DNA of 63,135 nucleotides from the sequence record SRR20825010_80; one strand, 5' to 3'. A program made the translations under genes and the position numbers. Positions 1-63,135 of this stretch are shown in pieces. Numbering within the stretch: the first letter of the stretch is position 1; each line of letters begins with the position of its first letter. Below the pieces are notes generated by a model that was given only the letters and a program-made list of their open reading frames with translations, was not told the DNA's origin and made no database searches.

Positions 1-1
1 A

Positions 2-130
2 AGTATAAATGCAGTGTTTATAAGCCAAGGTTTACCCCAAAGCGAACGGCTGATTCAATTGAACAAAATGGCCATCACGCAAATGGGATCTTTGTTAAAC
101 AGCGCTACAATCAAAAAATTAAAGATTTGA
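2..130 (+). CDS. 3' end of a probable KilA-N domain DNA-binding protein (partial, runs off window)
   Basis: Open frame SINAVFISQGLPQSERLIQLNKMAITQMGSLL...KI* resembles the conserved C-terminus of bacterial KilA-N proteins (recalled similarity); not in the ORF track. Confidence 0.6.
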   Translation, partial: SINAVFISQGLPQSERLIQLNKMAITQMGSLLNSATIKKLKI

Positions 131-185
131 AATATCTATTAAGTGCATAAAGAAAAGCGCCCTTAACCGAAGTTAAGCTAATGTT

Positions 186-1292
186 CTATTTTTCAACCAG
201 CTCAAATGAAACAAATTGAAAAGAGTTTTCATTAAGTTGATCTCTTTTTAGGAATACCACTTTATTACCAAGAATTATGGGGTCACCATAAATTAGTGGC
301 TCCACTTCCATTTCATATACCACCTCCATTTGTTCATTAAAAAAAGTGAGGTAGCAATGTTGTAAATCTCTTCCATCACTCGTTTTTTCATAATCGGTAT
401 GTTTTCGTACAAAAAGATTAAGATCATCTAAACTCAACAACCTAAAATATTTTGGGCCAGAATATATGTATTGCACATCGCTAGTCCGCAATTCCTGTGG
501 AGTTCTGGGCTCTCTTAAGGCGGGAGAATATTCAGACTCTCCTGAATACCTTTTAGTCTTTTGAGTTTTAATATCTATAGAATAAATCGCTGAGCTAAAG
601 AGAAAATTATAGAAGAGAATATCTCCATCTAACAATATTTTATGCTCAGCAAGGTGATTATAGTAGCCCGCTTCATAATTATAGGCCATTGACTCTTCTG
701 GGTAATTAACTTTCAAAGAGTCGAGTCTATTATCTTTTAAAGAATAGACATACAAAATCGAATTGGTTGGCTTATCGATATGTCCAGGGACGGACACTGC
801 CATACTTTTCTTTGAAAAAATTATTGTATCAGATTTTATCACAAAGGACTGTATCCTAAAATCTTCGTTCCACCCCGTTATTTCGTCAGAACTAAGTCTA
901 TATTCTATTTTTCCAGAATCAATATTATACGCAGAGAAGTAAGATTTGGAAAGCACGTACAACTTGGCATTATCAACCCACGCGTCATATACTGGACTTT
1001 CTAAAAAATCAGGCCCCTCACGTGTCATTTCTAGGCTCCAAACAGGTTTCCTTTTAGCCATATCAAAGATCACAAATTGCGAAGAACTATAATCGAAAAC
1101 CAGCAGACTATCTTTGGCCGTAATTCTTTTGAAACCTGCACGGGACAGCAAAAGTTCTCCATGCGAAACCTCTAACTCGCCTTCTAATACTTTGTAACTT
1201 ATATGTTCAATTTGTTCTGAGTTACTATTGCCACAGCTATGGAGTAGAAAACATACTAGTAGAACTCTAAAAAAAATAAATGTTTTATTCAT
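186..1292 (-). CDS. DUF4221-like / beta-propeller lipoprotein
   Basis: Lipobox LLHSC, xGPD motif, beta-rich repeats and C-terminal Y..L...D.....F.R pattern; similar layout to 52399..53550. Confidence 0.6.
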   Translation of the reverse strand: MNKTFIFFRVLLVCFLLHSCGNSNSEQIEHISYKVLEGELEVSHGELLLSRAGFKRITAKDSLLVFDYSSSQFVIFDMAKRKPVWSLEMTREGPDFLESPVYDAWVDNAKLYVLSKSYFSAYNIDSGKIEYRLSSDEITGWNEDFRIQSFVIKSDTIIFSKKSMAVSVPGHIDKPTNSILYVYSLKDNRLDSLKVNYPEESMAYNYEAGYYNHLAEHKILLDGDILFYNFLFSSAIYSIDIKTQKTKRYSGESEYSPALREPRTPQELRTSDVQYIYSGPKYFRLLSLDDLNLFVRKHTDYEKTSDGRDLQHCYLTFFNEQMEVVYEMEVEPLIYGDPIILGNKVVFLKRDQLNENSFQFVSFELVEK

Positions 1293-1308
1293 GGCTATAC
1301 TTTAAAGT

Positions 1309-1340
1309 ATTTCCAATGCCGACTTATCGACATTGGAAAT
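1309..1340 (-). other. Intergenic stem-loop between peptide gene and lipoprotein gene
   Basis: Minus strand ATTTCCAATGTCGA-TAAG-TCGGCATTGGAAAT: 14-bp stem with one G.U pair, no U tract. Confidence 0.7.
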
Positions 1341-1351
1341 GAATGTTACAG

Positions 1352-1606
1352 TTACTCAATAGCACAACTCGAATTAGACCCATGCTCTAGAACCTCGTGA
1401 CTTCCGGATTCATCTGTACAGTAGTTCTCCCATGCAATTACTGACTCAGCACAACAATTCAAATTAGCGTCAGCTTTTAATTGTTGTAGGTCAGAAGCAG
1501 TACAAATAAGAACAGGTTCTTCACTCGAACAGCCGCCAGCATTTAATGGTGCCGAAGCCATAGCCAAAAGTGCCACTACTACGAATACTGAATAAATTTT
1601 TTTCAT
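1352..1606 (-). CDS. Small secreted cysteine-rich peptide
   Basis: Signal peptide MKKIYSVFVVVALLAMASAPLNA followed by an acidic 61-aa mature region with 6 Cys; A-rich translation initiation region. Confidence 0.75.
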   Translation of the reverse strand: MKKIYSVFVVVALLAMASAPLNAGGCSSEEPVLICTASDLQQLKADANLNCCAESVIAWENYCTDESGSHEVLEHGSNSSCAIE

Positions 1607-2008
1607 GATATAAATTTTTAATACTATAAATAATGCTTGAGGTCAACAAAGGCACAAATAGTCACATGTAAAATTTCCTCAAAAAATTTTACAACTTAAA
1701 ATTTACGCCTCGTAAATATATTCTAAAACAGTCAAGCTATAATTTAATCACACTTATAAACTATAATAGAATCAACGTGAATACCATTTAATACTAATTG
1801 AATGATTTTAATAAACTATTATTTATCCATATCACTAATGTATATATTACAATTTTTCATTATAGCCTCATTTATTTATGATCATCATTTCGTAATATGA
1901 ATGGTTTTGTTTTTTTTTTAAACGGCCTTTTTTTGCTTGCAATCTTATCTTTCAAATTTCAATCAAACGATAACCTCAATTTCTTTTATCTTCGCAGCCT
2001 TAAGCGCA

Positions 2009-2749
2009 ATGAAAATACTTAACAAAATTTATTCTGTCTACGGATTGATCGTCTTTGCTTTGGTCTTCCTTATTCTTTTGCCCTTTTTTCTATTGGCTAT
2101 TTTTGTGAAGCCACTAGAGAAAATGGCTGGTTTTCTCAACCATGTTTGGGCTAGGCTGCTTTTCTTTTTTCTTTTTCTAAACCGCTCAAAAATTATTTAC
2201 GAAGAAAAGTTGAGTCGAAAACAACGCTATATTTTCTGTGCCAATCACTTCTCTTTTCTGGACATCCCTACCATGGGGCTTGTTAATCATAACTTTAAGT
2301 TTATTGGCAAAAGTTCTTTGAGGAAAATTCCATTATGGGGCTATATGTACAGCAAGCTCCATATTTTGGTGGATCGAAATAGTTTAAGAGATAAACATGC
2401 CAGCTGGATAAAATGTAAGGAAGCCGTTGCGAATGGTTACAGCATTGCCTTTTTTCCCGAAGGAGGTATTGCAAGTAAAAACCCACCCGAACTGGCCCGA
2501 TTTAGGGAAGGCAGTTTCAAAATAGCGGTGGAAGAACAAATCCCCATTGTACCAGTAACAATTCATAACAATCATCTACTTTTACCCGACAAAAAACCTT
2601 TAATCATGCACAGAGGTACTGTTTCGCTTAAGGTGCACAAGCCCATTTGGCCTAGCGGTACTGATGATTTGGCAATAGACGATTTAAAGGATAAAGTACG
2701 TTCGGTAATAGAAGAAGAACTGAAACTGACACACCATGCAGGTAGATAA
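2009..2749 (+). CDS. plsC: 1-acyl-sn-glycerol-3-phosphate acyltransferase
   Basis: NHFSFLD (HxxxxD) and FFPEG motifs; ATG at 2009 preferred over TTG at 1937. Confidence 0.85.
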   Translation: MKILNKIYSVYGLIVFALVFLILLPFFLLAIFVKPLEKMAGFLNHVWARLLFFFLFLNRSKIIYEEKLSRKQRYIFCANHFSFLDIPTMGLVNHNFKFIGKSSLRKIPLWGYMYSKLHILVDRNSLRDKHASWIKCKEAVANGYSIAFFPEGGIASKNPPELARFREGSFKIAVEEQIPIVPVTIHNNHLLLPDKKPLIMHRGTVSLKVHKPIWPSGTDDLAIDDLKDKVRSVIEEELKLTHHAGR

Positions 2750-3023
2750 AAAGACATTGCACCAAGTAGCACACTTGGCCCGACTCAACATTAAGCCTGA
2801 AGAAGAAACTCAGCTTTTGAATGACATGAGTGAAATTTTAACTTGGGTGGGGAAATTGGATGAGTTAGACACCGAGGGCGTTGAGCCGCTGACTCACATG
2901 ACAGAGGAAGTGAACGTTTTCAGAAAAGATAAAGCGGAAATTAGCATTAGCCAAGAACAAGCACTAAAAAATGCTGCGGTGAAGGATATTCAGTTTTTCA
3001 AAGTACCAAAAGTGTTTAAATAA
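2736..3023 (+). CDS. gatC: Asp-tRNA(Asn)/Glu-tRNA(Gln) amidotransferase subunit C
   Basis: VAHLARL N-terminus, LDELDTEGVEP, FFKVPKV C-terminus. Confidence 0.93.
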   Translation: MQVDKKTLHQVAHLARLNIKPEEETQLLNDMSEILTWVGKLDELDTEGVEPLTHMTEEVNVFRKDKAEISISQEQALKNAAVKDIQFFKVPKVFK

Positions 3024-3028
3024 CATCC

Positions 3029-5608
3029 TTGGAAAATCAAAAAAACCATCTTCTTTTTAAATACTTTAGCCATTTCGCTTGGTTCACGGTAGCCATTGCA
3101 GGAATACTACTGCTATCTACCTTTTTCATAGGAGATGAATTTGTTTTGCCATGGATTACTGACACAGAATACGTTAAAACACCCCTGTTTTTAGAGTACT
3201 TCTCAATTAACGGAAAACCAATGGGTTTTGAGCTTGACCAGATTGTAATCTGGCAACAGTTTAAAACCGGACGTTACCTGTTTTTAGAATGGCCAGAATA
3301 TTTACTGTTTGCAGTCACGCTTATCGGTTATATCGTCATTACAGTGACCATTACATATCTGGAGCGCTACTGGTATTTAATCTGTGCTGGTATCATGGCG
3401 TTTGTCTCCATTAACTTTGGATTAGACGAACTGGCCATAAACGATCAATATTTCGGGTATGTATTCATTGGCAGTTTTCTATTCTTGAGTTATTATTTCC
3501 AAAGCATTAAACCCAATATTAGTTTTAAAGTAAGGTTAACAGCATTTTTCCTCGTATTTGGTGGTTTCACCTTGGCTGCATTGTTTTTGTCGCCTATTAC
3601 TCATCCCACATTTGTTTGGCTTTCTTACGGTCTACTTGCTCCGCTCATTTTAGCAGCTTTGTTCATTTTCTTTGTCGCTGGCGATAATTTCTTTTACCTC
3701 TTTAAAATTGCTACACAAAATGCGCCATCAGGCAAAAATGCCTTAACCCACTTTATAGTGATTGGCGCAATATACATCCTCGTACTTGTCTTGCTTTTTT
3801 TAAATCTCACTGGACAGGTATCATTGAACATCATCCTGATTAATCCTTACACGATTTTATTAGTGTCCGTTGTTTCAGGCTATTATGTTCTAAAAACTAA
3901 ACTCGAAGTGGTGGAGTCTAAGATTCCTTATTCTCTAATTAAGCGATTACTCTACCCTGCTTTAGCGGCCATAACCCTTAGCATTATTTTTTATGCTGAA
4001 ATTACCGCAAACGATTCGCTAACCACGGCCATCAAAATGGTAATTGTAGCCCCTCATTTGGCCTTTTCAGGCCTCTATTATGTGTATTGTTTCATGAACT
4101 TTGCACCAGATTTACTTGCGAATAAGCCCGCTTGGAAATTCTTTTTTAGAGGAGAAAGGGCGCCATTATTAACAGTCAGACTTGCTGTTATATTTTCACT
4201 CATTGGTACAATGTTCTTTTTGGAATACAGACCTTATTACCAGATAAAAGCTGGGCAATACAATGCGTTGGGTGCATTATCAGAAAAAATTGGAAATGAT
4301 CTTTTAGCTGAGCAATATTATAAGCAATCCTTATTTTATGATTACTATGGAGTTCGGGCTAATTATGGCTTGGCCATGATTGAAAAGGCGAACGGAAACC
4401 CTGCTCAAGCTACCAAACTGTTTAAAGAATCTATTTTAAGGAGTGAAAACCATAAACCAGCATTGGCCCTTGCTCAATATTATTCCGATCAGGACCAACT
4501 CTTTAATAAACTCCTTTCCTTAAAAGAAATAGAAAATGGATTGGAAGACCAAAGAGTCGTGAACAACTTGGCCATCACACACTACGAGTTTGCCCATTTG
4601 GATACTGCTTTATTAATGCTGGACAAGGCTTATCAAAACGAATCAACTCCTGTCATTGCCAGTAACTTGCTGGCTTTGGACTTATCACTAAAAGAAAGTC
4701 TCGACATTGATTCAGTACTGCAAAGCACCGCCAAATATGAAGATCTTCATACCCTCACGAACCGACAAGCATTTGCTAATGCAGTATACATTCAGCCAGA
4801 ATTAAAGCTAAAAACTGCTTCAGACTCTTTCCTATTACTCGATGAACTTTACTATTTGTACAATGCCGCGCTCAATTCAAAAACAAGCAATAAAATACTT
4901 ATTGAGACGCTCGACCTTTACATTGCCTACCCCAGAAATATAGCGATTAAAGATTATTTAATGTTAGGAAAGACAATTCAACTTTACAATTCCGGAGAGG
5001 TAAATGATACCTTTAAGCTCTTAGACCAGCTCATTGCTTCATCTGGCCAAAACACTGGGCTTTACAGCTACATGAAAGCCATTTGGGCTTACCAACAAGG
5101 TGCTTATGAACTTAGCTTTGTGTTTCTTGGTGAAGCACAATCTTATAACTTCAACCGAAATATTATTGCAACTACTTATTCAGACTTTCTTACTAAAACC
5201 ATCGACCAACCCTCCACTGGGCTTCAACAGAAATTAAAGGAATTTGAAAATCAGCAAAGCGACTTATCTGAAGAAGAAAAAAAGGAATTCCTATTCGAAT
5301 TGGCCAGTAAAAATGCCTTTGATCAGACAGGAACCCTTACGGCAGTCGAATCGCTAAAGGCGATGGGTACCACTCCAGAAAGAATCTACGAATTACTTCA
5401 GCAAGCGATAACCGTAAACAAAAGGAGTGTACTTTTATATGAAGCCTACATTTATCAGACATTAGATGTGGGACTTTCATTTTTTGGGAGATCGGCTCTA
5501 GAAACGCTATCAACGTTTGCCAGTAAAGATGAATTTGAGAGAGTCAAAAAACAATTCGAGCAAAAAGAAAAACTTAATCAGCAAAGGGCTCTGAGCCTGA
5601 ACGACTAA
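3029..5608 (+). CDS. Polytopic membrane protein with C-terminal TPR-like helical domain
   Basis: About a dozen hydrophobic segments in the first ~400 aa, then TPR-like repeats (YNALG, ANYGLA, NNLA); TTG start. Confidence 0.7.
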   Translation: MENQKNHLLFKYFSHFAWFTVAIAGILLLSTFFIGDEFVLPWITDTEYVKTPLFLEYFSINGKPMGFELDQIVIWQQFKTGRYLFLEWPEYLLFAVTLIGYIVITVTITYLERYWYLICAGIMAFVSINFGLDELAINDQYFGYVFIGSFLFLSYYFQSIKPNISFKVRLTAFFLVFGGFTLAALFLSPITHPTFVWLSYGLLAPLILAALFIFFVAGDNFFYLFKIATQNAPSGKNALTHFIVIGAIYILVLVLLFLNLTGQVSLNIILINPYTILLVSVVSGYYVLKTKLEVVESKIPYSLIKRLLYPALAAITLSIIFYAEITANDSLTTAIKMVIVAPHLAFSGLYYVYCFMNFAPDLLANKPAWKFFFRGERAPLLTVRLAVIFSLIGTMFFLEYRPYYQIKAGQYNALGALSEKIGNDLLAEQYYKQSLFYDYYGVRANYGLAMIEKANGNPAQATKLFKESILRSENHKPALALAQYYSDQDQLFNKLLSLKEIENGLEDQRVVNNLAITHYEFAHLDTALLMLDKAYQNESTPVIASNLLALDLSLKESLDIDSVLQSTAKYEDLHTLTNRQAFANAVYIQPELKLKTASDSFLLLDELYYLYNAALNSKTSNKILIETLDLYIAYPRNIAIKDYLMLGKTIQLYNSGEVNDTFKLLDQLIASSGQNTGLYSYMKAIWAYQQGAYELSFVFLGEAQSYNFNRNIIATTYSDFLTKTIDQPSTGLQQKLKEFENQQSDLSEEEKKEFLFELASKNAFDQTGTLTAVESLKAMGTTPERIYELLQQAITVNKRSVLLYEAYIYQTLDVGLSFFGRSALETLSTFASKDEFERVKKQFEQKEKLNQQRALSLND

Positions 5609-5792
5609 ATTGACTCGACAATAAACCCTTCAATCCATTTGAATATCCGCTCAAGGAATAAATATTGATAGCCGCTCTAGATTGCGTTGTTTTGTTTGTT
5701 GATTCCCTTGAAATATTGAGTAGGGATTAAACTTTTGATTATTTATTTAGTCTTGATTTAAACTTTATTGAACATACATCCGTCATACGAAT

Positions 5793-6551
5793 ATGAAAAC
5801 AGTAATCAGTACAACAGATATTTCTAGAATTTATCAAATGGGAAGCGAAACTATTCGCGCCCTGAAATCGGTAACTATTGAAATTAAACAAGGAGAGTAT
5901 GTTTCTTTCATGGGGCCGTCTGGTTCTGGTAAATCTACTTTGATGAACATGATCGGCTGTCTTGATACACCTTCAGGTGGACGCTATGTTCTGAACGGAA
6001 TGGATGTAAGTGACATGACTGAAAATGAATTGGCCGAAGTTCGAAACAAAGAAATTGGTTTCGTTTTTCAGACGTTTAACCTTTTACCCCGTGCAAGTTC
6101 ATTAGAGAACGTTGCCCTACCTTTAATTTACGCTGGCTATAGTAAAGCAGAAAGAGAAGAAAAGGCTTTAGCCGCTCTTGATGGTGTTGGATTGAAGGAT
6201 AGAGCACATCACAGACCTAACGAACTTTCAGGTGGTCAGCGTCAAAGAGTTGCAATTGCACGAGCATTGGTAAACAATCCTTCAATCCTTTTGGCCGATG
6301 AGCCAACTGGTAACCTTGACTCCAAAACTTCTTATGATATTATGGACTTATTTGCCAAGCTACACGACTCAGGCAACACCATTATCATGGTAACACACGA
6401 AGATGATATTGCTCAATATTCTCACAGAATTGTTAGAATGCGAGATGGTTTGATTGAAACCGATACCATAAACGAAACTCCTTCTAGAGGTAACCCACTT
6501 AAAGAAGCAGCAGCAGCGAAAGCAGCAGCTGAGGCAGCGGCAGCACACTAA
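5793..6551 (+). CDS. ABC transporter ATP-binding protein (LolD/MacB-like)
   Basis: [32 protein letters not shown]. Confidence 0.93.
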
Positions 6552-6564
6552 TTATTGTGAAGAT

Positions 6565-7116
6565 TTGAAGATTTATACAAAAACAGGAGATTCAGGCACC
6601 ACCTCATTATTGGGTGGTGCTCGTGTTTCTAAGGCACACCTCCGAATCGAAGCTTACGGAACAGTAGACGAACTTAACTCCTTTTTAGGAGTGCTTCGTG
6701 ATCAACCGGTGAATGAAAAGAGACTGGATTTGCTCAAAGAAATTCAGGATAGACTTTTCACCCTCGGAGCCGAACTGGCGACAGAGCCCGGAAAAGACCA
6801 AGTGGTAAAGCCCGACCTACTTACTTCTGATATTGAGTTACTTGAAAAAGAAATGGACGAGATGGAAAAACATCTTGAGCCATTAAAGAACTTCATACTA
6901 CCAGGTGGTCATCCATCAGTTTCATTCGCCCATGTGGCTCGCTGCGTCTGCCGTAGGGCTGAACGTATTTGTATTGCCTTAAATGACGAATCGCCAGTGG
7001 ACCGGTTGGTCATTCAATACCTCAATCGACTTTCCGATTTCTTTTTTATGCTGGGAAGGAAAATGGCGCAAGAGCTTGGTATTGAAGAGGTAAAATGGGA
7101 GCCTAGAAAAAAATAA
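6565..7116 (+). CDS. PduO-type cob(I)alamin adenosyltransferase
   Basis: KIYTKTGDSG, YGTVDELNS, CRRAER, YLNRLSD. Confidence 0.93.
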   Translation: MKIYTKTGDSGTTSLLGGARVSKAHLRIEAYGTVDELNSFLGVLRDQPVNEKRLDLLKEIQDRLFTLGAELATEPGKDQVVKPDLLTSDIELLEKEMDEMEKHLEPLKNFILPGGHPSVSFAHVARCVCRRAERICIALNDESPVDRLVIQYLNRLSDFFFMLGRKMAQELGIEEVKWEPRKK

Positions 7117-7322
7117 GTAAGTATTTACTTATTTCGAGATTTAAAATCGTATTTCGAGAAACTTGATAAAGACACCTTTCTTTTTAAACACAAAGAAATT
7201 TCTCAATACTATATTCCGCTAAAATAGTTTAAGCCAAATAATATTCCGAATAACTAATTACGGATGCTCGTAATTAGAACATTTCACGGTTTCCACCTAT
7301 TTGATGAAACCTTGAAGTTTCG

Positions 7323-7330
7323 TAAATTTG
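7323..7330 (+). promoter_or_regulatory. Bacteroidota -7 promoter box for ilvE
   Basis: TAAATTTG matches TAnnTTTG, 28 bp before the ATG. Confidence 0.6.
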
Positions 7331-7358
7331 AATTCATTTCTCCTTAACCCATTTGTAC

Positions 7359-8423
7359 ATGACAGACACAATTGATATTTCGATAAACAAGGTAGATCAA
7401 TCTAGCATTGGTACCCTTGACGTTCACAATATCCCATTTGCGAAGATTTATTCTGACCATATGTTTGAAGCGGATTATAAGGATGGAGAATGGGGGAATT
7501 TCAGAATTGTACCTTATCAAAACATTTCTATAAGCCCGGCAAATAACACTTTGCATTATGCTATCACGGTATTTGAAGGCATGAAAGCATACAAAAATGA
7601 CGCTGGCGAAGTATTACTTTTCAGACCAGAAGCCAACGCTAAAAGGTTGAATATTTCTGCCGAAAGAATGTGTATTCCTGAATTGCCAGAAGAGCTTTTC
7701 ATGGAAGCCTTAACAACGCTTATCAAACTTGATAGCCAATGGGTACCTTCCGTACCAGGCACTTCTTTATACATTCGCCCATTCATTTTTGCCACGGATG
7801 AATACATTGGAATCAGACCTTCTGATACCTTCAAGTTTATGATTATCACTTGCCCGGTTGGTGCCTATTATTCTGCCCCGGTCAATGTGAAAATCGAAAC
7901 GAAATTCTCAAGGGCTTTTCAAGGAGGAACTGGTTTTGCCAAAGCAGGGGGAAACTACGCTGCCAGCCTTTACCCAGCAAAAATGGCCAAAGCCCAAGGT
8001 TTCGATCAATTGATTTGGACTGACGCAGAAACACATGAATATATCGAAGAATCAGGAACAATGAATGTCATGTTCATCATCGATAATACTATAATTACTG
8101 CTCCTGCTAGCGGAACCATTCTAAAAGGAATCACTAGAGACAGCGTATTGACCTTAGCACGCGATTGGGGCATGAAGGTTGAAGAACGTAAGGTGCCTGT
8201 GAAAGAAATCGTTGAGGCGGCTAAAAATAGCACGCTTCAAGAGGCTTTCGGGGTCGGTACTGCTGCTACTATTGCACATATTGCTCGCATTGGCTTCGAA
8301 GATGAAGCATATGACTTGGGTCCAATCGAAGAAAGAGAATTTTCTAATAAAGTACTTTTCGAACTAGATAGAATTAAAACAGGTCAGGTAGAAGATAAAT
8401 TTAATTGGACCCTAAAGGTTTAA
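7359..8423 (+). CDS. ilvE: Branched-chain amino acid aminotransferase
   Basis: LHYAITVFEGMKAY, LYIRPF, AKAGGNY, ILKGITR, GTAA. Confidence 0.95.
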   Translation: MTDTIDISINKVDQSSIGTLDVHNIPFAKIYSDHMFEADYKDGEWGNFRIVPYQNISISPANNTLHYAITVFEGMKAYKNDAGEVLLFRPEANAKRLNISAERMCIPELPEELFMEALTTLIKLDSQWVPSVPGTSLYIRPFIFATDEYIGIRPSDTFKFMIITCPVGAYYSAPVNVKIETKFSRAFQGGTGFAKAGGNYAASLYPAKMAKAQGFDQLIWTDAETHEYIEESGTMNVMFIIDNTIITAPASGTILKGITRDSVLTLARDWGMKVEERKVPVKEIVEAAKNSTLQEAFGVGTAATIAHIARIGFEDEAYDLGPIEEREFSNKVLFELDRIKTGQVEDKFNWTLKV

Positions 8424-8465
8424 TTTAACATTCCTTAACCAGTTTTTTTCTTTAATTGCAGGCCT

Positions 8466-8972
8466 ATGAAAGCAAAATGGCCATTCCTTGTAATCTGCCT
8501 TTTATTTATATCTGAGGCAGCATTCTCTCAAACCTACCTGGTGGTCAGAAAGAAGGGTTCCATGCGTAAATACGAATACTTTGCTGGTTCTAAAATTGTG
8601 TACAAGCAAAAAGGCCAAGAGGTTTTCTTTAGCGACCGAATTACGGAATTTGCCAACAGCACTTTGGTTTTAGAGAATAACATTCTTCATACGAGCCAAA
8701 TTACAGAGATTGACGTAAGAGGTGCTGAATCTAACCGTTCACAATTTTTGAGGGCATCCGAAACCCTTTTACCAACTGTAGGGATTGGACTAATGGCCAT
8801 TGACTTGTTCAATCACACTGTAGTAGATGGACAAAAATTTTCATTAGACCGCAGCACAACAACTACAGCAGGCATTCTTGTAGTCACAGGATATACCATG
8901 AAACTGGTCAGAAGAAAAAAGGTAGACCTCACCAACCCCAAATTCGAAATCTATATTATTGGGTTGAAATAA
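8466..8972 (+). CDS. Hypothetical exported protein
   Basis: Signal peptide (AFS-Q) and two C-terminal hydrophobic segments. Confidence 0.7.
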   Translation: MKAKWPFLVICLLFISEAAFSQTYLVVRKKGSMRKYEYFAGSKIVYKQKGQEVFFSDRITEFANSTLVLENNILHTSQITEIDVRGAESNRSQFLRASETLLPTVGIGLMAIDLFNHTVVDGQKFSLDRSTTTTAGILVVTGYTMKLVRRKKVDLTNPKFEIYIIGLK

Positions 8973-8973
8973 G

Positions 8974-11334
8974 TTAAAAATCTATCACCACACCAAAGGT
9001 TGGAATGGTAGAGCCATTATTGGTATCTGGAATTTCAATCAGATTTCTTGGCATTATCACTTCCCCATTATCATCCAAATCAAGTCCATACTGAGACGAT
9101 TGTGGTAATTTACTTCCTAACAAATTGGTTACTTCAATAAACAAGTTTAACGACCATTTGCTGTAATTCCATTTCTTATCAACCCTAATATCCAAAGAGT
9201 TATAAGCCCTTAGGCGCTCATTACCAAGTCTACCATAATCATTAATAATGGTTGGGTATGAATCCTCAGTAGCCTCAATATTAACAGGCACAAATGGAGC
9301 TTTACCGAGAAAGCGGTTTCTAACCCCAAGCTCCCAGCTACTATTCAGTTTATAACCACCTGTAAAGGTCAGTAAATGACGATTATCCCATAATGCTGGG
9401 CGGTAGCCTGTATCATTCAAGTCGGTATATTCGCTCCAAAATAGCGTATAAGCCAATATCCCGTAGAATCGTTTGTTCAGCTTTTGCTGATATAAAAGCT
9501 CCGCTCCATAGGCACGACCTTTCCCGATACTGGAAATATTTTCGCTACCAAACACTTCGAAATCTCCTCCCAAATTGGCCAAAGAAACTCCGTCTCTGAT
9601 GGATACTGGGTAGTTTTCGTAGCGCTTATAGAATCCTTCGATTGTGAATCGAGTAGATAACCTAGGCAAGTACTCTAAGCCCAAGACATAATGATCTGTC
9701 CGAATGTAATCGGCATCTTGGTTTACAAACTCCCCTGCATTGTTCTGGAAACCCAAAATGGTATAAGGAGGTATCTTGAAATAGCGTCCAGTGGCAGCAT
9801 TAAGTGTAAATTTCTCAGACAAACGATAGGCCAAGGAAAGCCGAGGTGAAAGGTGTGCAATGTCACTAAAGCCATTATCGATAAATGAATCAGCATCATT
9901 CCTAATTCCAAATGAGGCTTCTAACCTATTGTCGAAGAATGTTTTGGCAGCCTGTACAAAAAGCCCATACTTAAAGAAGTCTATCTCAGAATTAAAGTTA
10001 AGCCCATTATCATTGTCAAAAGTGGAATTCTCATAAGCCGACTTTTGAAGGTTTAAGCCATATGATAATGACCAATCCCCCAAAAATTTAGTGGCCTCAA
10101 CTCTCAACTTTTGCTCGGTCTCTCTAGCGTTATTACTGAACAGTAAGCCAGTTTCATTAATATTATCTTCATACCTCACAAAATCATTATTCAACACATT
10201 TGCACTCAGGGTTGTCCTTAAAAAACCATTGTTCATCTTGCGTTTCCAGCTGAACCCCAATGTGGAAGTCCACTGTTTGATAATGGCAATTTGATCTAAT
10301 GTTGCTTGTTGCTCTTCAGTAATGTCATCGGGAGTGTTTACACTAAAGTCATCAATAGAGCCTACGCCTATCAACGAGATTTCATTCTTATCATCAATCT
10401 TATAATCTACCTTGTATTGATAATCCCAATAATCGGGTAAAAACGGAAGGTCAATTAATTTGAAAAGGAATTGCAGGTAAGATCTTCTCGCAGAAATAAT
10501 GAAGGTAGTTTTCGCTTGTTCCTCTTCTTTAGGCAGAACCAATGGCCCTTCAAAAGTTAGAGCTGCTTCGCTTGCTCCTAATCTGAAATTGAGGTTCCTA
10601 TTGCGCGAATTTCCGTTACGTTGATTGAACTGCAACACTCCAGAAAGCGCATTATCATATTTGGCGGAAAACGAGCTGGTGCTCAGTGTAACATCTTCAA
10701 TAAACGATACATTGAGCAAACCCACTGGCCCACCAGCACTACCTTGCGTGGCAAAATGATTGATATTAGGAATCTCAACTCCATCTAAATAATATACATT
10801 CTCGCTTGGTGCACCTCCACGAATAATGATATCATTTCTAAAACCTACTGAACCAGAAACACCCGGCAAAGACTGGACGACTTTGGCGATATCGTTATTG
10901 CCGCCAGGGTATGTGGCAATTTCTTCTCTAGATAAATTCTGAATCGAGTTTGGGTTCTCTATTCTGGAGGGGAAAGGACTGGCCGTGACGACTACTTCAC
11001 CCAACTCATCCTGAACCTCTTCCAGCTCAAAGATTAATTCGGCATTACCGGCAGAACGGACAATCACATTGAATTTAACTTGAGGTTGAAAGCCCACAAA
11101 CCGAGCCTCCACTTTGTAGGTTTGCGTGGGTACCTTTTCAATTTTAAAAAAGCCATTAGCGTCTGTAACAGCTCCCAAACTGGTTTCTGCCAAACTCACA
11201 GTAGCTCCAATTAAAGGCTGTTGGTCTTTGGCCGAATAAACGTACCCCTGAAGCGTTGTTTGGGTTTGCCCAAATAGTTGAATAGAAAAGCTTAAGCCTA
11301 TAAGAAGGAAAGCAAAAAAACCTGATTTCATCAC
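8974..11334 (-). CDS. TonB-dependent receptor
   Basis: N-terminal CarboxypepD_reg-like domain, plug motif LPGV...IIIRGG...YYLDG, C-terminal Phe. Confidence 0.92.
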   Translation of the reverse strand: MMKSGFFAFLLIGLSFSIQLFGQTQTTLQGYVYSAKDQQPLIGATVSLAETSLGAVTDANGFFKIEKVPTQTYKVEARFVGFQPQVKFNVIVRSAGNAELIFELEEVQDELGEVVVTASPFPSRIENPNSIQNLSREEIATYPGGNNDIAKVVQSLPGVSGSVGFRNDIIIRGGAPSENVYYLDGVEIPNINHFATQGSAGGPVGLLNVSFIEDVTLSTSSFSAKYDNALSGVLQFNQRNGNSRNRNLNFRLGASEAALTFEGPLVLPKEEEQAKTTFIISARRSYLQFLFKLIDLPFLPDYWDYQYKVDYKIDDKNEISLIGVGSIDDFSVNTPDDITEEQQATLDQIAIIKQWTSTLGFSWKRKMNNGFLRTTLSANVLNNDFVRYEDNINETGLLFSNNARETEQKLRVEATKFLGDWSLSYGLNLQKSAYENSTFDNDNGLNFNSEIDFFKYGLFVQAAKTFFDNRLEASFGIRNDADSFIDNGFSDIAHLSPRLSLAYRLSEKFTLNAATGRYFKIPPYTILGFQNNAGEFVNQDADYIRTDHYVLGLEYLPRLSTRFTIEGFYKRYENYPVSIRDGVSLANLGGDFEVFGSENISSIGKGRAYGAELLYQQKLNKRFYGILAYTLFWSEYTDLNDTGYRPALWDNRHLLTFTGGYKLNSSWELGVRNRFLGKAPFVPVNIEATEDSYPTIINDYGRLGNERLRAYNSLDIRVDKKWNYSKWSLNLFIEVTNLLGSKLPQSSQYGLDLDDNGEVIMPRNLIEIPDTNNGSTIPTFGVVIDF

Positions 11335-11340
11335 AATCTG

Positions 11341-12048
11341 TTACCTGTATTTCTTAAGGTGTTTGTATAACACCTGCATATCCTTAGGATAATCTGCTTT
11401 AACAGTAATTTGTTCAGAAAAATTATTGAAAGAGAGCGCGTAAGCATGAAGCGCAAAACGCTGTATAATCGGCCTTTCCACTTCTTCCCTTTTTAAATTG
11501 AATTTTTTCTTGAGCTGTGAAAGGAAAAGCGGCTTTCCACCATACATTTCGTCATTAATAATTGGCGCTTTCAAAGTAGCCAAGTGAATCCTGATCTGAT
11601 GCATTCGACCAGTGATGGGCCTACATTCAATCAGTGAATTAGCCTTGAAGTTTACCAGTGTAGTAAAATAAGTTTCTGCTTCTTTTCCCTTTTCCTTATT
11701 GATCACCACAATTCCCTTGTCCAAAGGTAAAATGGACAGTGCTACTCGCTCTTCTCTAAACTCAGTAAGCCCATCCACAAAAGCATGGTAAACTTTGTTG
11801 ATGTTCCTTTTTTCAAACTGAATAGAGGCATGACGGTAGGCCTCAGGCCCTTTGGCCAACAGTAGGCATCCAGAAGTATCCTTATCTAATCTATGGCATA
11901 CTGAAAGATGCTCCGAATACTCCTTTGCAAGCTTCTGAACATTCTTAGGGTCATTTCGGTCGTCAAGAGAAGCCATGTGAGCCGGCTTATTAACCACCAA
12001 AAAATGATCATTTTCGTAACAGATTAGATCTTCAAATTTATTCTTCAT
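11341..12048 (-). CDS. RluA-family pseudouridine synthase
   Basis: VNKP, HRLDKDTSG, TGRMHQIRIH, ALHA. Confidence 0.93.
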   Translation of the reverse strand: MKNKFEDLICYENDHFLVVNKPAHMASLDDRNDPKNVQKLAKEYSEHLSVCHRLDKDTSGCLLLAKGPEAYRHASIQFEKRNINKVYHAFVDGLTEFREERVALSILPLDKGIVVINKEKGKEAETYFTTLVNFKANSLIECRPITGRMHQIRIHLATLKAPIINDEMYGGKPLFLSQLKKKFNLKREEVERPIIQRFALHAYALSFNNFSEQITVKADYPKDMQVLYKHLKKYR

Positions 12049-12074
12049 GAATGGGTAGAGTATGGGTAATAGGC

Positions 12075-13160
12075 TTAATCCTCAGATTCAAATTCGTCAT
12101 AGTCTGGCGAATCCAAATCTTCTTCCTTCGACAAAGGTAATTTAAAACTGAATGTAGACCCCTTCCCAAAGGTACTTATCACTGATACTTTAGAGTTATG
12201 GGCTTCCATAATGTGTTTTACAATGGCCAAACCTAGCCCAGTCCCTCCTTTTCTGCCTTTAGATCGGCTTTTCTCCACCCTAAAGAAGCGCTCAAAAACT
12301 CTTGCTAAGTCTTCTGGCGGAATGCCCATTCCAGTATCTCTGACGGACACAGTTACATGGCCCGAGGAAACACTAAAGCCAAGGATTATCTCACCTTTAT
12401 CCGTGTATTTATTGGCATTGGACACTAAATTTGTAAGTACACGATATATTTTTTCGGAATCAGCATATACAAAAATTGGATGGTTGTACTCCTGGTCAAA
12501 GCCAATATACAGCCCCTTCCTTTCTACCTTATTCTCAAACTGATCTAACACTTCTCCGGCCATTTCAACAATATCGAAATGCTCAAAGTGCATTTTAGTT
12601 TCGCCCAATTCAATCTGAGAAAGGGTCAGCAAATCATGAATCAGAGCATCTAGGCTGTCCAAGCTTTTTGCCGCCCTTTTTAAAAACTTGATTCTTACGG
12701 TGCTGTCATCAATTGCACCATCCAAAAGTGTATGCACAAAGCCCTGCGCAGCAAATACGGGAGTCTTTAATTCGTGGCTGACATCTGCTAAAAACTCCCT
12801 TCGGAAAGTCTCCACTTTCTTAAGTTCTTCAATCTCTCTTTGCCTCCCCATAGCATAGGTGAAAATTTCCTGATTGATCCTTTTTAATGGATTAAGGTGT
12901 TTACGTTCTTCTTCCTCCTCAATAAATGAAAAGTTCTTCTTCCGGATTTTATTCAGCACCTCATAAATCTTACTGATCTCCTTAAAGACCAGAAATTCGA
13001 AGGTAACGTAGGTGAAGATATAGGTGGCTGCAAATGAAATCAGGCCCCCAATAATGAGTGCCTGAACTGGTATTTCTGAAACCAAAGACAGAAATGCTGT
13101 GGTAATAAGGCCAACAACAAAGGCCAAAAGCAATGCAACTGCCTTGGAATTAAAAAGCAT
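12075..13160 (-). CDS. Sensor histidine kinase (PhoR-like)
   Basis: Two TM segments, DVSHELKTP H-box, NLVSNA, DTGMGI, GTGLGL. Confidence 0.9.
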   Translation of the reverse strand: MLFNSKAVALLLAFVVGLITTAFLSLVSEIPVQALIIGGLISFAATYIFTYVTFEFLVFKEISKIYEVLNKIRKKNFSFIEEEEERKHLNPLKRINQEIFTYAMGRQREIEELKKVETFRREFLADVSHELKTPVFAAQGFVHTLLDGAIDDSTVRIKFLKRAAKSLDSLDALIHDLLTLSQIELGETKMHFEHFDIVEMAGEVLDQFENKVERKGLYIGFDQEYNHPIFVYADSEKIYRVLTNLVSNANKYTDKGEIILGFSVSSGHVTVSVRDTGMGIPPEDLARVFERFFRVEKSRSKGRKGGTGLGLAIVKHIMEAHNSKVSVISTFGKGSTFSFKLPLSKEEDLDSPDYDEFESED

Positions 13161-13162
13161 TA

Positions 13163-13849
13163 TTAATTAGATTCAAACTTATAGCCCACTCCTTTGACGG
13201 TAGTGATGTATCCATCTCCTATTTTCTCGCGCACCTTTCGGATGTGAACATCCACAGTTCTGGCCAATACATACACATCGGTTCCCCAGATGTTCTGCAA
13301 CAAGTCATCACGACTGAAAACTTTATTTGGATTTTGAGCAAGGAAATAGAGCAATTCAAACTCTTTTTTAGGAAGCGTAAATTGGTTGTCTAGTATGGTC
13401 ACCGTGTAACTGGTTTTGTCAATCGTAAGATCACCAACTGTTACTTTTGGCGTAGATTTTCCCTTCTTTTCTTTTCTGAAATGAGCACTGATACGGCTCA
13501 TTAAAGCACGAGGCTTAATTGGTTTGGTGATGTAATCATCGGCCCCAGCATCAAATGCAGCCACCTCAGAATATTCTTCAGCCCTAGCGGTCAGGAAAGT
13601 AATATGGGCATTCACCATTTCGGGGAGTTCCCTAATTTGTCGACAAGTTTCAACCCCATCTTGGTGGGGCATCATAATGTCTAACAAAACCAGTTCAGGC
13701 TGAAATGTCTTTGCGATTTGCACTCCTTTTTTGCCATCTTCGGCTACTTTCACTTCGTAGCCCTCTTTTACAAGGTTGTATTTTAGTAGTTCAAGGATAT
13801 CCGGATCATCGTCTACCACTAGCACTCGGTGGTTTTGCTTAGCACCCAT
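13163..13849 (-). CDS. OmpR/PhoB-family response regulator
   Basis: VVDDD, LLDIMMP, DDYITKP, RTVDVHIRKVREK. Confidence 0.93.
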   Translation of the reverse strand: MGAKQNHRVLVVDDDPDILELLKYNLVKEGYEVKVAEDGKKGVQIAKTFQPELVLLDIMMPHQDGVETCRQIRELPEMVNAHITFLTARAEEYSEVAAFDAGADDYITKPIKPRALMSRISAHFRKEKKGKSTPKVTVGDLTIDKTSYTVTILDNQFTLPKKEFELLYFLAQNPNKVFSRDDLLQNIWGTDVYVLARTVDVHIRKVREKIGDGYITTVKGVGYKFESN

Positions 13850-13886
13850 AATTCAAAAATTAGTATTTACCTCAGTTCGATATGAG

Positions 13887-13894
13887 CAAATATA
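13887..13894 (-). promoter_or_regulatory. Bacteroidota -7 promoter box for the response regulator operon
   Basis: TATATTTG on the minus strand. Confidence 0.55.
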
Positions 13895-13931
13895 TCTAAA
13901 AATTAAGAGCCCAATCTCAAAAAAGGTAGAT

Positions 13932-14774
13932 TTACTGAACAATTGACAGTGGATGTCGCAGGTTCTTTACACTCTTGACGTCAACTTCTAAATAGCCGAC
14001 AAATATTTTGGCTTGAAACTTTAAAGGGATCTTATTTAGGTCGTCCGACAACCACACCTTTAAAGTGTTATCTTCTTCAAAAAGACCGTCCTTTTTCATA
14101 ATCGGAACCAGAATCAAAGCATTCACCTTTCCCAGTTTAGTTTTCACTACTTCTCTACCCATAAACTTAATACTAAAGGGCTTTTCCTTGTCATCAAAAA
14201 AGGTGTTGATGGTGATAATCTCACCGACCTTAATTTTATCAAAATCAATCATCCGCAAATAATAGTAACCACTCACCATGTCCTGCATTTGGTTGGTGGT
14301 CATATCATGCTCAATTTTTTCTTTGAGTTGCCTGTTCTCTTTCTCAAGCTTGGCCACAGTCACTCTCTTATCACTCTGATCGAAATAAAGGATTTCATTT
14401 TTACGGAATCGACCTTCAGAAATAAAGCGATAGAATTGATGAGGCACATTACGTGTTGTATCAAAATAAGTGCCCCAGTTATCTCTCACTGGCGAAAAGA
14501 AGTCGAAAATCCCTGATGTGTTGGCAAAGACATCGATTTTGAAAGTCGGTCTGCCTTTCATGGTAAAGATAATGTCGCTAATCTTCAACTGAGCTTCTGC
14601 AGCCTTTATAAAACCAACTGTCGCTTTTAACTCAATTTCTTCACCCGAATTAAAGGGCCTTTCCTTAGCTAGTGGATAACCTTGAGCGGTCATTTCTAAA
14701 GAAAGAGTCGATAAGGAAAATATGAGGAGTAAGTGCTTCATTCCATTTTTTATACTCCCTTTGACAAACGCCAT
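13932..14774 (-). CDS. DUF3108-family exported protein
   Basis: F.SGE.I, QDMVSGYYYLR, VWLSDDLNKIP; true start may be 14741. Confidence 0.8.
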   Translation of the reverse strand: MAFVKGSIKNGMKHLLLIFSLSTLSLEMTAQGYPLAKERPFNSGEEIELKATVGFIKAAEAQLKISDIIFTMKGRPTFKIDVFANTSGIFDFFSPVRDNWGTYFDTTRNVPHQFYRFISEGRFRKNEILYFDQSDKRVTVAKLEKENRQLKEKIEHDMTTNQMQDMVSGYYYLRMIDFDKIKVGEIITINTFFDDKEKPFSIKFMGREVVKTKLGKVNALILVPIMKKDGLFEEDNTLKVWLSDDLNKIPLKFQAKIFVGYLEVDVKSVKNLRHPLSIVQ

Positions 14775-14788
14775 ACCAAAAACTCAGA

Positions 14789-15823
14789 TTATAGTGAAGG
14801 ATACTTCGATTTAAGGTACTCAAGATAACGTTTTAAATCACCTTGATACTTCAAATTTAATTCGTCTTGCAACACTTGTTGCTGTGAATTATACCTCAAA
14901 TAGGACATGAAAAACGTATTATTCGGGACATAAGTCTCAAAAAAGCCTTTGTACACTTCTGACTTAAAACCAAGCCTACCAAAGTTTGTTCTGATCTGAT
15001 CAATTTTATTTTTCTTTAATTCATTTTTCTCCGCCTTTGGCAAATCTTTCATGGAAGTGTAAAGTGAATCCAACGATTTAGCAGCCTTTAGAATATAGGC
15101 TTTGAAGAGTTCTTCATCTGCGATTTCGCTTTGGTATTGAAGCACTTCTGGAGCACCTTCTCCATATTTAGAACTGAGATACATAACGGCTCCCCTGTCG
15201 CCAATAAACGAAGCCAAATTTTCATTGAAGGTAACTGAGTCTTTCACGAATAAAGTGCCGTGCGTAAGTTCATGAATTAATAAACTCGCCAAATCTCCTT
15301 CAGAGCGATTCAGCATATTGGAAAGAATAGGATCTTTGAACCAACCCAAAGTAGACCAGCCCCCAGCAGTTCTTAGCCCTACATCTAAACTATCTTTCGC
15401 TTTAATTTCATTGGCCAAGTCCACCGCCTTTTGCCGATCGAAAAATCCTTTATAGGGAAAACTGCCTACAATTGGGAACTTCCAGGTTTTAGGAGTGAAG
15501 CTGTAGGGGTCGCAGGCCGTTACCACATACATGGATGCTTTACCTTGCTGATCGAATATCTCAGTGTAATTTTCAGAGTAATTAACCCCAAGCGAATCGA
15601 AAGCAAAAGATCTGATTTGATTTACCAAAAGTGCCTTTTGCCTAAGCGAGTCTGGAGTAGATGGATTAGCAATAAACTCATCTAGCGGAACTGTGTTATT
15701 CACCACATGTAATTGCCCTCTCAGTTGAAATAAGCCATATTTAATCAACTGGAAGTTCCATATGCAAAAGACCATGATCAATGCGATCACCCCTAAACCA
15801 ATCCTTTTCAACCACTTCTTCAT
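14789..15823 (-). CDS. Putative zinc aminopeptidase (DUF2265-type)
   Basis: FPIVGSFPYKGFF, STLGWFKDP, IHELTH...FNENLA. Confidence 0.85.
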   Translation of the reverse strand: MKKWLKRIGLGVIALIMVFCIWNFQLIKYGLFQLRGQLHVVNNTVPLDEFIANPSTPDSLRQKALLVNQIRSFAFDSLGVNYSENYTEIFDQQGKASMYVVTACDPYSFTPKTWKFPIVGSFPYKGFFDRQKAVDLANEIKAKDSLDVGLRTAGGWSTLGWFKDPILSNMLNRSEGDLASLLIHELTHGTLFVKDSVTFNENLASFIGDRGAVMYLSSKYGEGAPEVLQYQSEIADEELFKAYILKAAKSLDSLYTSMKDLPKAEKNELKKNKIDQIRTNFGRLGFKSEVYKGFFETYVPNNTFFMSYLRYNSQQQVLQDELNLKYQGDLKRYLEYLKSKYPSL

Positions 15824-15932
15824 ACCAAATATTCACACGAAAATAAGCCTTATTTATTAAAAAGTTGAGTTGTGAATTGAAAGCATTCCCACTATCTTCA
15901 CAAACTATTCTGAACAAACTACCCAATCAATA

Positions 15933-16961
15933 ATGAGTGATAAGTCTGAAAAATTAAAAGCGTTACAGTTAACCATAGATAAACTCGAAAAGTCTTACGG
16001 CAAGGGTGCTGTAATGAAACTAAGCGATGATAAGGTGGTTGACTTGCCTTCTATCTCTACCGGTTCTTTAGGATTAGATATCGCCTTAGGAATTGGCGGA
16101 ATTCCTCGTGGAAGAGTTGTTGAAATATATGGCCCAGAATCTTCTGGTAAAACCACCCTCTCTATGCACTGTATTGCAGAAGCACAAAAAAAGGGAGGGC
16201 TAGCCGCTTTTATTGATGCGGAACATGCATTTGATAAAGGTTATGCTGAAAAGCTAGGCATCGATACTGAAAACTTACTCATCTCTCAACCAGACAATGG
16301 TGAGCAAGCCTTAGAGATCGCTGAGCACCTTATTCGCTCTGGAGCTATAGATATTATAGTAATTGACTCCGTGGCTGCCTTGGTACCTAAAGCTGAGCTA
16401 GAGGGAGAAATGGGTGATAGCAAGATGGGGCTACAAGCCAGGTTGATGTCTCAAGCCTTGAGAAAACTAACTGGAGCAATTAACAAAACAGGATGTTGCT
16501 GTATTTTCATTAACCAGTTGAGAGAAAAAATTGGTGTAATGTTCGGAAATCCAGAAACGACTACAGGAGGTAACGCGCTAAAATTCTATGCTTCTGTGAG
16601 GCTTGATATTAGGAGAATTGGACAGATTAAAGAAAGTGCTGACAATATTCTAGGGAACAGAACTAGGGTTAAAGTAGTGAAGAACAAAGTAGCACCTCCG
16701 TTCAAAATAGTGGAGTTCGATATTATGTATGGCCAAGGAATTTCTAAGGCTGGTGAAATAATCGACATTGGTGTTGAGATGGAGATTGTGAAAAAGGCAG
16801 GCTCCTGGTTCTCGTACAATGGCGAAAAACTTGGTCAGGGCCGTGATTCTGTAAAATCCTTAATTGAGGACAACCCAGAGTTAATGGACGAGCTGGAAAG
16901 AAAAATCAAAGCCAGAATTAATGGTGAAGATGTAGTTGAAGAACAACCAGCAAAAAAATAA
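15933..16961 (+). CDS. recA: Recombinase RecA
   Basis: [27 protein letters not shown]. Confidence 0.99.
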
Positions 16962-16976
16962 CGACTAACAAAAAAT

Positions 16977-17013
16977 AAAAAGGCCGAATTGCACAATGCA
17001 ATTCGGCCTTTTT
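16977..17013. terminator. Bidirectional intrinsic terminator
   Basis: AAAAAGGCCGAATTGCA-CAA-TGCAATTCGGCCTTTTT between convergent genes. Confidence 0.9.
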
Positions 17014-17033
17014 ATATGCCTTTTTTGGACTCA

Positions 17034-18284
17034 TTACCCCGCCCTCATTGCTTCAACTGGGTCTAATCGAGCCGCCTTAGCAGATGGCACGATTCCAGAA
17101 ACCACTCCAATTACAGACGACACTACTACTCCAAGCAATATATTTTTAAGACTAAGCGCAATTTCTAATCCCCCGGCAGGAATAAATGTAAGGAAATACA
17201 CAATCAAAACACCGACTGCCCCTCCAATAAGGCAGAGGAAGATGGATTCAAACAGAAATTGGAAAAGTATAAAGTAATTCTTTGCCCCTAATGACTTTTG
17301 GATTCCAATAATCTTGGTTCGCTCTTGTACAGAAACGAACATGATGTTCATAATCCCGAAACCACCCACTAGAATAGAGAAACCACCTATAATCCAACCA
17401 GCAATACCAACAATATCAAATACTTGCCCAATGGCATCAGCAATGGCTTCTGGTCGGTTCAAAGCAAAATTAGATTCTTCCTTAGGCTTTAGTCCTCTTA
17501 CCTTCCTTAGCATTCCCTCCATTTCATTTTGGAGTTCCACCAAGCCAATATCTTCTACATAACCCTTAGCAGCAATCGAAGGACTCACACCAAACCTGCC
17601 CACGTAAAACATCTTAGTGAACATTTTATAAGGAATATAGATTCTTTCGTCACTACTCGGAGTTCCCAAAAGGCTTTTCCCTTCTTTAGCCAATACACCA
17701 ATAACCACCAATTTCTGACCTCGGCTCGTAATGCTTTTACCAATTGGAGATTCAAAAGGAAATAAGGATTTAGCCACCTCATCACCAATAATGGCCACGT
17801 TTCGCCCACTTTCAATCTCATTTGCTGTAAAATAGCGTCCATTTAGAATATCTACCTCATATACATCCTTATACTCGTTACTAATCCCATAGATGTTAAT
17901 ACTGTTGATACTACTACTTTTATACTTCATGGTGCTACTTCGAGTACCAAAAAAAGCCACATGGCTGGCGTTCTTTAAGTTCGATTTTAAGAATTCGAAC
18001 TCATCATAAGTATTTGACGGCCTTCTAAAATAGATGTAAAAAGGAACATTAGGATCACGCTGTACAAAATTCATTTTATCAACAGTCACCACATTTGACC
18101 CTAAAAAGGAAAAGCTGTCTTTGATATTCTTCTCTAGCGAATCTACTACAGTAAACACTGCTATAATTAACATTATACCAATAGTTACCCCCAATAAAGA
18201 AAGCATTGTTCTAAGTAAGTTGGTTGACAGTACTTGCCAAGCAAACCTAATGCTTTCCCCAAGTAACTTTAAAAACATTCCCAC
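17034..18284 (-). CDS. MacB/FtsX-family ABC transporter permease
   Basis: RTMLSLLGVTIG, GIMNIMFVSVQERTKIIG, AARLDPVEAMR. Confidence 0.9.
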   Translation of the reverse strand: MGMFLKLLGESIRFAWQVLSTNLLRTMLSLLGVTIGIMLIIAVFTVVDSLEKNIKDSFSFLGSNVVTVDKMNFVQRDPNVPFYIYFRRPSNTYDEFEFLKSNLKNASHVAFFGTRSSTMKYKSSSINSINIYGISNEYKDVYEVDILNGRYFTANEIESGRNVAIIGDEVAKSLFPFESPIGKSITSRGQKLVVIGVLAKEGKSLLGTPSSDERIYIPYKMFTKMFYVGRFGVSPSIAAKGYVEDIGLVELQNEMEGMLRKVRGLKPKEESNFALNRPEAIADAIGQVFDIVGIAGWIIGGFSILVGGFGIMNIMFVSVQERTKIIGIQKSLGAKNYFILFQFLFESIFLCLIGGAVGVLIVYFLTFIPAGGLEIALSLKNILLGVVVSSVIGVVSGIVPSAKAARLDPVEAMRAG

Positions 18285-18516
18285 GTGCTGCGTATTTTAA
18301 ATTAGTGACTTCTGTAGTTTCTTTACAAACGCAAAGAATCGAAAAAAGTAAACAGCTATCAATGCATTTTGGTTAAAAAGATCATTCTTGTTCTTGATCG
18401 GGTTTTTGTCCGCCTGAATGGCCAGACCTTTTATCTCTAAAAGGAGATTATCAAAAGCTATTGGCGATTAGACAATTATATACTCTCCTCGTCTATGAGA
18501 CTCAGCCATTTATTAT

Positions 18517-18524
18517 TATCTTTG
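18517..18524 (+). promoter_or_regulatory. Bacteroidota -7 promoter box for queA
   Basis: TATCTTTG. Confidence 0.6.
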
Positions 18525-18565
18525 CCAGCTATTTGAAAAACGCAATTAACGCTAGTAAATAAAGA

Positions 18566-19612
18566 ATGAAGTTATCAGCATTTAAATTCGAGCTTTCTGA
18601 AGATAAGATTGCAAAGTATCCTACCGAAAACAGAGACGAGTCAAAATTAATGGTTTTGCATCGCGATACCGGAGAGATCGAACACAAGATGTTCAAGGAT
18701 ATTGTAGATTATTTTGACGAAGGTGATGTGCTGGTGAACAACGACACCAAGGTTTTTCCTGCGCGTCTTTATGGCCAAAAGGAGAAAACTGGTGCTAAAA
18801 TAGAGGTTTTTTTGCTCAGAGAGCTGAACCCAGAAATGCACCTTTGGGATGTTCTTGTTGATCCTGCTAGAAAAATCAGAGTGGGTAATAAGCTCTATTT
18901 TGGAGAAGGCGAATTAGTGGCCGAAGTAATCGACAACACTACGTCAAGAGGTAGAACAATCCGTTTCCTTTTTGACGGAACAGACGAAGAATTTTACAAA
19001 ACAATCGACACCTTAGGTGAAACTCCGCTTCCACGTACAATCACGAGAGAAACAGAGCCAGAAGATAGAGAGCGTTTTCAAACCATTTATGCCAAGAACA
19101 TAGGTGCCGTAGCAGCTCCAGTAGCCGGTTTGCACTTCACTAAGCAGGTAATGAAGCGCATGGAGATTAAAGGTATAGACATCGTTTCTGTTACCCTCCA
19201 TATTGGTTTAGGTACTTTCCGTCAGGTAGACGTTGAAGACCTAACAAAGCACAAAATGGATTCTGAAAACTATGCTATTCTTCAACCTACGGCCGATGCA
19301 GTGAATAAAGCCTTAGACAATAAGAAAAGAGTATGTTCAGTAGGAACTACTTCAATGCGTGCTTTGGAATCGTCAGTTTCAGCTGGTGGCCGTTTAAAAG
19401 CCAACGAAGCATGGACAGACAAATTTATTTTCCCTGAATATGAATTCAAGATCTGTAATGCTTTACTTACGAACTTCCATTTACCGGAATCTACCTTATT
19501 GATGCAAGCGGCAGCTTTTGCAGGTTACGATAAAATAATGGCTGCTTATAAAGTAGCTCAAAAAGAAGGATACAGATTCTTCAGCTATGGCGATGCCATG
19601 TTGATTATTTGA
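18566..19612 (+). CDS. queA: S-adenosylmethionine:tRNA ribosyltransferase-isomerase
   Basis: [41 protein letters not shown]. Confidence 0.97.
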
Positions 19613-19636
19613 TTTTATAGGCTTTAGATTTTAGAC

Positions 19637-19673
19637 AAAAGCCTTCTCTGGTATTATACTGGGGAAGGCTTTT
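19637..19673. terminator. Bidirectional intrinsic terminator
   Basis: AAAAGCCTTCTCTGGTA-TTA-TACTGGGGAAGGCTTTT. Confidence 0.8.
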
Positions 19674-19679
19674 CTATTA

Positions 19680-19988
19680 TCAAAAGAGCTTATCTATTTC
19701 AGTTTGCTGTTTTTCAAAGGCGTCCAACTCAACTTTATATTTATTAAGCTGGTAGTTGGTTCTGCCAAAACGAATAATTGTCATTAGAAAAGCTACTACT
19801 CCTCCCTTACCCATGGTTATCAGTAATTCATCAATGGTATGGCCTTCCATAGTAAAACCGTAGAAGCCATATTCTACGATACCAAACACCAAAGCAAAAA
19901 CAAGAGTAAAAACCACCAATTGCAAAGGCCATTTAGCTTTTTGGCTTTTCTCTAGAAGTAACTCACGAAGTTTTTTATCTGAAATCAT
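19680..19988 (-). CDS. Hypothetical two-TM membrane protein
   Basis: 102-aa ORF with two hydrophobic segments filling the queA-ispD gap. Confidence 0.65.
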   Translation of the reverse strand: MISDKKLRELLLEKSQKAKWPLQLVVFTLVFALVFGIVEYGFYGFTMEGHTIDELLITMGKGGVVAFLMTIIRFGRTNYQLNKYKVELDAFEKQQTEIDKLF

Positions 19989-20084
19989 ATCTCCTAAGTA
20001 ATATTTTTAATCAGAATTTTCAAACCTAAGGATAAACATTTCTTACATACCCCCGAGATTCACTCCATTTTCGTAATTTCGAAT

Positions 20085-20756
20085 ATGCAAAAATACGCCA
20101 TCATAGTAGCTGGGGGGAGTGGTACCCGAATGAAGTCTGATATTCCTAAGCAGTTTATTGATATTGGCGGCAAGCCCATTCTGATGCACACCATCGAAGC
20201 TTACGTTTCGGCCTTTGCAAGTTTAAAGCTAATTTTAGTGCTGCCCGAAATTCAAGTTCCGTTTTGGAGAGGGCTTTGTGAAAAGCATAAATTTACCATC
20301 AAGCACCAAATCGTAAATGGAGGCAACAGCCGTTTTCAATCGGTGAAAAATGGGCTCAACGCCATTCACGGAAATGGTTTGGTAGCGATTCATGATGGAG
20401 TCCGTCCTTTTGTTTCCACCGAAATCATTAAAGAATCTTTTAAAGTAGCCGCAGAAAAAGGAAATGCAGTAACCAGTGTTCTGCTAAAAGACTCCATTCG
20501 ATTTATAGAGGGCGACAACAACAAAGTGGTTGACAGAAACCAATACCAACTCATTCAAACCCCTCAAACTTTTCAAATCGAACTCATTAAAAAGGCCTTT
20601 GAAGTAAAAGAAGACCATGCATTTACCGATGACGCCTCAGTATTAGAGCGCATGGGTGAAAAAATTAATTTGATTGAGGGAGACTACAAGAACATCAAAA
20701 TCACCACAGCTGAAGATTTATTGATGGCCGAAGCTTTTCTAGCGGCACAAAACTAG
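20085..20756 (+). CDS. ispD: 2-C-methyl-D-erythritol 4-phosphate cytidylyltransferase
   Basis: AGGSGTRM..PKQF, HDGVRPF, QTPQTF, TDDA, NIKITT. Confidence 0.93.
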   Translation: MQKYAIIVAGGSGTRMKSDIPKQFIDIGGKPILMHTIEAYVSAFASLKLILVLPEIQVPFWRGLCEKHKFTIKHQIVNGGNSRFQSVKNGLNAIHGNGLVAIHDGVRPFVSTEIIKESFKVAAEKGNAVTSVLLKDSIRFIEGDNNKVVDRNQYQLIQTPQTFQIELIKKAFEVKEDHAFTDDASVLERMGEKINLIEGDYKNIKITTAEDLLMAEAFLAAQN

Positions 20757-20804
20757 ATTGAATTGCATCAGAAAATTCTTAACTTATTGCCTTAATTTTT
20801 TGAT

Positions 20805-21581
20805 GTGAAGCACTCCAAACTAACACTACTACTCGCCATTATTTTCATTGCTTCTTCTTGCCAAAAGGAAGAGGAATGGATCGAATTATTTAACGGCAAG
20901 GACTTAACAGGCTGGACACCCAAAATTCGGGGCTACGAGGCTGGTGACAATTTCGGAAATACTTTTAGGGTAGAGGACGGAATGATCACTGTGGGCTATG
21001 ACGAATATGACACCTTCAACAATCGTTTTGGCATACTCATTTATGAGAAACCCTTTTCAGAATACTTATTACACATTGAATACCGATTTATTGGTGATCA
21101 AGCCAATGGCGGAGAAGGCTGGGCCACCAGAAACAGCGGTGTAATGCTTCATTCTCAATCGGCTGAAAGCATGGGTCTCAACCAAGACTTCCCGATTTCA
21201 CTAGAAGCGCAGTTTTTAGGCGGCTTAGGAAACGGGCCTCGTCCAACTGGCAACCTTTGTACCCCAGGCACTCATGTTGAAATAGATGGTAAACTGATTA
21301 CTAGACATTGCCAAACCATTGAAGGACCTACGTTCGATGGCGACCAGTGGGTTAGCATTGATTTGTTGGTGATGGGCGATGAATACATTGCGCATATCGT
21401 AGAAGGCGACACCGTGATCCATTATTCCAAACCTGTTGTGGGCGATGGAATGGTTTCTGGCTTTAAACCTGAAGCGAAAGTAAATGGCACTCCACTGACC
21501 AAGGGTTACATCGGGCTTCAAAGCGAAAGTCACCCTATTCAATTCCGAAAAGTGCTCATCAAAGATTTATCGAAAGATTAA
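20805..21581 (+). CDS. DUF1080 (3-keto-disaccharide hydrolase-like) lipoprotein
   Basis: Lipobox ASSC, LFNGKDLTGW, NSG, GYIGLQSE, FRKV. Confidence 0.88.
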   Translation: MKHSKLTLLLAIIFIASSCQKEEEWIELFNGKDLTGWTPKIRGYEAGDNFGNTFRVEDGMITVGYDEYDTFNNRFGILIYEKPFSEYLLHIEYRFIGDQANGGEGWATRNSGVMLHSQSAESMGLNQDFPISLEAQFLGGLGNGPRPTGNLCTPGTHVEIDGKLITRHCQTIEGPTFDGDQWVSIDLLVMGDEYIAHIVEGDTVIHYSKPVVGDGMVSGFKPEAKVNGTPLTKGYIGLQSESHPIQFRKVLIKDLSKD

Positions 21582-21613
21582 TACCTTGTACTACTCAATC
21601 TAATATACTGACT

Positions 21614-22852
21614 ATGAATACAACCAATTCTGGCATCACCACGCGCCTCAGCATAATGATGTTTCTACAATTTTTTATCTGGGGTGGCTGGTTTGTTACC
21701 CTTGGCACTTTTTTAGGCAATAACATTAATGCCACAGATGGTCAAATTGCCCAAGCTTTTTCAACTCAATCTTGGGGAGCGATCATTGCCCCTTTCATCA
21801 TTGGCTTAATTGCTGACCGTTATTTCAATGCTGAAAAAATCCTAGGACTTCTACATTTGGCAGGAGCTGTATTGATGTATTTAATGGCAGAAACGACCGA
21901 ATTCGATGTTTTCTATCCTTACGTACTCGGTTATATGGTGTTATACATGCCCACATTGGCTTTAGTGAATTCAGTGGCATTCAGAACCATGAGTGACCCT
22001 TCAAAGCAATTTTCAAGAATTAGAGTTTGGGGAACAATTGGGTGGATTCTAGCGGGTCTAGTAATCAGCTTTATTTTCTCGTGGGACTCACAAGAGTCTA
22101 TTGCTTCGGGTATGCTGAAAAACACTTTCCTAATGACCGCAATTGCATCGGCAATTTTAGGATTCTTTAGTTTCACTTTACCTAAAACCCCTCCACGTGT
22201 AGTAAAAGGAGAGAAAATAACTTTCAAAGAAATTTTAGGACTAGATGCGCTGAAGTTATTGACTAATAAGAACTTCGCTGTATTCTTCTTTTCTTCAGTA
22301 CTCATCTGTATTCCTTTGGCTTTCTATTATCAAAATGCCAATCCGTTTTTAGCAGAAATTGGAGTAAGTAACCCTACTGGAAAAATGACCATTGGGCAAA
22401 TCTCGGAAGTGCTGTTTATGCTCCTACTTCCTATTTTCCTTAAGAAATACGGAATCAAGAAGACCCTGCTTTTCGGAATGTTAGCTTGGGCATTACGTTA
22501 TGTGCTCTTTGCTTTTGGTAACTCAGATGAACTCGTTGTGATGCTGATTACTGGAATTGCCTTACATGGTATTTGCTACGATTTCTTCTTTGTTTCGGGT
22601 CAAATCTATACCGACTCAAAAGCAGGTGAGAAATTCAAGAGTTCTGCACAAGGCCTTATTACCTTAGCCACCTATGGTGTAGGTATGCTCATCGGTTTTT
22701 GGGTCGCTGGCCAAATCTCAGAATTCTATACCGCTGGCGATGTTCATGAGTGGAAGAACATTTGGTTACTCCCAGCCGGTTTCGCAGTATTGGTATTCCT
22801 GATTTTTGCAGCCACTTTCAAAAACGAAGAAATACACTACGAAGAAAAATGA
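21614..22852 (+). CDS. NupG-like MFS permease (nucleoside:H+ symporter family)
   Basis: MMFLQFFIWG, IRVWGTIGW, LHGICYDFFFV. Confidence 0.9.
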   Translation: MNTTNSGITTRLSIMMFLQFFIWGGWFVTLGTFLGNNINATDGQIAQAFSTQSWGAIIAPFIIGLIADRYFNAEKILGLLHLAGAVLMYLMAETTEFDVFYPYVLGYMVLYMPTLALVNSVAFRTMSDPSKQFSRIRVWGTIGWILAGLVISFIFSWDSQESIASGMLKNTFLMTAIASAILGFFSFTLPKTPPRVVKGEKITFKEILGLDALKLLTNKNFAVFFFSSVLICIPLAFYYQNANPFLAEIGVSNPTGKMTIGQISEVLFMLLLPIFLKKYGIKKTLLFGMLAWALRYVLFAFGNSDELVVMLITGIALHGICYDFFFVSGQIYTDSKAGEKFKSSAQGLITLATYGVGMLIGFWVAGQISEFYTAGDVHEWKNIWLLPAGFAVLVFLIFAATFKNEEIHYEEK

Positions 22853-24006
22853 GTCAAAACAAAATTAAGCTAGGGATGATTGGGGGCGGAAGCAGCTCCT
22901 TTATAGGAATTGTGCACCGAATCGCTGCCTACATGGGTGAAAACTACACCTTGGTGGGTGGCGCTTTCGATACTGACCACCAAAAAGCAATTGATTTTGC
23001 GAATACACTAGACCTCGATCTTTCTAGGTGTTATGCGAATATTGATGCTTTTATTGAAGGCGAAAACAGCTTACCAAAGTCTGAGAGAATTGAAGTGGTT
23101 GTGATTGTCACTCCCAACTTCCTTCACTACACCATGGCCAAGCAATTAATTGAAACAGGCTTCCATGTCATTTGTGAAAAGCCTGTCACCAACACTGCCG
23201 CTGAAGCCATTGAGTTAGAGCAATTAGTAGACAAACATAAAGTAGTTTTTGCCTTAACACATACTTACACGGGCTACCCCATGGTACGCCAAATGAAAAC
23301 CATGATTGCTGAAGGCATGATTGGCGACATCCAAAAAGTAGATGCACAATATTACCAAGGCTGGATTAATCCTGTCATCCACGATAAAGAAAAGCGCAAA
23401 AGCGTTTGGCGATTAGACCCTGAAAAAGCGGGCCAAAGCTGTTGTATGGGTGATATTGGTGTGCATGCATTTAACATGATAGAGTACACCACGGGTTTAA
23501 AAACCACCAAAGTTCTCTCAGACTTAAACACCTTATATAATGACAATACTCTAGATATTGACGGAACAGCTTTATTGCGTTTTGAAAATGGAATTCGAGG
23601 TATTGTTAGGGCTAGTCAAATTGCTACAGGGGAAGAAAACAATCTCAAAATTGCGGTTTATGGTAGGACAGGAGCGCTGAAATGGGAACAAGAAAATCCG
23701 AACTTTCTTTATTTTTTACAAGAAGATAAGCCAGTACAGGTTTTTAAACCGGGACACGTTTATAATAGTGATTTCGCTAAAGAAAGCACAAAAATGGCAC
23801 CTGGCCATCCAGAAGGAATTTTCGATTCCATGGCCAATATTTACAACGGAGCAGCCAAGGCCATTCGAGGTGAAGAATATCAGAAAGGCGCTTTCCCTAC
23901 CATTCATGATGGGGTAAGAGGAATGAAATTTATTGAAGCGGTTTTGGAGTCTACCCAAAACGGAAACAGTTGGACAGAAATAGTGGATGAGCATGAAGAC
24001 AATTAA
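22849..24006 (+). CDS. Gfo/Idh/MocA NAD-dependent oxidoreductase
   Basis: GMIGGG, TPNFLH, CEKP, GDIGVH; ATGA overlap with the permease stop sets the start at 22849. Confidence 0.92.
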   Translation: MSQNKIKLGMIGGGSSSFIGIVHRIAAYMGENYTLVGGAFDTDHQKAIDFANTLDLDLSRCYANIDAFIEGENSLPKSERIEVVVIVTPNFLHYTMAKQLIETGFHVICEKPVTNTAAEAIELEQLVDKHKVVFALTHTYTGYPMVRQMKTMIAEGMIGDIQKVDAQYYQGWINPVIHDKEKRKSVWRLDPEKAGQSCCMGDIGVHAFNMIEYTTGLKTTKVLSDLNTLYNDNTLDIDGTALLRFENGIRGIVRASQIATGEENNLKIAVYGRTGALKWEQENPNFLYFLQEDKPVQVFKPGHVYNSDFAKESTKMAPGHPEGIFDSMANIYNGAAKAIRGEEYQKGAFPTIHDGVRGMKFIEAVLESTQNGNSWTEIVDEHEDN

Positions 24007-25042
24007 AGGACCCGCCATTTTTTTGGCGCAATTTGCAGACGACACAGCCCCTTTCAATTCTTTAGATAGCATTGCGAAATGGGCAAGTAATTTAGGTTAT
24101 AAAGCCGTTCAAATCCCTACTTGGGATGCTCGCTTGATTGACCTTGACAAAGCAGCCGAAAGCAAAACTTATTGCGATGAGCTGAAAGGCACTTTGGCCA
24201 ATCATGGTTTAGAAGTCAGTGAGCTTTCTACCCACTTACAAGGTCAATTGGTGGCCGTCCACCCTGCTTATGAAGAACTCTTTAAGGGTTTTGCACCAAA
24301 AGGAATGAACGCCAAACAGCGGAACCTTTGGGCCATAGATCAAGTGAAAAAAGCGGCTGTTGCCTCTAAGAATTTGGGTTTAAAAGTTCATGCCTCATTT
24401 TCAGGCGCTTTGCTTTGGCCCTATTTCTATAATTGGCCGCAACGCCCCGCTGGTTTAATCGAAAAAGGCTTTTCAGAATTGGCCAACCGATGGCTGCCCA
24501 TTCTTAATCATTTTGACGAAAACGGAGTCGATCTTTGCTATGAAGTACACGCAGGGGAAGATCTTCACGATGGCATCAGCTTCGAAATGTTTTATGAGGC
24601 TACCGGTAAACACAACCGAGTAAAAATGCTTTATGATCCCTCCCACTTTGTGCTTCAGCAATTGGATTACTTGACTTACATCGACCATTACCATGAGTTC
24701 ATTGGCATGTTCCATGTGAAAGATGCCGAGTTTAATCCAACAGGAAAATCGGGAGTCTATGGCGGTTATCAAGATTGGAGAGAACGCCCAGGGCGATTCC
24801 GTTCCATTGGTGATGGCCAAGTAGATTTCCAAAGCATTTTCTCAAAACTAACCCAACATGGCTATGATGGCTGGGCAGTATTGGAATGGGAATGCTGCAT
24901 TAAATCACCTGAGCAAGGCGCAAGAGAAGGCGCTCAATACATTGATCAATTCATTATTGAAGCCACAGAAAAAAACTTCGATGACTTCGCAGATTCTGGA
25001 ATTAACGATGAAGAATTTAAAAAACTATTAGGCCTAGACTAA
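23993..25042 (+). CDS. Sugar phosphate isomerase/epimerase (xylose isomerase-like TIM barrel)
   Basis: GPAIFLAQF, YEVH, DPSH, FHVKDAE, LEWE. Confidence 0.9.
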   Translation: MKTIKGPAIFLAQFADDTAPFNSLDSIAKWASNLGYKAVQIPTWDARLIDLDKAAESKTYCDELKGTLANHGLEVSELSTHLQGQLVAVHPAYEELFKGFAPKGMNAKQRNLWAIDQVKKAAVASKNLGLKVHASFSGALLWPYFYNWPQRPAGLIEKGFSELANRWLPILNHFDENGVDLCYEVHAGEDLHDGISFEMFYEATGKHNRVKMLYDPSHFVLQQLDYLTYIDHYHEFIGMFHVKDAEFNPTGKSGVYGGYQDWRERPGRFRSIGDGQVDFQSIFSKLTQHGYDGWAVLEWECCIKSPEQGAREGAQYIDQFIIEATEKNFDDFADSGINDEEFKKLLGLD

Positions 25043-25043
25043 G

Positions 25044-25850
25044 ATGAAAAGAACCCAAACCAACACTCCTTATCCTATTTTGGCTTTTTCTCAAAAATGG
25101 ATTACCAAAGCATTTGTAGGAACACATGCCCTTGCAGTGATCATCTTTTTATTGGCAGAAATGTCGGCTTCCGCCCAAATCACAGACCCAAAAGCGACTG
25201 AAGTATGGGATCCCGTTCCTCAAAAAGTGAACCCTTCAAAAAATGGAGGTGCACCTTCGGATGCGATTGTTTTGTTCAATGGTTCAAACCTAAATGAATG
25301 GAAATCGAGAAACGAGGACAAACCAGCGGGTTGGAAAGTGGAAAACGGTTACATGGAAGTAACAAGGGGCACTGGTGACATTATGACAAAAAAGGCATTT
25401 GGTGATATCCAATTACACATTGAATGGAGTTCTCCTACCGAAATTGTAGGTGAAGGACAAGGCCGAGGAAACTCAGGCGTTTTCTTACAAGAGCGCTATG
25501 AGGTGCAAATTTTAGACAGTTATATAAGCAAAACCTACTCGAATGGACAAGCGGGTTCTATCTACAAGCAAAGCATTCCGCTAGTCAATGCTACCGCTGC
25601 ACCAGGTGAATGGAATGTTTATGACATCATCTATAAAGCTCCGCAGTTCAATAAAGATGGGATTAAAGTAGCGGATGGCTATGTTACCGTAATCCACAAT
25701 GGCGTAGTGATTCAAAATAACCAAAGACTTTTAGGCACTACAGAATACATTGGTTTTCCTAAAAACCCGGCACATGGGGATGGCGCCATTATTCTTCAAG
25801 ACCACGGAAATCCAGTAAGATTCCGAAATATTTGGTTGAGGGAGTTGTAA
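25044..25850 (+). CDS. DUF1080 (3-keto-disaccharide hydrolase-like) protein
   Basis: PSDAIVLFNG, GNSGVF, LQDHGNPVRFRNIW. Confidence 0.9.
   Translation: MKRTQTNTPYPILAFSQKWITKAFVGTHALAVIIFLLAEMSASAQITDPKATEVWDPVPQKVNPSKNGGAPSDAIVLFNGSNLNEWKSRNEDKPAGWKVENGYMEVTRGTGDIMTKKAFGDIQLHIEWSSPTEIVGEGQGRGNSGVFLQERYEVQILDSYISKTYSNGQAGSIYKQSIPLVNATAAPGEWNVYDIIYKAPQFNKDGIKVADGYVTVIHNGVVIQNNQRLLGTTEYIGFPKNPAHGDGAIILQDHGNPVRFRNIWLREL
25821..25850 (+). repeat. Direct repeat copy 1 (last 10 codons of the DUF1080 gene)
   Basis: TTCCGAAATATTTGGTTGAGGGAGTTGTAA, 27/30 identical to 27331..27360. Confidence 0.9.
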
Positions 25851-25860
25851 GAACCCCTTA

Positions 25861-27273
25861 CTAATTCAAATTAACATTTTTCATGAACTCTACACGGTCT
25901 ATGTATTGATGAAGCTCAAGAAGGTCATCTTGCATCATAGAGTTCGGCCGGATGAATAGCTGATCAAAAATTTTATCAAAATTATGAGTTGTGTCACTTT
26001 CATCAAAATCATATTTGGTGGTTAATAATTTAGACCTTCCAATATTATCTTTGGTTATAGGGAATTTATAATTCTGATTTACTTTTTCATACTCGAGTAG
26101 ATAGCTTTGGACAGTTATAGCAAAAGCAGTATTTATAACTTGCCCATGGCTCGGATCTTTCACATCTGGAAATATAGATTCCAGTTTCTTTAGTAGTTCC
26201 TCTGGTTTATACTTGATTTCCTTAACATCCAGATAAGTCGATGGATGTTTCATTTTTAAAATTAATAGAATAATCATGATCTGGGGATAAGTTCGATAAT
26301 CATGAGAGAATGTCGTCTGAACAATACGAGATTGCGCAAAAATTCTATGCTGGGTTCTTAATGAAAAATTAAAATAATGAAAGAGATGAGCTGTTACTTC
26401 CATCATGTTTCTCCGATCATCTCCCATGCCTAGTCCTTCCCTACTTTTATGCTCATAAAATTCATCGAATCCATAGTATTTATAAAGATGTTTAGCATAA
26501 CGTTCTAGCGGTGGTTTAGGGAGAACAAACTCTAAGTCAAAAATCCTTTCTAGGTAGTTCTTCCCATCCAAATCATCACTTCCATAATAACCTTTAATTG
26601 AATTGGCTAACTGCTCTTTATCAGTCGCAATAACGAATACAATGCCCTTAACCGAAAAGAGGTGCTTAATGAGTTCAAGTACATCTACAGCATAACTCGG
26701 TTTGCACCTATCCAATTCATCAATAAAAAAAACAATAGGCTTATTCTCAATTGATTGTGTGTACTCAGTGAGAGCTTTTTTAAACTGCTCAAAGGTTTTT
26801 TGCTTCTCTTCAAAATTACTGATTGCTCGATCCATTATTTCCTTCCCCTCATCTAACCCTAACTTAGCTAGGTCCTTCGTGAACCCATTTCCCAATTTGT
26901 GATCAATTACTGCCGAACCAATTGAGAACAGAGCTCTACCTGCATTTTTGATTAGGTTGCTTCTTAGCTTATGATTAGCACCGGCAATTGAGGATAACTT
27001 TGATATTAAGGCTGGCAAAACTTCATTCTGATAATCATTTTCCCAAGCATTAAAGTTGAGTGTGGTGATACTCTGATTCTTCAAGTATTGATCCCACATT
27101 TTGATAAATGTAGTTTTACCTGCTCCCCATTGGCCATCAATAGAAAGCACCAGACCATCGCTGAATTTGGTTATAATCTTAGTAAGGTTCTTAGCGTACT
27201 TTTCACGATCAAGGAGGTCGTTTTTGAAAGGAGTATCATCCGGAATTACTACTTCAAAGTTTTTTATTTGCAT
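25861..27273 (-). CDS. KAP-family P-loop NTPase (soluble)
   Basis: DLLDR, GQWGAGKT, FFIDELDRC, YLERIFD; no TM helices. Confidence 0.9.
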   Translation of the reverse strand: MQIKNFEVVIPDDTPFKNDLLDREKYAKNLTKIITKFSDGLVLSIDGQWGAGKTTFIKMWDQYLKNQSITTLNFNAWENDYQNEVLPALISKLSSIAGANHKLRSNLIKNAGRALFSIGSAVIDHKLGNGFTKDLAKLGLDEGKEIMDRAISNFEEKQKTFEQFKKALTEYTQSIENKPIVFFIDELDRCKPSYAVDVLELIKHLFSVKGIVFVIATDKEQLANSIKGYYGSDDLDGKNYLERIFDLEFVLPKPPLERYAKHLYKYYGFDEFYEHKSREGLGMGDDRRNMMEVTAHLFHYFNFSLRTQHRIFAQSRIVQTTFSHDYRTYPQIMIILLILKMKHPSTYLDVKEIKYKPEELLKKLESIFPDVKDPSHGQVINTAFAITVQSYLLEYEKVNQNYKFPITKDNIGRSKLLTTKYDFDESDTTHNFDKIFDQLFIRPNSMMQDDLLELHQYIDRVEFMKNVNLN

Positions 27274-27330
27274 GTCCTGTTCTATTTATTAGCAATAATA
27301 AATCTTTCTATTTTAATACTTTCTATTCTA

Positions 27331-27360
27331 TTCAGAAACATTTGGTTGAGGGAATTGTAA
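27331..27360 (+). repeat. Direct repeat copy 2 (displaced DUF1080 3' end)
   Basis: TTCAGAAACATTTGGTTGAGGGAATTGTAA still encodes FRNIWLREL*. Confidence 0.9.
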
Positions 27361-27649
27361 AAATTGAGGACATCTTCGTTAGAAAATGCCCTCTGGTTGA
27401 CTGGTTGAGGATGTCCTGTCAAACACCTCGACTCCCTACTCTCACACTACTAAGAATAGTTTTCTTTAAAAAATTGATTTAACCAAGATTGAGACGAGAA
27501 CGGTAATAAATAAAAGCAGTTCAAAATGGGTGTTAATGATTTTTAGTATACTCCCAAATGGAAAATGTTGTCTGTTTAACTCCTTTATAACCTGACGATC
27601 TCCATCTTTCTTGGTGGTAAAAATTGTATGTGATTCTGTCATGATGTAA

Positions 27650-27865
27650 TTATTGAATTATCCCTGTACGAATACACCTCACAACTAAATCCGTTGTGTT
27701 TCGTGCTTCTGATTTTCTTAAAATATTTTTTCTGTGAGTTTTCACTGTATCAATTGACACAAATAACTCGTCAGCAATTTCTTTTGCGCTATTCCCTTCA
27801 GCCAGAAGGTTAATGATCTCGAATTCCCTAGCCGTGAAATCCAGACGTAGTTCTAGGTGATGCAT
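27650..27865 (-). CDS. Stand-alone LuxR/GerE-type HTH protein
   Basis: FTAREFEII.LLAEG.SAKEIADELFVSIDTVKTHRKNI. Confidence 0.85.
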   Translation of the reverse strand: MHHLELRLDFTAREFEIINLLAEGNSAKEIADELFVSIDTVKTHRKNILRKSEARNTTDLVVRCIRTGIIQ

Positions 27866-28078
27866 AAGTCTCTGTTTTTAGTCAAGTCAAAGTACATCAA
27901 ACTACCGCCCAGTTCTCTCAAGGTTTTAGACTGAAAAAAAAACTAGTGGTTTTCCGCCAGACGAAGTTTATATTGTGATCAGGAATGGTTTTATCTTGTA
28001 TCTATGACAAAGTATATGGATGCATATTTTGTAAGAAACATTCCTTGAAGCATTCAAAATCAATCAAAACAATTCAAC

Positions 28079-28567
28079 ATGAAAGATCCAAAAACAACAA
28101 AGATCCCAATGGGCTATGAAATGGAAACATTCATGGGTCTACCCAAGGACGTTATTACCCACATGCCTTTTATTATTTTCGCGCCCAACAGACCCGTCAT
28201 TGGGAAGGAAGTTTATATTCCGATGCACTTTCTATACATCTTCAAAAACCTGAATGTTTATAGCCAAGGCGGCTACGAAAACGGTCATGTTTTTGACAAA
28301 ATGCCACCAAATTCAACCTTAACTTTTAAATCGAACTTCAAAAAAGATGTCGGCTATTCTGTCATAAGAGCAACTTATTATTTCAATGTGAAGCTTGGAA
28401 GTAAAACACTCAAATTCAATATGAAGATCAGCGAGGCAGATAAAATTGAATATAATTTAGCCAACAGAGACAATAGACTCCCTCTAGCGGGCGACTCTAC
28501 CTTGGCATTTATGCCTGAGTTCTTCACTAAAGAGTGTGATACTACAATACCACCACCGACTACTTAA
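28079..28567 (+). CDS. Hypothetical protein coupled to TPR histidine kinase
   Basis: 162-aa ORF, A-rich initiation region, TAATG stop/start overlap with the next gene. Confidence 0.75.
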   Translation: MKDPKTTKIPMGYEMETFMGLPKDVITHMPFIIFAPNRPVIGKEVYIPMHFLYIFKNLNVYSQGGYENGHVFDKMPPNSTLTFKSNFKKDVGYSVIRATYYFNVKLGSKTLKFNMKISEADKIEYNLANRDNRLPLAGDSTLAFMPEFFTKECDTTIPPPTT

Positions 28568-30321
28568 TGCTTAGGTCTATAATTGCTGTACTTATAGGTG
28601 CAATCACTTTGTTGATAACACCTCATTTTACTTTTGGGCAATCGTCAAAAATCGATAGCCTTAAGCAAGCCTATGTTCAACATAATAAACCAAGTACCGC
28701 AATTTTACTAGTAGAAACACTGGTACTAACAAATATTGATTCTGCTTCATATTATTTGAGAAAGTTGGACGGAACCTCACTCAAGAAAAATGATAGAGTA
28801 TACTACCTAAAAGCTAAAGGCCGATATTTGACCATTATGTCCAATTATGATAGTGCGGTAACAACTTATACATCGCTGCTTAAGGACATTGAAAACGAAA
28901 CTCAATATGCAAAAATTGAAGGGGACGTTCTGGACAACATAGGCACCATTTACCTTAACCTTCAGGAGAATAACCAAGCTCTTGATTTTTTCAACCGCGC
29001 CAGAAGGATCCGAGAAAAAAACGGCATTGACGCTGACATGCTAAAATCTTACTACTCTATCGGTAACCTACTCTTCAAAACACAAAGAAGTAATGAAGCA
29101 ATAAAAAACTACCGTAAGGCCATTTCCTTGATAGAAAGTGATACTGATTCAACCTTTATTGCGAACATAAATTACATGATGGGATCGGCCTACGTAATCT
29201 TGGACAACCCCGATAGCGCCATCCACTTTTTACAGAAAGCCAAAGTTATTTATGACCAGACCCATCAGGTCATATCCCAAATCAATACAGCCAATTCAAT
29301 TGCCCAAGCCATGATAAGCGAACAACGCTTTTCTGAAGCCATTCCGCTTTTGGAGAACAATATCAAGCTACTAAAATCTAACGGAGATTGGCAAAAATAT
29401 ATGGCAGTCTACTCGCGACTATCCCAAGCCTATGAGGGTTTAGAAGATTACCAAAAAGCCCTCTCCTATCAAAAGCTTCGTTACGACACTGTAGTAGGCT
29501 TTTTAGCGAATCAAAGGACAGAGTCTGTAGTCAAAATTACTGAGGATTACAGAACCGATAAACAACTAGACGAAGCCGAAGAAACGGCTGTTTGGGCAAC
29601 CCAAAAGGCCAAAGTTCTTGGCGGAATTGCGGTTGGCTTAATTATGCTTTTAATCATTAGCTACCTCCTTTTCTCAAGAGCCATTCAACGCAAAAAATTA
29701 GAGAACTTAAGGGCCATGATTTTGGGTGAAGAAAACGAAAGAAAGCGAGTGGCCAAAGATTTACATGACGGAATCGGTGTTCTGCTTACCAGCGTAAAAA
29801 TGCGATTGAGTAATTTTGAAGACAAGGTAGAGGACAAAGAAGCTTTTCAGAGTTCTTTGGGGCAAATTGATAATGCCTGTTCTGAAGTACGCAGAATTTC
29901 GCACAATATGGTGCCTGCCAGCTTAAGCAAATTGGGCTTAGAAGAGGCTATGCTAGACCTTTTTGATAATGTAACAGCATCTACTCAAATAGAAATTAAA
30001 GAAAAACTGAGTTATGAACATGGCGATTTTGAAGAATCCAGTGAGGTACTTCTTTATCGAGTGATTCAGGAATTAGTGAACAATACGCTCAAATATGCCC
30101 AAGCCTCTAGCATTCAAGTTGAAATGAAAAAACTGAAGGAAGAATATATAATTGAATACAAAGACAACGGAATTGGCTTTGATAAAACGAAAATTAAGAA
30201 TGGATTGGGCCTCAAGAGCATCGCTTCGCGAATCGATATTTTGAAAGGGAGGCTCACATTTGATAGTATAGATGGAAAAGGCGTAAGCTTCAGAATAAAC
30301 ATCCCATTGCAGCATGGATAA
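28567..30321 (+). CDS. TPR-containing sensor histidine kinase (HisKA_3)
   Basis: Signal peptide, periplasmic TPRs, one TM, ERKRVAKDLHD, QELVNN, DNGIGF, GLGL. Confidence 0.92.
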   Translation: MLRSIIAVLIGAITLLITPHFTFGQSSKIDSLKQAYVQHNKPSTAILLVETLVLTNIDSASYYLRKLDGTSLKKNDRVYYLKAKGRYLTIMSNYDSAVTTYTSLLKDIENETQYAKIEGDVLDNIGTIYLNLQENNQALDFFNRARRIREKNGIDADMLKSYYSIGNLLFKTQRSNEAIKNYRKAISLIESDTDSTFIANINYMMGSAYVILDNPDSAIHFLQKAKVIYDQTHQVISQINTANSIAQAMISEQRFSEAIPLLENNIKLLKSNGDWQKYMAVYSRLSQAYEGLEDYQKALSYQKLRYDTVVGFLANQRTESVVKITEDYRTDKQLDEAEETAVWATQKAKVLGGIAVGLIMLLIISYLLFSRAIQRKKLENLRAMILGEENERKRVAKDLHDGIGVLLTSVKMRLSNFEDKVEDKEAFQSSLGQIDNACSEVRRISHNMVPASLSKLGLEEAMLDLFDNVTASTQIEIKEKLSYEHGDFEESSEVLLYRVIQELVNNTLKYAQASSIQVEMKKLKEEYIIEYKDNGIGFDKTKIKNGLGLKSIASRIDILKGRLTFDSIDGKGVSFRINIPLQHG

Positions 30322-30961
30322 GATTAAAGTTTTAGTAGCAGACGATCATCAAGTAATTATTGATGGCTTAGAGGCCATCATCAGCACCACTGATCACCTT
30401 GAGTTTATAGGAGGGGCATCAAATGGCAAAGAGGTGATTACCAAAGTAGAATCTCAGGCTGTCGACTTAGTATTAATGGATATCAATATGCCCGAAATGG
30501 ATGGCTTAGAGTGCACAGCATACCTCAACAAACACTATCCAAAAATCCGAGTGATTGCCTTGAGCATGCATGATAACCCCAGACTTGCCAAACGCATGAT
30601 CAAAAATGGAGCATTTGGCTTCCTCCTAAAAAATTCGAGTAAAGTGAATATACTCAAAGCCATCTCGGAAGTGATGGAAGGAAGAAATTTTTTTGACCCC
30701 ATGCTGATGTCTACCTTTTTCGATGCCGATAACAAAAAGTCATCGAGCAGTTTTTCAAAAAAGGACCTACTAACCAAACGCGAAATTCAGATCATTCAAC
30801 TGATCTGTCAGGAAAAAACCACAACAGAAATTGCAGACGAACTTTCCATTAGCACCCACACAGTTGAAAGTCACCGAGGGAATATTATGCTCAAGCTAGA
30901 ACTCAAAAATTCTGTGGGACTTGTAAAATGGGCCATTCAAAACGAGGTGATCGAGCTTTAA
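30314..30961 (+). CDS. NarL/LuxR-family response regulator
   Basis: ADDH, MDINMP, LTKRE...TVESHR. Confidence 0.94.
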   Translation: MDKIKVLVADDHQVIIDGLEAIISTTDHLEFIGGASNGKEVITKVESQAVDLVLMDINMPEMDGLECTAYLNKHYPKIRVIALSMHDNPRLAKRMIKNGAFGFLLKNSSKVNILKAISEVMEGRNFFDPMLMSTFFDADNKKSSSSFSKKDLLTKREIQIIQLICQEKTTTEIADELSISTHTVESHRGNIMLKLELKNSVGLVKWAIQNEVIEL

Positions 30962-30967
30962 TTGAGC

Positions 30968-30998
30968 AAAAAAATTCCGCTTTTTTCGGAGCGGAATT
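30968..30998. terminator. Intrinsic terminator between convergent genes
   Basis: A tract plus AATTCCGCT...AGCGGAATT inverted repeat. Confidence 0.7.
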
Positions 30999-31004
30999 GA
31001 ATTC

Positions 31005-31628
31005 TTAAACATTCGACCAAGCCTTTTGGCCGGGTTCATAAGGAATACAACCCTCATACTTCATAGGAATAGGGTCGTATGACATCACCTCTTTCCCTAC
31101 TAATTCTGAAGAAAAATAACTCCATATGGTAGAGTCTACCACATTGGTTACAAAGTAGGTTTCAACAAAAACATTGTCCTTCTCTCCTTCCTTCCTGAAT
31201 TCGGCTCGGTAGTTTCTGAGGATTTCTCTGTCTGCCTCATATTTATCAAAATAGCCGCTAATTGCGTCCGTCATTTGTTCTGTGGTAGCCTTATCAAAAC
31301 CTACCTCCTGATTTACGTTAAAATTGGATACAAAAACAATCAAGCCTCTTTTGAAATACTCTGCTTCCCTATCTTTATAAATATTGGCTAAAGCAGAATC
31401 TAAATGACTAGGTACACCCGCTTCGATAGCACCAGGCGTGCTCGTTTTTGGCATTATCCCCTCACAAATTTTACCTAACTGGCTTGCCTCATCGGCTGTT
31501 AAATAAGCCGGTTTCCAATCTGCTTCTGTAACAGAAGAACACCCCTGCAATGCGCCAAAAAAAACGGTAGAGGTAAACAAAGCCATCGATCCGAATCCTA
31601 AGTTTTTTAATGCTTCTCTTCTTTCCAT
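31005..31628 (-). CDS. Gluconate 2-dehydrogenase subunit 3 family protein (Tat-exported partner of GMC oxidoreductase)
   Basis: MERREALK twin-arginine motif, P.T.TPGA..AGV, YFSSE.VG...Y.PIP. Confidence 0.85.
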   Translation of the reverse strand: MERREALKNLGFGSMALFTSTVFFGALQGCSSVTEADWKPAYLTADEASQLGKICEGIMPKTSTPGAIEAGVPSHLDSALANIYKDREAEYFKRGLIVFVSNFNVNQEVGFDKATTEQMTDAISGYFDKYEADREILRNYRAEFRKEGEKDNVFVETYFVTNVVDSTIWSYFSSELVGKEVMSYDPIPMKYEGCIPYEPGQKAWSNV

Positions 31629-31631
31629 GGT

Positions 31632-33386
31632 TTATAAATTTCCTTTTCCAATTTGATCTACAGCGTAATTGGCGGCCCTAGCGGTAAAGGCCATATAACC
31701 AAGTGATGGGTTATGACATGCCGATGAGGTCATGAAAGAACCATCAGTGACGAATACATTCTTACACGCATGAACTTGGTTCCACTTATTCAGTACCGAA
31801 GTCTTAGGGTCATGTCCCATTCTGGCCGTGCCCATTTCATGAATACCCAAGCCCATATTTGGCCCATTATCATAACTCCCCACGTTTTTAAAACCTGCTG
31901 CTTCTAACATTTCTTTACCCGAAGCGGCCATATCTTTACGCATTTCATATTCGTTTTCATGAAAATTACCTGCGTCAAAGATCACTTGTGGTAAACCCCA
32001 TGCATCAAGGTTTTCATAATCTAATCGCATATGGTTTTTATGCTGTGGAAGTGTTTCGCCAAAACCCATAAAGCCAATTGTCCAGCCTCCGGGTGTCATC
32101 CAAGCATCTTTTACGGCTCCTCCGACCCTTTTATTATTCATTTCCGCAATATTTCTACCCCAACCTTGACGAGAAGCACTGCCCTGATAACCATAACCTC
32201 TGACGAAGTTTTTTACATCGGATACCCCTCCTAAATTTCTAAATCGAGGAATATAAAGACCATTCGGCCTTCTGCCTTTGTAATATTTATCTTCATAACC
32301 TTCCACTTTTGCACTAGCACCAACGCCAAGGTGATGGTCCATGATATTATGCCCTAATTCACCGCTATCGTTACCTAGTCCATTCGGGAAACGCTCACTT
32401 TTTGATTGCATTAAAATGGCAGCAGAGGCAATGGCCGAAGCGCAAAGGAAAATTACTTTCGCATAGAATTCGGTTTGCTCTTTCGTGTTCTGATCAATCA
32501 CTCTCACTCCAGTAGCTTTCCCTGTTTTATCATCGTAAATCACTTCACTGACAATCTGATCTGTAATGACAGTCAAATTTCCAGATTCCACTCCTGCGGG
32601 TAAAGTGGAAGAAAGACTAGAAAAGTAACCACCATAGGGACAACCACGCATACAGCGATTTCGCATTAGGCATTGGCTTCTAGCACCCGGATTTTTATGG
32701 TCCGGCTGATTTACATTTAAAGCTTCAGTAAGGTGAGCCGTTCGCCCCACAGTCACCCAACGGTTATTCCATTTGCTTTCTACTGCCTTCTGAAAATCCT
32801 TTTCTACGCAGTTCATTTCCATTGGGGGAAGAAACTCTCCATCAGGCAATTGCTCAAAACCACGCTTCTCACCGCTTACACCAATATAGCGTTCCACATA
32901 ATCATACCAAGGTTTAATATCTTTGTACCGAACAGGCCAATCCACCCCAAAACCATCTTTACTATTCGCTTCAAAGTCTATATCACTGAGTCGGTAACTT
33001 TGGCGCCCCCAAGTAAGAGATCGGCCACCCAAGTGGTAACCGCGCATCCAGTCGAAACGTGTATTTTCTTCCTGATAAGGATGTTCAGAATCTTTCACAA
33101 AGAAATGACGATGGGCCACATTGGTGGTGTACCCTGTTCTGTCTTGTTTCGGATAATCCTTTTCGATTATTTCTGGATTCGTTCTGCCGCGGTTTGGCAG
33201 ATCCCAAGTGTCCATATTGGCGGTATGGTAATCTTTGATGTGCTCAATTTTACGACCGCGTTCTATCACCACGGTTTTGAGCCCTTTTTCACTGAGCTCT
33301 TTAGCGGCCCAGCCACCACTTACACCAGAGCCAACGACTATTGCATCATAGGTTCGTTGTTGCTTAGACTTTAGGTTTAGATTCAT
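31632..33386 (-). CDS. GMC-family FAD oxidoreductase (glycoside 3-dehydrogenase-like)
   Basis: GSGVSGGWAAKEL, GGRSLTWGR, HEMGTARMG, NPSL. Confidence 0.92.
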   Translation of the reverse strand: MNLNLKSKQQRTYDAIVVGSGVSGGWAAKELSEKGLKTVVIERGRKIEHIKDYHTANMDTWDLPNRGRTNPEIIEKDYPKQDRTGYTTNVAHRHFFVKDSEHPYQEENTRFDWMRGYHLGGRSLTWGRQSYRLSDIDFEANSKDGFGVDWPVRYKDIKPWYDYVERYIGVSGEKRGFEQLPDGEFLPPMEMNCVEKDFQKAVESKWNNRWVTVGRTAHLTEALNVNQPDHKNPGARSQCLMRNRCMRGCPYGGYFSSLSSTLPAGVESGNLTVITDQIVSEVIYDDKTGKATGVRVIDQNTKEQTEFYAKVIFLCASAIASAAILMQSKSERFPNGLGNDSGELGHNIMDHHLGVGASAKVEGYEDKYYKGRRPNGLYIPRFRNLGGVSDVKNFVRGYGYQGSASRQGWGRNIAEMNNKRVGGAVKDAWMTPGGWTIGFMGFGETLPQHKNHMRLDYENLDAWGLPQVIFDAGNFHENEYEMRKDMAASGKEMLEAAGFKNVGSYDNGPNMGLGIHEMGTARMGHDPKTSVLNKWNQVHACKNVFVTDGSFMTSSACHNPSLGYMAFTARAANYAVDQIGKGNL

Positions 33387-33541
33387 TCAATTCCTTTTTA
33401 TTTCAAAAAATAACGCAGTTAAACCGAAGAGGCTTTACTGACCGACTAGAAATATAAGAAATATCAATCGTAATCTCAGCGACAATGATCCAGAAGGAAA
33501 TTGCCGACTCAAATTTTTAAGGGGCAAAAAAGGTATGGAGC

Positions 33542-33572
33542 AAAAAAAACCCCGAATTACCGGGGTTGCTTT
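33542..33572 (-). terminator. Intrinsic terminator after the DUF2795 gene
   Basis: AACCCCG-AATTAC-CGGGGTT preceded on the plus strand by an A tract. Confidence 0.75.
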
Positions 33573-33794
33573 TCAATATTCATCTTCGTTAAAAAAGAAA
33601 TCGTCTTTTGTGGGATAGTCAGGCCATATCTCTTCGATACTTTCATAAGGCTGACCATCGTCTTCTAATTCCTGGAGGTTTTCAACCACCTCAAGTGGGG
33701 CTCCCGATCTAATAGAAAAGTCGATTAACTCATCTTTAGTCGCAGGCCAAGGGGCGTCTTCCAAGTAAGAAGCTAGTTCAAGTGTCCAATACAT
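33573..33794 (-). CDS. DUF2795 small acidic protein
   Basis: MYWTLELASYLEDAPWPATKDELID, a highly conserved Bacteroidota sequence. Confidence 0.92.
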   Translation of the reverse strand: MYWTLELASYLEDAPWPATKDELIDFSIRSGAPLEVVENLQELEDDGQPYESIEEIWPDYPTKDDFFFNEDEY

Positions 33795-33918
33795 TTCTTA
33801 TCTTTTTTAATGGCGTGCAAAAGAATGAATTAAACCTTAAAAATCAAACCTATGTACCCAATTATTTTTTTATTAAAAAAGAGGCCCTTTCAAAAAGACA
33901 ACTACCTGACTTTTAAAG

Positions 33919-35151
33919 CTATGCGCCAGCTTTAAACTGTCGCAAAATCTCCTCTTTTACTTTTACCTTCCTTTCTTGGAGTTCAAGCTTGCCACCAATC
34001 AGCTTATCTAAACCCGAACTCGTGTTAAATTTTTCTAAATTTTCTTGAAAAGTAGAAAGCTCAGCCCTGTCTCTATGAAGTAAATCATAAGCAATTTTCA
34101 ATCTAACTCTTTCTTTATCAGCCTCGTTTTGCTTGCCTTTGAGTTTCTTATACATCAAGCTTTCAATGAACTGCTTTTCGGCTATTTGGTCGATCAAGAA
34201 TAGGAATTCTCCCTGAAGTTTATCCATTTCAGACCTACTTACAGGCCCCAAATGCTTCCATTTATCCCTCAGCTCTTTTACATTGGCTACTGGCACAATT
34301 TTCTCATTCAGCACCGCCAATTCTTTCAAAAACTCGGTGCGGCTTTCTAGGTTTTCCTTCTTGTTTCCAACCTTGGCCTTCCCTTCTTTTTTTGCTTTCG
34401 CCAAAGCCGACTTAATGATGGCCTGAAACTTATTCCAAAACTCAGTACGAACTTCAGCCTTTATTCTTCCCAAGTCTTTCCATTCTTCTTTCAGCGTTCT
34501 AATTTTCTCAACCAGAACAGTATAACTTTCAATCTCTTTGAGCTTTTCGGCACCCTCCAGAAACTCCTGATAATTAGACTCTTTGTCCTTCATCATCTTT
34601 TCGAGGTCGGCATAAAATGCAGCCCTGCGCTCGAAAAAGCCATCCAATATTACTTTGAAGCCTCCTTCTATTCGTTCCTTTTCAGCATCGTCAACAGCAC
34701 CTGTCTTAATCCATCTGCGCTGCACTTCTTTTACTTCGGCAGTTGCAGATTTCCATTCACTGCTTTTAACAGCCTCTTCTAGCTCAGCCAACAAAGCGGT
34801 TTTTATTTCCAGGTTCTTCAATCGGTTTTGTTGAATAAAGCCATTCAATTGCTCTTCCAACAAATCCAATTTGCGATAGAGTTCTTCAAAATCACCGATC
34901 GCATCAAAATCATGCAGTGTTTCTTTAAGGTGAAGTACCTTCATGAGGTAAGAACCCTTATTTTCAGTGCCGTTGATTTTTTCTTCTACCTCATTTACTT
35001 TGGTCTGTGCCAAAGCAAATCGCTCGGTATAATAAAGCACTGCGCCCTCTTCCGTTTCCTTCACTTCCCCGATCTCTTTATCTGCATAATCGAGAAATGC
35101 TTTCCTGAAAACCTTGCCTTCTTTGATAAATCCGTATTCCTTTTCTTCCAA
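33919..35151 (-). CDS. DUF349 repeat protein
   Basis: Helical repeats with W...G.V/I and LW.KF-like motifs; TTG start. Confidence 0.8.
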   Translation of the reverse strand: MEEKEYGFIKEGKVFRKAFLDYADKEIGEVKETEEGAVLYYTERFALAQTKVNEVEEKINGTENKGSYLMKVLHLKETLHDFDAIGDFEELYRKLDLLEEQLNGFIQQNRLKNLEIKTALLAELEEAVKSSEWKSATAEVKEVQRRWIKTGAVDDAEKERIEGGFKVILDGFFERRAAFYADLEKMMKDKESNYQEFLEGAEKLKEIESYTVLVEKIRTLKEEWKDLGRIKAEVRTEFWNKFQAIIKSALAKAKKEGKAKVGNKKENLESRTEFLKELAVLNEKIVPVANVKELRDKWKHLGPVSRSEMDKLQGEFLFLIDQIAEKQFIESLMYKKLKGKQNEADKERVRLKIAYDLLHRDRAELSTFQENLEKFNTSSGLDKLIGGKLELQERKVKVKEEILRQFKAGA

Positions 35152-35255
35152 AACGCTAAGATTGAATTTTGCCCGAAATTAGCTAAATAACCTCAGCAAG
35201 AAATTCCCAAGCATAATTTTTAGCATATTTGCGTCAAAATAGAACGATATAGACT

Positions 35256-36935
35256 ATGAGTGACGAAAAAATTATTTTTTCAATGGCTGGGGTCAATAAA
35301 ATTTACCCCCCACAGAAGCAAGTCTTAAAAAATATCTACCTCTCGTTTTTTTACGGAGCAAAGATTGGTGTGCTTGGACTTAACGGTTCGGGTAAATCCT
35401 CACTCCTTCGGATTATTGCTGGTGTAGACACAGAATACCAAGGCGAAGTGGTTTTCTCACCAGGTTATAGCGTAGGCATGCTAGAGCAAGAGCCTCAGCT
35501 TGATCCAAATAAAACGGTAAAACAGGTAGTAGAAGAAGGCGCAAAAGAAACAGTTGATTTGCTGAACAAGTTTGAAGAGATCAACGCAAAATTTGCTGAC
35601 CCCGAAATTCTTGATGATCCAGACAAAATGAACAAGCTTATTGAAGAGCAAGGAAAGGTTCAGGAAAAACTAGATCATATAAACGCTTGGGATTTAGACA
35701 GCAGGTTAGAAAGGGCGATGGATGCACTAAGAACGCCCCCATCTGATGCTTCAATCAAAAATCTTTCTGGAGGAGAAAAAAGAAGAGTTGCCTTGTGCCG
35801 CTTGTTGATTCAAGAGCCAGATGTATTATTACTGGATGAGCCAACCAACCACTTAGATGCAGAATCTGTGCACTGGCTTGAGCAGTATTTGCAGCGCTAT
35901 AAGGGAACCGTAATTGCCGTAACTCACGATCGTTACTTCCTAGATAATGTGGCGGGATGGATTCTTGAGCTAGACCGTGGCGAAGGAATTCCTTGGAAAG
36001 GGAATTACTCTTCTTGGCTAGACCAAAAGCAAGTACGATTAGCTGGTGAAGAAAAAACTGAATCAAAAAGACAGAAAACCTTACAGCGCGAGTTGGAATG
36101 GGTAAGAATGTCGCCTAAAGGCAGACAAGCCAAAGCCAAAGCCCGTTTGAGCGCTTATGACAAATTATTAGGTCAGGAGGGCAAAGAAAAAGAAGCAAAA
36201 TTGGAGCTTTACATTCCACCAGGGGAAAGATTAGGTTCGAAAGTGATTGAAGCGCATAATGTAGCCAAGGCTTTCGGAGATAAACTTTTATATGAGAACC
36301 TAGAGTTTTCACTTCCTCAAGGGGGTATTGTTGGAATTATTGGACCTAATGGTGCTGGTAAAACCACGCTTTTCAACATGATTACGGGAAAAGAGGCGCC
36401 AGACCAAGGGGAATTTATTGTTGGACCAACTGTAGACATTGCCTATGTTGACCAAGAGCACGACAATCTTGATCCTAACAAATCTGTTTGGGAAGTAATT
36501 ACGGGAGGAAATGAATTGATTACGCTCGGAGGAAAAGAAATGAACTCAAGGGCTTATGTAAGTAAATTCAACTTTAACGGAACCGACCAAAACAAAAAAG
36601 TTGGTCAGTTATCCGGTGGAGAAAGAAACCGGGTGCACTTGGCGCTCACGTTGAAACAAGGCGCTAACCTCTTATTACTCGATGAACCTACCAACGACCT
36701 TGATGTAAACACATTGAGAGCATTAGAAGAAGGTTTGGACAACTTTGGTGGTTGTGCGGTAATTATTTCTCACGATAGATGGTTCTTAGACAGAGTTTGT
36801 ACTCATATTCTTGCTTTTGAAGGCAACTCTCAAGTCTATTGGTTCGAAGGTGGTTATTCAGAATATGAAGACAACCGTAAGAAGCGTTTAGGAGACTCTG
36901 GCCCAACAAGGATTAAATATAAGAAGCTGAATTAA
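35256..36935 (+). CDS. ettA: Energy-dependent translational throttle ABC-F protein
   Basis: Tandem ABC domains, LSFFYGAKIGVLG, GEGIPWKGNYSSWL, ELEWVR. Confidence 0.96.
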   Translation: MSDEKIIFSMAGVNKIYPPQKQVLKNIYLSFFYGAKIGVLGLNGSGKSSLLRIIAGVDTEYQGEVVFSPGYSVGMLEQEPQLDPNKTVKQVVEEGAKETVDLLNKFEEINAKFADPEILDDPDKMNKLIEEQGKVQEKLDHINAWDLDSRLERAMDALRTPPSDASIKNLSGGEKRRVALCRLLIQEPDVLLLDEPTNHLDAESVHWLEQYLQRYKGTVIAVTHDRYFLDNVAGWILELDRGEGIPWKGNYSSWLDQKQVRLAGEEKTESKRQKTLQRELEWVRMSPKGRQAKAKARLSAYDKLLGQEGKEKEAKLELYIPPGERLGSKVIEAHNVAKAFGDKLLYENLEFSLPQGGIVGIIGPNGAGKTTLFNMITGKEAPDQGEFIVGPTVDIAYVDQEHDNLDPNKSVWEVITGGNELITLGGKEMNSRAYVSKFNFNGTDQNKKVGQLSGGERNRVHLALTLKQGANLLLLDEPTNDLDVNTLRALEEGLDNFGGCAVIISHDRWFLDRVCTHILAFEGNSQVYWFEGGYSEYEDNRKKRLGDSGPTRIKYKKLN

Positions 36936-36953
36936 TCAATTTTCAATGCAACT

Positions 36954-36989
36954 AAAAAAATGCCTCATTGATATCAGTGAGGCATTTTT
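36954..36989. terminator. Bidirectional intrinsic terminator
   Basis: AAAAAAATGCCTCATTG-ATAT-CAGTGAGGCATTTTT. Confidence 0.88.
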
Positions 36990-37012
36990 GTTTCTAACCA
37001 AGTTCCTTCAAC

Positions 37013-37417
37013 TTAGAAATGAAACTCAATGGTCTGTTTTAGCTCTTCTCGCAAGCTCTGCGCCACTGGGCAAGTCAAACCAATCTCCTTGACCCAATCT
37101 CTGTCTTCTTGATTCAGTTGGCAACCCTCCCAAAAAAAGTCAAGTTTAATTTCCGAGATTCTACGAGGGTTCGCACTCATTATTTTTATTGATTCTACAT
37201 TCATTCCTTCCATGCTAAGGCCTTTCTTTTCTCCAGCAATGGCCATAACGGTCATCATACAGCTACCCAATGCGGCTGCAACAAGGTCGGTAGGAGAAAA
37301 GGCCTCACCTTTCCCATTGTTATCTACAGGGGCATCGGTAACAATACCATTCCCAGACTTTACATGAACGGCTTCGGTACTTAAGTTTCCCGTATATTTT
37401 GATTTAACAGTGATCAT
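37013..37417 (-). CDS. OsmC-family protein
   Basis: TDAPVDNNGKG..FSPTDL...LGSC and TCPV. Confidence 0.9.
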   Translation of the reverse strand: MITVKSKYTGNLSTEAVHVKSGNGIVTDAPVDNNGKGEAFSPTDLVAAALGSCMMTVMAIAGEKKGLSMEGMNVESIKIMSANPRRISEIKLDFFWEGCQLNQEDRDWVKEIGLTCPVAQSLREELKQTIEFHF

Positions 37418-37478
37418 AAACTAAGCAGTATTTTTTTTCGTTAATTTAGCAATCTCAAATAGAGCTACAACACCAAGT

Positions 37479-38207
37479 ATGCAAATTAGTGCCAAAGTTT
37501 TTATAGTCATCTTGTTCTCATTTATTTGTAACACTAGTTTTGGTCAGTCGAATTTTGGCTTTGACACAAGACTTGAAGACGAAGAATATGAAATTGAAAA
37601 TGTTTTTGGAGCCTCTCATGCTTCAAACAGCGGTCTCATAAGTTCTTTATTTTGGCGACACTCAAATTCATTTGACAAAAAGAACTTAGCACATTATGGG
37701 GTAGAGCTGGCCAATACACGACACCCAAGAGAATCGCGACAAACCACCATTACAGGAAATAGTTTTGTGATCGGAAAATCTAATTACCTCATTTCCATCC
37801 GCCCTTACTATGGAAGAGAAAAAGTATTATTTCAAAAATCACAGCAACAGGGGGTAAGAATTTCTGCCATGGTTTCTGCAGGCCCCACTCTTGGCTTAGA
37901 AACGCCTTACTATGTGAATTATAGAGGGAGAAAGGAACAGTATGACCCAAACATACATTCTGTGAATAATATTAATGGAACAACTGGGCTATTAAAAGGG
38001 CTCTTTCAATCGAAATTTGTACCAGGGCTTCATTTTAAAACCTCAATGACTTTCGAAACCAACTCTACAAAAAATAGGGTTTTTGGCATTCAGGCAGGCT
38101 TTGTTGTAGAGGCTTTCACACGTAAAATCAACATACTTCCAGAGGCCGAAAATAAGAATGTTTACTCTGCCGCATTCATTGCCGTTTATTTTGGTAAAAG
38201 AAGATAA
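37479..38207 (+). CDS. Hypothetical exported / outer-membrane beta protein
   Basis: Signal peptide, alternating beta strands, C-terminal YFGKRR. Confidence 0.7.
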
Positions 38208-38239
38208 GCTACTTTCATACCATTTCGGAACCTTTGCCT

Positions 38240-38247
38240 TACCTTTG
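38240..38247 (+). promoter_or_regulatory. Bacteroidota -7 promoter box for lipA
   Basis: TACCTTTG; supports the ATG at 38276. Confidence 0.6.
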
Positions 38248-38275
38248 TGGTATTGTTAGTCAGAGGAGAAAAAGG

Positions 38276-39157
38276 ATGATTGAACTACCAGTAATTTCCA
38301 AAGAAAAAGATACCAGAAGAAAAAAACCGGATTGGTTGCGTGTAAAACTTCCTATTGGTGAAGAATACGCCAAAGTTCGTAAGCTGGTTGATCAATATAA
38401 ACTTCATACCATTTGCGAAAGCGGTAATTGCCCAAATATGGGGGAATGCTGGGGAGCAGGTACTGCTACGTTTATGATTTTAGGCAATGTGTGTACCCGA
38501 AGCTGCTCGTTTTGCGCAGTAGCCACAGGTCGTCCACCAGAATACGATACCGAAGAGCCTAAAAGAGTAGCCGAAGCGATTAAGTTGATGGGTGTTAAGC
38601 ACGCTGTACTTACTTCTGTAAACAGAGATGAGCTAAAAGACCGAGGCGCAGAGATCTGGTACCAAACGGTAGTAGAAACCAAAAAATTAAGCCCTGAAAC
38701 AACCATAGAAACACTTATTCCTGATGTTAAAGGGAATTGGGACGCCTTATACAGAATGATCGATGCAGGTCAGGAAGTGGTTTCACACAACATGGAAACT
38801 GTTGAAGAGCTTTATAGAAGGGTTCGCCCTCAGGCCAAATACGCTAGGAGCTTAGAAGAATTAAAACGTATTAAGGAATACGGCAAGCGTTCTAAATCTG
38901 GTGCCATGTTAGGTTTAGGCGAAACTGACGAACAAGTATTCAGATTGATGGATGATTTGGCCGAAGTAAAGCTTGATATTTTGACTTTAGGCCAGTATTT
39001 GCAGCCTACCAAAATGCACCATGAAGTAATTGAATACGTTCACCCTGATAAGTTTGAATTCTTTAAAGAAGAAGGGCTGAAGCGAGGAATCAAATATGTA
39101 GAATCTGGCGCATTGGTTAGGTCATCGTATCACGCAGAAAGACACGTTCACGTATAA
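38276..39157 (+). CDS. lipA: Lipoyl synthase
   Basis: [35 protein letters not shown]. Confidence 0.97.
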
Positions 39158-39186
39158 GAAAAGAGGCGCCAATGGCGCCTCTTTTC
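39158..39186. terminator. Bidirectional intrinsic terminator
   Basis: GAAAAGAGGCGCC-AAT-GGCGCCTCTTTTC. Confidence 0.9.
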
Positions 39187-39205
39187 ATTTATCAATTGTC
39201 GGCTT

Positions 39206-39736
39206 TTAGAAAACTCTAATCCACACACCAGGTATCCAAACTCGAATACCACCTATAACGCTGTAGCGACCATCTTGCCATCGGTGATAGTCACGTTTCA
39301 TAGTCCAGTGACCAGAAACCCAAACATCCCTTCTCAGCCTTCTATTGTATTCCCAGTAGCCGTTTACCCAAATATGTCTGCTGCTAGGGGCAGCACTTCT
39401 ATAAACTACATTCCGTCTTCCATTTCTAAAATCATAGTCGTAATATGAGTTGTTAACTCTTTTCCAATTATTGTCTCTTCTTGAATCTGTGTAACGGTAG
39501 CCGTTATTTCGAACCACCACTTTTTTCACTACAGTTTCTGTCCTCCCGTTTCGGGTAGTTCTAGTGTTGTAAACTTTCTTACGATCATCGTTTCTTCCAC
39601 GATTATCATCTCGTTTTTCAACTTTACTTTTACCTCGGTTGTTTCGGCTATCATTACTTCGCCTCTGAGCCTGTATCTCTCCTTCGGCAAAAAGCCCAAC
39701 CACCATAATTCCTACAAACAGTATTACTCTTTTCAT
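39206..39736 (-). CDS. Secreted Arg-rich protein with WxxGxW (YXWGXW-like) repeats
   Basis: Signal peptide, low-complexity R/N/D region, WVNGYW, WVSGHW, WQDGRY, WIPGVW. Confidence 0.8.
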   Translation of the reverse strand: MKRVILFVGIMVVGLFAEGEIQAQRRSNDSRNNRGKSKVEKRDDNRGRNDDRKKVYNTRTTRNGRTETVVKKVVVRNNGYRYTDSRRDNNWKRVNNSYYDYDFRNGRRNVVYRSAAPSSRHIWVNGYWEYNRRLRRDVWVSGHWTMKRDYHRWQDGRYSVIGGIRVWIPGVWIRVF

Positions 39737-39975
39737 AACCTTGATATTTAAGTTTTCAACAAGGGTCGACCATTTTATTAATGCATTACAGGCTCACATT
39801 TCCATTATCGTGCCAAAAAGAAAATGGGTTTAGAGAAAAGAATTTCTGAATTCAACATTCTACTTGTTCCTGGCAGAACAAATCGGTAAAATTGCACTCG
39901 CATTGACAAATAGTAAGTAGCTCAATCATTGAGAATAATAATTGTTTGGCTCTTTGGTAAATTTCAACATTAGTG

Positions 39976-40006
39976 TTTGCAAATATTATTATAAGACTTA
40001 TCTTTG
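39976..40006 (+). promoter_or_regulatory. Bacteroidota sigma70 promoter for rpsT
   Basis: TTTG (-33), 19-bp spacer, TATCTTTG (-7). Confidence 0.75.
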
Positions 40007-40041
40007 CGTCCCGAATTTGAGAAATTGTAAGTAATAAATAC

Positions 40042-40293
40042 ATGGCAAATCATAAGTCTGCATTAAAAAGAATACGTTCGAACGAGGCTAAACGATTGAG
40101 AAACCGTTATCAGCACAAAACCACTCGTACTTACATCAAGAGATTGAGAGATACCTCTGATAAAGCTGAGGCTCAAGAGTTATTGAAGAAGGTTATTGGA
40201 ATGGTGGATAAATTGGCTAAAACCAATATCATCCATAAAAACAAAGCTGCCAATAACAAATCGAAATTAACCAAGATGGTAAACAGCCTTTAA
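40042..40293 (+). CDS. rpsT: 30S ribosomal protein S20
   Basis: [12 protein letters not shown]...[11 protein letters not shown]. Confidence 0.98.
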
Positions 40294-40316
40294 GGTTGAA
40301 TTTGTAAAAATACTTG

Positions 40317-40347
40317 AAACCGAACTCTTCAGGGTTCGGTTTTTTTT
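40317..40347 (+). terminator. Intrinsic terminator after rpsT
   Basis: AAACCGAACTC-TTCA-GGGTTCGGTTT followed by a T tract. Confidence 0.88.
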
Positions 40348-40409
40348 GTTGTCCAATATTTAATATTCATAAGCTTTTATTATATTCAGTCTTCCCATTC
40401 TAATATAAA

Positions 40410-41099
40410 ATGGAAAAAGGACTGAATATTCTTAAATGGGCTGAAGAAGATCGCCCACGCGAAAAACTCTTACTGAAAGGTAAGGCAGCACTATCCGATG
40501 CCGAATTAATAGCTATTCTTATTGGCTCGGGGTCTCGTGAACTAAGCGCTGTAGATCTTTCAAAAAAAATCCTCTCAAACTCCAACCATGACCTCAACAC
40601 ATTGGCCAAACAATCGGTCACCGAACTCCAGCAATTCAAGGGGATTGGGGAAGCCAAGGCCATTTCTATTGTGAGCGCCCTAGAATTAGGCAGAAGAAGG
40701 AAAGTGTTTGAATCGGTAAAAAAAATAAAAATTGGCCATTCAAAAGATGCTTATGAGCTTATGAAGGCCGAATTGATGGATCAACCCGTTGAACAATTTT
40801 GGGTAATTATGCTCAAAAGAAATAACGAGGTAATTCAGAAAAGAGTAATTAGCCTAGGCGGTGTTTCGGGTACGGTAGCAGACCCAAAAGTGATCTTCAA
40901 AAAGGCATTAGAAGATTTAGCCAGCGGGATTATTCTCGTTCACAACCACCCTTCTGGTAACCTAAAACCAAGCCAAGCAGACATTAAACTTACCGAAAAG
41001 CTAAAAAATGCTGGAAGCTTACTTGAAATCCCGGTTTTAGACCATATCATCTTTACCGATGACGGTTACTATAGCTTTACGGATGAGAGTTTAATCTAA
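40410..41099 (+). CDS. radC: RadC / JAB-domain protein
   Basis: EDRPREKL, LSDAELIAIL, GIGEAKA, HNHPSG...S..D, LDHII. Confidence 0.93.
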   Translation: MEKGLNILKWAEEDRPREKLLLKGKAALSDAELIAILIGSGSRELSAVDLSKKILSNSNHDLNTLAKQSVTELQQFKGIGEAKAISIVSALELGRRRKVFESVKKIKIGHSKDAYELMKAELMDQPVEQFWVIMLKRNNEVIQKRVISLGGVSGTVADPKVIFKKALEDLASGIILVHNHPSGNLKPSQADIKLTEKLKNAGSLLEIPVLDHIIFTDDGYYSFTDESLI

Positions 41100-41157
41100 C
41101 CTACACTTAAATCAACTTTACATTTGAGTTTCAGCCTTTTCAACCTTACTTTGTAGC

Positions 41158-41775
41158 ATGAAAAGGAGCACCATTTTCGTTATTTTGATCGTTTTGTTAT
41201 TAGGTGTCACTGTTTTTAACTTTCTCTCCGTTGGAGAGAGCACTAAAGATTATACAGAGCGAATTGAAACAGAAAGAAAAGACAAAGACAAGCGAATGCT
41301 CGCCTCAAGTTCTCCCCTACTGGATGAAGAGAAGAAAATCTTCACGAAGCTCAACTATTACCCCGTAAACGAAGATTATAAGATCTTAGCACGCCTCATT
41401 GAAATAAAAAGGAAAGTGCCCATCTTCATTACCACCACTACTGGCGAGCAGGAAAAGTACATTCCATATGCCCATGCACAATTCGAACTAGAAGGCAAGC
41501 AGCAAAAGCTATTGCTCTACAAAGATTGGGACGATGAAAACCCAAATCGATTGTTCTTGATGTTTGCCGATGACACCAGTGGTGGCGAAACATATGGAGG
41601 AGGTAGGTATATGGATTTGTTAGAAACTGGTACAAATTCCATCATTTTGGACTTTAATACAGCCTACAATCCCTACTGTCATTTCAACCCAGAATACAGC
41701 TGCCCCATCCCTCCTGCCGAGAATTTGCTAAAAGTTCCAATTAAAGCAGGCGAAAAGCTCTACAAAAACCTTTAA
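41158..41775 (+). CDS. DUF1684 protein
   Basis: F.D.TSG.ETYGGGRY, LDFN.AYNPYC, CPIPP.EN. Confidence 0.9.
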   Translation: MKRSTIFVILIVLLLGVTVFNFLSVGESTKDYTERIETERKDKDKRMLASSSPLLDEEKKIFTKLNYYPVNEDYKILARLIEIKRKVPIFITTTTGEQEKYIPYAHAQFELEGKQQKLLLYKDWDDENPNRLFLMFADDTSGGETYGGGRYMDLLETGTNSIILDFNTAYNPYCHFNPEYSCPIPPAENLLKVPIKAGEKLYKNL

Positions 41776-41801
41776 GCACATTGTTGGAAAGCTTAAATCA
41801 T

Positions 41802-41809
41802 TAATTTTG
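41802..41809 (+). promoter_or_regulatory. Bacteroidota -7 promoter box for the pheT operon
   Basis: TAATTTTG. Confidence 0.55.
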
Positions 41810-41849
41810 CTCTTTCACCTAAGTTTGGTGGAGCAAGTAACTTATCAGC

Positions 41850-44264
41850 ATGAAGATTTCCCTTAACTGGCTTAAAGAATACATTCAAATTACTGAATCT
41901 GCAGAAGAAATTGCAGCGCTTTTAACTGGATCTGGACTCGAAGTAGAAACTTGGGAGGAAGTAGAATCGGTAAAAGGCGGCCTTAAAGGCTTGGTCATTG
42001 GTGAAGTCATCACTTGTGCAAAACACCCCAACGCAGATAAACTAAGCGTAACAACCATTGATATTGGAGGAGAACAACTTTCTCCGATTGTCTGTGGCGC
42101 CCCAAACGTAAAAGCAGGACAAAAAGTAATTATTGCTACCGTAGGTGCTACTTTATATCCAAGTTCTGGTGATTCATTTCAAATAAAAAAAGCCAAGATC
42201 AGAGGCGAAGTTTCAGAAGGAATGATTTGTGCCGAAGATGAAATAGGACTTGGTCAATCGCATGATGGTATTTTAGTGGTTGATACAGATTTACCCAACG
42301 GTACTCCTGCCGCAGACTATTTTAATTTAGAGTCTGATTTCGTTTTCGAAATAGGATTAACCCCCAACAGAGCAGATGGCGCTTCGCACATTGGTGTAGC
42401 CCGAGACTTAAAAGCTCTTCTCAATAGAAAAGTTGAATTCCCTTCTGTTGAAAGCTTCAAAGTAGACAATGAAAAAAGAGTCATTCCGGTAACCGTTGAA
42501 AATACCGAAGCATGCCCAAGATATTCTTCCCTTACCATAACTGGAGTTACAGTAACTGATTCTCCTGATTGGCTAAAAGCTAGATTGAATTCAATTGGGA
42601 TCAAGCCAACGAACAACGTGGTGGACATTACCAATTATGTACTTCATAGCCTTGGCCAACCTATGCATGCGTTTGATGCGGATGAAATTGTAGGAGATAA
42701 AATAACAGTGAAAACGCTTCCCGAAGGAACGACATTCACAACGTTAGATGAAAAGGAAAGAAAACTAGCCGATACAGACCTGATGATTTGTAATGAGGCT
42801 GGCGGAATGTGTATTGCTGGTGTATTTGGTGGTATAAAATCAGGCGTTAAGAAAACCACTAAAAACGTATTTTTAGAAAGCGCCTATTTCTCTCCAGACT
42901 ATACCAGGAGAAGTGCACAGAAACATCAATTAAAAACAGATGCCTCTTTCCGTTATGAGCGTGGAACAGACCCTAATATTACGGTTTATGCTTTAAAGTA
43001 TGCGGCATTGCTTATTAAAGAGTTTGCTGGAGGCGAAATTTCATCACCAATTGCTGACTTCTACCCAACGCCAATCGAAGATTTCAAGGTAGAAGTGAAA
43101 TTCGCGAATATCGACCGATTGATAGGCAAAGCAATTGGGAATGACCGAATCAAGTCTATTCTAGAAAGCTTGGATATTCAAGTTCAGAATGAAACTGAAG
43201 CTGGCTTTACTGCTATTGTTCCTCCTTTCCGTGTAGATGTTCAGCGCGAAGCTGATATTGTAGAAGAAGTATTGAGAATTTACGGCTACAACAATATTGA
43301 GATTGACGAGCATTTAAGCAGCTCATTTCTTTCCGAGTTTCCAGCCAAAGATGCAGATGGCATCAAAAAGGAAACCTCTCGTTTGTTGGCTGGCGCAGGG
43401 TTTCATGAAATCGTAACCAACTCACTGACTAAAGATGGTTATTCCAATGCTACTGCTGCCATTGATGAAAATGACAATGTTAAAATTCTCAACTATTTGA
43501 GTGAAGATTTGAACGTAATGCGTCAAACACTTTTATTCCATGGCCTCGAGGTTATCGATAGAAATGTAAAACGTAAAAATGGCGACCTAAGACTTTTTGA
43601 ATTTGGAACCACTTATCATTTCATCAAGGAAAAATATGTAGAGCGTTCTAGGCTTTCACTGTTCGTGACAGGAAATGCTACACCCGAAAGCTGGCTTTCC
43701 CCAAGCAGGAAGGTGAACTTTCATGATTTGTCTGCCATTGTACTTAAGCTATTATCCAAGTTTGGCATCAGTAAAATCGAAAGTCAAGAAACGGAAAGTG
43801 AGTTATTCGGCTATGGATTAACAATTTCTACGAATAAAAAACCAATCGTACACCTTGGAAAGGTGAACGCAGAAGTGGCCAAATTAACGGATGTTTCTAC
43901 CGAAGTATTCTTTGCTGACTTCGATTGGGACTATATTCAAAAACTTTATACTTCTGAATTTACCTTCCAACCGATCTCTAAATACCCTGAGGTAAAAAGA
44001 GACTTGTCATTGGTTGTTGATAAAGCGATAAATTTTGATGACATTCGGAAGTTAGCAGAAAAGCTTGAACGATCATTGATCAATAGAGTCAGTGTTTTTG
44101 ACGTATATGAAGGCGACAAAATTGACGCAGGTAAAAAAGCCTATGCCGTTAGTTTCTACCTTCAAGACCAAGAAAAGACATTAACAGACAAGGTGATTGA
44201 TAAAAGCATGAGCCGATTAATGCAAGGTTTTGAGCGCGAGCTTGGAGCAGTAATAAGAAAATAA
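41850..44264 (+). CDS. pheT: Phenylalanine-tRNA ligase beta subunit
   Basis: MKISLNWL, HPNADKL, CGAPNV, TPNRAD, FDX-ACB C-terminus. Confidence 0.98.
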   Translation: MKISLNWLKEYIQITESAEEIAALLTGSGLEVETWEEVESVKGGLKGLVIGEVITCAKHPNADKLSVTTIDIGGEQLSPIVCGAPNVKAGQKVIIATVGATLYPSSGDSFQIKKAKIRGEVSEGMICAEDEIGLGQSHDGILVVDTDLPNGTPAADYFNLESDFVFEIGLTPNRADGASHIGVARDLKALLNRKVEFPSVESFKVDNEKRVIPVTVENTEACPRYSSLTITGVTVTDSPDWLKARLNSIGIKPTNNVVDITNYVLHSLGQPMHAFDADEIVGDKITVKTLPEGTTFTTLDEKERKLADTDLMICNEAGGMCIAGVFGGIKSGVKKTTKNVFLESAYFSPDYTRRSAQKHQLKTDASFRYERGTDPNITVYALKYAALLIKEFAGGEISSPIADFYPTPIEDFKVEVKFANIDRLIGKAIGNDRIKSILESLDIQVQNETEAGFTAIVPPFRVDVQREADIVEEVLRIYGYNNIEIDEHLSSSFLSEFPAKDADGIKKETSRLLAGAGFHEIVTNSLTKDGYSNATAAIDENDNVKILNYLSEDLNVMRQTLLFHGLEVIDRNVKRKNGDLRLFEFGTTYHFIKEKYVERSRLSLFVTGNATPESWLSPSRKVNFHDLSAIVLKLLSKFGISKIESQETESELFGYGLTISTNKKPIVHLGKVNAEVAKLTDVSTEVFFADFDWDYIQKLYTSEFTFQPISKYPEVKRDLSLVVDKAINFDDIRKLAEKLERSLINRVSVFDVYEGDKIDAGKKAYAVSFYLQDQEKTLTDKVIDKSMSRLMQGFERELGAVIRK

Positions 44265-44265
44265 G

Positions 44266-44562
44266 ATGGCAGAATTATCGCTTTTTCAACGGCTAGACCG
44301 GGTGCAACAGCAGTTAAAACAACTGGTGAGCAAGCATGAAGTGTTGAAGCAAGAGAACAAAGCGCTAACAAACCAAAACACTGAGTTAAAAGGGCAAATA
44401 ATTGACCTTCGAACTCAAATTTCAGATTTTAAAAATCAGGATAAAATCACTAAAATTGTATCAAACACAACCGTAGAAAAGGAAGAGTCTACAGCGTTGA
44501 AACATAAGTTAAACGAGTACATTAAGGAAATAGATAAATGTATTGCTCATTTAAGTGAGTAG
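44266..44562 (+). CDS. Coiled-coil protein (ZapB-like)
   Basis: Heptad pattern, C-terminal IKEIDKCIAHL, located directly upstream of zapA. Confidence 0.75.
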   Translation: MAELSLFQRLDRVQQQLKQLVSKHEVLKQENKALTNQNTELKGQIIDLRTQISDFKNQDKITKIVSNTTVEKEESTALKHKLNEYIKEIDKCIAHLSE

Positions 44563-44571
44563 TATGATCAT

Positions 44572-44862
44572 ATGGTAGACATTCTATCAATAAAAATCAA
44601 AATTGGGGACCGAGAGTACCCTATGAAAGTTAAACCTGAAGAGGAGCAAAGGGTACGTAATGCAGGCAAGTTAATAAATGAAAAATTACGATCTTTTAAA
44701 GACCAGTTTGGTATAGATGACAAAGAAGATCTCTTAGCCATGGTAGCATTCGATAGTATGATCGCAAAGATGAAAGTGGAAAGCGAAGTAGCATCAATAG
44801 ATTCTACAACGTCTGACCAGTTAAATCAGCTTGAAGACATCATTAAAACAGCCCTCTCCTAA
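44572..44862 (+). CDS. zapA: Cell division protein ZapA
   Basis: IKIKIGDREYPM...EE..VR.A, D..D.LAM. Confidence 0.88.
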   Translation: MVDILSIKIKIGDREYPMKVKPEEEQRVRNAGKLINEKLRSFKDQFGIDDKEDLLAMVAFDSMIAKMKVESEVASIDSTTSDQLNQLEDIIKTALS

Positions 44863-44925
44863 TTCCTTAAATACCGATTTAGATTACGTTTCAGTACACT
44901 TCCAATTCTACCTATAGATTCACAT

Positions 44926-46491
44926 ATGGGAGAAACAGTTACAATCCTCATTACGGCCATCGGAGCGTTGGCTATAGGGGTGTTCATAGGAAGACTTCTG
45001 TTACAAAAAGTTAACACGAAGGCTGCTCAAGAACTTGCAGAAAAAGGCAAACTAATCATGAAAGAGGCTGAACTTACAGCCGAAACCCTCAAAAAAGATA
45101 AAATTCTTGAGGCCAAAGAAAAGTACCTACAGCTTAAGTCTGAGTTTGAAGAAGAGGTTAATCGCAAGAAAAACCAAATCATCTCCAACGAAAACAAGCT
45201 CAAACAAAAAGAAACTTCACTCAATGCTCAACTAGAAAAGGTAAAGCGAAAAGAAGCCGAAGTTGATAGCATTAAAGAGAATGTAGAAGCACAGTTAGAA
45301 ATTGTTCGAAAACGAAAAGACGACCTTGAAAAAAAGGTGGATGAAAAAGTAAGAGCACTAGAAAAAGTCGCCCAACTTTCCGCTGACGAAGCCCGAGATC
45401 AACTGATGGAAACCTTAAAAGTTGAAGCGGAATCAAACGCATCGGTACTCATTAAAGACATTATTGATGAAGCCAAGCTAACAGGGGCCAAAGAAGCCAA
45501 GAAGATTGTTATTGAATCCATTCAAAGAACCGCCACGGAACATGCCGTTGAAAACTGTGTATCCATTTTCCACATTGAAAGCGATGATGTAAAGGGTAAA
45601 ATCATTGGTAGAGAAGGCAGAAACATCCGTGCACTAGAGGCCGCTACTGGGGTGGAAATTATTGTTGACGATACACCTGAAGCGATCATCATTTCAGGTT
45701 TCGATCCAGTAAGAAGAGAAGTTGCTAGACTTTCTTTGCATAGACTTGTTACTGATGGTAGAATTCACCCAGCAAGAATTGAAGAAATTGTGACCAAAAC
45801 CACTCAAAACATTGAGGAGGAAATCGTAGAGATTGGCGAAAGAACGGTGATCGACTTGGGTATTCATGGCCTCCATCCTGAACTTATCAAGCTGGTAGGT
45901 AGAATGAGGTTTAGATCATCTTATGGTCAAAACTTACTTCAACACTCAAGAGAAGTAGCTAGGCTTTGTGCTACCATGGCATCAGAGCTAGGCCTAAACG
46001 CCAAACGTGCGAAAAGAGCAGGCTTGCTTCATGATATTGGAAAAGTTTGGCCAGAAGAGCCAGAAATTCCACATGCATTATTAGGAATGGAATTGGCTCA
46101 GAAATACAAAGAGCATCCAGAAATTTGTAATGCCATTGGAGCTCACCACGATGAAATAGAAATGACCTCAATGATTTCTCCACTTATTCAGGCTTGTGAT
46201 GCTATCTCAGGCGCTCGTCCTGGCGCTAGAAGAGAAGTGATGGAGTCTTACATCAAACGACTGAAAGACCTTGAAGCGCTTGCCCTAGACTTTGATGGAG
46301 TGAATAAATGCTACGCCATACAGGCCGGTAGAGAGTTAAGGGTTTTGGTAGATGCCGACTCCGTTTCTGATACTACTGCGGGTCAGCTTTCGTTTGATAT
46401 CTCTCAGAAAATTGAAAAGGATATGCAGTACCCAGGACAAATTAAGGTGACTGTAATTCGTGAAATGAGAGCGGTAAACTACGCCAAATAG
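44926..46491 (+). CDS. rny: Ribonuclease Y
   Basis: N-terminal TM, coiled coil, KH ([13 protein letters not shown]), HD (LLHDIGK). Confidence 0.97.
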
Positions 46492-46546
46492 AATTGTAGT
46501 CAGTGTACAGAAATGTCTGATAAGAATTTCTCCATCAGGCGATAAC

Positions 46547-46587
46547 AAAAATGGCTGGCCTTCAGATGAAGGCCAGCCATTTTTTTT
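46547..46587. terminator. Bidirectional intrinsic terminator
   Basis: AAAAATGGCTGGCCTTC-AGAT-GAAGGCCAGCCATTTTT. Confidence 0.92.
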
Positions 46588-46610
46588 GGTCAATCGCTTA
46601 TTATAGCGGT

Positions 46611-48671
46611 TTATCCTTTACTCTTCTTGGCAGCAATCTGCTCCGCTAAGAGTATGATACTTTCCTTTAAGAATGGATCTTTTAATTCGTTCAAAGAGTG
46701 ATTCACTTCTTTGCTTGAGCCTAACTCTTTTAGTGAGTCTCCAATTTTCACTCTGGCATCTCTTTTCTTTTCGAAGTCATCGGCCTCTTTTTTACGTGTA
46801 TCATAATTCAAGGAAACTGAAGTTTTCGCCCTGGCTTTATTCAGCTCATTTATGTCATACTGGTAATCAACCAAGCTCTGATCTGTCTTTAATCTTTCCT
46901 CGTGCGATTTCTTGAGTTGAGCAATCAAGTCACTGTCTACATAATTAAGTGGAGTAAACTTTGCCGCTGGAATTTTATCCCATGGCAATGCACTTGGTTT
47001 CGAGCTCTCTCCAAATTCTTCGGCACTAAAAGCAGACGGCAGGCTAATATCTGGTGAAACACCCAAATGCTGAGTGCTGCTTCCTGTTACCCTATAGAAT
47101 TTTGCTATGGTATATTTGATCAAGCCCAGTTCATCAGTAGTTGGCTCCCTTAAGAAATCATTCAATCCTCTCACATTCTGAACTGTTCCTTTACCGTAAG
47201 TCTGCTCTCCAACAATCACAGCTCTTTTATAGTCCTGCAATACGGCAGCAAAAATTTCAGAAGCCGAGGCAGAAAAACGGTTTGTCATAACGCTCAAAGG
47301 TCCAGAATAAAACATTTTCTCCTTATCGTCTTCCTGAGCGATTTGGCCATTCGCATACTTAATTTGAACTACTGGCCCACCTGGCAAGAATAAACCTGAC
47401 AAGCCAATGGCTTCAAGTAATGAGCCTCCGCCATTGTTTCTTAAATCCAACATCACCCCATCTACACCGTCTTCTTGCAGTTGGGTAATTAGCTTTTTCA
47501 CATCGCTGGTAGCACTACTGTAATCCTTTTCACCACCTTCAAGGCCTTCAGAATCCAAATAGAAATCGGGAAGCGTTATAACTCCCAAGTTGTAAGTTTT
47601 ACCAGCTTCTTCATATTGAACGACTTGACTTTTAGCCTTGGCCTCATCGTACTTAATTTTGTCTCGAACTATATTTACAATTTTTGTTTGCCCACCAACG
47701 GGTCTTCCCGCAGGCAAGAACTCAATGCGAACCAAGGTTCCTTTTGCGCCACGAACTTGACCTGCCACTTCATCAGACCTCCAGCCAACTACATCAACCA
47801 TTTCACCTTCGGCACCTTGTGCAATTCCCACTATCCTATCATCGACATCAATCTGACCACTTAAAAAAGCTGGGCCACCAGGACGCAACTCTACAATTTT
47901 GGTGAAATCGTCATCTTGCTGTAAAGTAGCACCTATTCCTTCCATGGCTTTAGAACTTTCACGCTGAAAGTCTTCGGCACTTCTTGGCCCAAAATAACTC
48001 GTATGAGGGTCGAATGACTCAGTCACTGAATTCATTAGTATCTCGAAAACATCAGTGCTGTTGTACTTATCTACATTGCTTTTAAAACGTTCGTAACGTG
48101 TTACAAGCGTTTCAGAAATCTTCTTGTCATCAGAACCACTTAATTTTAAGCTTAATGCCTGACTCTTTATAATTTTCCTCCAGAGTTCATCTTGCCCTTG
48201 AGCGGACTGAGGATAAGGAGCCTTCTCTCTATCAAAGACAAATTCTTCGTTCTGAGTAAAGTCAAATATATTTTGCGATTCGGCTAAAGCATATTTAAGG
48301 CGCTCTTCCACCCTCTTTTTATAAATATTGAAAATGTAAAAGGCTGGGACCAAATTCCCTCTTTTCAAATCTTCATCAAAGGCAAAGCGATACTTCTGAA
48401 ACGACTTAATATCCGCAGCTAAAAAGTAATTTTTGCTCCCATCCAATGACTCAATGAAGTTATCTAGAATGACTGAAGACAATGAATCATTTAAATCAAC
48501 ATCTCTATAATGGAAAAAATCAAGGATCTGAGTCACCATAATGGCTTCCTTGATGTGCTCCGATTTAGGCTGCAAATACTTTGTGGTATCAGCCGTATCG
48601 GAAGCATAAATATTGGTGCTGCCCAATAATATGAGAGCAGGTATGATAATTAACTTTTTAAACAATTTCAT
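46611..48671 (-). CDS. prc: Carboxy-terminal processing (tail-specific) protease, S41A
   Basis: DPHTSY, PDZ (GIGA), DLRNNGGGSL, SASASEI, GKGTVQ; start placed at MKLFKK. Confidence 0.9.
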   Translation of the reverse strand: MKLFKKLIIIPALILLGSTNIYASDTADTTKYLQPKSEHIKEAIMVTQILDFFHYRDVDLNDSLSSVILDNFIESLDGSKNYFLAADIKSFQKYRFAFDEDLKRGNLVPAFYIFNIYKKRVEERLKYALAESQNIFDFTQNEEFVFDREKAPYPQSAQGQDELWRKIIKSQALSLKLSGSDDKKISETLVTRYERFKSNVDKYNSTDVFEILMNSVTESFDPHTSYFGPRSAEDFQRESSKAMEGIGATLQQDDDFTKIVELRPGGPAFLSGQIDVDDRIVGIAQGAEGEMVDVVGWRSDEVAGQVRGAKGTLVRIEFLPAGRPVGGQTKIVNIVRDKIKYDEAKAKSQVVQYEEAGKTYNLGVITLPDFYLDSEGLEGGEKDYSSATSDVKKLITQLQEDGVDGVMLDLRNNGGGSLLEAIGLSGLFLPGGPVVQIKYANGQIAQEDDKEKMFYSGPLSVMTNRFSASASEIFAAVLQDYKRAVIVGEQTYGKGTVQNVRGLNDFLREPTTDELGLIKYTIAKFYRVTGSSTQHLGVSPDISLPSAFSAEEFGESSKPSALPWDKIPAAKFTPLNYVDSDLIAQLKKSHEERLKTDQSLVDYQYDINELNKARAKTSVSLNYDTRKKEADDFEKKRDARVKIGDSLKELGSSKEVNHSLNELKDPFLKESIILLAEQIAAKKSKG

Positions 48672-48849
48672 AATAAGTAATAAGCTTTTCAAACTCAATA
48701 AACCCAAATGGGGGAAGAGCATAAATCTAACGAAAATAAGTGCTTTTCGTCTTTACCGATGATCACATTCTTTGGATACAACAATTAAACCAATTCTAAT
48801 CATTTAGGTTGCGACCCCTACACTCTATAATGTTAAAGTTTGCTAAATT

Positions 48850-51231
48850 CTATTCGCACCTCAACGATTTGGCTGGATTTACCATGGCCGCTTTAACCGA
48901 TTGATAGGTTACTGTGGCCAATGCTATAAACAAAGCCACAACTGCCGAAGCCAAGAACCAGAGCCAATTAATGTCAACGCGATAGGCAAAATCACTCAAC
49001 CAATATTCCATCATATAATAGGCCAAAGGACTGGCCAACAGCACGGCTACAATGATCAGCTTAGTAAATTGATTTGAAAGCAATATAACGATTCCGAAAA
49101 TTGAGGCACCCAGTACTTTCCTCACTCCAATCTCCTTCGTTTTTTGTTGAGCAGTAAAGGCTGAAAGCCCAAATAAGCCCAAGCAAGCAATAAAAATAGC
49201 GAGCCAAGTAAAACTAAAAACTAGGGTACCAAACTTTTCATCGGACTGGTATTGCTGACCAAATTCCTCATCAAAGAAACGGTATTCTAACGGGCTATTG
49301 GGGAACACTTCAGTCCAAGTATCTTGTACAAAAGCCATTGTTTTGCTTATATCTGTTGTATTCAATTTAATGGCCAAACTACCTCCGCCATTAGGGTTAT
49401 AGAACATGGCCAATGGTTCGATTTGATAACGAAGTGAAGCAAAATGAAAATCTTTCACTACACCAATAATGGTGGACTCATTTTGGCCAAAAGTAAGTTT
49501 CTTTCCTATTGGCTCATTCCATGCCAACTGCTTGGCCATGGCCTCATTAATAATCACAGCCTGCTGCTGATCCGTGGCAATTTCCTTATTGAAGAGTCTT
49601 CCTTGGGCAATTTCCATCCCCATTAAGTCAACAAAGTGCTCATCGAAGTTAAGCACACTGACGATCCATCGGTCATCTGGGCCCGCACCTTCTGGAGTAA
49701 CACTTCTACGCCCAAAAGTTCTTCCTGGCATTGAAGCGGTACCAGCCGTGGCTATGATCGATGGATTTTGTTCTAGCTTATTTTTAAGTACTTGTATGGA
49801 AGACTGTAAACTTGGATGGCTTACATCCAAAGTGAGGATTTGTTCTGTATCAAAACCTTTGTCGGCATTGCGCAAAAGTTGCAATTGGTCATAGACTATG
49901 GTGGTACCGATAATCATGACTATGGACACCATAAACTGAAAGACGACCAAAGATTTTCTTAGAATAACGCCCTTTCCACTGGTTTTAAAAGAACCGCGAA
50001 GGATGCTAATTGGGCTAAAACTGGAGAGCATAAAAGCAGGATAACTTCCTGAAAACAGGCCTAAAACGATTGTTAATGCTATTGCCCCTACTACCCAAAC
50101 TGGATTAGAAATAAAGTGAATGGCCAAATTATCATTAAACGGAAGACTCACTACCGAACCCAATGCGGCCACTAAGCCTATGGCGATCACCAGGGAAAAA
50201 AGGCAAAGGAAAATTGACTCTACCATGAACTGATTGATCAGCTGCTTTTTCACCGCACCGAACACTTTCCTAATCCCGACTTCCATTGCCCTATTGGCCG
50301 ATCTGGCGGTGGACAAATTCATGAAATTGAACGATGCAATGAGCATAACAAAAAGACCAACGGCTGCCAAAGTATATACATAGCCTTCATCCGTTTTATT
50401 TAGGTTATAGTTCTCAAAAAGAATTCCGCTAGATTTTAAATGAACATCCTTTAAAGGTTGAAGCGTTACGCTAAAATTCTCGCCAACATTATTCGCACGA
50501 ATCAGGGTTTCCATTTTCTCTTCAACAGCTTCTTCACTCACAGGATTGGCCAACTCTACATAAGTAACCATACTGATACTCTGCCAAGAATTGAGAAATT
50601 GTGCAAAACCAGAGGTAGTATCTGCCTGCTGCATTGAAACAATGACATCGAAATTAAGGTGGCTATTTTCGGTCACATCTTTCATAACGGCCACCACTTC
50701 CAAATTTGGTTGGCCTCCAATATCTATTCGCTTCCCAATGGGGTTATCTGAGCCAAAAGTTTTCTGCGCCATGCTTTGGGTTACCACCACAGTGTTAGGG
50801 TTTTTCAAGGCATTTTCCATGTCGCCTTCCACCAATTTAAAATCGAACATTTCAAAAATAGAAGGCTCGGCATAGGCAAAATGATCGGTATAAAAGCCTT
50901 GTTGCTCATAGGTAATCAGCTGCCTTCCCTGAGTTAACATTCTCACCCTGTTTACTACTTCAGGAAAATTATCTTCCATAGATGCTCCTAAAACGGGAAG
51001 GGTAATACCTACCAAACTATTGCTTACCCCCAAGGCCCTGTCGATAGTGAGCACCCGAAAGATTTTATCAGATTTAGAATGAAACTTATCGAACGACAAT
51101 TCATTCTGAACAAACAGAAAAATAATGATACAACAGGCCATACCTATCGATAGGCCTAACACATTGATGACTGAAGTTGCTTTACTTTTCAACAAACTTC
51201 TTAGCGCAATTTTGATGTAGTTCTTGATCAT
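48850..51231 (-). CDS. Duplicated MacB/FtsX-type ABC permease
   Basis: MIKNYIKIALR, NFMNLSTARS..RA.EVGIRK, KEIGVRKVLGA, NPAKSLR. Confidence 0.92.
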   Translation of the reverse strand: MIKNYIKIALRSLLKSKATSVINVLGLSIGMACCIIIFLFVQNELSFDKFHSKSDKIFRVLTIDRALGVSNSLVGITLPVLGASMEDNFPEVVNRVRMLTQGRQLITYEQQGFYTDHFAYAEPSIFEMFDFKLVEGDMENALKNPNTVVVTQSMAQKTFGSDNPIGKRIDIGGQPNLEVVAVMKDVTENSHLNFDVIVSMQQADTTSGFAQFLNSWQSISMVTYVELANPVSEEAVEEKMETLIRANNVGENFSVTLQPLKDVHLKSSGILFENYNLNKTDEGYVYTLAAVGLFVMLIASFNFMNLSTARSANRAMEVGIRKVFGAVKKQLINQFMVESIFLCLFSLVIAIGLVAALGSVVSLPFNDNLAIHFISNPVWVVGAIALTIVLGLFSGSYPAFMLSSFSPISILRGSFKTSGKGVILRKSLVVFQFMVSIVMIIGTTIVYDQLQLLRNADKGFDTEQILTLDVSHPSLQSSIQVLKNKLEQNPSIIATAGTASMPGRTFGRRSVTPEGAGPDDRWIVSVLNFDEHFVDLMGMEIAQGRLFNKEIATDQQQAVIINEAMAKQLAWNEPIGKKLTFGQNESTIIGVVKDFHFASLRYQIEPLAMFYNPNGGGSLAIKLNTTDISKTMAFVQDTWTEVFPNSPLEYRFFDEEFGQQYQSDEKFGTLVFSFTWLAIFIACLGLFGLSAFTAQQKTKEIGVRKVLGASIFGIVILLSNQFTKLIIVAVLLASPLAYYMMEYWLSDFAYRVDINWLWFLASAVVALFIALATVTYQSVKAAMVNPAKSLRCE

Positions 51232-51249
51232 ATTCTAAGACTTGATTCC

Positions 51250-52185
51250 CTATTTCTTTGCTTTAATAAGTTCCAATGCCTTGCCCAAAGCGGCATCAGC
51301 TTTGATTTCAATATTGGGTTTTACCCCTACTCCTTCCCAATTGGTTTTTGTGATTGGATTAATGGCCCGGCCCTGTGGCACATTCACGAAAAAGCCATCA
51401 GTTAATAACATTGGCCCGCCCGGATGAGCCCCTCCACCTGTGGTCTCACCAATAATTGTAGCACGTTTTAAATTCTTTAGGTTATAAGTAAATTCTTCCG
51501 CAGCAGAAAAAGTGTAATTGCTAGTGAGCACATAAACTGGCACATTCGGCTTATAAACTGATGCCAAATCTGGATCGGTCCAAGTCTCTGAATGGCTATC
51601 GCTTGGACGCCAATAAAAAGTGTTCAAATGGACTGGTTTATCTCCAAAAAGGTAGCTCGAAATAAACTTGATCATAGAAGGAGAGCCTCCACCGTTTTTC
51701 CTTAGGTCGAAAATGATAGCGTCCGATTGAATGAGTTTATCCATTGCTGCCTTTGCTACCTCTTCCGCAAATCGGATATCGGAAAACCCTCTTAGGTCTA
51801 AATAACCAATGTTCCCGTCTAAGATCTCAATTTTTTCAAAACCATAATTTCCTGGCGAAAGTTGACCACCCGTTGGGCTACGTTCCTTTATAGCGTTGAA
51901 TCTCGAAAAATTATGAATTACTCGGATGTGCTTGTCATAAGCAACAGACTTCAAGTCCGTATCGAGTTGTTTCGCTAGGTCACTAGGAGAAGCAATTTCA
52001 TTATACTCCCCCTTTTTTAGCTTCGAGAGAATCAGATCACTCATGGCTTTGCCCTTTTCTGGAAAAACGTAATTGCGATCCATGACTTGAGCCAGTTGAG
52101 TAACCACTTCCGTTCGGTTAAACGATTGCGACTTTGAAGAAAAACAATAGGAAAACAGAAGAAGGAAAATAAAGATTCTTTGCAT
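51250..52185 (-). CDS. S41-family peptidase (IRBP-like)
   Basis: Signal peptide, DKH, DLRKNGGG, TFSAAEEF, GETTGGGAHP, WEGVGV.P. Confidence 0.9.
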   Translation of the reverse strand: MQRIFIFLLLFSYCFSSKSQSFNRTEVVTQLAQVMDRNYVFPEKGKAMSDLILSKLKKGEYNEIASPSDLAKQLDTDLKSVAYDKHIRVIHNFSRFNAIKERSPTGGQLSPGNYGFEKIEILDGNIGYLDLRGFSDIRFAEEVAKAAMDKLIQSDAIIFDLRKNGGGSPSMIKFISSYLFGDKPVHLNTFYWRPSDSHSETWTDPDLASVYKPNVPVYVLTSNYTFSAAEEFTYNLKNLKRATIIGETTGGGAHPGGPMLLTDGFFVNVPQGRAINPITKTNWEGVGVKPNIEIKADAALGKALELIKAKK

Positions 52186-52398
52186 GTTTACTACAATTAT
52201 ACGTAACTACTTACCAAAAAACATACCCAATTCAAACCTTCAACGTAACTCCTTGTTAAACAACACATTAAAAATCAACTACAACAACAATGAACAAAAC
52301 AATGAACGGACATGAACAGTATGCTGAGCGATTCTAGTGCAAAATAAGTGCATCAAATTACTTTAAACTATAATATTAGTTTAACTTAGGCCTGACCT

Positions 52399-53550
52399 AT
52401 GAAAATGAAATCACACTTAACATTATTCCTGATCAGTTTATTGATCTTCAGCTGTGGGAACTCCAAGCCAAAAGACAAGCCTGACGCAAGCTTAGAGCCC
52501 AGCGAAACGATTAACTTCTCACTCGATAATCAAACCTCAAATGTGAGTAGCTTCTTGGCCTACCACGATAATTCAGGAGATGGTTTGTTGTTTTCCCTAA
52601 ATCAGCAAACCAATGAAATTCAGGCGTACTCCATAAACGAGCAGAAACTGGTTCATCAAAACTCCTATGCCATTGAGGGGCCAAAGGGAGTAGGAGAAAT
52701 CTCTGCCTTTCATATCGTTCGATTCGACAGCATCATTATTTTCCCTGCTAACAAAAATTCAGTTTACACTTCCAATATCCTGAAAGGTTCAGTGGAAGGG
52801 TTAAAATATGAACCTCCTTTAGGCTACACCAATGCCTCGTTTAGGCCCAGTGCTTTCCCCTCGAACTCGGCATTAATAGGCGGAAAACTTATGGTGAAAA
52901 CCAGCTTTATGGGAAATCCATATTTACTCTCGGACGATCAAATGGCCACTACACATTTGGCGTATTCTATTGACTTAAATTCAGGCCAAACCTCTCCCCT
53001 TCCACATTTCTTTCCGAAGGGATATTGGGGAGACAAAAAGACTTATTTCCGATTCAGTATGAGCGCTGGCCCTAAGTTTGTCTATTCCTTTTTTGGAGAT
53101 CATAATGTTTATTATGCAGATTCACCAAACTCAAAACTCTCTCCTGTATTAGCCGAAAGTAAATATTTCAAAAAAAGTATAGACCGCTTCCCTACAGATG
53201 GTACACCAGAGGACAGAGGAATGTATCCGATTGTGACAGCTCATTACGGAAACATTATCTATGACCAATACCGAGAAGTGTATTATAGGTTTTGCTTCCC
53301 TGGTGCAGAGATACTGGAGCGAGATAGCAACTTCCTTCAAATTGCATCATTCCCCAAGGCTTTTTCGATTATAATACTGAATAAGGATTTGAATCCCATT
53401 GGAGAAACATACTTCGGAAAAAACTCAAAGTTGGCTCCCTACAATTCATTTGTAGGAAAAGATGGGCTCTACATTTCTATTAACCACCCAGACAACCCCG
53501 AAAACAAAGAAGATTTTATGAGTTTTAAACGCTTTGCGTTGAGCCGATAA
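52399..53550 (+). CDS. DUF4221-family lipoprotein
   Basis: Lipobox IFSC, EGPKGVG, YGNIIYDQYREVYYRF, IGET, FVGKDGLYIS. Confidence 0.85.
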   Translation: MKMKSHLTLFLISLLIFSCGNSKPKDKPDASLEPSETINFSLDNQTSNVSSFLAYHDNSGDGLLFSLNQQTNEIQAYSINEQKLVHQNSYAIEGPKGVGEISAFHIVRFDSIIIFPANKNSVYTSNILKGSVEGLKYEPPLGYTNASFRPSAFPSNSALIGGKLMVKTSFMGNPYLLSDDQMATTHLAYSIDLNSGQTSPLPHFFPKGYWGDKKTYFRFSMSAGPKFVYSFFGDHNVYYADSPNSKLSPVLAESKYFKKSIDRFPTDGTPEDRGMYPIVTAHYGNIIYDQYREVYYRFCFPGAEILERDSNFLQIASFPKAFSIIILNKDLNPIGETYFGKNSKLAPYNSFVGKDGLYISINHPDNPENKEDFMSFKRFALSR

Positions 53551-53553
53551 GGT

Positions 53554-54033
53554 TTACAATAGCGACTTCACCCTATCATACATAGATTTTTCATCCAGCG
53601 CGGATTCTATGTTCTTTATGTCGTCTAGGAAGTTTTCTTTGCTATCTATTAAAAGTTGATCATTGGCCTTCTTGATTTTCCCCCAAAGGCCTTCCATTTT
53701 ACCCACCAATTCAATTCCAGTATCGCTCAATTTTAAAAGGCGCTTTCTTTGGTCGGCTTCATCTTTCGATTCGATCACCAACTTTTTCTTCACTAAAATA
53801 TTGGCTACTTGATTTACTGCGGGGTGGGTTTGTTGTAAGCTGGCCGCCAATTCTGTCACGGCAAGTTCTTCCCCATTCTTTAGGGCATACACTACAGCGA
53901 ACCAACGGGGTTCAAAATCGAAGTCAGATTCTTTATAAATAGCGGCCACATCTTTGGCCAACCGCTCACTTAAGTTTTTCAGGCGAGTAGCCAAAGCTAA
54001 ACTGCCCAACTCTTCAATTATATTCCTTTCCAA
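53554..54033 (-). CDS. MarR-family transcriptional regulator
   Basis: LALATRLKNLSE, FEPRWF, THPAV, D.RKRLL.LS; TTG start. Confidence 0.88.
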   Translation of the reverse strand: MERNIIEELGSLALATRLKNLSERLAKDVAAIYKESDFDFEPRWFAVVYALKNGEELAVTELAASLQQTHPAVNQVANILVKKKLVIESKDEADQRKRLLKLSDTGIELVGKMEGLWGKIKKANDQLLIDSKENFLDDIKNIESALDEKSMYDRVKSLL

Positions 54034-54331
54034 TTATTTCTTCTTTTTGGGAAGAAGCAATATTTTCATTCCCGTTGATCAATTTATTTCCAGCCAATTA
54101 CCTCCTCAAAACTCTTTTTGGCCTCGCAAATATCTATCCAATGCCTGGCTCCCTTGCGCCTTACTTTCTTCTAGAATAAATATTTAATGCGAAGATAATA
54201 CAGAAACCACGAATCGAAGGGTGATTTTTTACCTAAGGTCAGATGATATGAATTAAGGTGTTGGTCAATTTGTACGGTCAAAATATATACAAGCTGTTAA
54301 CTTTTGTATCTTGATCTCAAACTCTAGATCA

Positions 54332-54856
54332 ATGGCACACAAAACTAAATACCTTTTGTTTCTCTTTATTATTCTTTCGGTATTTCCCTCTTGCGAGACG
54401 GATGATGAGGATGACAATGAGCACGCTACCGAAGAAGTTGTTCGTTTTGAAAGAGAGGGGTCTTCCATTCTAAAAGGAGTGAAAGTACCTGCAGGAAAAA
54501 GCATCTATTTTGCCAGTGGTATAGTGGCCAACCCAAAAGACGAAAGCAAGCCCGAAGGCGACCGCGAGCGATTTGGAAACACCTATGAACAAAGCGTGAG
54601 CACCTTAGAGCGAATTGCGGATTATTTGGGCGAAGAAGGTTTGGGTTTAGAAGATGTAGTAGCAATGAAAGTATATGTTGCCCCCGACCCAGAAAACGAC
54701 AACAAACCTGATTTCGATGGCTGGTTTAAAGCTTATGCTGAATTCTTCGCAACGGAAGAAAACCCCAATAAAGTAGCGAGATCGACCATTGGCGTGTATA
54801 CTTTGGTGAATCCCAATATGTTTATTGAGGTGGAGGTAAGGGCGGTTTATAAGTGA
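54332..54856 (+). CDS. RidA/YjgF-family lipoprotein
   Basis: Lipobox FPSC, SG, T.EQ, ARSTIGV..L, IEVE; ATG at 54332. Confidence 0.85.
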   Translation: MAHKTKYLLFLFIILSVFPSCETDDEDDNEHATEEVVRFEREGSSILKGVKVPAGKSIYFASGIVANPKDESKPEGDRERFGNTYEQSVSTLERIADYLGEEGLGLEDVVAMKVYVAPDPENDNKPDFDGWFKAYAEFFATEENPNKVARSTIGVYTLVNPNMFIEVEVRAVYK

Positions 54857-54866
54857 TCGTTTAGGG
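54756..54866 (+). repeat. Direct repeat copy 1 (RidA gene 3' end plus 10 bp)
   Basis: Aligns with 56258..56366 at about 90% identity. Confidence 0.92.
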
Positions 54867-54922
54867 TTTGACCTCTGAACTATAGGATATGTTTCTTAAG
54901 GGCTGTTGTGCGTTTGTATATT

Positions 54923-56005
54923 TTAATTTTCTAGAATGTCCATTAATTTTTGGTTCAGGTATAATTTTTCTTTCCCTACTCTTATTGACTTAAGAAACCC
55001 TTTTTCCTCTAATGCTATCAAATAGTTCCCTACTGTTTTTGGTGTTCCTAAATCAATGTCAATTAGGTTTTGTCTTTTGGTATATGGAAACTTAAAAATG
55101 ACTTCGACCAAATCTTTGGAATAAACTTTAGGTAGTTTTTCTTTTATTTCTTGACTAGTTCTGTCCATTAGCTGAATTATAGACTCGAGTCTATTTAGTC
55201 CACTAGCGGCTGTTTTTTCTACCATATCTAACATGTAGAGCACAAAAAATGACCAATCATTTTTTTCAGTTACCGCTCTTAGGCCTTGGTAGTATTTGTC
55301 TTTATGCTTAATGATATAATCACTTAAAAATAGCGCTGGTATATCAAGTAACTGTTCGAGTTTAAGTTGAAGTAGTAGCAGAATACGACCTGTTCTTCCG
55401 TTACCATCGGCAAATGGATGAATGGCTTCAAATTGGTAATGTGATATTGCCATTTTAATCAGTGGGTCTATTGATCTATTTTCATTGATGAAAATCTCCA
55501 GATTAGCCATTTTGTCTCTTATGACTTGTTCTCCTGTTGGCGGAGTATAGATAACGTCTCCTTTTGCATTGGATAGCATAGTTCCAGGTGTAGTTCTTAT
55601 GCCTGCAGAATTTTGTTTAATACACTGAACAAGCTCTAAACAAAGGTTTGTTGTAATGAAAGGCTGTTTTTCAAGAAGTTTAAAGCCTAGCCAAATAGCT
55701 TCTTTATAACTGATGACCTCTTTTGTCGCTGGATTATCGAATTTTTTATCAGCAACAACAGATTGATATAAGTCGTCATTTGTAGTTATAATATTCTCAA
55801 TTTCAGAACTGGCTTTTGCTTCTTGAAGGTGAAGCGTGTCAAGAAATAAACTTGGATTGGGCAAGTTTCTTATTGCGCCATTTAATTGAGCTAAAGCTCT
55901 ACTAGCTTTAATGGTTTTAGTTAAAATTTCTTTGGTTTCTAAATCTGCCTTGGGCGGAAGTAGAGGGAGGCTGTTAAACGGTTTTGATTTATCGAAGCTA
56001 TTCAT
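54923..56005 (-). CDS. Class II Fic protein (SoFic-like) with C-terminal HTH
   Basis: HPFADGNGRTGR catalytic motif, inhibitory SSEIEN motif, YTPP, C-terminal wHTH-like segment. Confidence 0.93.
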   Translation of the reverse strand: MNSFDKSKPFNSLPLLPPKADLETKEILTKTIKASRALAQLNGAIRNLPNPSLFLDTLHLQEAKASSEIENIITTNDDLYQSVVADKKFDNPATKEVISYKEAIWLGFKLLEKQPFITTNLCLELVQCIKQNSAGIRTTPGTMLSNAKGDVIYTPPTGEQVIRDKMANLEIFINENRSIDPLIKMAISHYQFEAIHPFADGNGRTGRILLLLQLKLEQLLDIPALFLSDYIIKHKDKYYQGLRAVTEKNDWSFFVLYMLDMVEKTAASGLNRLESIIQLMDRTSQEIKEKLPKVYSKDLVEVIFKFPYTKRQNLIDIDLGTPKTVGNYLIALEEKGFLKSIRVGKEKLYLNQKLMDILEN

Positions 56006-56010
56006 AAATA

Positions 56011-56097
56011 AGAGTAAGCTTTACACTTGTTATTACTACAAGGGTAAAAATAATAAAAAATTACCCTTATTCCTATATGGAAGGTAGGTTTTACTCT
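56011..56097. promoter_or_regulatory. Putative operator array upstream of fic
   Basis: AGAGTAA/TTACACT, AGGGTAA/TTACCCT, AAGGTAG/TTACTCT starting at 56011, 56021, 56041, 56061, 56081, 56091. Confidence 0.5.
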
Positions 56098-56257
56098 CGT
56101 TTTTTCGAATGAGGCATTAGGGTACATGTAAGCTAAGTAAGGGGCAAAGTGGTTTGCCGTGAAGCATGAAATATTCGTCCTGATTTTGATTGACAAATTC
56201 GACTCATAAAAAGTTAGCTTGCTTAGAACTCGGCCGATGACAAGTACTCTGGAGCCC

Positions 56258-56366
56258 AAGAAAACCCCAATAAAGTATCAAGACGACCATTGGCGTTTAT
56301 ACTTTGGTGAATCACGACATGTTTATTGAGGTGGAAGTAAGGGCGGTTTATCAGTGATCGTTAGGG
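56258..56366 (+). pseudogene. Displaced, frameshifted copy of the RidA gene 3' end (direct repeat copy 2)
   Basis: ENPNKVSR/TIGVYTLVNHDMFIEVEVRAVYQ* with a 1-bp deletion. Confidence 0.9.
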
Positions 56367-56371
56367 CTTCA

Positions 56372-56395
56372 TGATAGTATCATTTGATACTATCA
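56372..56395. repeat. Perfect 11-bp inverted repeat
   Basis: TGATAGTATCA-TT-TGATACTATCA. Confidence 0.85.
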
Positions 56396-56429
56396 ATGAT
56401 AAGGCTTTCTAAGAAGTTGGGCGTTTTTT

Positions 56430-56563
56430 ATGTGGTGTAATGCTCTGGCTATGTGCAGTGCGGGATTGAAAAGTACTAAACTTTCGGTTTTGCACTGACC
56501 TTTGATATATGTTTTATCTTTCGCTTTATAACTCAAACCGCTATTACTAATACACATAGTTTT
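56430..56563 (-). mobile_element. attC-like site 3 (decayed)
   Basis: Minus strand AAC-TAT-GTGTATTAGTAATAGCGG...AACCGAAAGT...CCGCACTGCACATAGCC-AGAGC-ATT; shares AACCGAAAGT with site 1. Confidence 0.55.
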
Positions 56564-57571
56564 TTATTTCCAAGTCACTTTTTTTAATTCTTCCGCTATC
56601 AATTCAGTGTTGTTATAGTCGGTTATTGTCAAATAATCTCTTAAATCTTTGTACCTATAGCCTTGTATTCCTCCGTGCGATATTTTTCTGAAATCGGTAT
56701 CATAGGTTTTGTCTTCTGGAAGGACATAGTACTTTAAACCAAATTGGTCTTCTCCTAATTCAGACAAACCGTTTTTTAGTCGGTCAATTTGTTTGTCTGT
56801 ATGTCCTTTACTATGAATATTTAGGTCGTTTGTACTTGCGTCATAATCAGCAATTATTGTGGTTTCAATTTCCGAGATTGTTCTTACAGATTTCCAGTTA
56901 TATAAACCGAAAAATTTAAATTTCTGACTGTGCCAACTAGTTGGACAGTAATATATTTTATGGGCTTTATTCCAACTATGCGAGAAACCTGTTGGCGCAA
57001 ATAGGACTTTGTATTCTTCATTTGAGATTAAATTACTGCTTATGCAATAATTACTGAAATCGTCAAGAAGTAACCTTAACTCCATATCGTGAGTATTCTC
57101 CTCATAAATCCCTTCTAGGTTATCAATTAAGTCATTAAATATTAAATTGTTAAACTGGATTTTTAGGTTTGAGTATGTTTCTTTTAATCTTCTGTTTATC
57201 TCTACAACTTCTTTTTCTTCAAATTTGACTGAACTTAAATGCCATAGTTGATTTTGACTGTTTTCATTGAATACTTCTCCATATTTTACCAGTTTACCAA
57301 TAAACTCTTTACTGTTTAATTTCGTTTCAATTATTATTTTGGAAGGCTTAACTTCTATATGACCATCAATGATACCTTTCTTCATTCCAACCTGTTGTCT
57401 AAAAATTGGTCGAGGATAGTAATATTGCTCAATGCTTCCTTCATTCAGTCGTTCTATAATTGATTTGTAATATTCAACGTTTAGGTCGTTTAACCTTGAT
57501 AGCATTAATAAGACGTTGTTTGTAACAGTATTTTCTTTCTGTGAATATTTTTGAAATTGACTTATTCTCAT
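56564..57571 (-). CDS. Hypothetical protein with PD-(D/E)XK-like nuclease N-terminus
   Basis: EN..TNN helix, Q, IDGHI...IIIETKL; AT-rich. Confidence 0.6.
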   Translation of the reverse strand: MRISQFQKYSQKENTVTNNVLLMLSRLNDLNVEYYKSIIERLNEGSIEQYYYPRPIFRQQVGMKKGIIDGHIEVKPSKIIIETKLNSKEFIGKLVKYGEVFNENSQNQLWHLSSVKFEEKEVVEINRRLKETYSNLKIQFNNLIFNDLIDNLEGIYEENTHDMELRLLLDDFSNYCISSNLISNEEYKVLFAPTGFSHSWNKAHKIYYCPTSWHSQKFKFFGLYNWKSVRTISEIETTIIADYDASTNDLNIHSKGHTDKQIDRLKNGLSELGEDQFGLKYYVLPEDKTYDTDFRKISHGGIQGYRYKDLRDYLTITDYNNTELIAEELKKVTWK

Positions 57572-57585
57572 TTTTTGGTCAAATT

Positions 57586-57657
57586 AGTTTCAACGTTCCG
57601 GCTAAAAAGCGTTGCTATCCCGAAGGACAGCTATGAGTTTTAGCCATTTTTGGCAGC
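57586..57657 (-). mobile_element. attC-like site 2 (short)
   Basis: Minus strand GCCAAA-AAT-GGCTAAAA...GCTGTCC-TTCG-GGATAGC...TTTTAGCC-GGAAC-GTTGAAA filling the intergenic gap. Confidence 0.65.
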
Positions 57658-57658
57658 T

Positions 57659-58549
57659 TTATTTTTTCTTTACAATTGGATGATTAAGACCATTGACATA
57701 GTTTTCAATGATTTCGAACCTGTCTTGTTTATCAAGTAACTCAGAAAGATTATTGAATCCATATTTTCTTGGATGAAAATCAGGGTCAATTTTCTTTATT
57801 TCAATTCCGATTTTTGCAAGATGCGGTTCTTCACTATTTATGGAGGCTCTTTGAAATGCTTCGTCAATCAATAGACTAAGCTCTTTTTCGCCAAAGTCAG
57901 CAATTGAATATTTTTTGGCAGGGCCTTCATTTGCTTCATTAATTAAACGTTTTCTTTTTAATCGAATTAAGTCACGTGTTATAACTGGAATGCTCACCCC
58001 GAGTTTTTCGGATATTTCAGGAGAAGTGAGTTTGACTTCAGCATTTCGTAGTGTGTTTAATATTTTCAATTGGAACTGCGTTACAGGAACAGAATCATTT
58101 TCAGACTGTTGGATTAAGTCTTCCGTATTCTCCTGGCTGATATTTACTTGATCTGTTATTATCCGAAACTGCTCATCGAACAACTGCTTTATTTGATTTT
58201 TTTCTTCTGAACCAATTGAGGTTATTTCATCTGATACTCTTTTAATCAAATTGCTTTTCACATTTTCAAGTTGATCACTTATATCATCAAAGTCTTGAGA
58301 GACCAATACACCTTTATTGTTTTTTATAGCGGCATCGAGTGTTTTGTCAAACATTCCCCCAATTTGGGTCTGAATAGAAGCGGTTTTTTCCTCGATTTTA
58401 ATAAGTGCCTTATTCGCGCTATCCTGAAGGTTTACACCATCTCTATAAAATTTTAGAGATGCAAAAAATCCTACAATCGTGATTATTAGCGCAATTAGCC
58501 CCAAAATTAAAGACACAATTGCAAGAGTATCTCCTAAATCTATGTACAT
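57659..58549 (-). CDS. Membrane-anchored protein with winged HTH and C-terminal OST-HTH/LOTUS domain
   Basis: N-terminal TM, coiled coil, LTSPEISEKLGVSIPVITRDL..L, LAKIG..IKKIDPDFHPRKYGFNNLSELL. Confidence 0.75.
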   Translation of the reverse strand: MYIDLGDTLAIVSLILGLIALIITIVGFFASLKFYRDGVNLQDSANKALIKIEEKTASIQTQIGGMFDKTLDAAIKNNKGVLVSQDFDDISDQLENVKSNLIKRVSDEITSIGSEEKNQIKQLFDEQFRIITDQVNISQENTEDLIQQSENDSVPVTQFQLKILNTLRNAEVKLTSPEISEKLGVSIPVITRDLIRLKRKRLINEANEGPAKKYSIADFGEKELSLLIDEAFQRASINSEEPHLAKIGIEIKKIDPDFHPRKYGFNNLSELLDKQDRFEIIENYVNGLNHPIVKKK

Positions 58550-58565
58550 CGTTTTATTTTTATTG

Positions 58566-58704
58566 AGGCTAACGGTTAGTATATGAAAATTAGGCGATTA
58601 CGAAGCACGCACTTTCGGTTAAACACCAAGTTTGTTGATACGAGCCTAAAGCCTTGAATTTAGCACTAATTCGTCTATTTTTTATATACATTGTTATGGG
58701 CTGG
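58566..58704 (-). mobile_element. attC-like site 1 (intact)
   Basis: Minus strand GCCCATAAC-AAT-GTATATAAAAAATAGACGA...TCGCCTAATTTTCATATAC-TAACC-GTTAGCC; 19-bp arms. Confidence 0.75.
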
Positions 58705-58712
58705 CTTTACTT

Positions 58713-60896
58713 TCACGTTAGTTTTTTTACGTCTGCGAACAATATTTTTAAATGATCGTCTGTCAAATCCATTAATGGTTCATACATAAATGAGTTTATG
58801 TGAATGTTTTCTGCTGTCATTAAATTAACTCTGTCTAAAACCCCTATGTTATCAGTCTCTGTCGGAAATTCCATTCTGTATTTTTCGACAATACTACCTG
58901 TTTGCTTTTTTAGTATATGATTATGAAAGTTAGGGTCAACAATTTTTGAAATCATAAACCTTTCAGCTTTAAGTCTTATTGCAATTGAAATGCATATTTT
59001 AAACTTTATGTCCAGAGGATTTCCATCTGCGAGATTGTAGATTTCTTCTGCCTTGCTATTGATTAAGTCGAAAACAATAATTGCTGAATTTACTTTTGTC
59101 TTTGTTTGCTGAAAAGTTGAATTGAAAATATCTAAAACGGACTGAACTGTTATTTCTTCGGTCTTAGCAATTCCATTAACGGCTCTCTCTGGCTTCATAT
59201 GAAGTAATGAAGTCAAAAGAAGATAACTGTCGTTATCGTCTCCAATTGTGAAATCAATTAAGTTTCTGACAAATGGAATACAAGCAATAAATGTAAAATC
59301 GCAATTATCATAATTGCTTCTTAGAATTGGAAAGACATCCTTTTTTTCCCCTATTGTGAGTTCTATTTCTCCCGAATTTCTCGTTGTTGTCCAATTCCCT
59401 TGGTAGTTAATTTTTGCTCCCAATCTGCTTTTGATAGTCTTGTAAAAATCGAAATTGTGAGTTAAGACAATCATAAAGAAATGAGGGTCGTCTAAAACAT
59501 CCTTTAAATATTCGATTATTGCATATTTGTTTTTGTAGTCAAATGAGTCTGCGATATCGTCAACAATTACAAGCTGGTTTTTCTTAAGTTTCTTTCTCGT
59601 CTCAATTTGAAAAATAATATTTAAAAGATAGAAAACTCTTTGTTCTCCTGTGCTTAAAGATTGTTGTAATTCTGCTCCTCCTAACAATTTTGTATCATCA
59701 GGTCCTGTGCCGTCTGTGTACTTAAATAATAATGAGGCAGGTTCGCTATTTAAAATTACATCTTCTTGATTTTTAATATGTACTTCAAAAGGAACAGTAA
59801 ATCTTCGTTTAAAAATATCGATTACTTTTTTCCAATCATCTTGCTCCTGTTTTGCTTCCTGTACAATTTTTTCTCTTTGCTCTGAAGTATCTTTATGAAG
59901 TTTTGAAAGAACATTAAACTCGCTTTTAAATTTTGTCAAATAGTTTATTATGAGCTTCTTTTTGAAGTTTATTAAATCTGCAAACTCCTTAATGATTTCC
60001 TGATTTTCTTCAATGTAACTTCTAAACTTTCTTAGTTCTGCATTACTATTAAGTGATTTGTCAATTTCATTAAATTTGCTTGCCAAAGCAGGGTCTTTAA
60101 GAACTTTTTCTTTTTCGTTGAAAATTAGTTCCTCCAATTCTTTGGCATTTGTAATTTCTTGTTCTTTAATTTTTACTCTGTGATTAGCAGAAAAGAAGTT
60201 ATTGTCTTTGAGTGATTTTGTAACGGTATCTGCATTATAGTGATTAAATGTTCCCTTCATAAAAAGAGAGTTATTTTCATTTACAAGCGTGTCATAGACT
60301 TCTATGTATTCTCTTATTTTTGATTTAAAATCCCTGCTTTCGAGAAACTTTACGGATTTGTCATTGAAAACTTCTGAATACTGAATATTTGAATATATCG
60401 GTTCTTTTATCTCGTTTATTTCTGTGTGGTAAGTTTCAAACGTTTTAAATAAATCTTGTTTGAATACTGACTCAATTTCACTTTCTACTTGGTTACTCCT
60501 AATGCCAAATGACGGTTGAATTTGTTTTAGAAACTCAATTTTTGATTCGTTCAGTTTGGAATTTATTGTATCATAGTCAGCTTTAAGCTTTTGATTTGCA
60601 AGAATTGTTGAAGCTTCTTTGAACTCTGCTGATTTCATTCTTTGAATGACAAAAATTTCGTCTTGTTCAATATCAACCCCATCAACTTTTACTTGTCTGT
60701 GATTTACTCTGTGCGAAAAGATTCTGTCTTTTGAAACCTTCCCTTCTGCAATATCTTCCATTGTCAAAGCAAGTGAGGATTTCATTACTCCATTTGGTGC
60801 ATAAATAAGCTGTGTTTTTGATTCGCCAAAATTGAATTTATGTTTGAACCGTCTTATTCCGTAACAGTTTTCTAAGTGGATTTCTAATTCTATCAT
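58713..60896 (-). CDS. ABC/SMC-like ATPase (AAA_13/RloC-like architecture) with long coiled coil
   Basis: Variant Walker A YAPNGVMKSS, signature LSTGEQR, Walker B IVDDIADSFD, H-loop LTHNFDF. Confidence 0.8.
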   Translation of the reverse strand: MIELEIHLENCYGIRRFKHKFNFGESKTQLIYAPNGVMKSSLALTMEDIAEGKVSKDRIFSHRVNHRQVKVDGVDIEQDEIFVIQRMKSAEFKEASTILANQKLKADYDTINSKLNESKIEFLKQIQPSFGIRSNQVESEIESVFKQDLFKTFETYHTEINEIKEPIYSNIQYSEVFNDKSVKFLESRDFKSKIREYIEVYDTLVNENNSLFMKGTFNHYNADTVTKSLKDNNFFSANHRVKIKEQEITNAKELEELIFNEKEKVLKDPALASKFNEIDKSLNSNAELRKFRSYIEENQEIIKEFADLINFKKKLIINYLTKFKSEFNVLSKLHKDTSEQREKIVQEAKQEQDDWKKVIDIFKRRFTVPFEVHIKNQEDVILNSEPASLLFKYTDGTGPDDTKLLGGAELQQSLSTGEQRVFYLLNIIFQIETRKKLKKNQLVIVDDIADSFDYKNKYAIIEYLKDVLDDPHFFMIVLTHNFDFYKTIKSRLGAKINYQGNWTTTRNSGEIELTIGEKKDVFPILRSNYDNCDFTFIACIPFVRNLIDFTIGDDNDSYLLLTSLLHMKPERAVNGIAKTEEITVQSVLDIFNSTFQQTKTKVNSAIIVFDLINSKAEEIYNLADGNPLDIKFKICISIAIRLKAERFMISKIVDPNFHNHILKKQTGSIVEKYRMEFPTETDNIGVLDRVNLMTAENIHINSFMYEPLMDLTDDHLKILFADVKKLT

Positions 60897-60931
60897 TTAT
60901 TTCAATTGTGTCGGTTATTGTTTTTCAGCTT

Positions 60932-61031
60932 GCCCATAACATTATGTATCAGTCACTTTTTATGCCTTATACCCATAAATATATTCATTTTTATGACTGA
61001 ACTACCTAGTATATCATTTATATCAGTCACT
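60932..61031 (-). mobile_element. attI-like array head site
   Basis: Minus strand TGATAC-ATAAT-GTTATGGGC without a long hairpin; 11-bp direct repeat TATCAGTCACT at 60947 and 61021. Confidence 0.55.
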
Positions 61032-61169
61032 GCTAAGGAATAGGAGCTTGGTTTTGAGGTAACTTTCTACATTTTGCTTTTCTTTTTATTTTGATTCCTT
61101 TGTATCAAGAATACAGCAATCTTTGGAAGAGAGTATTAATACAACAACATCCATCTTTTAGTCGAAAAC

Positions 61170-62972
61170 ATGAAACTAAGAAACCTAACCATAGCCTTAC
61201 TGAGCTTCTTGGCCATCAGCCTACAAGCCCAAACCTACAACGAATACGAACTTTCGTTTGATAATGCAGTGCACCACGAAGCCAATATTAAAATCAAGTT
61301 CAGCAACTTAGAAAACAAAGTATTGGAAGTGCGCATGAGCCGCAGTTCACCCGGCCGTTATGCGGTGCATGAGTTTGCCAAAAACGTGTACAACGTTAAG
61401 GCCACGGACAGTAACGGAAAGGCCCTACCTATTACCAGAGAAAACCCTTATCAGTGGAATGTCGCTGGACATAACGGCACAGTCAACTTTGAATATACGC
61501 TTTATGCCAACCGTGCTGGCGGTACTTATTCTGGTATTGACGAAAGCCACGCCCACCTCAACATGCCCGCTACTTTGGCTTGGGCCAGAGGTTTAGACCA
61601 ACGGCCGATAAAAGTAAAGTTCAATGTAAGGGAAGACAGAAACTGGAAAGTAGCTACTCAACTTAAAGATTTGGGCAATAATACATTCTACGCGCCAAAC
61701 ACTTATTACTTAATGGACAGCCCAACTGAAATTGCTGATTTGTATTTCAGAGAAAGAAATGTAGATGGACAAACCATTCGTTTGGCCTTGCATAAAGACG
61801 GCACTACCGATGCAGAAGTGGATGCTTATTTCGAAGAAACCATGGGCATTGTTATGCAGCAAAAAGCGGTTTTTGGCGAATTGGCTACTTACGATTTTGG
61901 CCAGTACACTTTCCTTTCTTGCTATATGCCCAACGCCAGTGGCGATGGTATGGAGCACCGAAACTCAACTTATGTGGTGAGCGGATTGCCAGTCGAAAGA
62001 CCATTGGCCTCCACCTCAATGGGCACCATGTCGCATGAATTTTTCCATAGCTGGAATGTGGAGCGCATTCGCCCTAAATCGTTAGAACCTTTCAGTTTTG
62101 AAGACGCCAACATGTCGGGTGAATTGTGGTTTGCCGAAGGATTTACAAGTTATTACACCGCCTTAATGCAGGCGCGTTCTGGAAGCATTTCAGCCGAACA
62201 ATATATAAATGGTTTGGGCGGAAGTGTAGGTTATGTGGTTAATGCCCCAGGCAGAAATTTCCATAACCCCATTGAAATGAGCTATCAAGCACCATTTGTT
62301 GATGCTGCCACTTCCATTGACCCCACCAACTTGAGCAATATTTTCATTTCTTACTACACTTATGGTTCGGTGTTGGGCTTGGCGCTAGATATGTCTTTAC
62401 GCACTATGGACAATGATAAAAACTTAGATGATTACATGAAATACGTTTGGCAGAAGCACGGCAAAACGGAAATTCCTTACACCGTTCGCGACTTACAGGC
62501 CCGAATGGCTGAATATGCCGGAGAAAGCTTCGCTAATGAGTTTTTCGGAAAATACATTTTGGACAGTCAAATGCCAGATTACGCCAGTTTGTTCAAGAAA
62601 ATGGGCGTAACCTACACTAATCGAGCGGAAGGCCGTGCAAGCATAGGCGGCAACATTCGCAACCAAAGAGGAGGCTGGCAACTGACAGGCAACGCTACAG
62701 TAGGGTCGCCAATTTATAAAGCGGGTGTAGAATCTGAAGATGTGATTTTGAGCATTGCAGGTACTACTTTAACTGATGACTCTAACATCAACGAAATTAT
62801 TGCAGCACATAAACCGGGCGATACTATTGAGATTAAGTACCGCAAAATTTGGGGCGAAGAAAAAACTTCGAAGCTTACCTTGGAAGAAGCTCAAGCATGG
62901 TCAACCGCTATGGACGCCAATGCGGATGCCAAGGCAAAAGCCAGAAGAGAGGCTTGGTTGAGGAAGAGGTAG
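61170..62972 (+). CDS. M61 glycyl aminopeptidase with PDZ domain
   Basis: Signal peptide, SPGRY, GMEHRNS, SHEFFHSWNVERIRP, LWFAEGFTSYY, C-terminal PDZ. Confidence 0.93.
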   Translation: MKLRNLTIALLSFLAISLQAQTYNEYELSFDNAVHHEANIKIKFSNLENKVLEVRMSRSSPGRYAVHEFAKNVYNVKATDSNGKALPITRENPYQWNVAGHNGTVNFEYTLYANRAGGTYSGIDESHAHLNMPATLAWARGLDQRPIKVKFNVREDRNWKVATQLKDLGNNTFYAPNTYYLMDSPTEIADLYFRERNVDGQTIRLALHKDGTTDAEVDAYFEETMGIVMQQKAVFGELATYDFGQYTFLSCYMPNASGDGMEHRNSTYVVSGLPVERPLASTSMGTMSHEFFHSWNVERIRPKSLEPFSFEDANMSGELWFAEGFTSYYTALMQARSGSISAEQYINGLGGSVGYVVNAPGRNFHNPIEMSYQAPFVDAATSIDPTNLSNIFISYYTYGSVLGLALDMSLRTMDNDKNLDDYMKYVWQKHGKTEIPYTVRDLQARMAEYAGESFANEFFGKYILDSQMPDYASLFKKMGVTYTNRAEGRASIGGNIRNQRGGWQLTGNATVGSPIYKAGVESEDVILSIAGTTLTDDSNINEIIAAHKPGDTIEIKYRKIWGEEKTSKLTLEEAQAWSTAMDANADAKAKARREAWLRKR

Positions 62973-63135
62973 TTATTGGTTAAGGGGGGGGGTGGTTAGG
63001 ACGCTGTTTGTGCTTAAATTATTGGTAAGTAGTTAAATTATCATTGGTTTTCTTCTATAAATAAGCTCCTAATGAAAAACTACCCTCGGTAACAATTATA
63101 TGCACACTGCTTTTCATCCTGATTTCTATGACAAT

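Follow-up and report, generated by a model that had tools for sequence, protein, structure and literature searches.

How did three AT-rich genes, each followed by an imperfect hairpin, come to lie between the RidA gene and the M61 peptidase gene, and what kind of element do they form? We addressed this question in a 63,135-nt stretch of DNA (record SRR20825010_80), referred to here as the window. The segment at positions 56432–61032 is very probably a three-cassette array without a recombinase, belonging to an integron-like gene-capture system of Bacteroidota. The system is apparently previously undescribed, and no published description of it was found in the literature searched. As the original prediction had stated, the three genes (A, B, and C; Table 1) are AT-rich and lie on the same strand (−), with a GC content of 0.28–0.36 over positions ~54800–61000 vs 0.38–0.48 in the flanks. 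The hairpin sites begin 0–8 nt past the stop codons, and 41, 21, and 20 nt separate GTT from the ATG that follows. The predicted absence of an integrase was also confirmed within the 63-kb window: the best tblastn match to two of the recombinases that adjoin such arrays in relatives (see below) had an E-value of 0.6, and a four-recombinase profile matched none of the 191 stop-to-stop frames. With three co-oriented sites and 63 kb without a recombinase, the array corresponds to a CALIN (at least two same-strand sites with no integrase nearby), a label that applies by analogy only, the window sites being attC-like. Neither an excised circle nor an empty site was seen.

Table 1. Positions of the array features in the 63,135-nt window
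Feature	Position	Strand	Description
Conserved flank beyond the last site	56370..56446	-	RidA-side end of the array; common to G001 and G188
Duplicate of the RidA gene 3' end	56258..56369	+	Direct repeat of 54756-54868, 90-92% identity
Site 3	56432..56570	-	Decayed long form; broken stems, 3' core = ATT
Gene C	56564..57571	-	335 aa; possibly a PD-(D/E)XK-type nuclease
Site 2	57585..57660	-	Short form; 5' core AAC changed to AAA
Gene B	57659..58549	-	296 aa; winged-helix and OST-HTH/LOTUS domains
Site 1	58564..58704	-	Intact long-form attC-like hairpin
Gene A	58713..60896	-	727 aa; PDC-S46, candidate anti-phage protein
Cassette A unit	58693..60940	-	GTT to AAC; carries gene A
Junction GTT	60938..60940	-	Start of cassette A
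P element	60941..61032	-	Orphan attI-like element; motif forward, inverted, forward, then ATAAT, directly before GTT

The predicted site geometry, in which AAC, 3 nt, two arms, 5 nt, and GTT follow one another (with AAA in site 2 and ATT in site 3), is present in the sequence. Site 1 reads AAC + AAT + arm ... arm + TAACC + GTT; site 2 carries AAA for AAC, an AAT spacer, and GGAAC + GTT at its 3' end; and site 3 ends in ATT. The common sequence attributed to sites 1 and 3 was likewise found, since of the 10 matches to AACCGAAAGT within 63 kb that have at most one mismatch, only the two in these sites are exact, and site 3 aligned end to end with site 1 over 64 invariant columns. Folding by itself was weak evidence, the RNA folding z-scores of the three intergenic stretches being −0.20, −2.64, and −2.03. 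A covariance-model scan had been suggested as a check, and the model used here (R2) was built from 37 sites in five other genomes with zero window sequence. When both strands were scanned with filters off, its top three matches in the window were sites 1–3, all on the gene strand, at 108.9 bits (E = 1e−26) for site 1, 30.1 bits (E = 1.2e−5) for site 2, and 29.9 bits (E = 1.4e−5) for site 3, whereas the fourth-ranked match reached 19.3 bits. Because R2 was derived from BLAST relatives of site 1, these matches are independent evidence for sites 2 and 3 only; both score low, with ~30 bits each and rough E-values, and site 3 has many non-standard pairs. A narrower first model (R1) gave 130.8 bits for site 1 and only 15.6 bits for site 2, and site 3 was absent from its matches at E ≤ 10.

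The sites belong to one widespread structured family with a 3-nt/5-nt spacer asymmetry. Its consensus consists of a 5' box ending in AAC, a 3-nt spacer, a long imperfect stem, a 5-nt spacer, GTT, and a 3' box, and RNAalifold applied to 12 copies gave 35 pairs, nine of them with compensatory changes. Among 37 aligned sites, the core triplets were conserved in 36–37 (AAC) and 35–37 (GTT), which supports the predicted Bacteroidota cassette system with this asymmetry. Like attC sites, the family has imperfect hairpins, variable length (in arrays, long forms of ~139 nt and short forms of 63–76 nt), and AAC/GTT cores. The gene-sense strand had an invariant A/C opposition (37/37), and the antisense strand gave the better fold under RNA parameters (34 of 37 sites) as well as under DNA parameters (32 of 37). 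Within the 3' box, all 37 sites had the classical purine at the fourth position, and only 12 had a purine at the fifth. At E ≤ 0.001, the family was matched in 114 of 151 sampled genomes (100 of 132 genera), all from the family of the nearest genome, G001; one of the matching genomes (G141) is unpublished, and the count without it is 113 of 150. At least 16 same-strand sites, spaced by one or a few genes, were present in one 20-kb stretch. Copies of site 1 at 75–85% identity occurred in 11 of 31 related genomes, and the site was multi-copy in sequencing runs (depth 126 vs ~5 in run X8).

The arrays show the crossover signature of integrons: the start of each cassette is complementary to the 5' box of that cassette's own site. 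For 32 consecutive site pairs, we compared 12 positions of the 3' flank of a site with the reverse complement of the 5' box of the next site. Consecutive pairs averaged 8.97 matching positions, with at least 11 of 12 in 14 of the 32 pairs; with the site's own 3' flank as the control, the mean was 6.03 and none of 32 reached 11, and among random pairs the mean was 5.68 and 21 of 2000 reached 11. The complementarity extended to GTT+7 and then met a conserved A/C mismatch. In the window, the ends of cassette A were complementary at 12 of 14 positions (cassette start vs 5' box of site 1), whereas cassettes B and C had no end complementarity (6/12 and 4/12 vs the random mean of 5.68), nor did the same locus in G188, as judged by eye. 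The predicted crossover at G/TT thus holds in the arrays and in cassette A, but not in cassettes B and C.

In related genomes, the arrays start ~100 nt past the stop of a co-oriented recombinase gene, and the best matches to TIGR02249 in G139, G092, and G123 adjoin arrays on the same strand. Across 80 named Bacteroidota loci, 110 of 111 R2 matches were downstream of the recombinase gene and co-oriented with it, at least one such match being found at 40 of the 80 loci. The tyrosine recombinase that the original prediction had tied to the cassettes is thus supported in relatives. It is an Xer/IntI-like tyrosine recombinase without the IntI-specific insertion. Array recombinases scored 200 and 214 bits against TIGR02249 (cut-off 265), the match being broken into two segments that leave out the middle; in one of them, 15 residues stand in place of 57 in VchIntIA (2a3v); and none of the five array-bearing genomes searched held a match above the cut-off. 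By these scores and this alignment, the enzymes fall outside the IntegronFinder definition of an integrase (PF00589 plus the IntI-specific C-terminal insertion). Two of the relatives' enzymes, from G092 and G139, passed the cut-off of 220 for NCBIfam NF040815 (XerA-like), with 224.2 and 223.2 bits. The best sequence matches of the array recombinase were archaeal XerA 4a8e and 5hxy (phmmer E = 7e−42 and 3.9e−40), which were also its best fold matches (Foldseek E = 1.2e−16 and 3.1e−16); the fold match to VchIntIA was about as good (3.9e−16). Furthermore, the array recombinase has an extra N-terminal domain, whose model (residues 1–95, pLDDT 68.8) was compared with structure-specific DNA-binding domains and matched best the UvsW N-domain (Z = 6.9) and XPB (Z = 6.7 and 6.3), with SMARCAL1 HARP at Z = 3.8, all at Z < 8, a range common by chance. 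Pfam HARP scored 25.3 bits in the G139 recombinase, vs a cut-off of 25.

At 20 of 21 named loci, the 5' box of the first site matched GTT+7 at 78–107 nt past the recombinase gene, so that an attI-type site lies beside the recombinase. The P element of the window has the architecture of these attI regions and no adjoining integrase. G001 has a conserved copy of it at the same locus, repeats of it occur elsewhere in 8 of 36 genomes of the genus (1–6 matches each), and it contains a possible promoter box. At this locus, the window resembled G001, G188, and G008 up to the junction GTT, and similarity to metagenome copies of cassette A began there. Comparison of the RidA-to-M61 interval across relatives had been proposed for detecting gene gain or loss, and four related genomes diverged exactly from the GTT onward, with differing gene content and common boundaries. 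G008 has three genes at this locus and no detectable site. At the other end of the array, the duplicated 3' end of RidA, an arrangement also present in G188, marks the original RidA end. Neighboring genomes carry Upx-like and SoFic genes at the same locus; repeats of the RidA end, 113 bp long, lie on both sides of the SoFic segment adjoining the array and suggest homologous recombination. The last sites of G188 and G001 have a 3' half conserved with that of site 3 and a different 5' half, and the array explanation gives no account of a last site whose 3' half is kept between genomes while its 5' half varies.

Cassette A is intact and mobile, the same portable GTT-to-AAC unit being present in other bacteria. 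Gene A matched the PADLOC profile PDLC05023 (PDC-S46; E = 3.6e−241) from residue 1 to 726 over positions 1–718 of 719, and no Pfam or NCBIfam family, and is a candidate anti-phage protein on the strength of this match; among 401 genomes of the family, one contained a homologue. BLASTN of cassette A against L174, L175, and L177 covered window positions 60946..58692 only: in L174 the unit lies between other hairpins, and in L175 and L177 other hairpin sequence follows it. A 2297-nt soil-metagenome contig aligned on 58694–60940, with ends unlike the window on both sides. Homologues of gene A are bounded by such sites elsewhere, as anticipated. The hairpins that follow the copies differ (L174, L175, L177, and the metagenome contig), the common part running from GTT to AAC only, so that the whole site does not travel with the gene. 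The classical one-crossover integron model does not predict homology that ends at AAC and not past the hairpin.

Cassettes B and C have decayed sites. Gene B contains OST-HTH (E = 5.2e−10) and HTH_11 (E = 6.2e−5) Pfam domains, with weak CasR/Csa3-type winged-helix matches in PADLOC and a best atlas score of 0.82; no homologue was found in 401 genomes. Gene C is possibly a PD-(D/E)XK-type nuclease: it had an atlas score of 0.98 to clusters automatically named as this superfamily, and matched no Pfam, NCBIfam, or PADLOC family. Its homologues occurred in 6 of 401 genomes, with a site near none of the six, and one 72%-identical homologue had only the coding sequence in common. The expectation of site-bounded homologues thus failed for gene C, and gene B had no homologue in the genomes searched; the "defence-type" character ascribed to all three genes stands for gene A only, with gene C providing a PD-(D/E)XK lead.

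The hairpins might instead be MITE- or REP-like repeats spread by a transposase, at a defense-island hot spot reshuffled by homologous recombination between core genes. The multi-copy site 1 hairpin, 75–85% identical across genera, fits this reading, as do the repeats around the SoFic segment and the many "MITEs" of Bacteroidota and their phages recorded in the census part of PMC11602168. We nevertheless consider it very unlikely: the sites show a strict orientation bias to the genes and the recombinase (all but one of the 111 matches), they are spaced by one or a few genes, and where genomes diverge, they do so at GTT and AAC triplets and not within core genes. Moreover, the complementarity joins the flanks of neighboring sites and not the two flanks of one site, and therefore does not represent target duplications.

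Still less likely is a role at the RNA level, with the hairpins acting in the cassette transcripts as terminators, 3' stabilizers, or Flavo-1-like elements and not as DNA recombination sites. Their position directly past the stop codons would suit such a role, and site 2, which has the z-score of −2.64, combines a UUCG-type loop with a T run and was the sole terminator-like call on the gene strand in a simple scan of 54000–63135. However, the A/C opposition in the gene-sense strand of every aligned site and the better fold of the antisense strand argue against function as RNA, and neither the complementarity of the 5' box to its own cassette start nor the link to a recombinase is explained. 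The suggested overlap with the Flavo-1 motif found no support in Rfam: the window had no match to any family at the gathering threshold and 55900–61200 no Flavo-1 match at E ≤ 10, and the hairpins of five array loci (89 kb of arrays) likewise matched no family. Termination may be a secondary role of the hairpins beside recombination.

Least likely of all is a classical integron remnant whose ordinary attC sites are served from another place in the genome by a true IntI integrase. Although the layout and the G/TT crossover rule are integron-type and Bacteroidota are named among the integron-bearing phyla in a passage of PMC8618304, the sub-threshold TIGR02249 scores, the short segment in place of the VchIntIA insertion, and the 3' box with its classical purine at the fourth base only all stand against it, and the IntegronFinder survey results given in part of PMC9024848 list only In0 elements and one complete integron for Bacteroidetes.

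Under the cassette-array reading, each cassette is a promoterless gene followed by its hairpin site. A recombinase encoded elsewhere in the genome would fold the strand antisense to the genes and catalyze strand exchange at the conserved GTT/AAC triplet, probably by way of circular intermediates, inserting cassettes ahead of the M61 peptidase gene at the orphan attI-like element. Cassette A, which adjoins this element and carries the PDC-S46 gene, would be the newest, and B and C would be older. The chances are about even for a wider reading that joins three propositions: that Bacteroidota have their own second kind of integron, that it also serves orphan attI-like pads, and that genes and hairpins re-assort. 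An Xer-like recombinase without the IntI insertion may read folded hairpins through an N-terminal domain resembling branched-DNA binders, and may serve both its own array and landing pads dispersed over the chromosome, each possibly with a promoter of its own. Defense genes such as PDC-S46 would then be dropped before ordinary core genes, while GTT-to-AAC gene units and hairpin modules would separate at both hairpin ends. If this is true, an integron-like system of Bacteroidota has been missed by standard surveys, and the way in which cassettes acquire recombination sites becomes directly testable.

Integrons and CALINs are defined by IntI, attI, and attC-bounded cassettes in the relevant parts of Cury et al. 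2016 (PMC4889954) and of the IntegronFinder 2.0 paper (PMC9024848). The present system shares with them promoterless single genes, each followed by an imperfect hairpin with AAC ... GTT ends, one-orientation arrays, an attI-type site beside a tyrosine recombinase gene, recombinase-less clusters, a 5' box complementary to its own cassette start, and an antisense strand with the better fold. It differs in that the recombinase lacks the IntI insertion, has an extra N-terminal domain, and is co-oriented with the cassettes, the array lying ~100 nt past its stop, and in that the box complementarity runs to GTT+7 and is followed by a conserved A/C mismatch. The strand asymmetry of attC sites comes from extrahelical bases, whereas the Bacteroidota sites owe theirs to A/C mismatches, which are G/T on the opposite strand. 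Two further differences are the orphan attI-like elements at several chromosomal places and the copies of one cassette that are alike only from GTT to AAC, with differing hairpins.

Xer enzymes act on a single double-stranded dif site, where they resolve chromosome dimers. The array recombinase is like them in its best sequence and fold matches, the archaeal XerA proteins, and unlike them in heading cassette arrays and carrying the added domain. Co-directional integrase genes and cassettes also occur in integrons of Treponema and of some Chlorobi and cyanobacteria, and in this respect the arrays resemble them; those integrons are reported to have true IntI proteins and classical attC sites. 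Finally, sedentary chromosomal integrons with a Vibrio-type IntI are described in part of a preprint (bioRxiv 10.1101/2024.07.02.601686) as stores of anti-phage systems, and the same part places Bacteroidota, as holders of a defense system, among the clades previously found without integrons. The arrays differ from the integrons described there, which are of the Vibrio IntI type, and resemble them in carrying compact defense genes as cassettes, here gene A, the single-gene candidate PDC-S46.

The array in the window is very probably a real cassette array, devoid of a recombinase, of a system that works like an integron but whose recombinases, as judged in relatives, do not pass as integron integrases. 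Its three genes (A, B, and C), each followed by a hairpin site (sites 1, 2, and 3), lie in an AT-rich stretch (GC 0.28–0.36) bordered by a RidA-family gene and an M61 peptidase gene. Along its whole length, gene A matched PDC-S46, a candidate system in PADLOC (E 3.6e−241), and gene B contains winged-helix and OST-HTH domains. Gene C was assigned to no family; its score of 0.98 against atlas clusters automatically named PD-(D/E)XK nucleases offers only a lead to such a nuclease. No homologue of gene B was found among the 401 genomes searched, and a site lay near none of six gene C homologues. We rejected the idea that B and C form a two-gene unit, because the island genes of G001, the nearest genome, are unrelated to both and gene C homologues occur without gene B. 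A 54-aa ORF at 56393–56557 (−), lying wholly over site 3 and its flank and matching no family, is probably not a gene.

Features of the window array and its surroundings, with the islands at the same locus in related genomes
Feature	Position	Strand	Size or content
Gene A	60896..58713	−	727 aa
Gene B	58549..57659	−	296 aa
Gene C	57571..56564	−	335 aa
RidA-family gene	54311..54856		one border of the array stretch
M61 peptidase gene	61170..62972		other border of the array stretch
SoFic gene	56005..54923		beyond the array; PADLOC E 7e−110
Island, window			PDC-S46, B, C
Island, G001	L006 3185–4984		trypsin-like gene, Zn-peptidase-like gene
Island, G188	L091 2383–6144		Upx-like 1253-aa gene (PADLOC E 2.3e−50), then SoFic
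Island, G008			three other genes

The AAC/GTT geometry described in the original prediction was present in the window sequence at all three sites. Folding statistics by themselves were unconvincing: the site stretches gave z values of −0.20 (site 1), −2.64, and −2.03, so that site 1 folded no better than shuffled sequences. The suggested overlap with the Flavo-1 RNA motif found no support in Rfam, with no match in the window at the gathering threshold and, in 55900–61200, only spurious snoRNA and lncRNA matches at E ≤10. BLAST detected copies of site 1, 75–85% identical, in 11 of 31 related genomes, and the match in G001 lies at a place unrelated to the array locus. The consensus fold of 12 site copies comprised 35 pairs, nine of them with compensatory changes. 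A covariance model built from 12 close copies of site 1 (R1) failed to recover site 3 and scored site 2 at only 15.6 bits; it was therefore replaced by a second model (R2), built solely on 37 sites that R1 had collected from the arrays of five other genomes. R2 recovered sites 1–3, each on the strand of the genes, as its top three matches across the 63-kb window, with 108.9, 30.1, and 29.9 bits (next best, 19.3 bits). Of the three, site 1 is long and intact, site 2 is a short form in which AAC has become AAA, and site 3 is a decayed long form whose end reads ATT. A GC-rich hairpin at 39137–39209, which is flanked by T runs and resembles a bidirectional terminator, scored 19–21 bits with both models, illustrating that these can pick up hairpins by chance.

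The site family is widespread. R1 matched 114 of 151 sampled genomes of the family of G001, representing 100 of 132 genera (one matching genome, G141, is unpublished), and the system is present in named species of Flavobacterium, Cyclobacterium, Pedobacter, and Pelobium. The sites are clustered on one strand and spaced by one or a few genes, with at least 16 in one 20-kb stretch. If cutting and joining take place at the GTT, the 5′ box of a site should be complementary to the sequence past the GTT of the previous site and not to its own 3′ flank. Over 12 positions in 32 consecutive site pairs, complementarity to the 3′ flank of the previous site averaged 8.97 (at least 11 in 14/32), whereas that to the site's own 3′ flank averaged 6.03 (at least 11 in 0/32) and that of random pairs 5.68 (at least 11 in 21/2000). 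The pairs that failed were mostly several kilobases apart, with weaker sites between them. In all 14 best pairs, the sole mismatch was an A opposite C at position 11, and the stem also has A opposite C, once invariantly (37/37 sites) and a second time in 30/37. These mismatches become G/T pairs on the other strand, antisense to the genes, and this strand folded better at 34 of the 37 sites with RNA parameters and at 32 with DNA parameters. At 20 of 21 loci, the 5′ box of the first site pointed to GTT+7, located 78–107 nt past a recombinase gene; the attI region there has a motif specific to the locus, present forward, inverted, and forward again, followed by ATA-rich letters and GTT. Some sites of locus L054 (9713, 10988, 18699, and 3547) have a different central segment between conserved arms, and three sites of one array there have the 5′ box and interior in common with unlike 3′ flanks, which suggests duplicated cassette ends. 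In the array region of G092 (L053 4839–5206, contig G092:C15), Rfam group II intron domains D1-D4-3 (43.8 bits) and D1-D4-1 (35.2 bits) were found opposite in strand to the cassettes, close to the gene of a second tyrosine recombinase; introns of this group are known to accompany classical attC sites (PMC7923331).

The best matches to the integron-integrase model TIGR02249 in G139, G092, and G123 are encoded directly beside the arrays, on the same strand. These recombinases scored just above the cut-off of 220 bits for the XerA-type model (224 and 223 bits) and fell short of the 265 bits that the integron-integrase model requires (200 and 214 bits). One of them, aligned to VchIntIA, has 15 residues where IntI has 57, indicating that the IntI-specific insertion is absent; by sequence XerA was the best likeness, and by fold XerA and IntI were about equal. 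An alignment of four recombinases retrieved 575 relatives from public genomes. The best 80 of the 575 loci were all titled Bacteroidota and included Flavobacterium, Cyclobacterium, Pedobacter, Pelobium, Chitinophaga-labelled, and Bacteroidales MAGs. In these 80 (L093–L172), 110 of 111 R2 matches lay downstream of the recombinase gene and were co-oriented with it, and 40 of the 80 had at least one such match. Many of the contigs, including many without an R2 match, stop within about 1 kb past the recombinase gene, as hairpin repeats that break short-read assemblies would produce; arrays are thus probably under-counted in draft genomes. The recombinase gene of G109 (L059/L064, G109:C1:4.64 Mb) is located away from the arrays of that genome (2.70–2.72 Mb) and is followed by a second tyrosine recombinase of 269 aa and a 391-aa ORF. 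The full recombinase was modelled with pLDDT 83.4 and its N-terminal 95 residues alone with 68.8. The closest matches of the latter model were the T4 UvsW N-domain (Z 6.9) and the XPB N-terminal domain (Z 6.7 and 6.3), with Z 3.8 against SMARCAL1 HARP, and Pfam HARP gave 25.3 bits in the G139 recombinase (cut-off, 25). UvsW N-domains, XPB N-terminal domains, and HARP domains bind branched DNA. The extra domain might therefore recognize the hairpin without the IntI insertion, a structural lead and no more, since Z values below 8 are not decisive.

In the window, the 96 nt before cassette A (61032..60937) have the forward-inverted-forward architecture of the attI regions, with GTT at the end. 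This attI-like element belongs to a repeated family, with one to six matches in each of 8 of the 36 genomes of the genus, and it contains a possible promoter box that resembles the Bacteroidota −7 motif. There is no recombinase gene beside the window element, which we read as an orphan attI-like landing pad; the gene preceding a copy of the element in L004 encodes an ABC/SMC-like ATPase and not a recombinase.

Sequence comparisons indicate that cassette A is mobile. Twelve of 14 positions at its start are complementary to the 5′ box of site 1, against 5 of 12 for the own flank of site 1; such end complementarity is absent in cassettes B and C (6/12 and 4/12). Homologues of gene A occurred in 1 of 401 genomes of the family and at 40 metagenome loci, and R2 sites abutted the homologue at 7 of the 41 loci scanned (metagenome loci L174, L175, L177, L186, L187, and L189, and L173 of genome G139). 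BLASTN alignments of the window to L174, L175, and L177 covered only 60946..58692, that is, from GTT to AAC plus one base, and the hairpins after the cassette there are of other subfamilies. Likewise, a 2297-nt soil-metagenome contig aligned to 58694–60940, with unlike sequence on both sides. These limits imply that the recurring unit is GTT to AAC and that the hairpin interior does not travel along, an outcome not expected under the classical integron model of a single crossover at G/TT. Possible explanations are that either strand is used, that exchange occurs at both ends, or that hairpins are homogenized within a genome. The first cassette is intact and the later ones are decayed, a gradient that would fit insertion at the attI-like end. 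Sequencing run X8 covered 0.92 of the stretch and had a depth of 126 at the site 1 hairpin, versus about 5, with other flanks, which means that the organism has further copies of it. Run X9, at low depth, seems to come from the same strain or from one nearly identical to it and showed no polymorphism; uncovered parts in X1, X3, and X9 carry no weight as evidence. One joint in X8 (55441 to 56041, side 23) and one in X3 were too weak for use.

The expectation that strain differences would fall at the GTT was borne out: four genomes that share this locus diverge right at GT(T) before cassette A. The junction in G188 lacks end complementarity by eye, and no site was found in G008 at the same locus. 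The differing island genes, as in G188 and G001, mark the locus as a hot spot of defence genes throughout the genus. At the RidA end, the flank past the last site and the 3′ half of that site are common to the window, G188, and G001. In the last site itself (window 56360–56480, L091 6165–6300, and L006 2945–3085), the 3′ arm is conserved and the 5′ arm and loop differ, implying either that a breakpoint falls within the hairpin or that a deletion turned a long form into a short one; none of the models considered accounts for this half-conserved site. The SoFic gene (54923–56005) rides on a 1.5-kb segment between two copies of the RidA gene end, in which the last ~100 nt of the gene and downstream sequence are duplicated (54756–54868 and 56258–56369, 90–92% identity). 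The pseudo-RidA end, with SoFic after it, recurs in G188; the segment is absent from G001. It appears to have been inserted separately, through homologous or site-specific recombination at the 3′ end of the RidA gene and without the involvement of a hairpin site.

In Proteobacteria, integrons are the standard example of a gene-capture device. The IntegronFinder 2.0 survey reports them as nearly absent from Bacteroidetes, with only In0 elements and one complete integron, in Salinibacter ruber (PMC9024848). Our literature search found no description of the present system; a published census of MITEs in Bacteroidota may count such hairpins under a different name (PMC11602168). If our reading is correct, a parallel system with a simpler recombinase would alter this picture of near-absence, and a large phylum, with members in soil, water, and the gut, would be shuffling its accessory and anti-phage genes along a route invisible to current tools. 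The window adds a concrete case of a defence gene that moves as one unit with ends exact to the base, and of an insertion site that, as far as sequence can tell, works without a recombinase next to it. With the site model, thousands of unannotated cassettes could be screened for new defence genes.

Follow-up and report, generated by a model that had tools for sequence, protein, structure and literature searches.

The stretch of DNA analyzed here (63,135 nt, referred to below as the window) belongs to a Cytophagales-type Bacteroidota genome. On its minus strand it carries an array of three gene cassettes, which runs from 60940 to 56439 between an attI-like site (61031-60941) and a ridA-like native flank. 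The genes that bracket this locus encode an M61 peptidase and a ridA-like protein. The features are as follows.

60941-61031, minus strand: attI-like site ("site 0"), member of a repeat family of about 100 nt (21-copy alignment), closing with GTGACTGATACATAAT right before GTT
60938-60940, minus strand: GTT triplet that bounds cassette 1 on its 5' side, putative crossover point (from homology breakpoints)
60927-60940, minus strand: 5' arm of the outer inverted repeat, GTTATGGGCAAGCT, kept in relatives
58573-60939, minus strand: cassette 1 as an integron-type unit, beginning with the TT that follows the upstream G and ending with the G in the GTT of its own site
58713-60896, minus strand: ABC-type ATPase ORF, 727 amino acids, PADLOC candidate defence family PDC-S46 (PDLC05023)
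58693-58706, minus strand: 3' arm of the outer inverted repeat, AGCCAGCCCATAAC, made up of an R''-like box and an extension
58571-58695, minus strand: site 1, attC-like imperfect palindrome (AAC...GTT) of family A (13-copy alignment A1, consensus structure, covariance model R1)
57659-58549, minus strand: cassette 2 ORF, 296 amino acids, with a winged HTH and an OST-HTH/LOTUS domain (Pfam PF12872, E 5.2e-10; HTH families)
57592-57651, minus strand: site 2, a short hairpin site that closes with CGTT; its AAC position reads AAA (decayed)
56564-57571, minus strand: cassette 3 ORF, 335 amino acids, without a family match in Pfam, PADLOC and NCBIfam searches
56439-56561, minus strand: site 3, diverged and decayed (R1 match), its GTT reading ATT; distal end of the array
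56258-56438, plus strand: displaced 3' end of a ridA-like gene with native downstream sequence; chromosomal flank at the array end

The ATPase matches the PADLOC profile PDLC05023 over its full length (E 3.6e-241, 800.8 bits; residues 1-726 on positions 1-718 of 719), and Pfam and NCBIfam searches with this ORF give no match. To our knowledge, PDC-S46 is a candidate defence family only, and we know of no defence test of it; what this copy adds to the family is its apparent carriage as a mobile cassette. Covariance model R1 matches site 3 over 56435-56567 (23.8 bits, E 0.014), and the match has the orientation of site 1. Site 2 has a relative at locus L022 (2607-2667) and further copies in other genomes. 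No recombinase gene is encoded in the window, and an Rfam scan of 53000-63135 (E up to 10) returns chance-level snoRNA and lncRNA matches only.

Comparison with genomes of the same genus places the limits of the array at 60940 on one side and 56439 on the other, native flank resuming at 56438. In 13 of 25 such genomes the ridA-M61 gap is at most 190 nt, i.e., the site is empty, while four others (G001, G008, G015, G011) have 1-2 kb of different content between the two genes. G001 and G008 carry the attI-like site at this same M61 locus with different cassettes, and the flank common with G001 starts at 60937. The segment 56258-56438 is 84-87% identical to the end of ridA and its downstream sequence in G015 and G011, and forms a direct repeat with 54756-54868. 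Cassette 1 has a GC content of 31%; the flank past the attI-like site has 43-45%, and the ridA side has about 40%.

The ends of cassette 1 are complementary. A sequence-only reading of the window had pointed to a perfect 9-bp complement between the start of the ATPase unit, GTTATGGGC (60940-60932), and its end, GCCCATAAC (58701-58693), both on the minus strand; the two are indeed exact complements, and the match extends further, GTTATGGGCAAGCT (60940-60927) pairing with AGCCAGCCCATAAC (58706-58693) at 12 of 14 positions. A repeat search of these ends reports arms of 23 nt with 78% complementarity. The 9-mer occurs three times on both strands of the 63-kb window (12195+, 58693+, 60932-) against an expectation of 0.27, and none of 100 shuffles reaches three copies. 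The 5' arm is kept as GTTATGGG(C/T)AAGCC at loci L054, L055 and L057. The GTTAGCC that closes site 1 is present at 58573-58567, so that 58566, the start given in the sequence-only reading, lies one base outside.

Homology to the ATPase unit also has its 5' limit at the cassette end. In seven other loci and one metagenome contig it starts at, or at most 25 nt from, the GTT at 60940. With L052-L057, DNA homology extends from 60916-60943 down to 58692-58745; it starts exactly at 60940 in L055 and at 60943 in L057, and in L054, L055 and L057 the sequence 5' of GTTATGGG is unrelated. On a groundwater contig of run X4, the sequence beyond 60940 is instead that of a family-A site, recognized by eye from its match to the A1 consensus.

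Site 1 scores 133 bits against R1 and belongs to a family of imperfect palindromes of about 125 nt, which in the 13 aligned copies are conserved exactly from AAC to GTT and have variable flanks. In the consensus structure a 4/2 internal loop separates a 5-bp helix from an 18-bp stem, and 11-12 of the 13 copies retain the G.T pairs on the bottom strand. In this register the non-coding (plus) strand of site 1 forms an outer helix of four Watson-Crick pairs and one G.T pair, and a stem of 15 Watson-Crick pairs, two G.T pairs and one mismatch, close to the 18 of 19 pairs with two wobbles proposed from the sequence. On the coding strand each of these three G.T pairs becomes an A.C mismatch, in line with the proposed bottom-strand folding, but the energy difference between the strands of site 1 is negligible (-11.4 vs -10.7 kcal/mol; -10.4 vs -10.7 in a second computation). 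Among 26 sites, 18 have the lower folding energy on the bottom strand (mean -2.1 kcal/mol), a weak tendency that is biased because the detector was thresholded on one strand. Single-sequence folds of sites 0-3 on both strands give no z-score below -1.41, that of site 1 being about 0 against shuffles; thus it is the comparison between copies that supports the site structure. The circularized junction, closed in silico and folded on both strands as the sequence-only reading had suggested, reaches -18.4 kcal/mol on the bottom strand (z -2.5) and -17.7 kcal/mol on the top strand (z -2.1), compared with -11.4 and -11.2 kcal/mol (z about 0) for the chromosomal site.

Family-A sites occur in 24 of 36 genomes of the genus and form same-strand arrays, e.g., four sites in L014. 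In general the sites are 52-190 nt long, all in one orientation on one strand, with variable outer arms. The bases after the triplet (GTTAGCC, GTTATGG, GTTGTGG) fit GTTRRRY/RYYY at the first position only. A loose first version of the hairpin detector made 2690 calls in 828 kb, mostly false, and was tightened before counting. R1 also matches the opposite strand of the same sites, and alignment A2 was therefore not modelled.

If crossover takes place at GTT, the bases after GTT belong to the next cassette, and the 5' end of a cassette should therefore complement the flank that precedes its own AAC. This rule recurs well above chance. At L033, a complete platform in the same genus, all three cassettes match over 9-10 nt, and at L026, the counterpart of the window's locus in G001, the variable flank gives a match for both cassettes. 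Among automatically detected neighbouring site pairs, four of nine match at 6/6 positions (null 0.22%), as does one of two pairs at validation loci. Downstream of the attI-like copies, an exact 9-mer complement is found in 7/21 cases compared with 1/21 in the upstream control; at PDC-S46 homolog loci the rule holds in 6/23 compared with 1/23 for a swapped-motif control. In 80 metagenome loci selected by recombinase alone, 4/14 pairs downstream on the same strand match at 6/6 (null 0.07%) and 0/30 elsewhere, and exact complements number 11/31 downstream on the same strand vs 0/6, 4/42 and 1/29 at other positions. A 5' end that matches its own R'', as expected for crossover at G|TT, is thus seen for cassette 1, L033 and the automated, attI-like and metagenome sets. 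Matching cassette ends also occur at loci titled Ferruginibacter, Algoriphagus and Sphingobacteriales. Where pairs fail the rule (5/9 in the automated set, 10/14 in the metagenome set), a site may have been missed, wrongly called or decayed. In the window the rule does not hold for cassettes 2 and 3, the flank of site 2 showing no match to its own cassette's 5' end, and both of their sites are decayed.

The attI-like family connects these arrays to a recombinase. In its 21 aligned copies conservation stops at GTT, which is present in 17. At L033 the gene order on a single strand is an IntI/XerA-like tyrosine recombinase gene (5128-6186) that reads towards the cassettes, the attI-like site directly after its stop codon, and the cassettes. 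Eighteen of the 21 copies have no adjoining recombinase gene, and neither has that of the window; L034 retains a remnant of the gene's 3' end beside the site and L039 a fragment. Of 11 loci in the genus with a recombinase of 50% identity or more, counting both intact genes and fragments, 8 have same-strand sites downstream. The recombinase is a paralog separate from the housekeeping Xer-like genes, which the same search finds in 34 of 36 genomes. At L057, a recombinase that adjoins the ATPase cassette sits beside an IS91 transposase and was left out of the recombinase counts.

The L033 protein is not a canonical integron integrase. It scores 209.6 bits against TIGR02249 (cut-off 265), the match being split in two around the unaligned model positions 181-238, and 153 against NF011946 (cut-off 435); a TIGR02249 search of 36 genus genomes gives none above the cut-off. 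It has no counterpart of residues 215-245 of IntI4 (2a3v), and the IntI-specific extra domain near patch III is absent from it, while its residues 176-336 align contiguously on positions 1-169 of PF00589. Its best NCBIfam match is NF040815, "XerA/integron integrase" (224 bits, cut-off 220); among PDB structures, XerA scores 137.8 bits and IntI4 142 bits. An N-terminal extension of 80 residues is also present. Since the recombinase is devoid of the IntI-specific domain, we regard the system as one that would work like an integron without being a canonical member. Of the integron-array reading made from the sequence, the cassette model is borne out, both by the recurrence of the end-matching rule in relatives (3/3, 4/9, 7/21 vs 1/21, 4/14) and by the break of homology at the 5' GTT; the linked recombinase departs from it.

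Given the cassette boundaries, the end-matching rule with its statistics, the conserved hairpin architecture and the linkage to a recombinase family, we consider it probable that an integron-like system carries the ATPase unit as a site-specific gene cassette, the first of three at an attI-like site. Each cassette would consist of an ORF followed by an imperfect-palindrome site of the form [6-13 variable nt]-AAC-stem/loop-GTT. Crossover would occur at GTT, with the exact phosphodiester cut presumably within that triplet. Excision would join the two ends of the cassette into a circle, the 12/14 outer repeat extending the base of the hairpin, and a folded single strand may serve as the substrate. 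The enzyme is likely to be the IntI/XerA-like tyrosine recombinase without the extra domain, presumably encoded outside the window. The suggestion that cassette 1 is the newest insertion in the array is plausible, since it adjoins the attI-like site, is the sole array member with intact matching ends, has 31% GC and has copies 95-97% identical in other contexts.

The 3' limit of homology is less simple. The sequence-only reading had expected the second break at TAACCG, near the closing GTT; in six loci (L052, L053, L054, L055, L057 and L063) homology instead ends at 58692-58694, at AAC (58693). In three Flavobacterium genomes (L052, L053, L054) the last 600 nt before AAC are 93.5-96.5% identical and the next 125 nt only 48.6-52.9%, the shuffle baseline being 50%. 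The inner site is thus not inherited with the gene in these loci, which a simple single-crossover integron model does not predict. Such a pattern would also follow if the mobile unit were a gene with terminal inverted repeats (GTTATGGGCAAGCT ... AGCCAGCCCATAAC), moved by double exchange or in a transposon-like manner, with the hairpins as resident landing pads or independent elements; the outer repeat GTTAGGCGA..TCGCCTAAC common to L061, L075 and L078 does stay with the gene lineage. We nevertheless think this improbable: the unit contains no transposase and shows no target-site duplication, and the arrays are linked to a tyrosine recombinase. Moreover, the 95-97% identical cassettes on contigs of runs X3 and X4 keep the family-A site at their 3' end, and L055 and L056, 92% identical, have inner sites still 72% similar, so that gene and site do move as one on a short time scale. 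Loose ends are seen at 58570-58576 in the contigs of each of the runs X1-X4; X1 and X2 have others at 58703 and 58708. On the cassette reading, the loss of similarity exactly at AAC indicates that gene units (GTT...AAC) and inner hairpins (AAC...GTT) reassort at both boundaries, which would make AAC an exchange point as well, at least rarely; recombination of the other strand's hairpin is a possible route. Among 207 detected sites, a search for further gene/site reassortment returned only duplicate contigs of the same regions, the ATPase being the sole case.

Two other explanations deserve less weight. The linked recombinase resembles XerA about as much as IntI, and the site ends carry a near-palindrome, AAC(C)GTT, which brings to mind modules of the Xer/dif type, such as the pdif modules found on Acinetobacter plasmids, with host XerC/D-like enzymes acting on short double-stranded dif-like cores. 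Modules of the pdif type have short conserved double-stranded cores of 28 bp in alternating orientation around each module; here the sites are long imperfect palindromes in one orientation with variable arms, and the linked recombinase is distinct from the housekeeping Xer-like genes, so that we consider this origin very unlikely. Least credible, and disfavoured by the evidence as a whole, is that the 9-bp complement reflects chance or promoter/terminator ends, the repeats being REP-like or terminator hairpins and the island having arrived by homologous recombination. AT-rich DNA is certainly rich in inverted repeats (407 pairs in 7.8 kb), and the individual sites fold no better than shuffles; against this stand the shuffled windows, which never reach the observed 9-mer count, the 9-10 nt rule in unrelated cassettes at null rates of 0.07-0.2%, and breakpoints on GTT and AAC in many independent contexts.

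The array shares with classical integrons (Vibrio sedentary chromosomal and class 1 mobile) its same-orientation, single-ORF units, each ORF followed by an AAC...GTT imperfect palindrome, the GTT crossover, 5' ends that complement their own R''-like box, an attI-like site beside a recombinase gene (at L033) and host-typical site families. It differs in several respects: the IntI-specific domain near patch III, by which PMC4889954 and PMC9668308 define IntI, is missing from the recombinase; the end complementarity is 9-16 nt instead of 7, and GTTRRRY fits at its first base only; the hairpin combines a 4/2 internal loop with a long stem free of interruptions; and the attI-like sites are multi-copy, 18/21 without an adjacent integrase, with small and dispersed arrays. 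A preprint (10.1101/2024.07.02.601686) describes anti-phage genes as integron cargo, and cassette 1 likewise carries a candidate defence gene.

In Treponema-type integrons intI reads towards the cassettes. The placement of intI, attI and cassettes on one strand, at L033 and at the metagenome loci, is common to these and to archaeal integrons. The latter are described in PMC9668308, as far as its relevant sections go, as having attI immediately downstream of intI and integrases with the IntI additional domain, which the recombinases here do not have. A CALIN is defined as at least two attC sites by the IntegronFinder model within 4 kb and without an integrase; the layout of the window fits (58695-58571, 57651-57592, 56561-56439, no integrase nearby) when judged by architecture alone, apart from the attI-like site that heads the array. 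With XerA/XerC/XerD the recombinase shares its NF040815 best match and a catalytic domain contiguous on PF00589, but it is tied to cassette arrays instead of a single dif site and carries the N-terminal extension.

Integrons are reported to be nearly absent from Bacteroidota (PMC9024848 and 10.1101/2024.07.02.601686); for Bacteroidetes, the corresponding part of the IntegronFinder 2.0 paper gives only In0 elements plus one complete integron, in Salinibacter (PMC9024848). Our literature search, most subscription journals being outside its scope, found no description of such a system; the 21 recombinases without intI_Cterm that adjoin attC sites, mentioned in a portion of PMC4889954, may bear on its novelty. 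A broader reading, for and against which we find the case about evenly balanced, is that the array represents a widespread, so far unrecognized Bacteroidota integron lineage, seen here in a Cytophagales-type genus with cassettes common with Flavobacterium, in which the integrase works without the IntI-specific domain, multi-copy attI-like pads receive cassettes, anti-phage genes are traded across orders, and genes and hairpins reassort at AAC and GTT. This reading, if true, would contradict the prevailing view that the IntI-specific domain is necessary.

Integrons are defined and searched for by the integrase domain and an attC model, and a system of this kind would probably escape both. If the IntI-like enzyme recombines these hairpins, the extra domain is not universally required for cassette recombination, the range of integron-type capture grows to a major phylum of soil, water and gut, and defence genes such as PDC-S46 move as cassettes between orders. 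Reassortment, if real, would give an imported gene a direct route to the attC type of its host, which bears on how cassettes arise, and the loss of similarity at AAC in cassettes that are otherwise 93.5-96.5% identical offers a concrete handle on the origin of host-specific sites.

The sequence-only reading had claimed that the ATPase unit (cassette 1, 60939 to 58573 on the minus strand) has matching ends, and this is borne out. On that strand, GTTATGGGC stands before the unit (60940-60932) and GCCCATAAC after it (58701-58693), and GTTAGCC at 58573-58567 closes site 1, the attC-like imperfect palindrome of family A that ends the cassette. Counting the 9-mer together with its complement, the window has three occurrences where 0.27 are expected, a number that none of 100 shuffles reaches, and the complementarity extends to 12 of 14 bases (GTTATGGGCAAGCT versus AGCCAGCCCATAAC). 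In the register of the family consensus, the outer 5-bp helix of site 1 has four Watson-Crick pairs and one G.T pair on the non-coding strand, and the 18-bp stem has 15 Watson-Crick pairs, two G.T pairs and one mismatch; all three G.T pairs become A.C mismatches on the coding strand. A single-sequence fold of site 1 is no better than those of shuffles. When the circle is closed in silico, as the same reading had proposed, the folding energy at the junction is about 7 kcal/mol more favourable than at the chromosomal site (z -2.5 and -2.1 versus about 0). It is quite likely that the cassette mechanism holds for the ATPase unit.

The genes of the island and its flanks are listed here.

Genes of the island and its flanks (window positions)
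54311-54856, plus strand: ridA/L-PSP gene, flanking the island
54923-56005, minus strand: SoFic-type Fic gene, in the module 54869-56257
island, minus strand: 335 amino acid protein with no family match
57659-58549, minus strand: cassette 2 protein, 296 amino acids, with a winged HTH and an OST-HTH/LOTUS domain
cassette 1, minus strand: ABC-type ATPase, 727 amino acids, matching PADLOC PDC-S46 end to end (E 3.6e-241)
61170-62972, plus strand: M61 peptidase gene, flanking the island

Every island gene lies on the minus strand. The GC content is 31-35% over 54870-61000, compared with about 40% beside ridA and 43-45% beside M61. Of the 25 same-genus genomes searched, 13 have their ridA and M61 matches at most 190 nt apart, and four others (G001, G008, G015 and G011) have 1-2 kb of different DNA between the two. 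The segment 56258-56438 consists of the displaced ridA 3' end and native downstream sequence, which makes the SoFic module (54869-56257) an insertion of its own and leaves 60940 and 56439 as the limits of the array proper. This 1.5-kb module lies inside the terminal part of the ridA-like gene. On either side of it is a 112-nt direct repeat of the gene's 3' end (54756-54868 and 56258-56369; 90% alike), and the native ridA terminator follows the distal copy. The module looks like an inserted circle that brought in a foreign ridA 3' end, by a Campbell-type or site-specific event, and its route of insertion looks different from that of the cassette array. We also note a perfect 24-nt palindrome in the ridA terminator region (56372-56395), also present in G008 and G015; an element of about 30 nt after the M61 gene (63093-63123), 93-97% identical at other loci in G001, G008, G011, G012 and G015; and, in the cassette 2 protein, an N-terminal hydrophobic segment and weak PADLOC matches to CRISPR-associated CasR/Csa3-type regulators.

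Relatives of site 1 occur at many loci across nine genomes, two of them from other families. Across an alignment of 13 copies, conservation begins at AAC and ends at GTT, and at least six bases beyond these limits vary between copies. On the non-coding strand, the consensus folds into a 5-bp helix, a 4/2 internal loop and an 18-bp stem; its G.T pairs are kept in 11-12 of the 13 copies, which are mutually related, so that the count is not independent evidence. Using a covariance model of the family (R1) and a structural detector, we found same-strand arrays of four sites in one relative's locus (L014) and of two or three in several others; window site 3 is detected in the orientation of site 1. 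With 92 candidates scored per genome, at least 24 of 36 genus genomes carry family-A sites, one to four each at dispersed loci. In one run, whose contigs cover most of the window, further contigs match site 1, with divergence setting in at 58571 and at 58703 or 58708.

The end-matching rule, by which the start of a cassette complements the start of its site, is general beyond the window. It is obeyed by all three cassettes of L033, the platform in genome G015 (GTTGTGGTG and CACCACAAC; GTTGTAGCAC and GTGCTACAAC; GTTGTAGCCA and TGGCTACAAC). At the window's own locus in G001, the pairs are GTTAGGCAC / GTGCCTAAC and GTTGTAGGC / GCCTACAAA. Among neighbouring same-strand site pairs found automatically, all six variable bases match in four of nine (null for unrelated flanks, 0.22%), as does one of two pairs in loci fetched afterwards; the other automated pairs break the rule. 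So do window cassettes 2 and 3; their sites have decayed, with AAA for AAC in site 2 and ATT for GTT in site 3.

A second repeat family, attI-like, accounts for the 90 nt that precede the GTT at 60940. In 21 aligned copies conservation ends at the GTT, which is present in 17. An exact 9-mer complement within 6 kb lies downstream of seven copies and upstream of one, and this one lacks the GTT. At the same M61 locus, G001 and G008 have the attI-like site with other cassettes; their resemblance to the window starts at window position 60937 in G001 and 60948 in G008. In L033 the site stands between the stop codon of a 352 amino acid tyrosine recombinase and the first cassette. Eighteen of the 21 copies have no neighbouring recombinase gene; L034 has a 3' remnant and L039 a fragment. 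Variants lie at L033 9100-9195 (ending ...CATAACGTT), before a host TPR/AraC regulator, and at L034 1830-1900, before a long ORF. The family may also provide, e.g., a promoter.

The L033 recombinase scores 224 bits with NCBIfam NF040815, "XerA/integron integrase" (cut-off 220), 184.6 bits with XerD and 174.8 bits with XerC. The integron integrase model TIGR02249 gives 209.6 bits (cut-off 265) in two pieces, skipping model positions 181-238. The best solved relative is VchIntIA (2a3v, E 2.8e-40), with XerA close behind; the VchIntIA alignment is also in two pieces, and IntI4 residues 215-245 have no counterpart. PF00589 aligns without insertion, and the protein has an 80-residue N-terminal extension. 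Homologs (Roseivirga, Algoriphagus and others) are annotated "site-specific tyrosine recombinase/integron integrase" or XerD. Same-strand sites lie downstream in eight of 11 genus loci with a recombinase copy at least 50% identical. In 80 metagenome loci, selected solely by this recombinase (40-75% identity), detector sites per kb number 0.177 on the same strand and 0.034 on the opposite strand downstream, and 0.09 and 0.136 upstream. Neighbouring pairs matching at six of six bases make up 4/14 downstream on the same strand versus 0/30 elsewhere (null 0.07%), and exact complements 11/31 versus 0/6, 4/42 and 1/29 in the other positions. Immediately before the IntI-like gene (L033 4184-4890) or its remnant (L034 400-450) come an IS200/IS605-type transposase gene and REP-like hairpins (ATAGCCCACGGTTTAAACCGTGGGCTAT).

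The anatomy and the end-matching rule of these arrays are those of integron cassettes, whereas the L033 recombinase is missing the domain that defines the canonical integron integrase. Passages in PMC4889954 and PMC9668308 (citing Messier and Roy 2001) hold this extra domain to be defining and necessary; the system is therefore integron-like in its working and not a canonical member. The IntegronFinder 2.0 paper gives for Bacteroidetes only In0 elements and one complete integron (PMC9024848), a 2021 set of attC models for particular taxa has none for Bacteroidota (PMC8352920), and a 2021 review names Bacteroidota as one of the phyla with integrons detected (PMC8618304). We found no description of such a system in the incomplete set of full texts searched.

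PDC-S46 homologs 78-86% identical in protein occur in three Flavobacterium genomes and three MAGs. In five loci (L052, L053, L054, L055, L057) the DNA resembles the window from 60916-60943 to 58692-58694; the resemblance stops at the same 3' position in L063 (3' end only) and at 58745 in L056. Reading the unit as a cassette is supported, homology starting near 60940 as expected, with two amendments: the 3' stop of the homology is the AAC, mostly 58692-58694, and the integrase is not canonical. In L054, L055 and L057, GTTATGGG(C/T)AAGCC is preceded by unrelated sequence; the letters beyond 60940 in a groundwater contig (run X4) agree by eye with the consensus of the 13-copy alignment, and a 97% identical contig (run X3) takes in the start of site 1. 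In 6/23 homolog loci the ORF lies between ends that form an exact GTT+6 / 6+AAC complement (swapped-motif control, 1/23); three of these, titled Ferruginibacter, Algoriphagus and Sphingobacteriales, have GTTAGGCGA..TCGCCTAAC ends.

L052, L053 and L054 are 93.5-96.5% identical to one another over the last 600 nt before the AAC and only 48.6-52.9% over the 125 nt past it (shuffle baseline 50%); L055 and L056 (92% identical) retain 72%. The inner site in the window belongs to family A, the host genus's own. This break among near-identical cassettes implies reassortment between the inner hairpin and the gene unit that carries the outer inverted repeat, and AAC and GTT are both breakpoints. Now and then the hairpin of the other strand might recombine, or double-stranded exchange might take place at the AAC, which would account for the break there. 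A second case of gene/site reassortment was not found in the sequences gathered.

Distant PDC-S46 homologs (33-37% identity) occur in Vibrio (L067, L069) and other Proteobacteria, and a copy in L072 (titled Campylobacterales MAG) has matching GTTAAATGC / GCATTTAAC ends; the family may be common cargo of classical integrons as well. In L057 (638-2732, titled Chitinophagales MAG), the PDC-S46 cassette adjoins a 300 amino acid Xer/IntI-like recombinase that abuts an IS91-family transposase, which may represent a different mobilising context.
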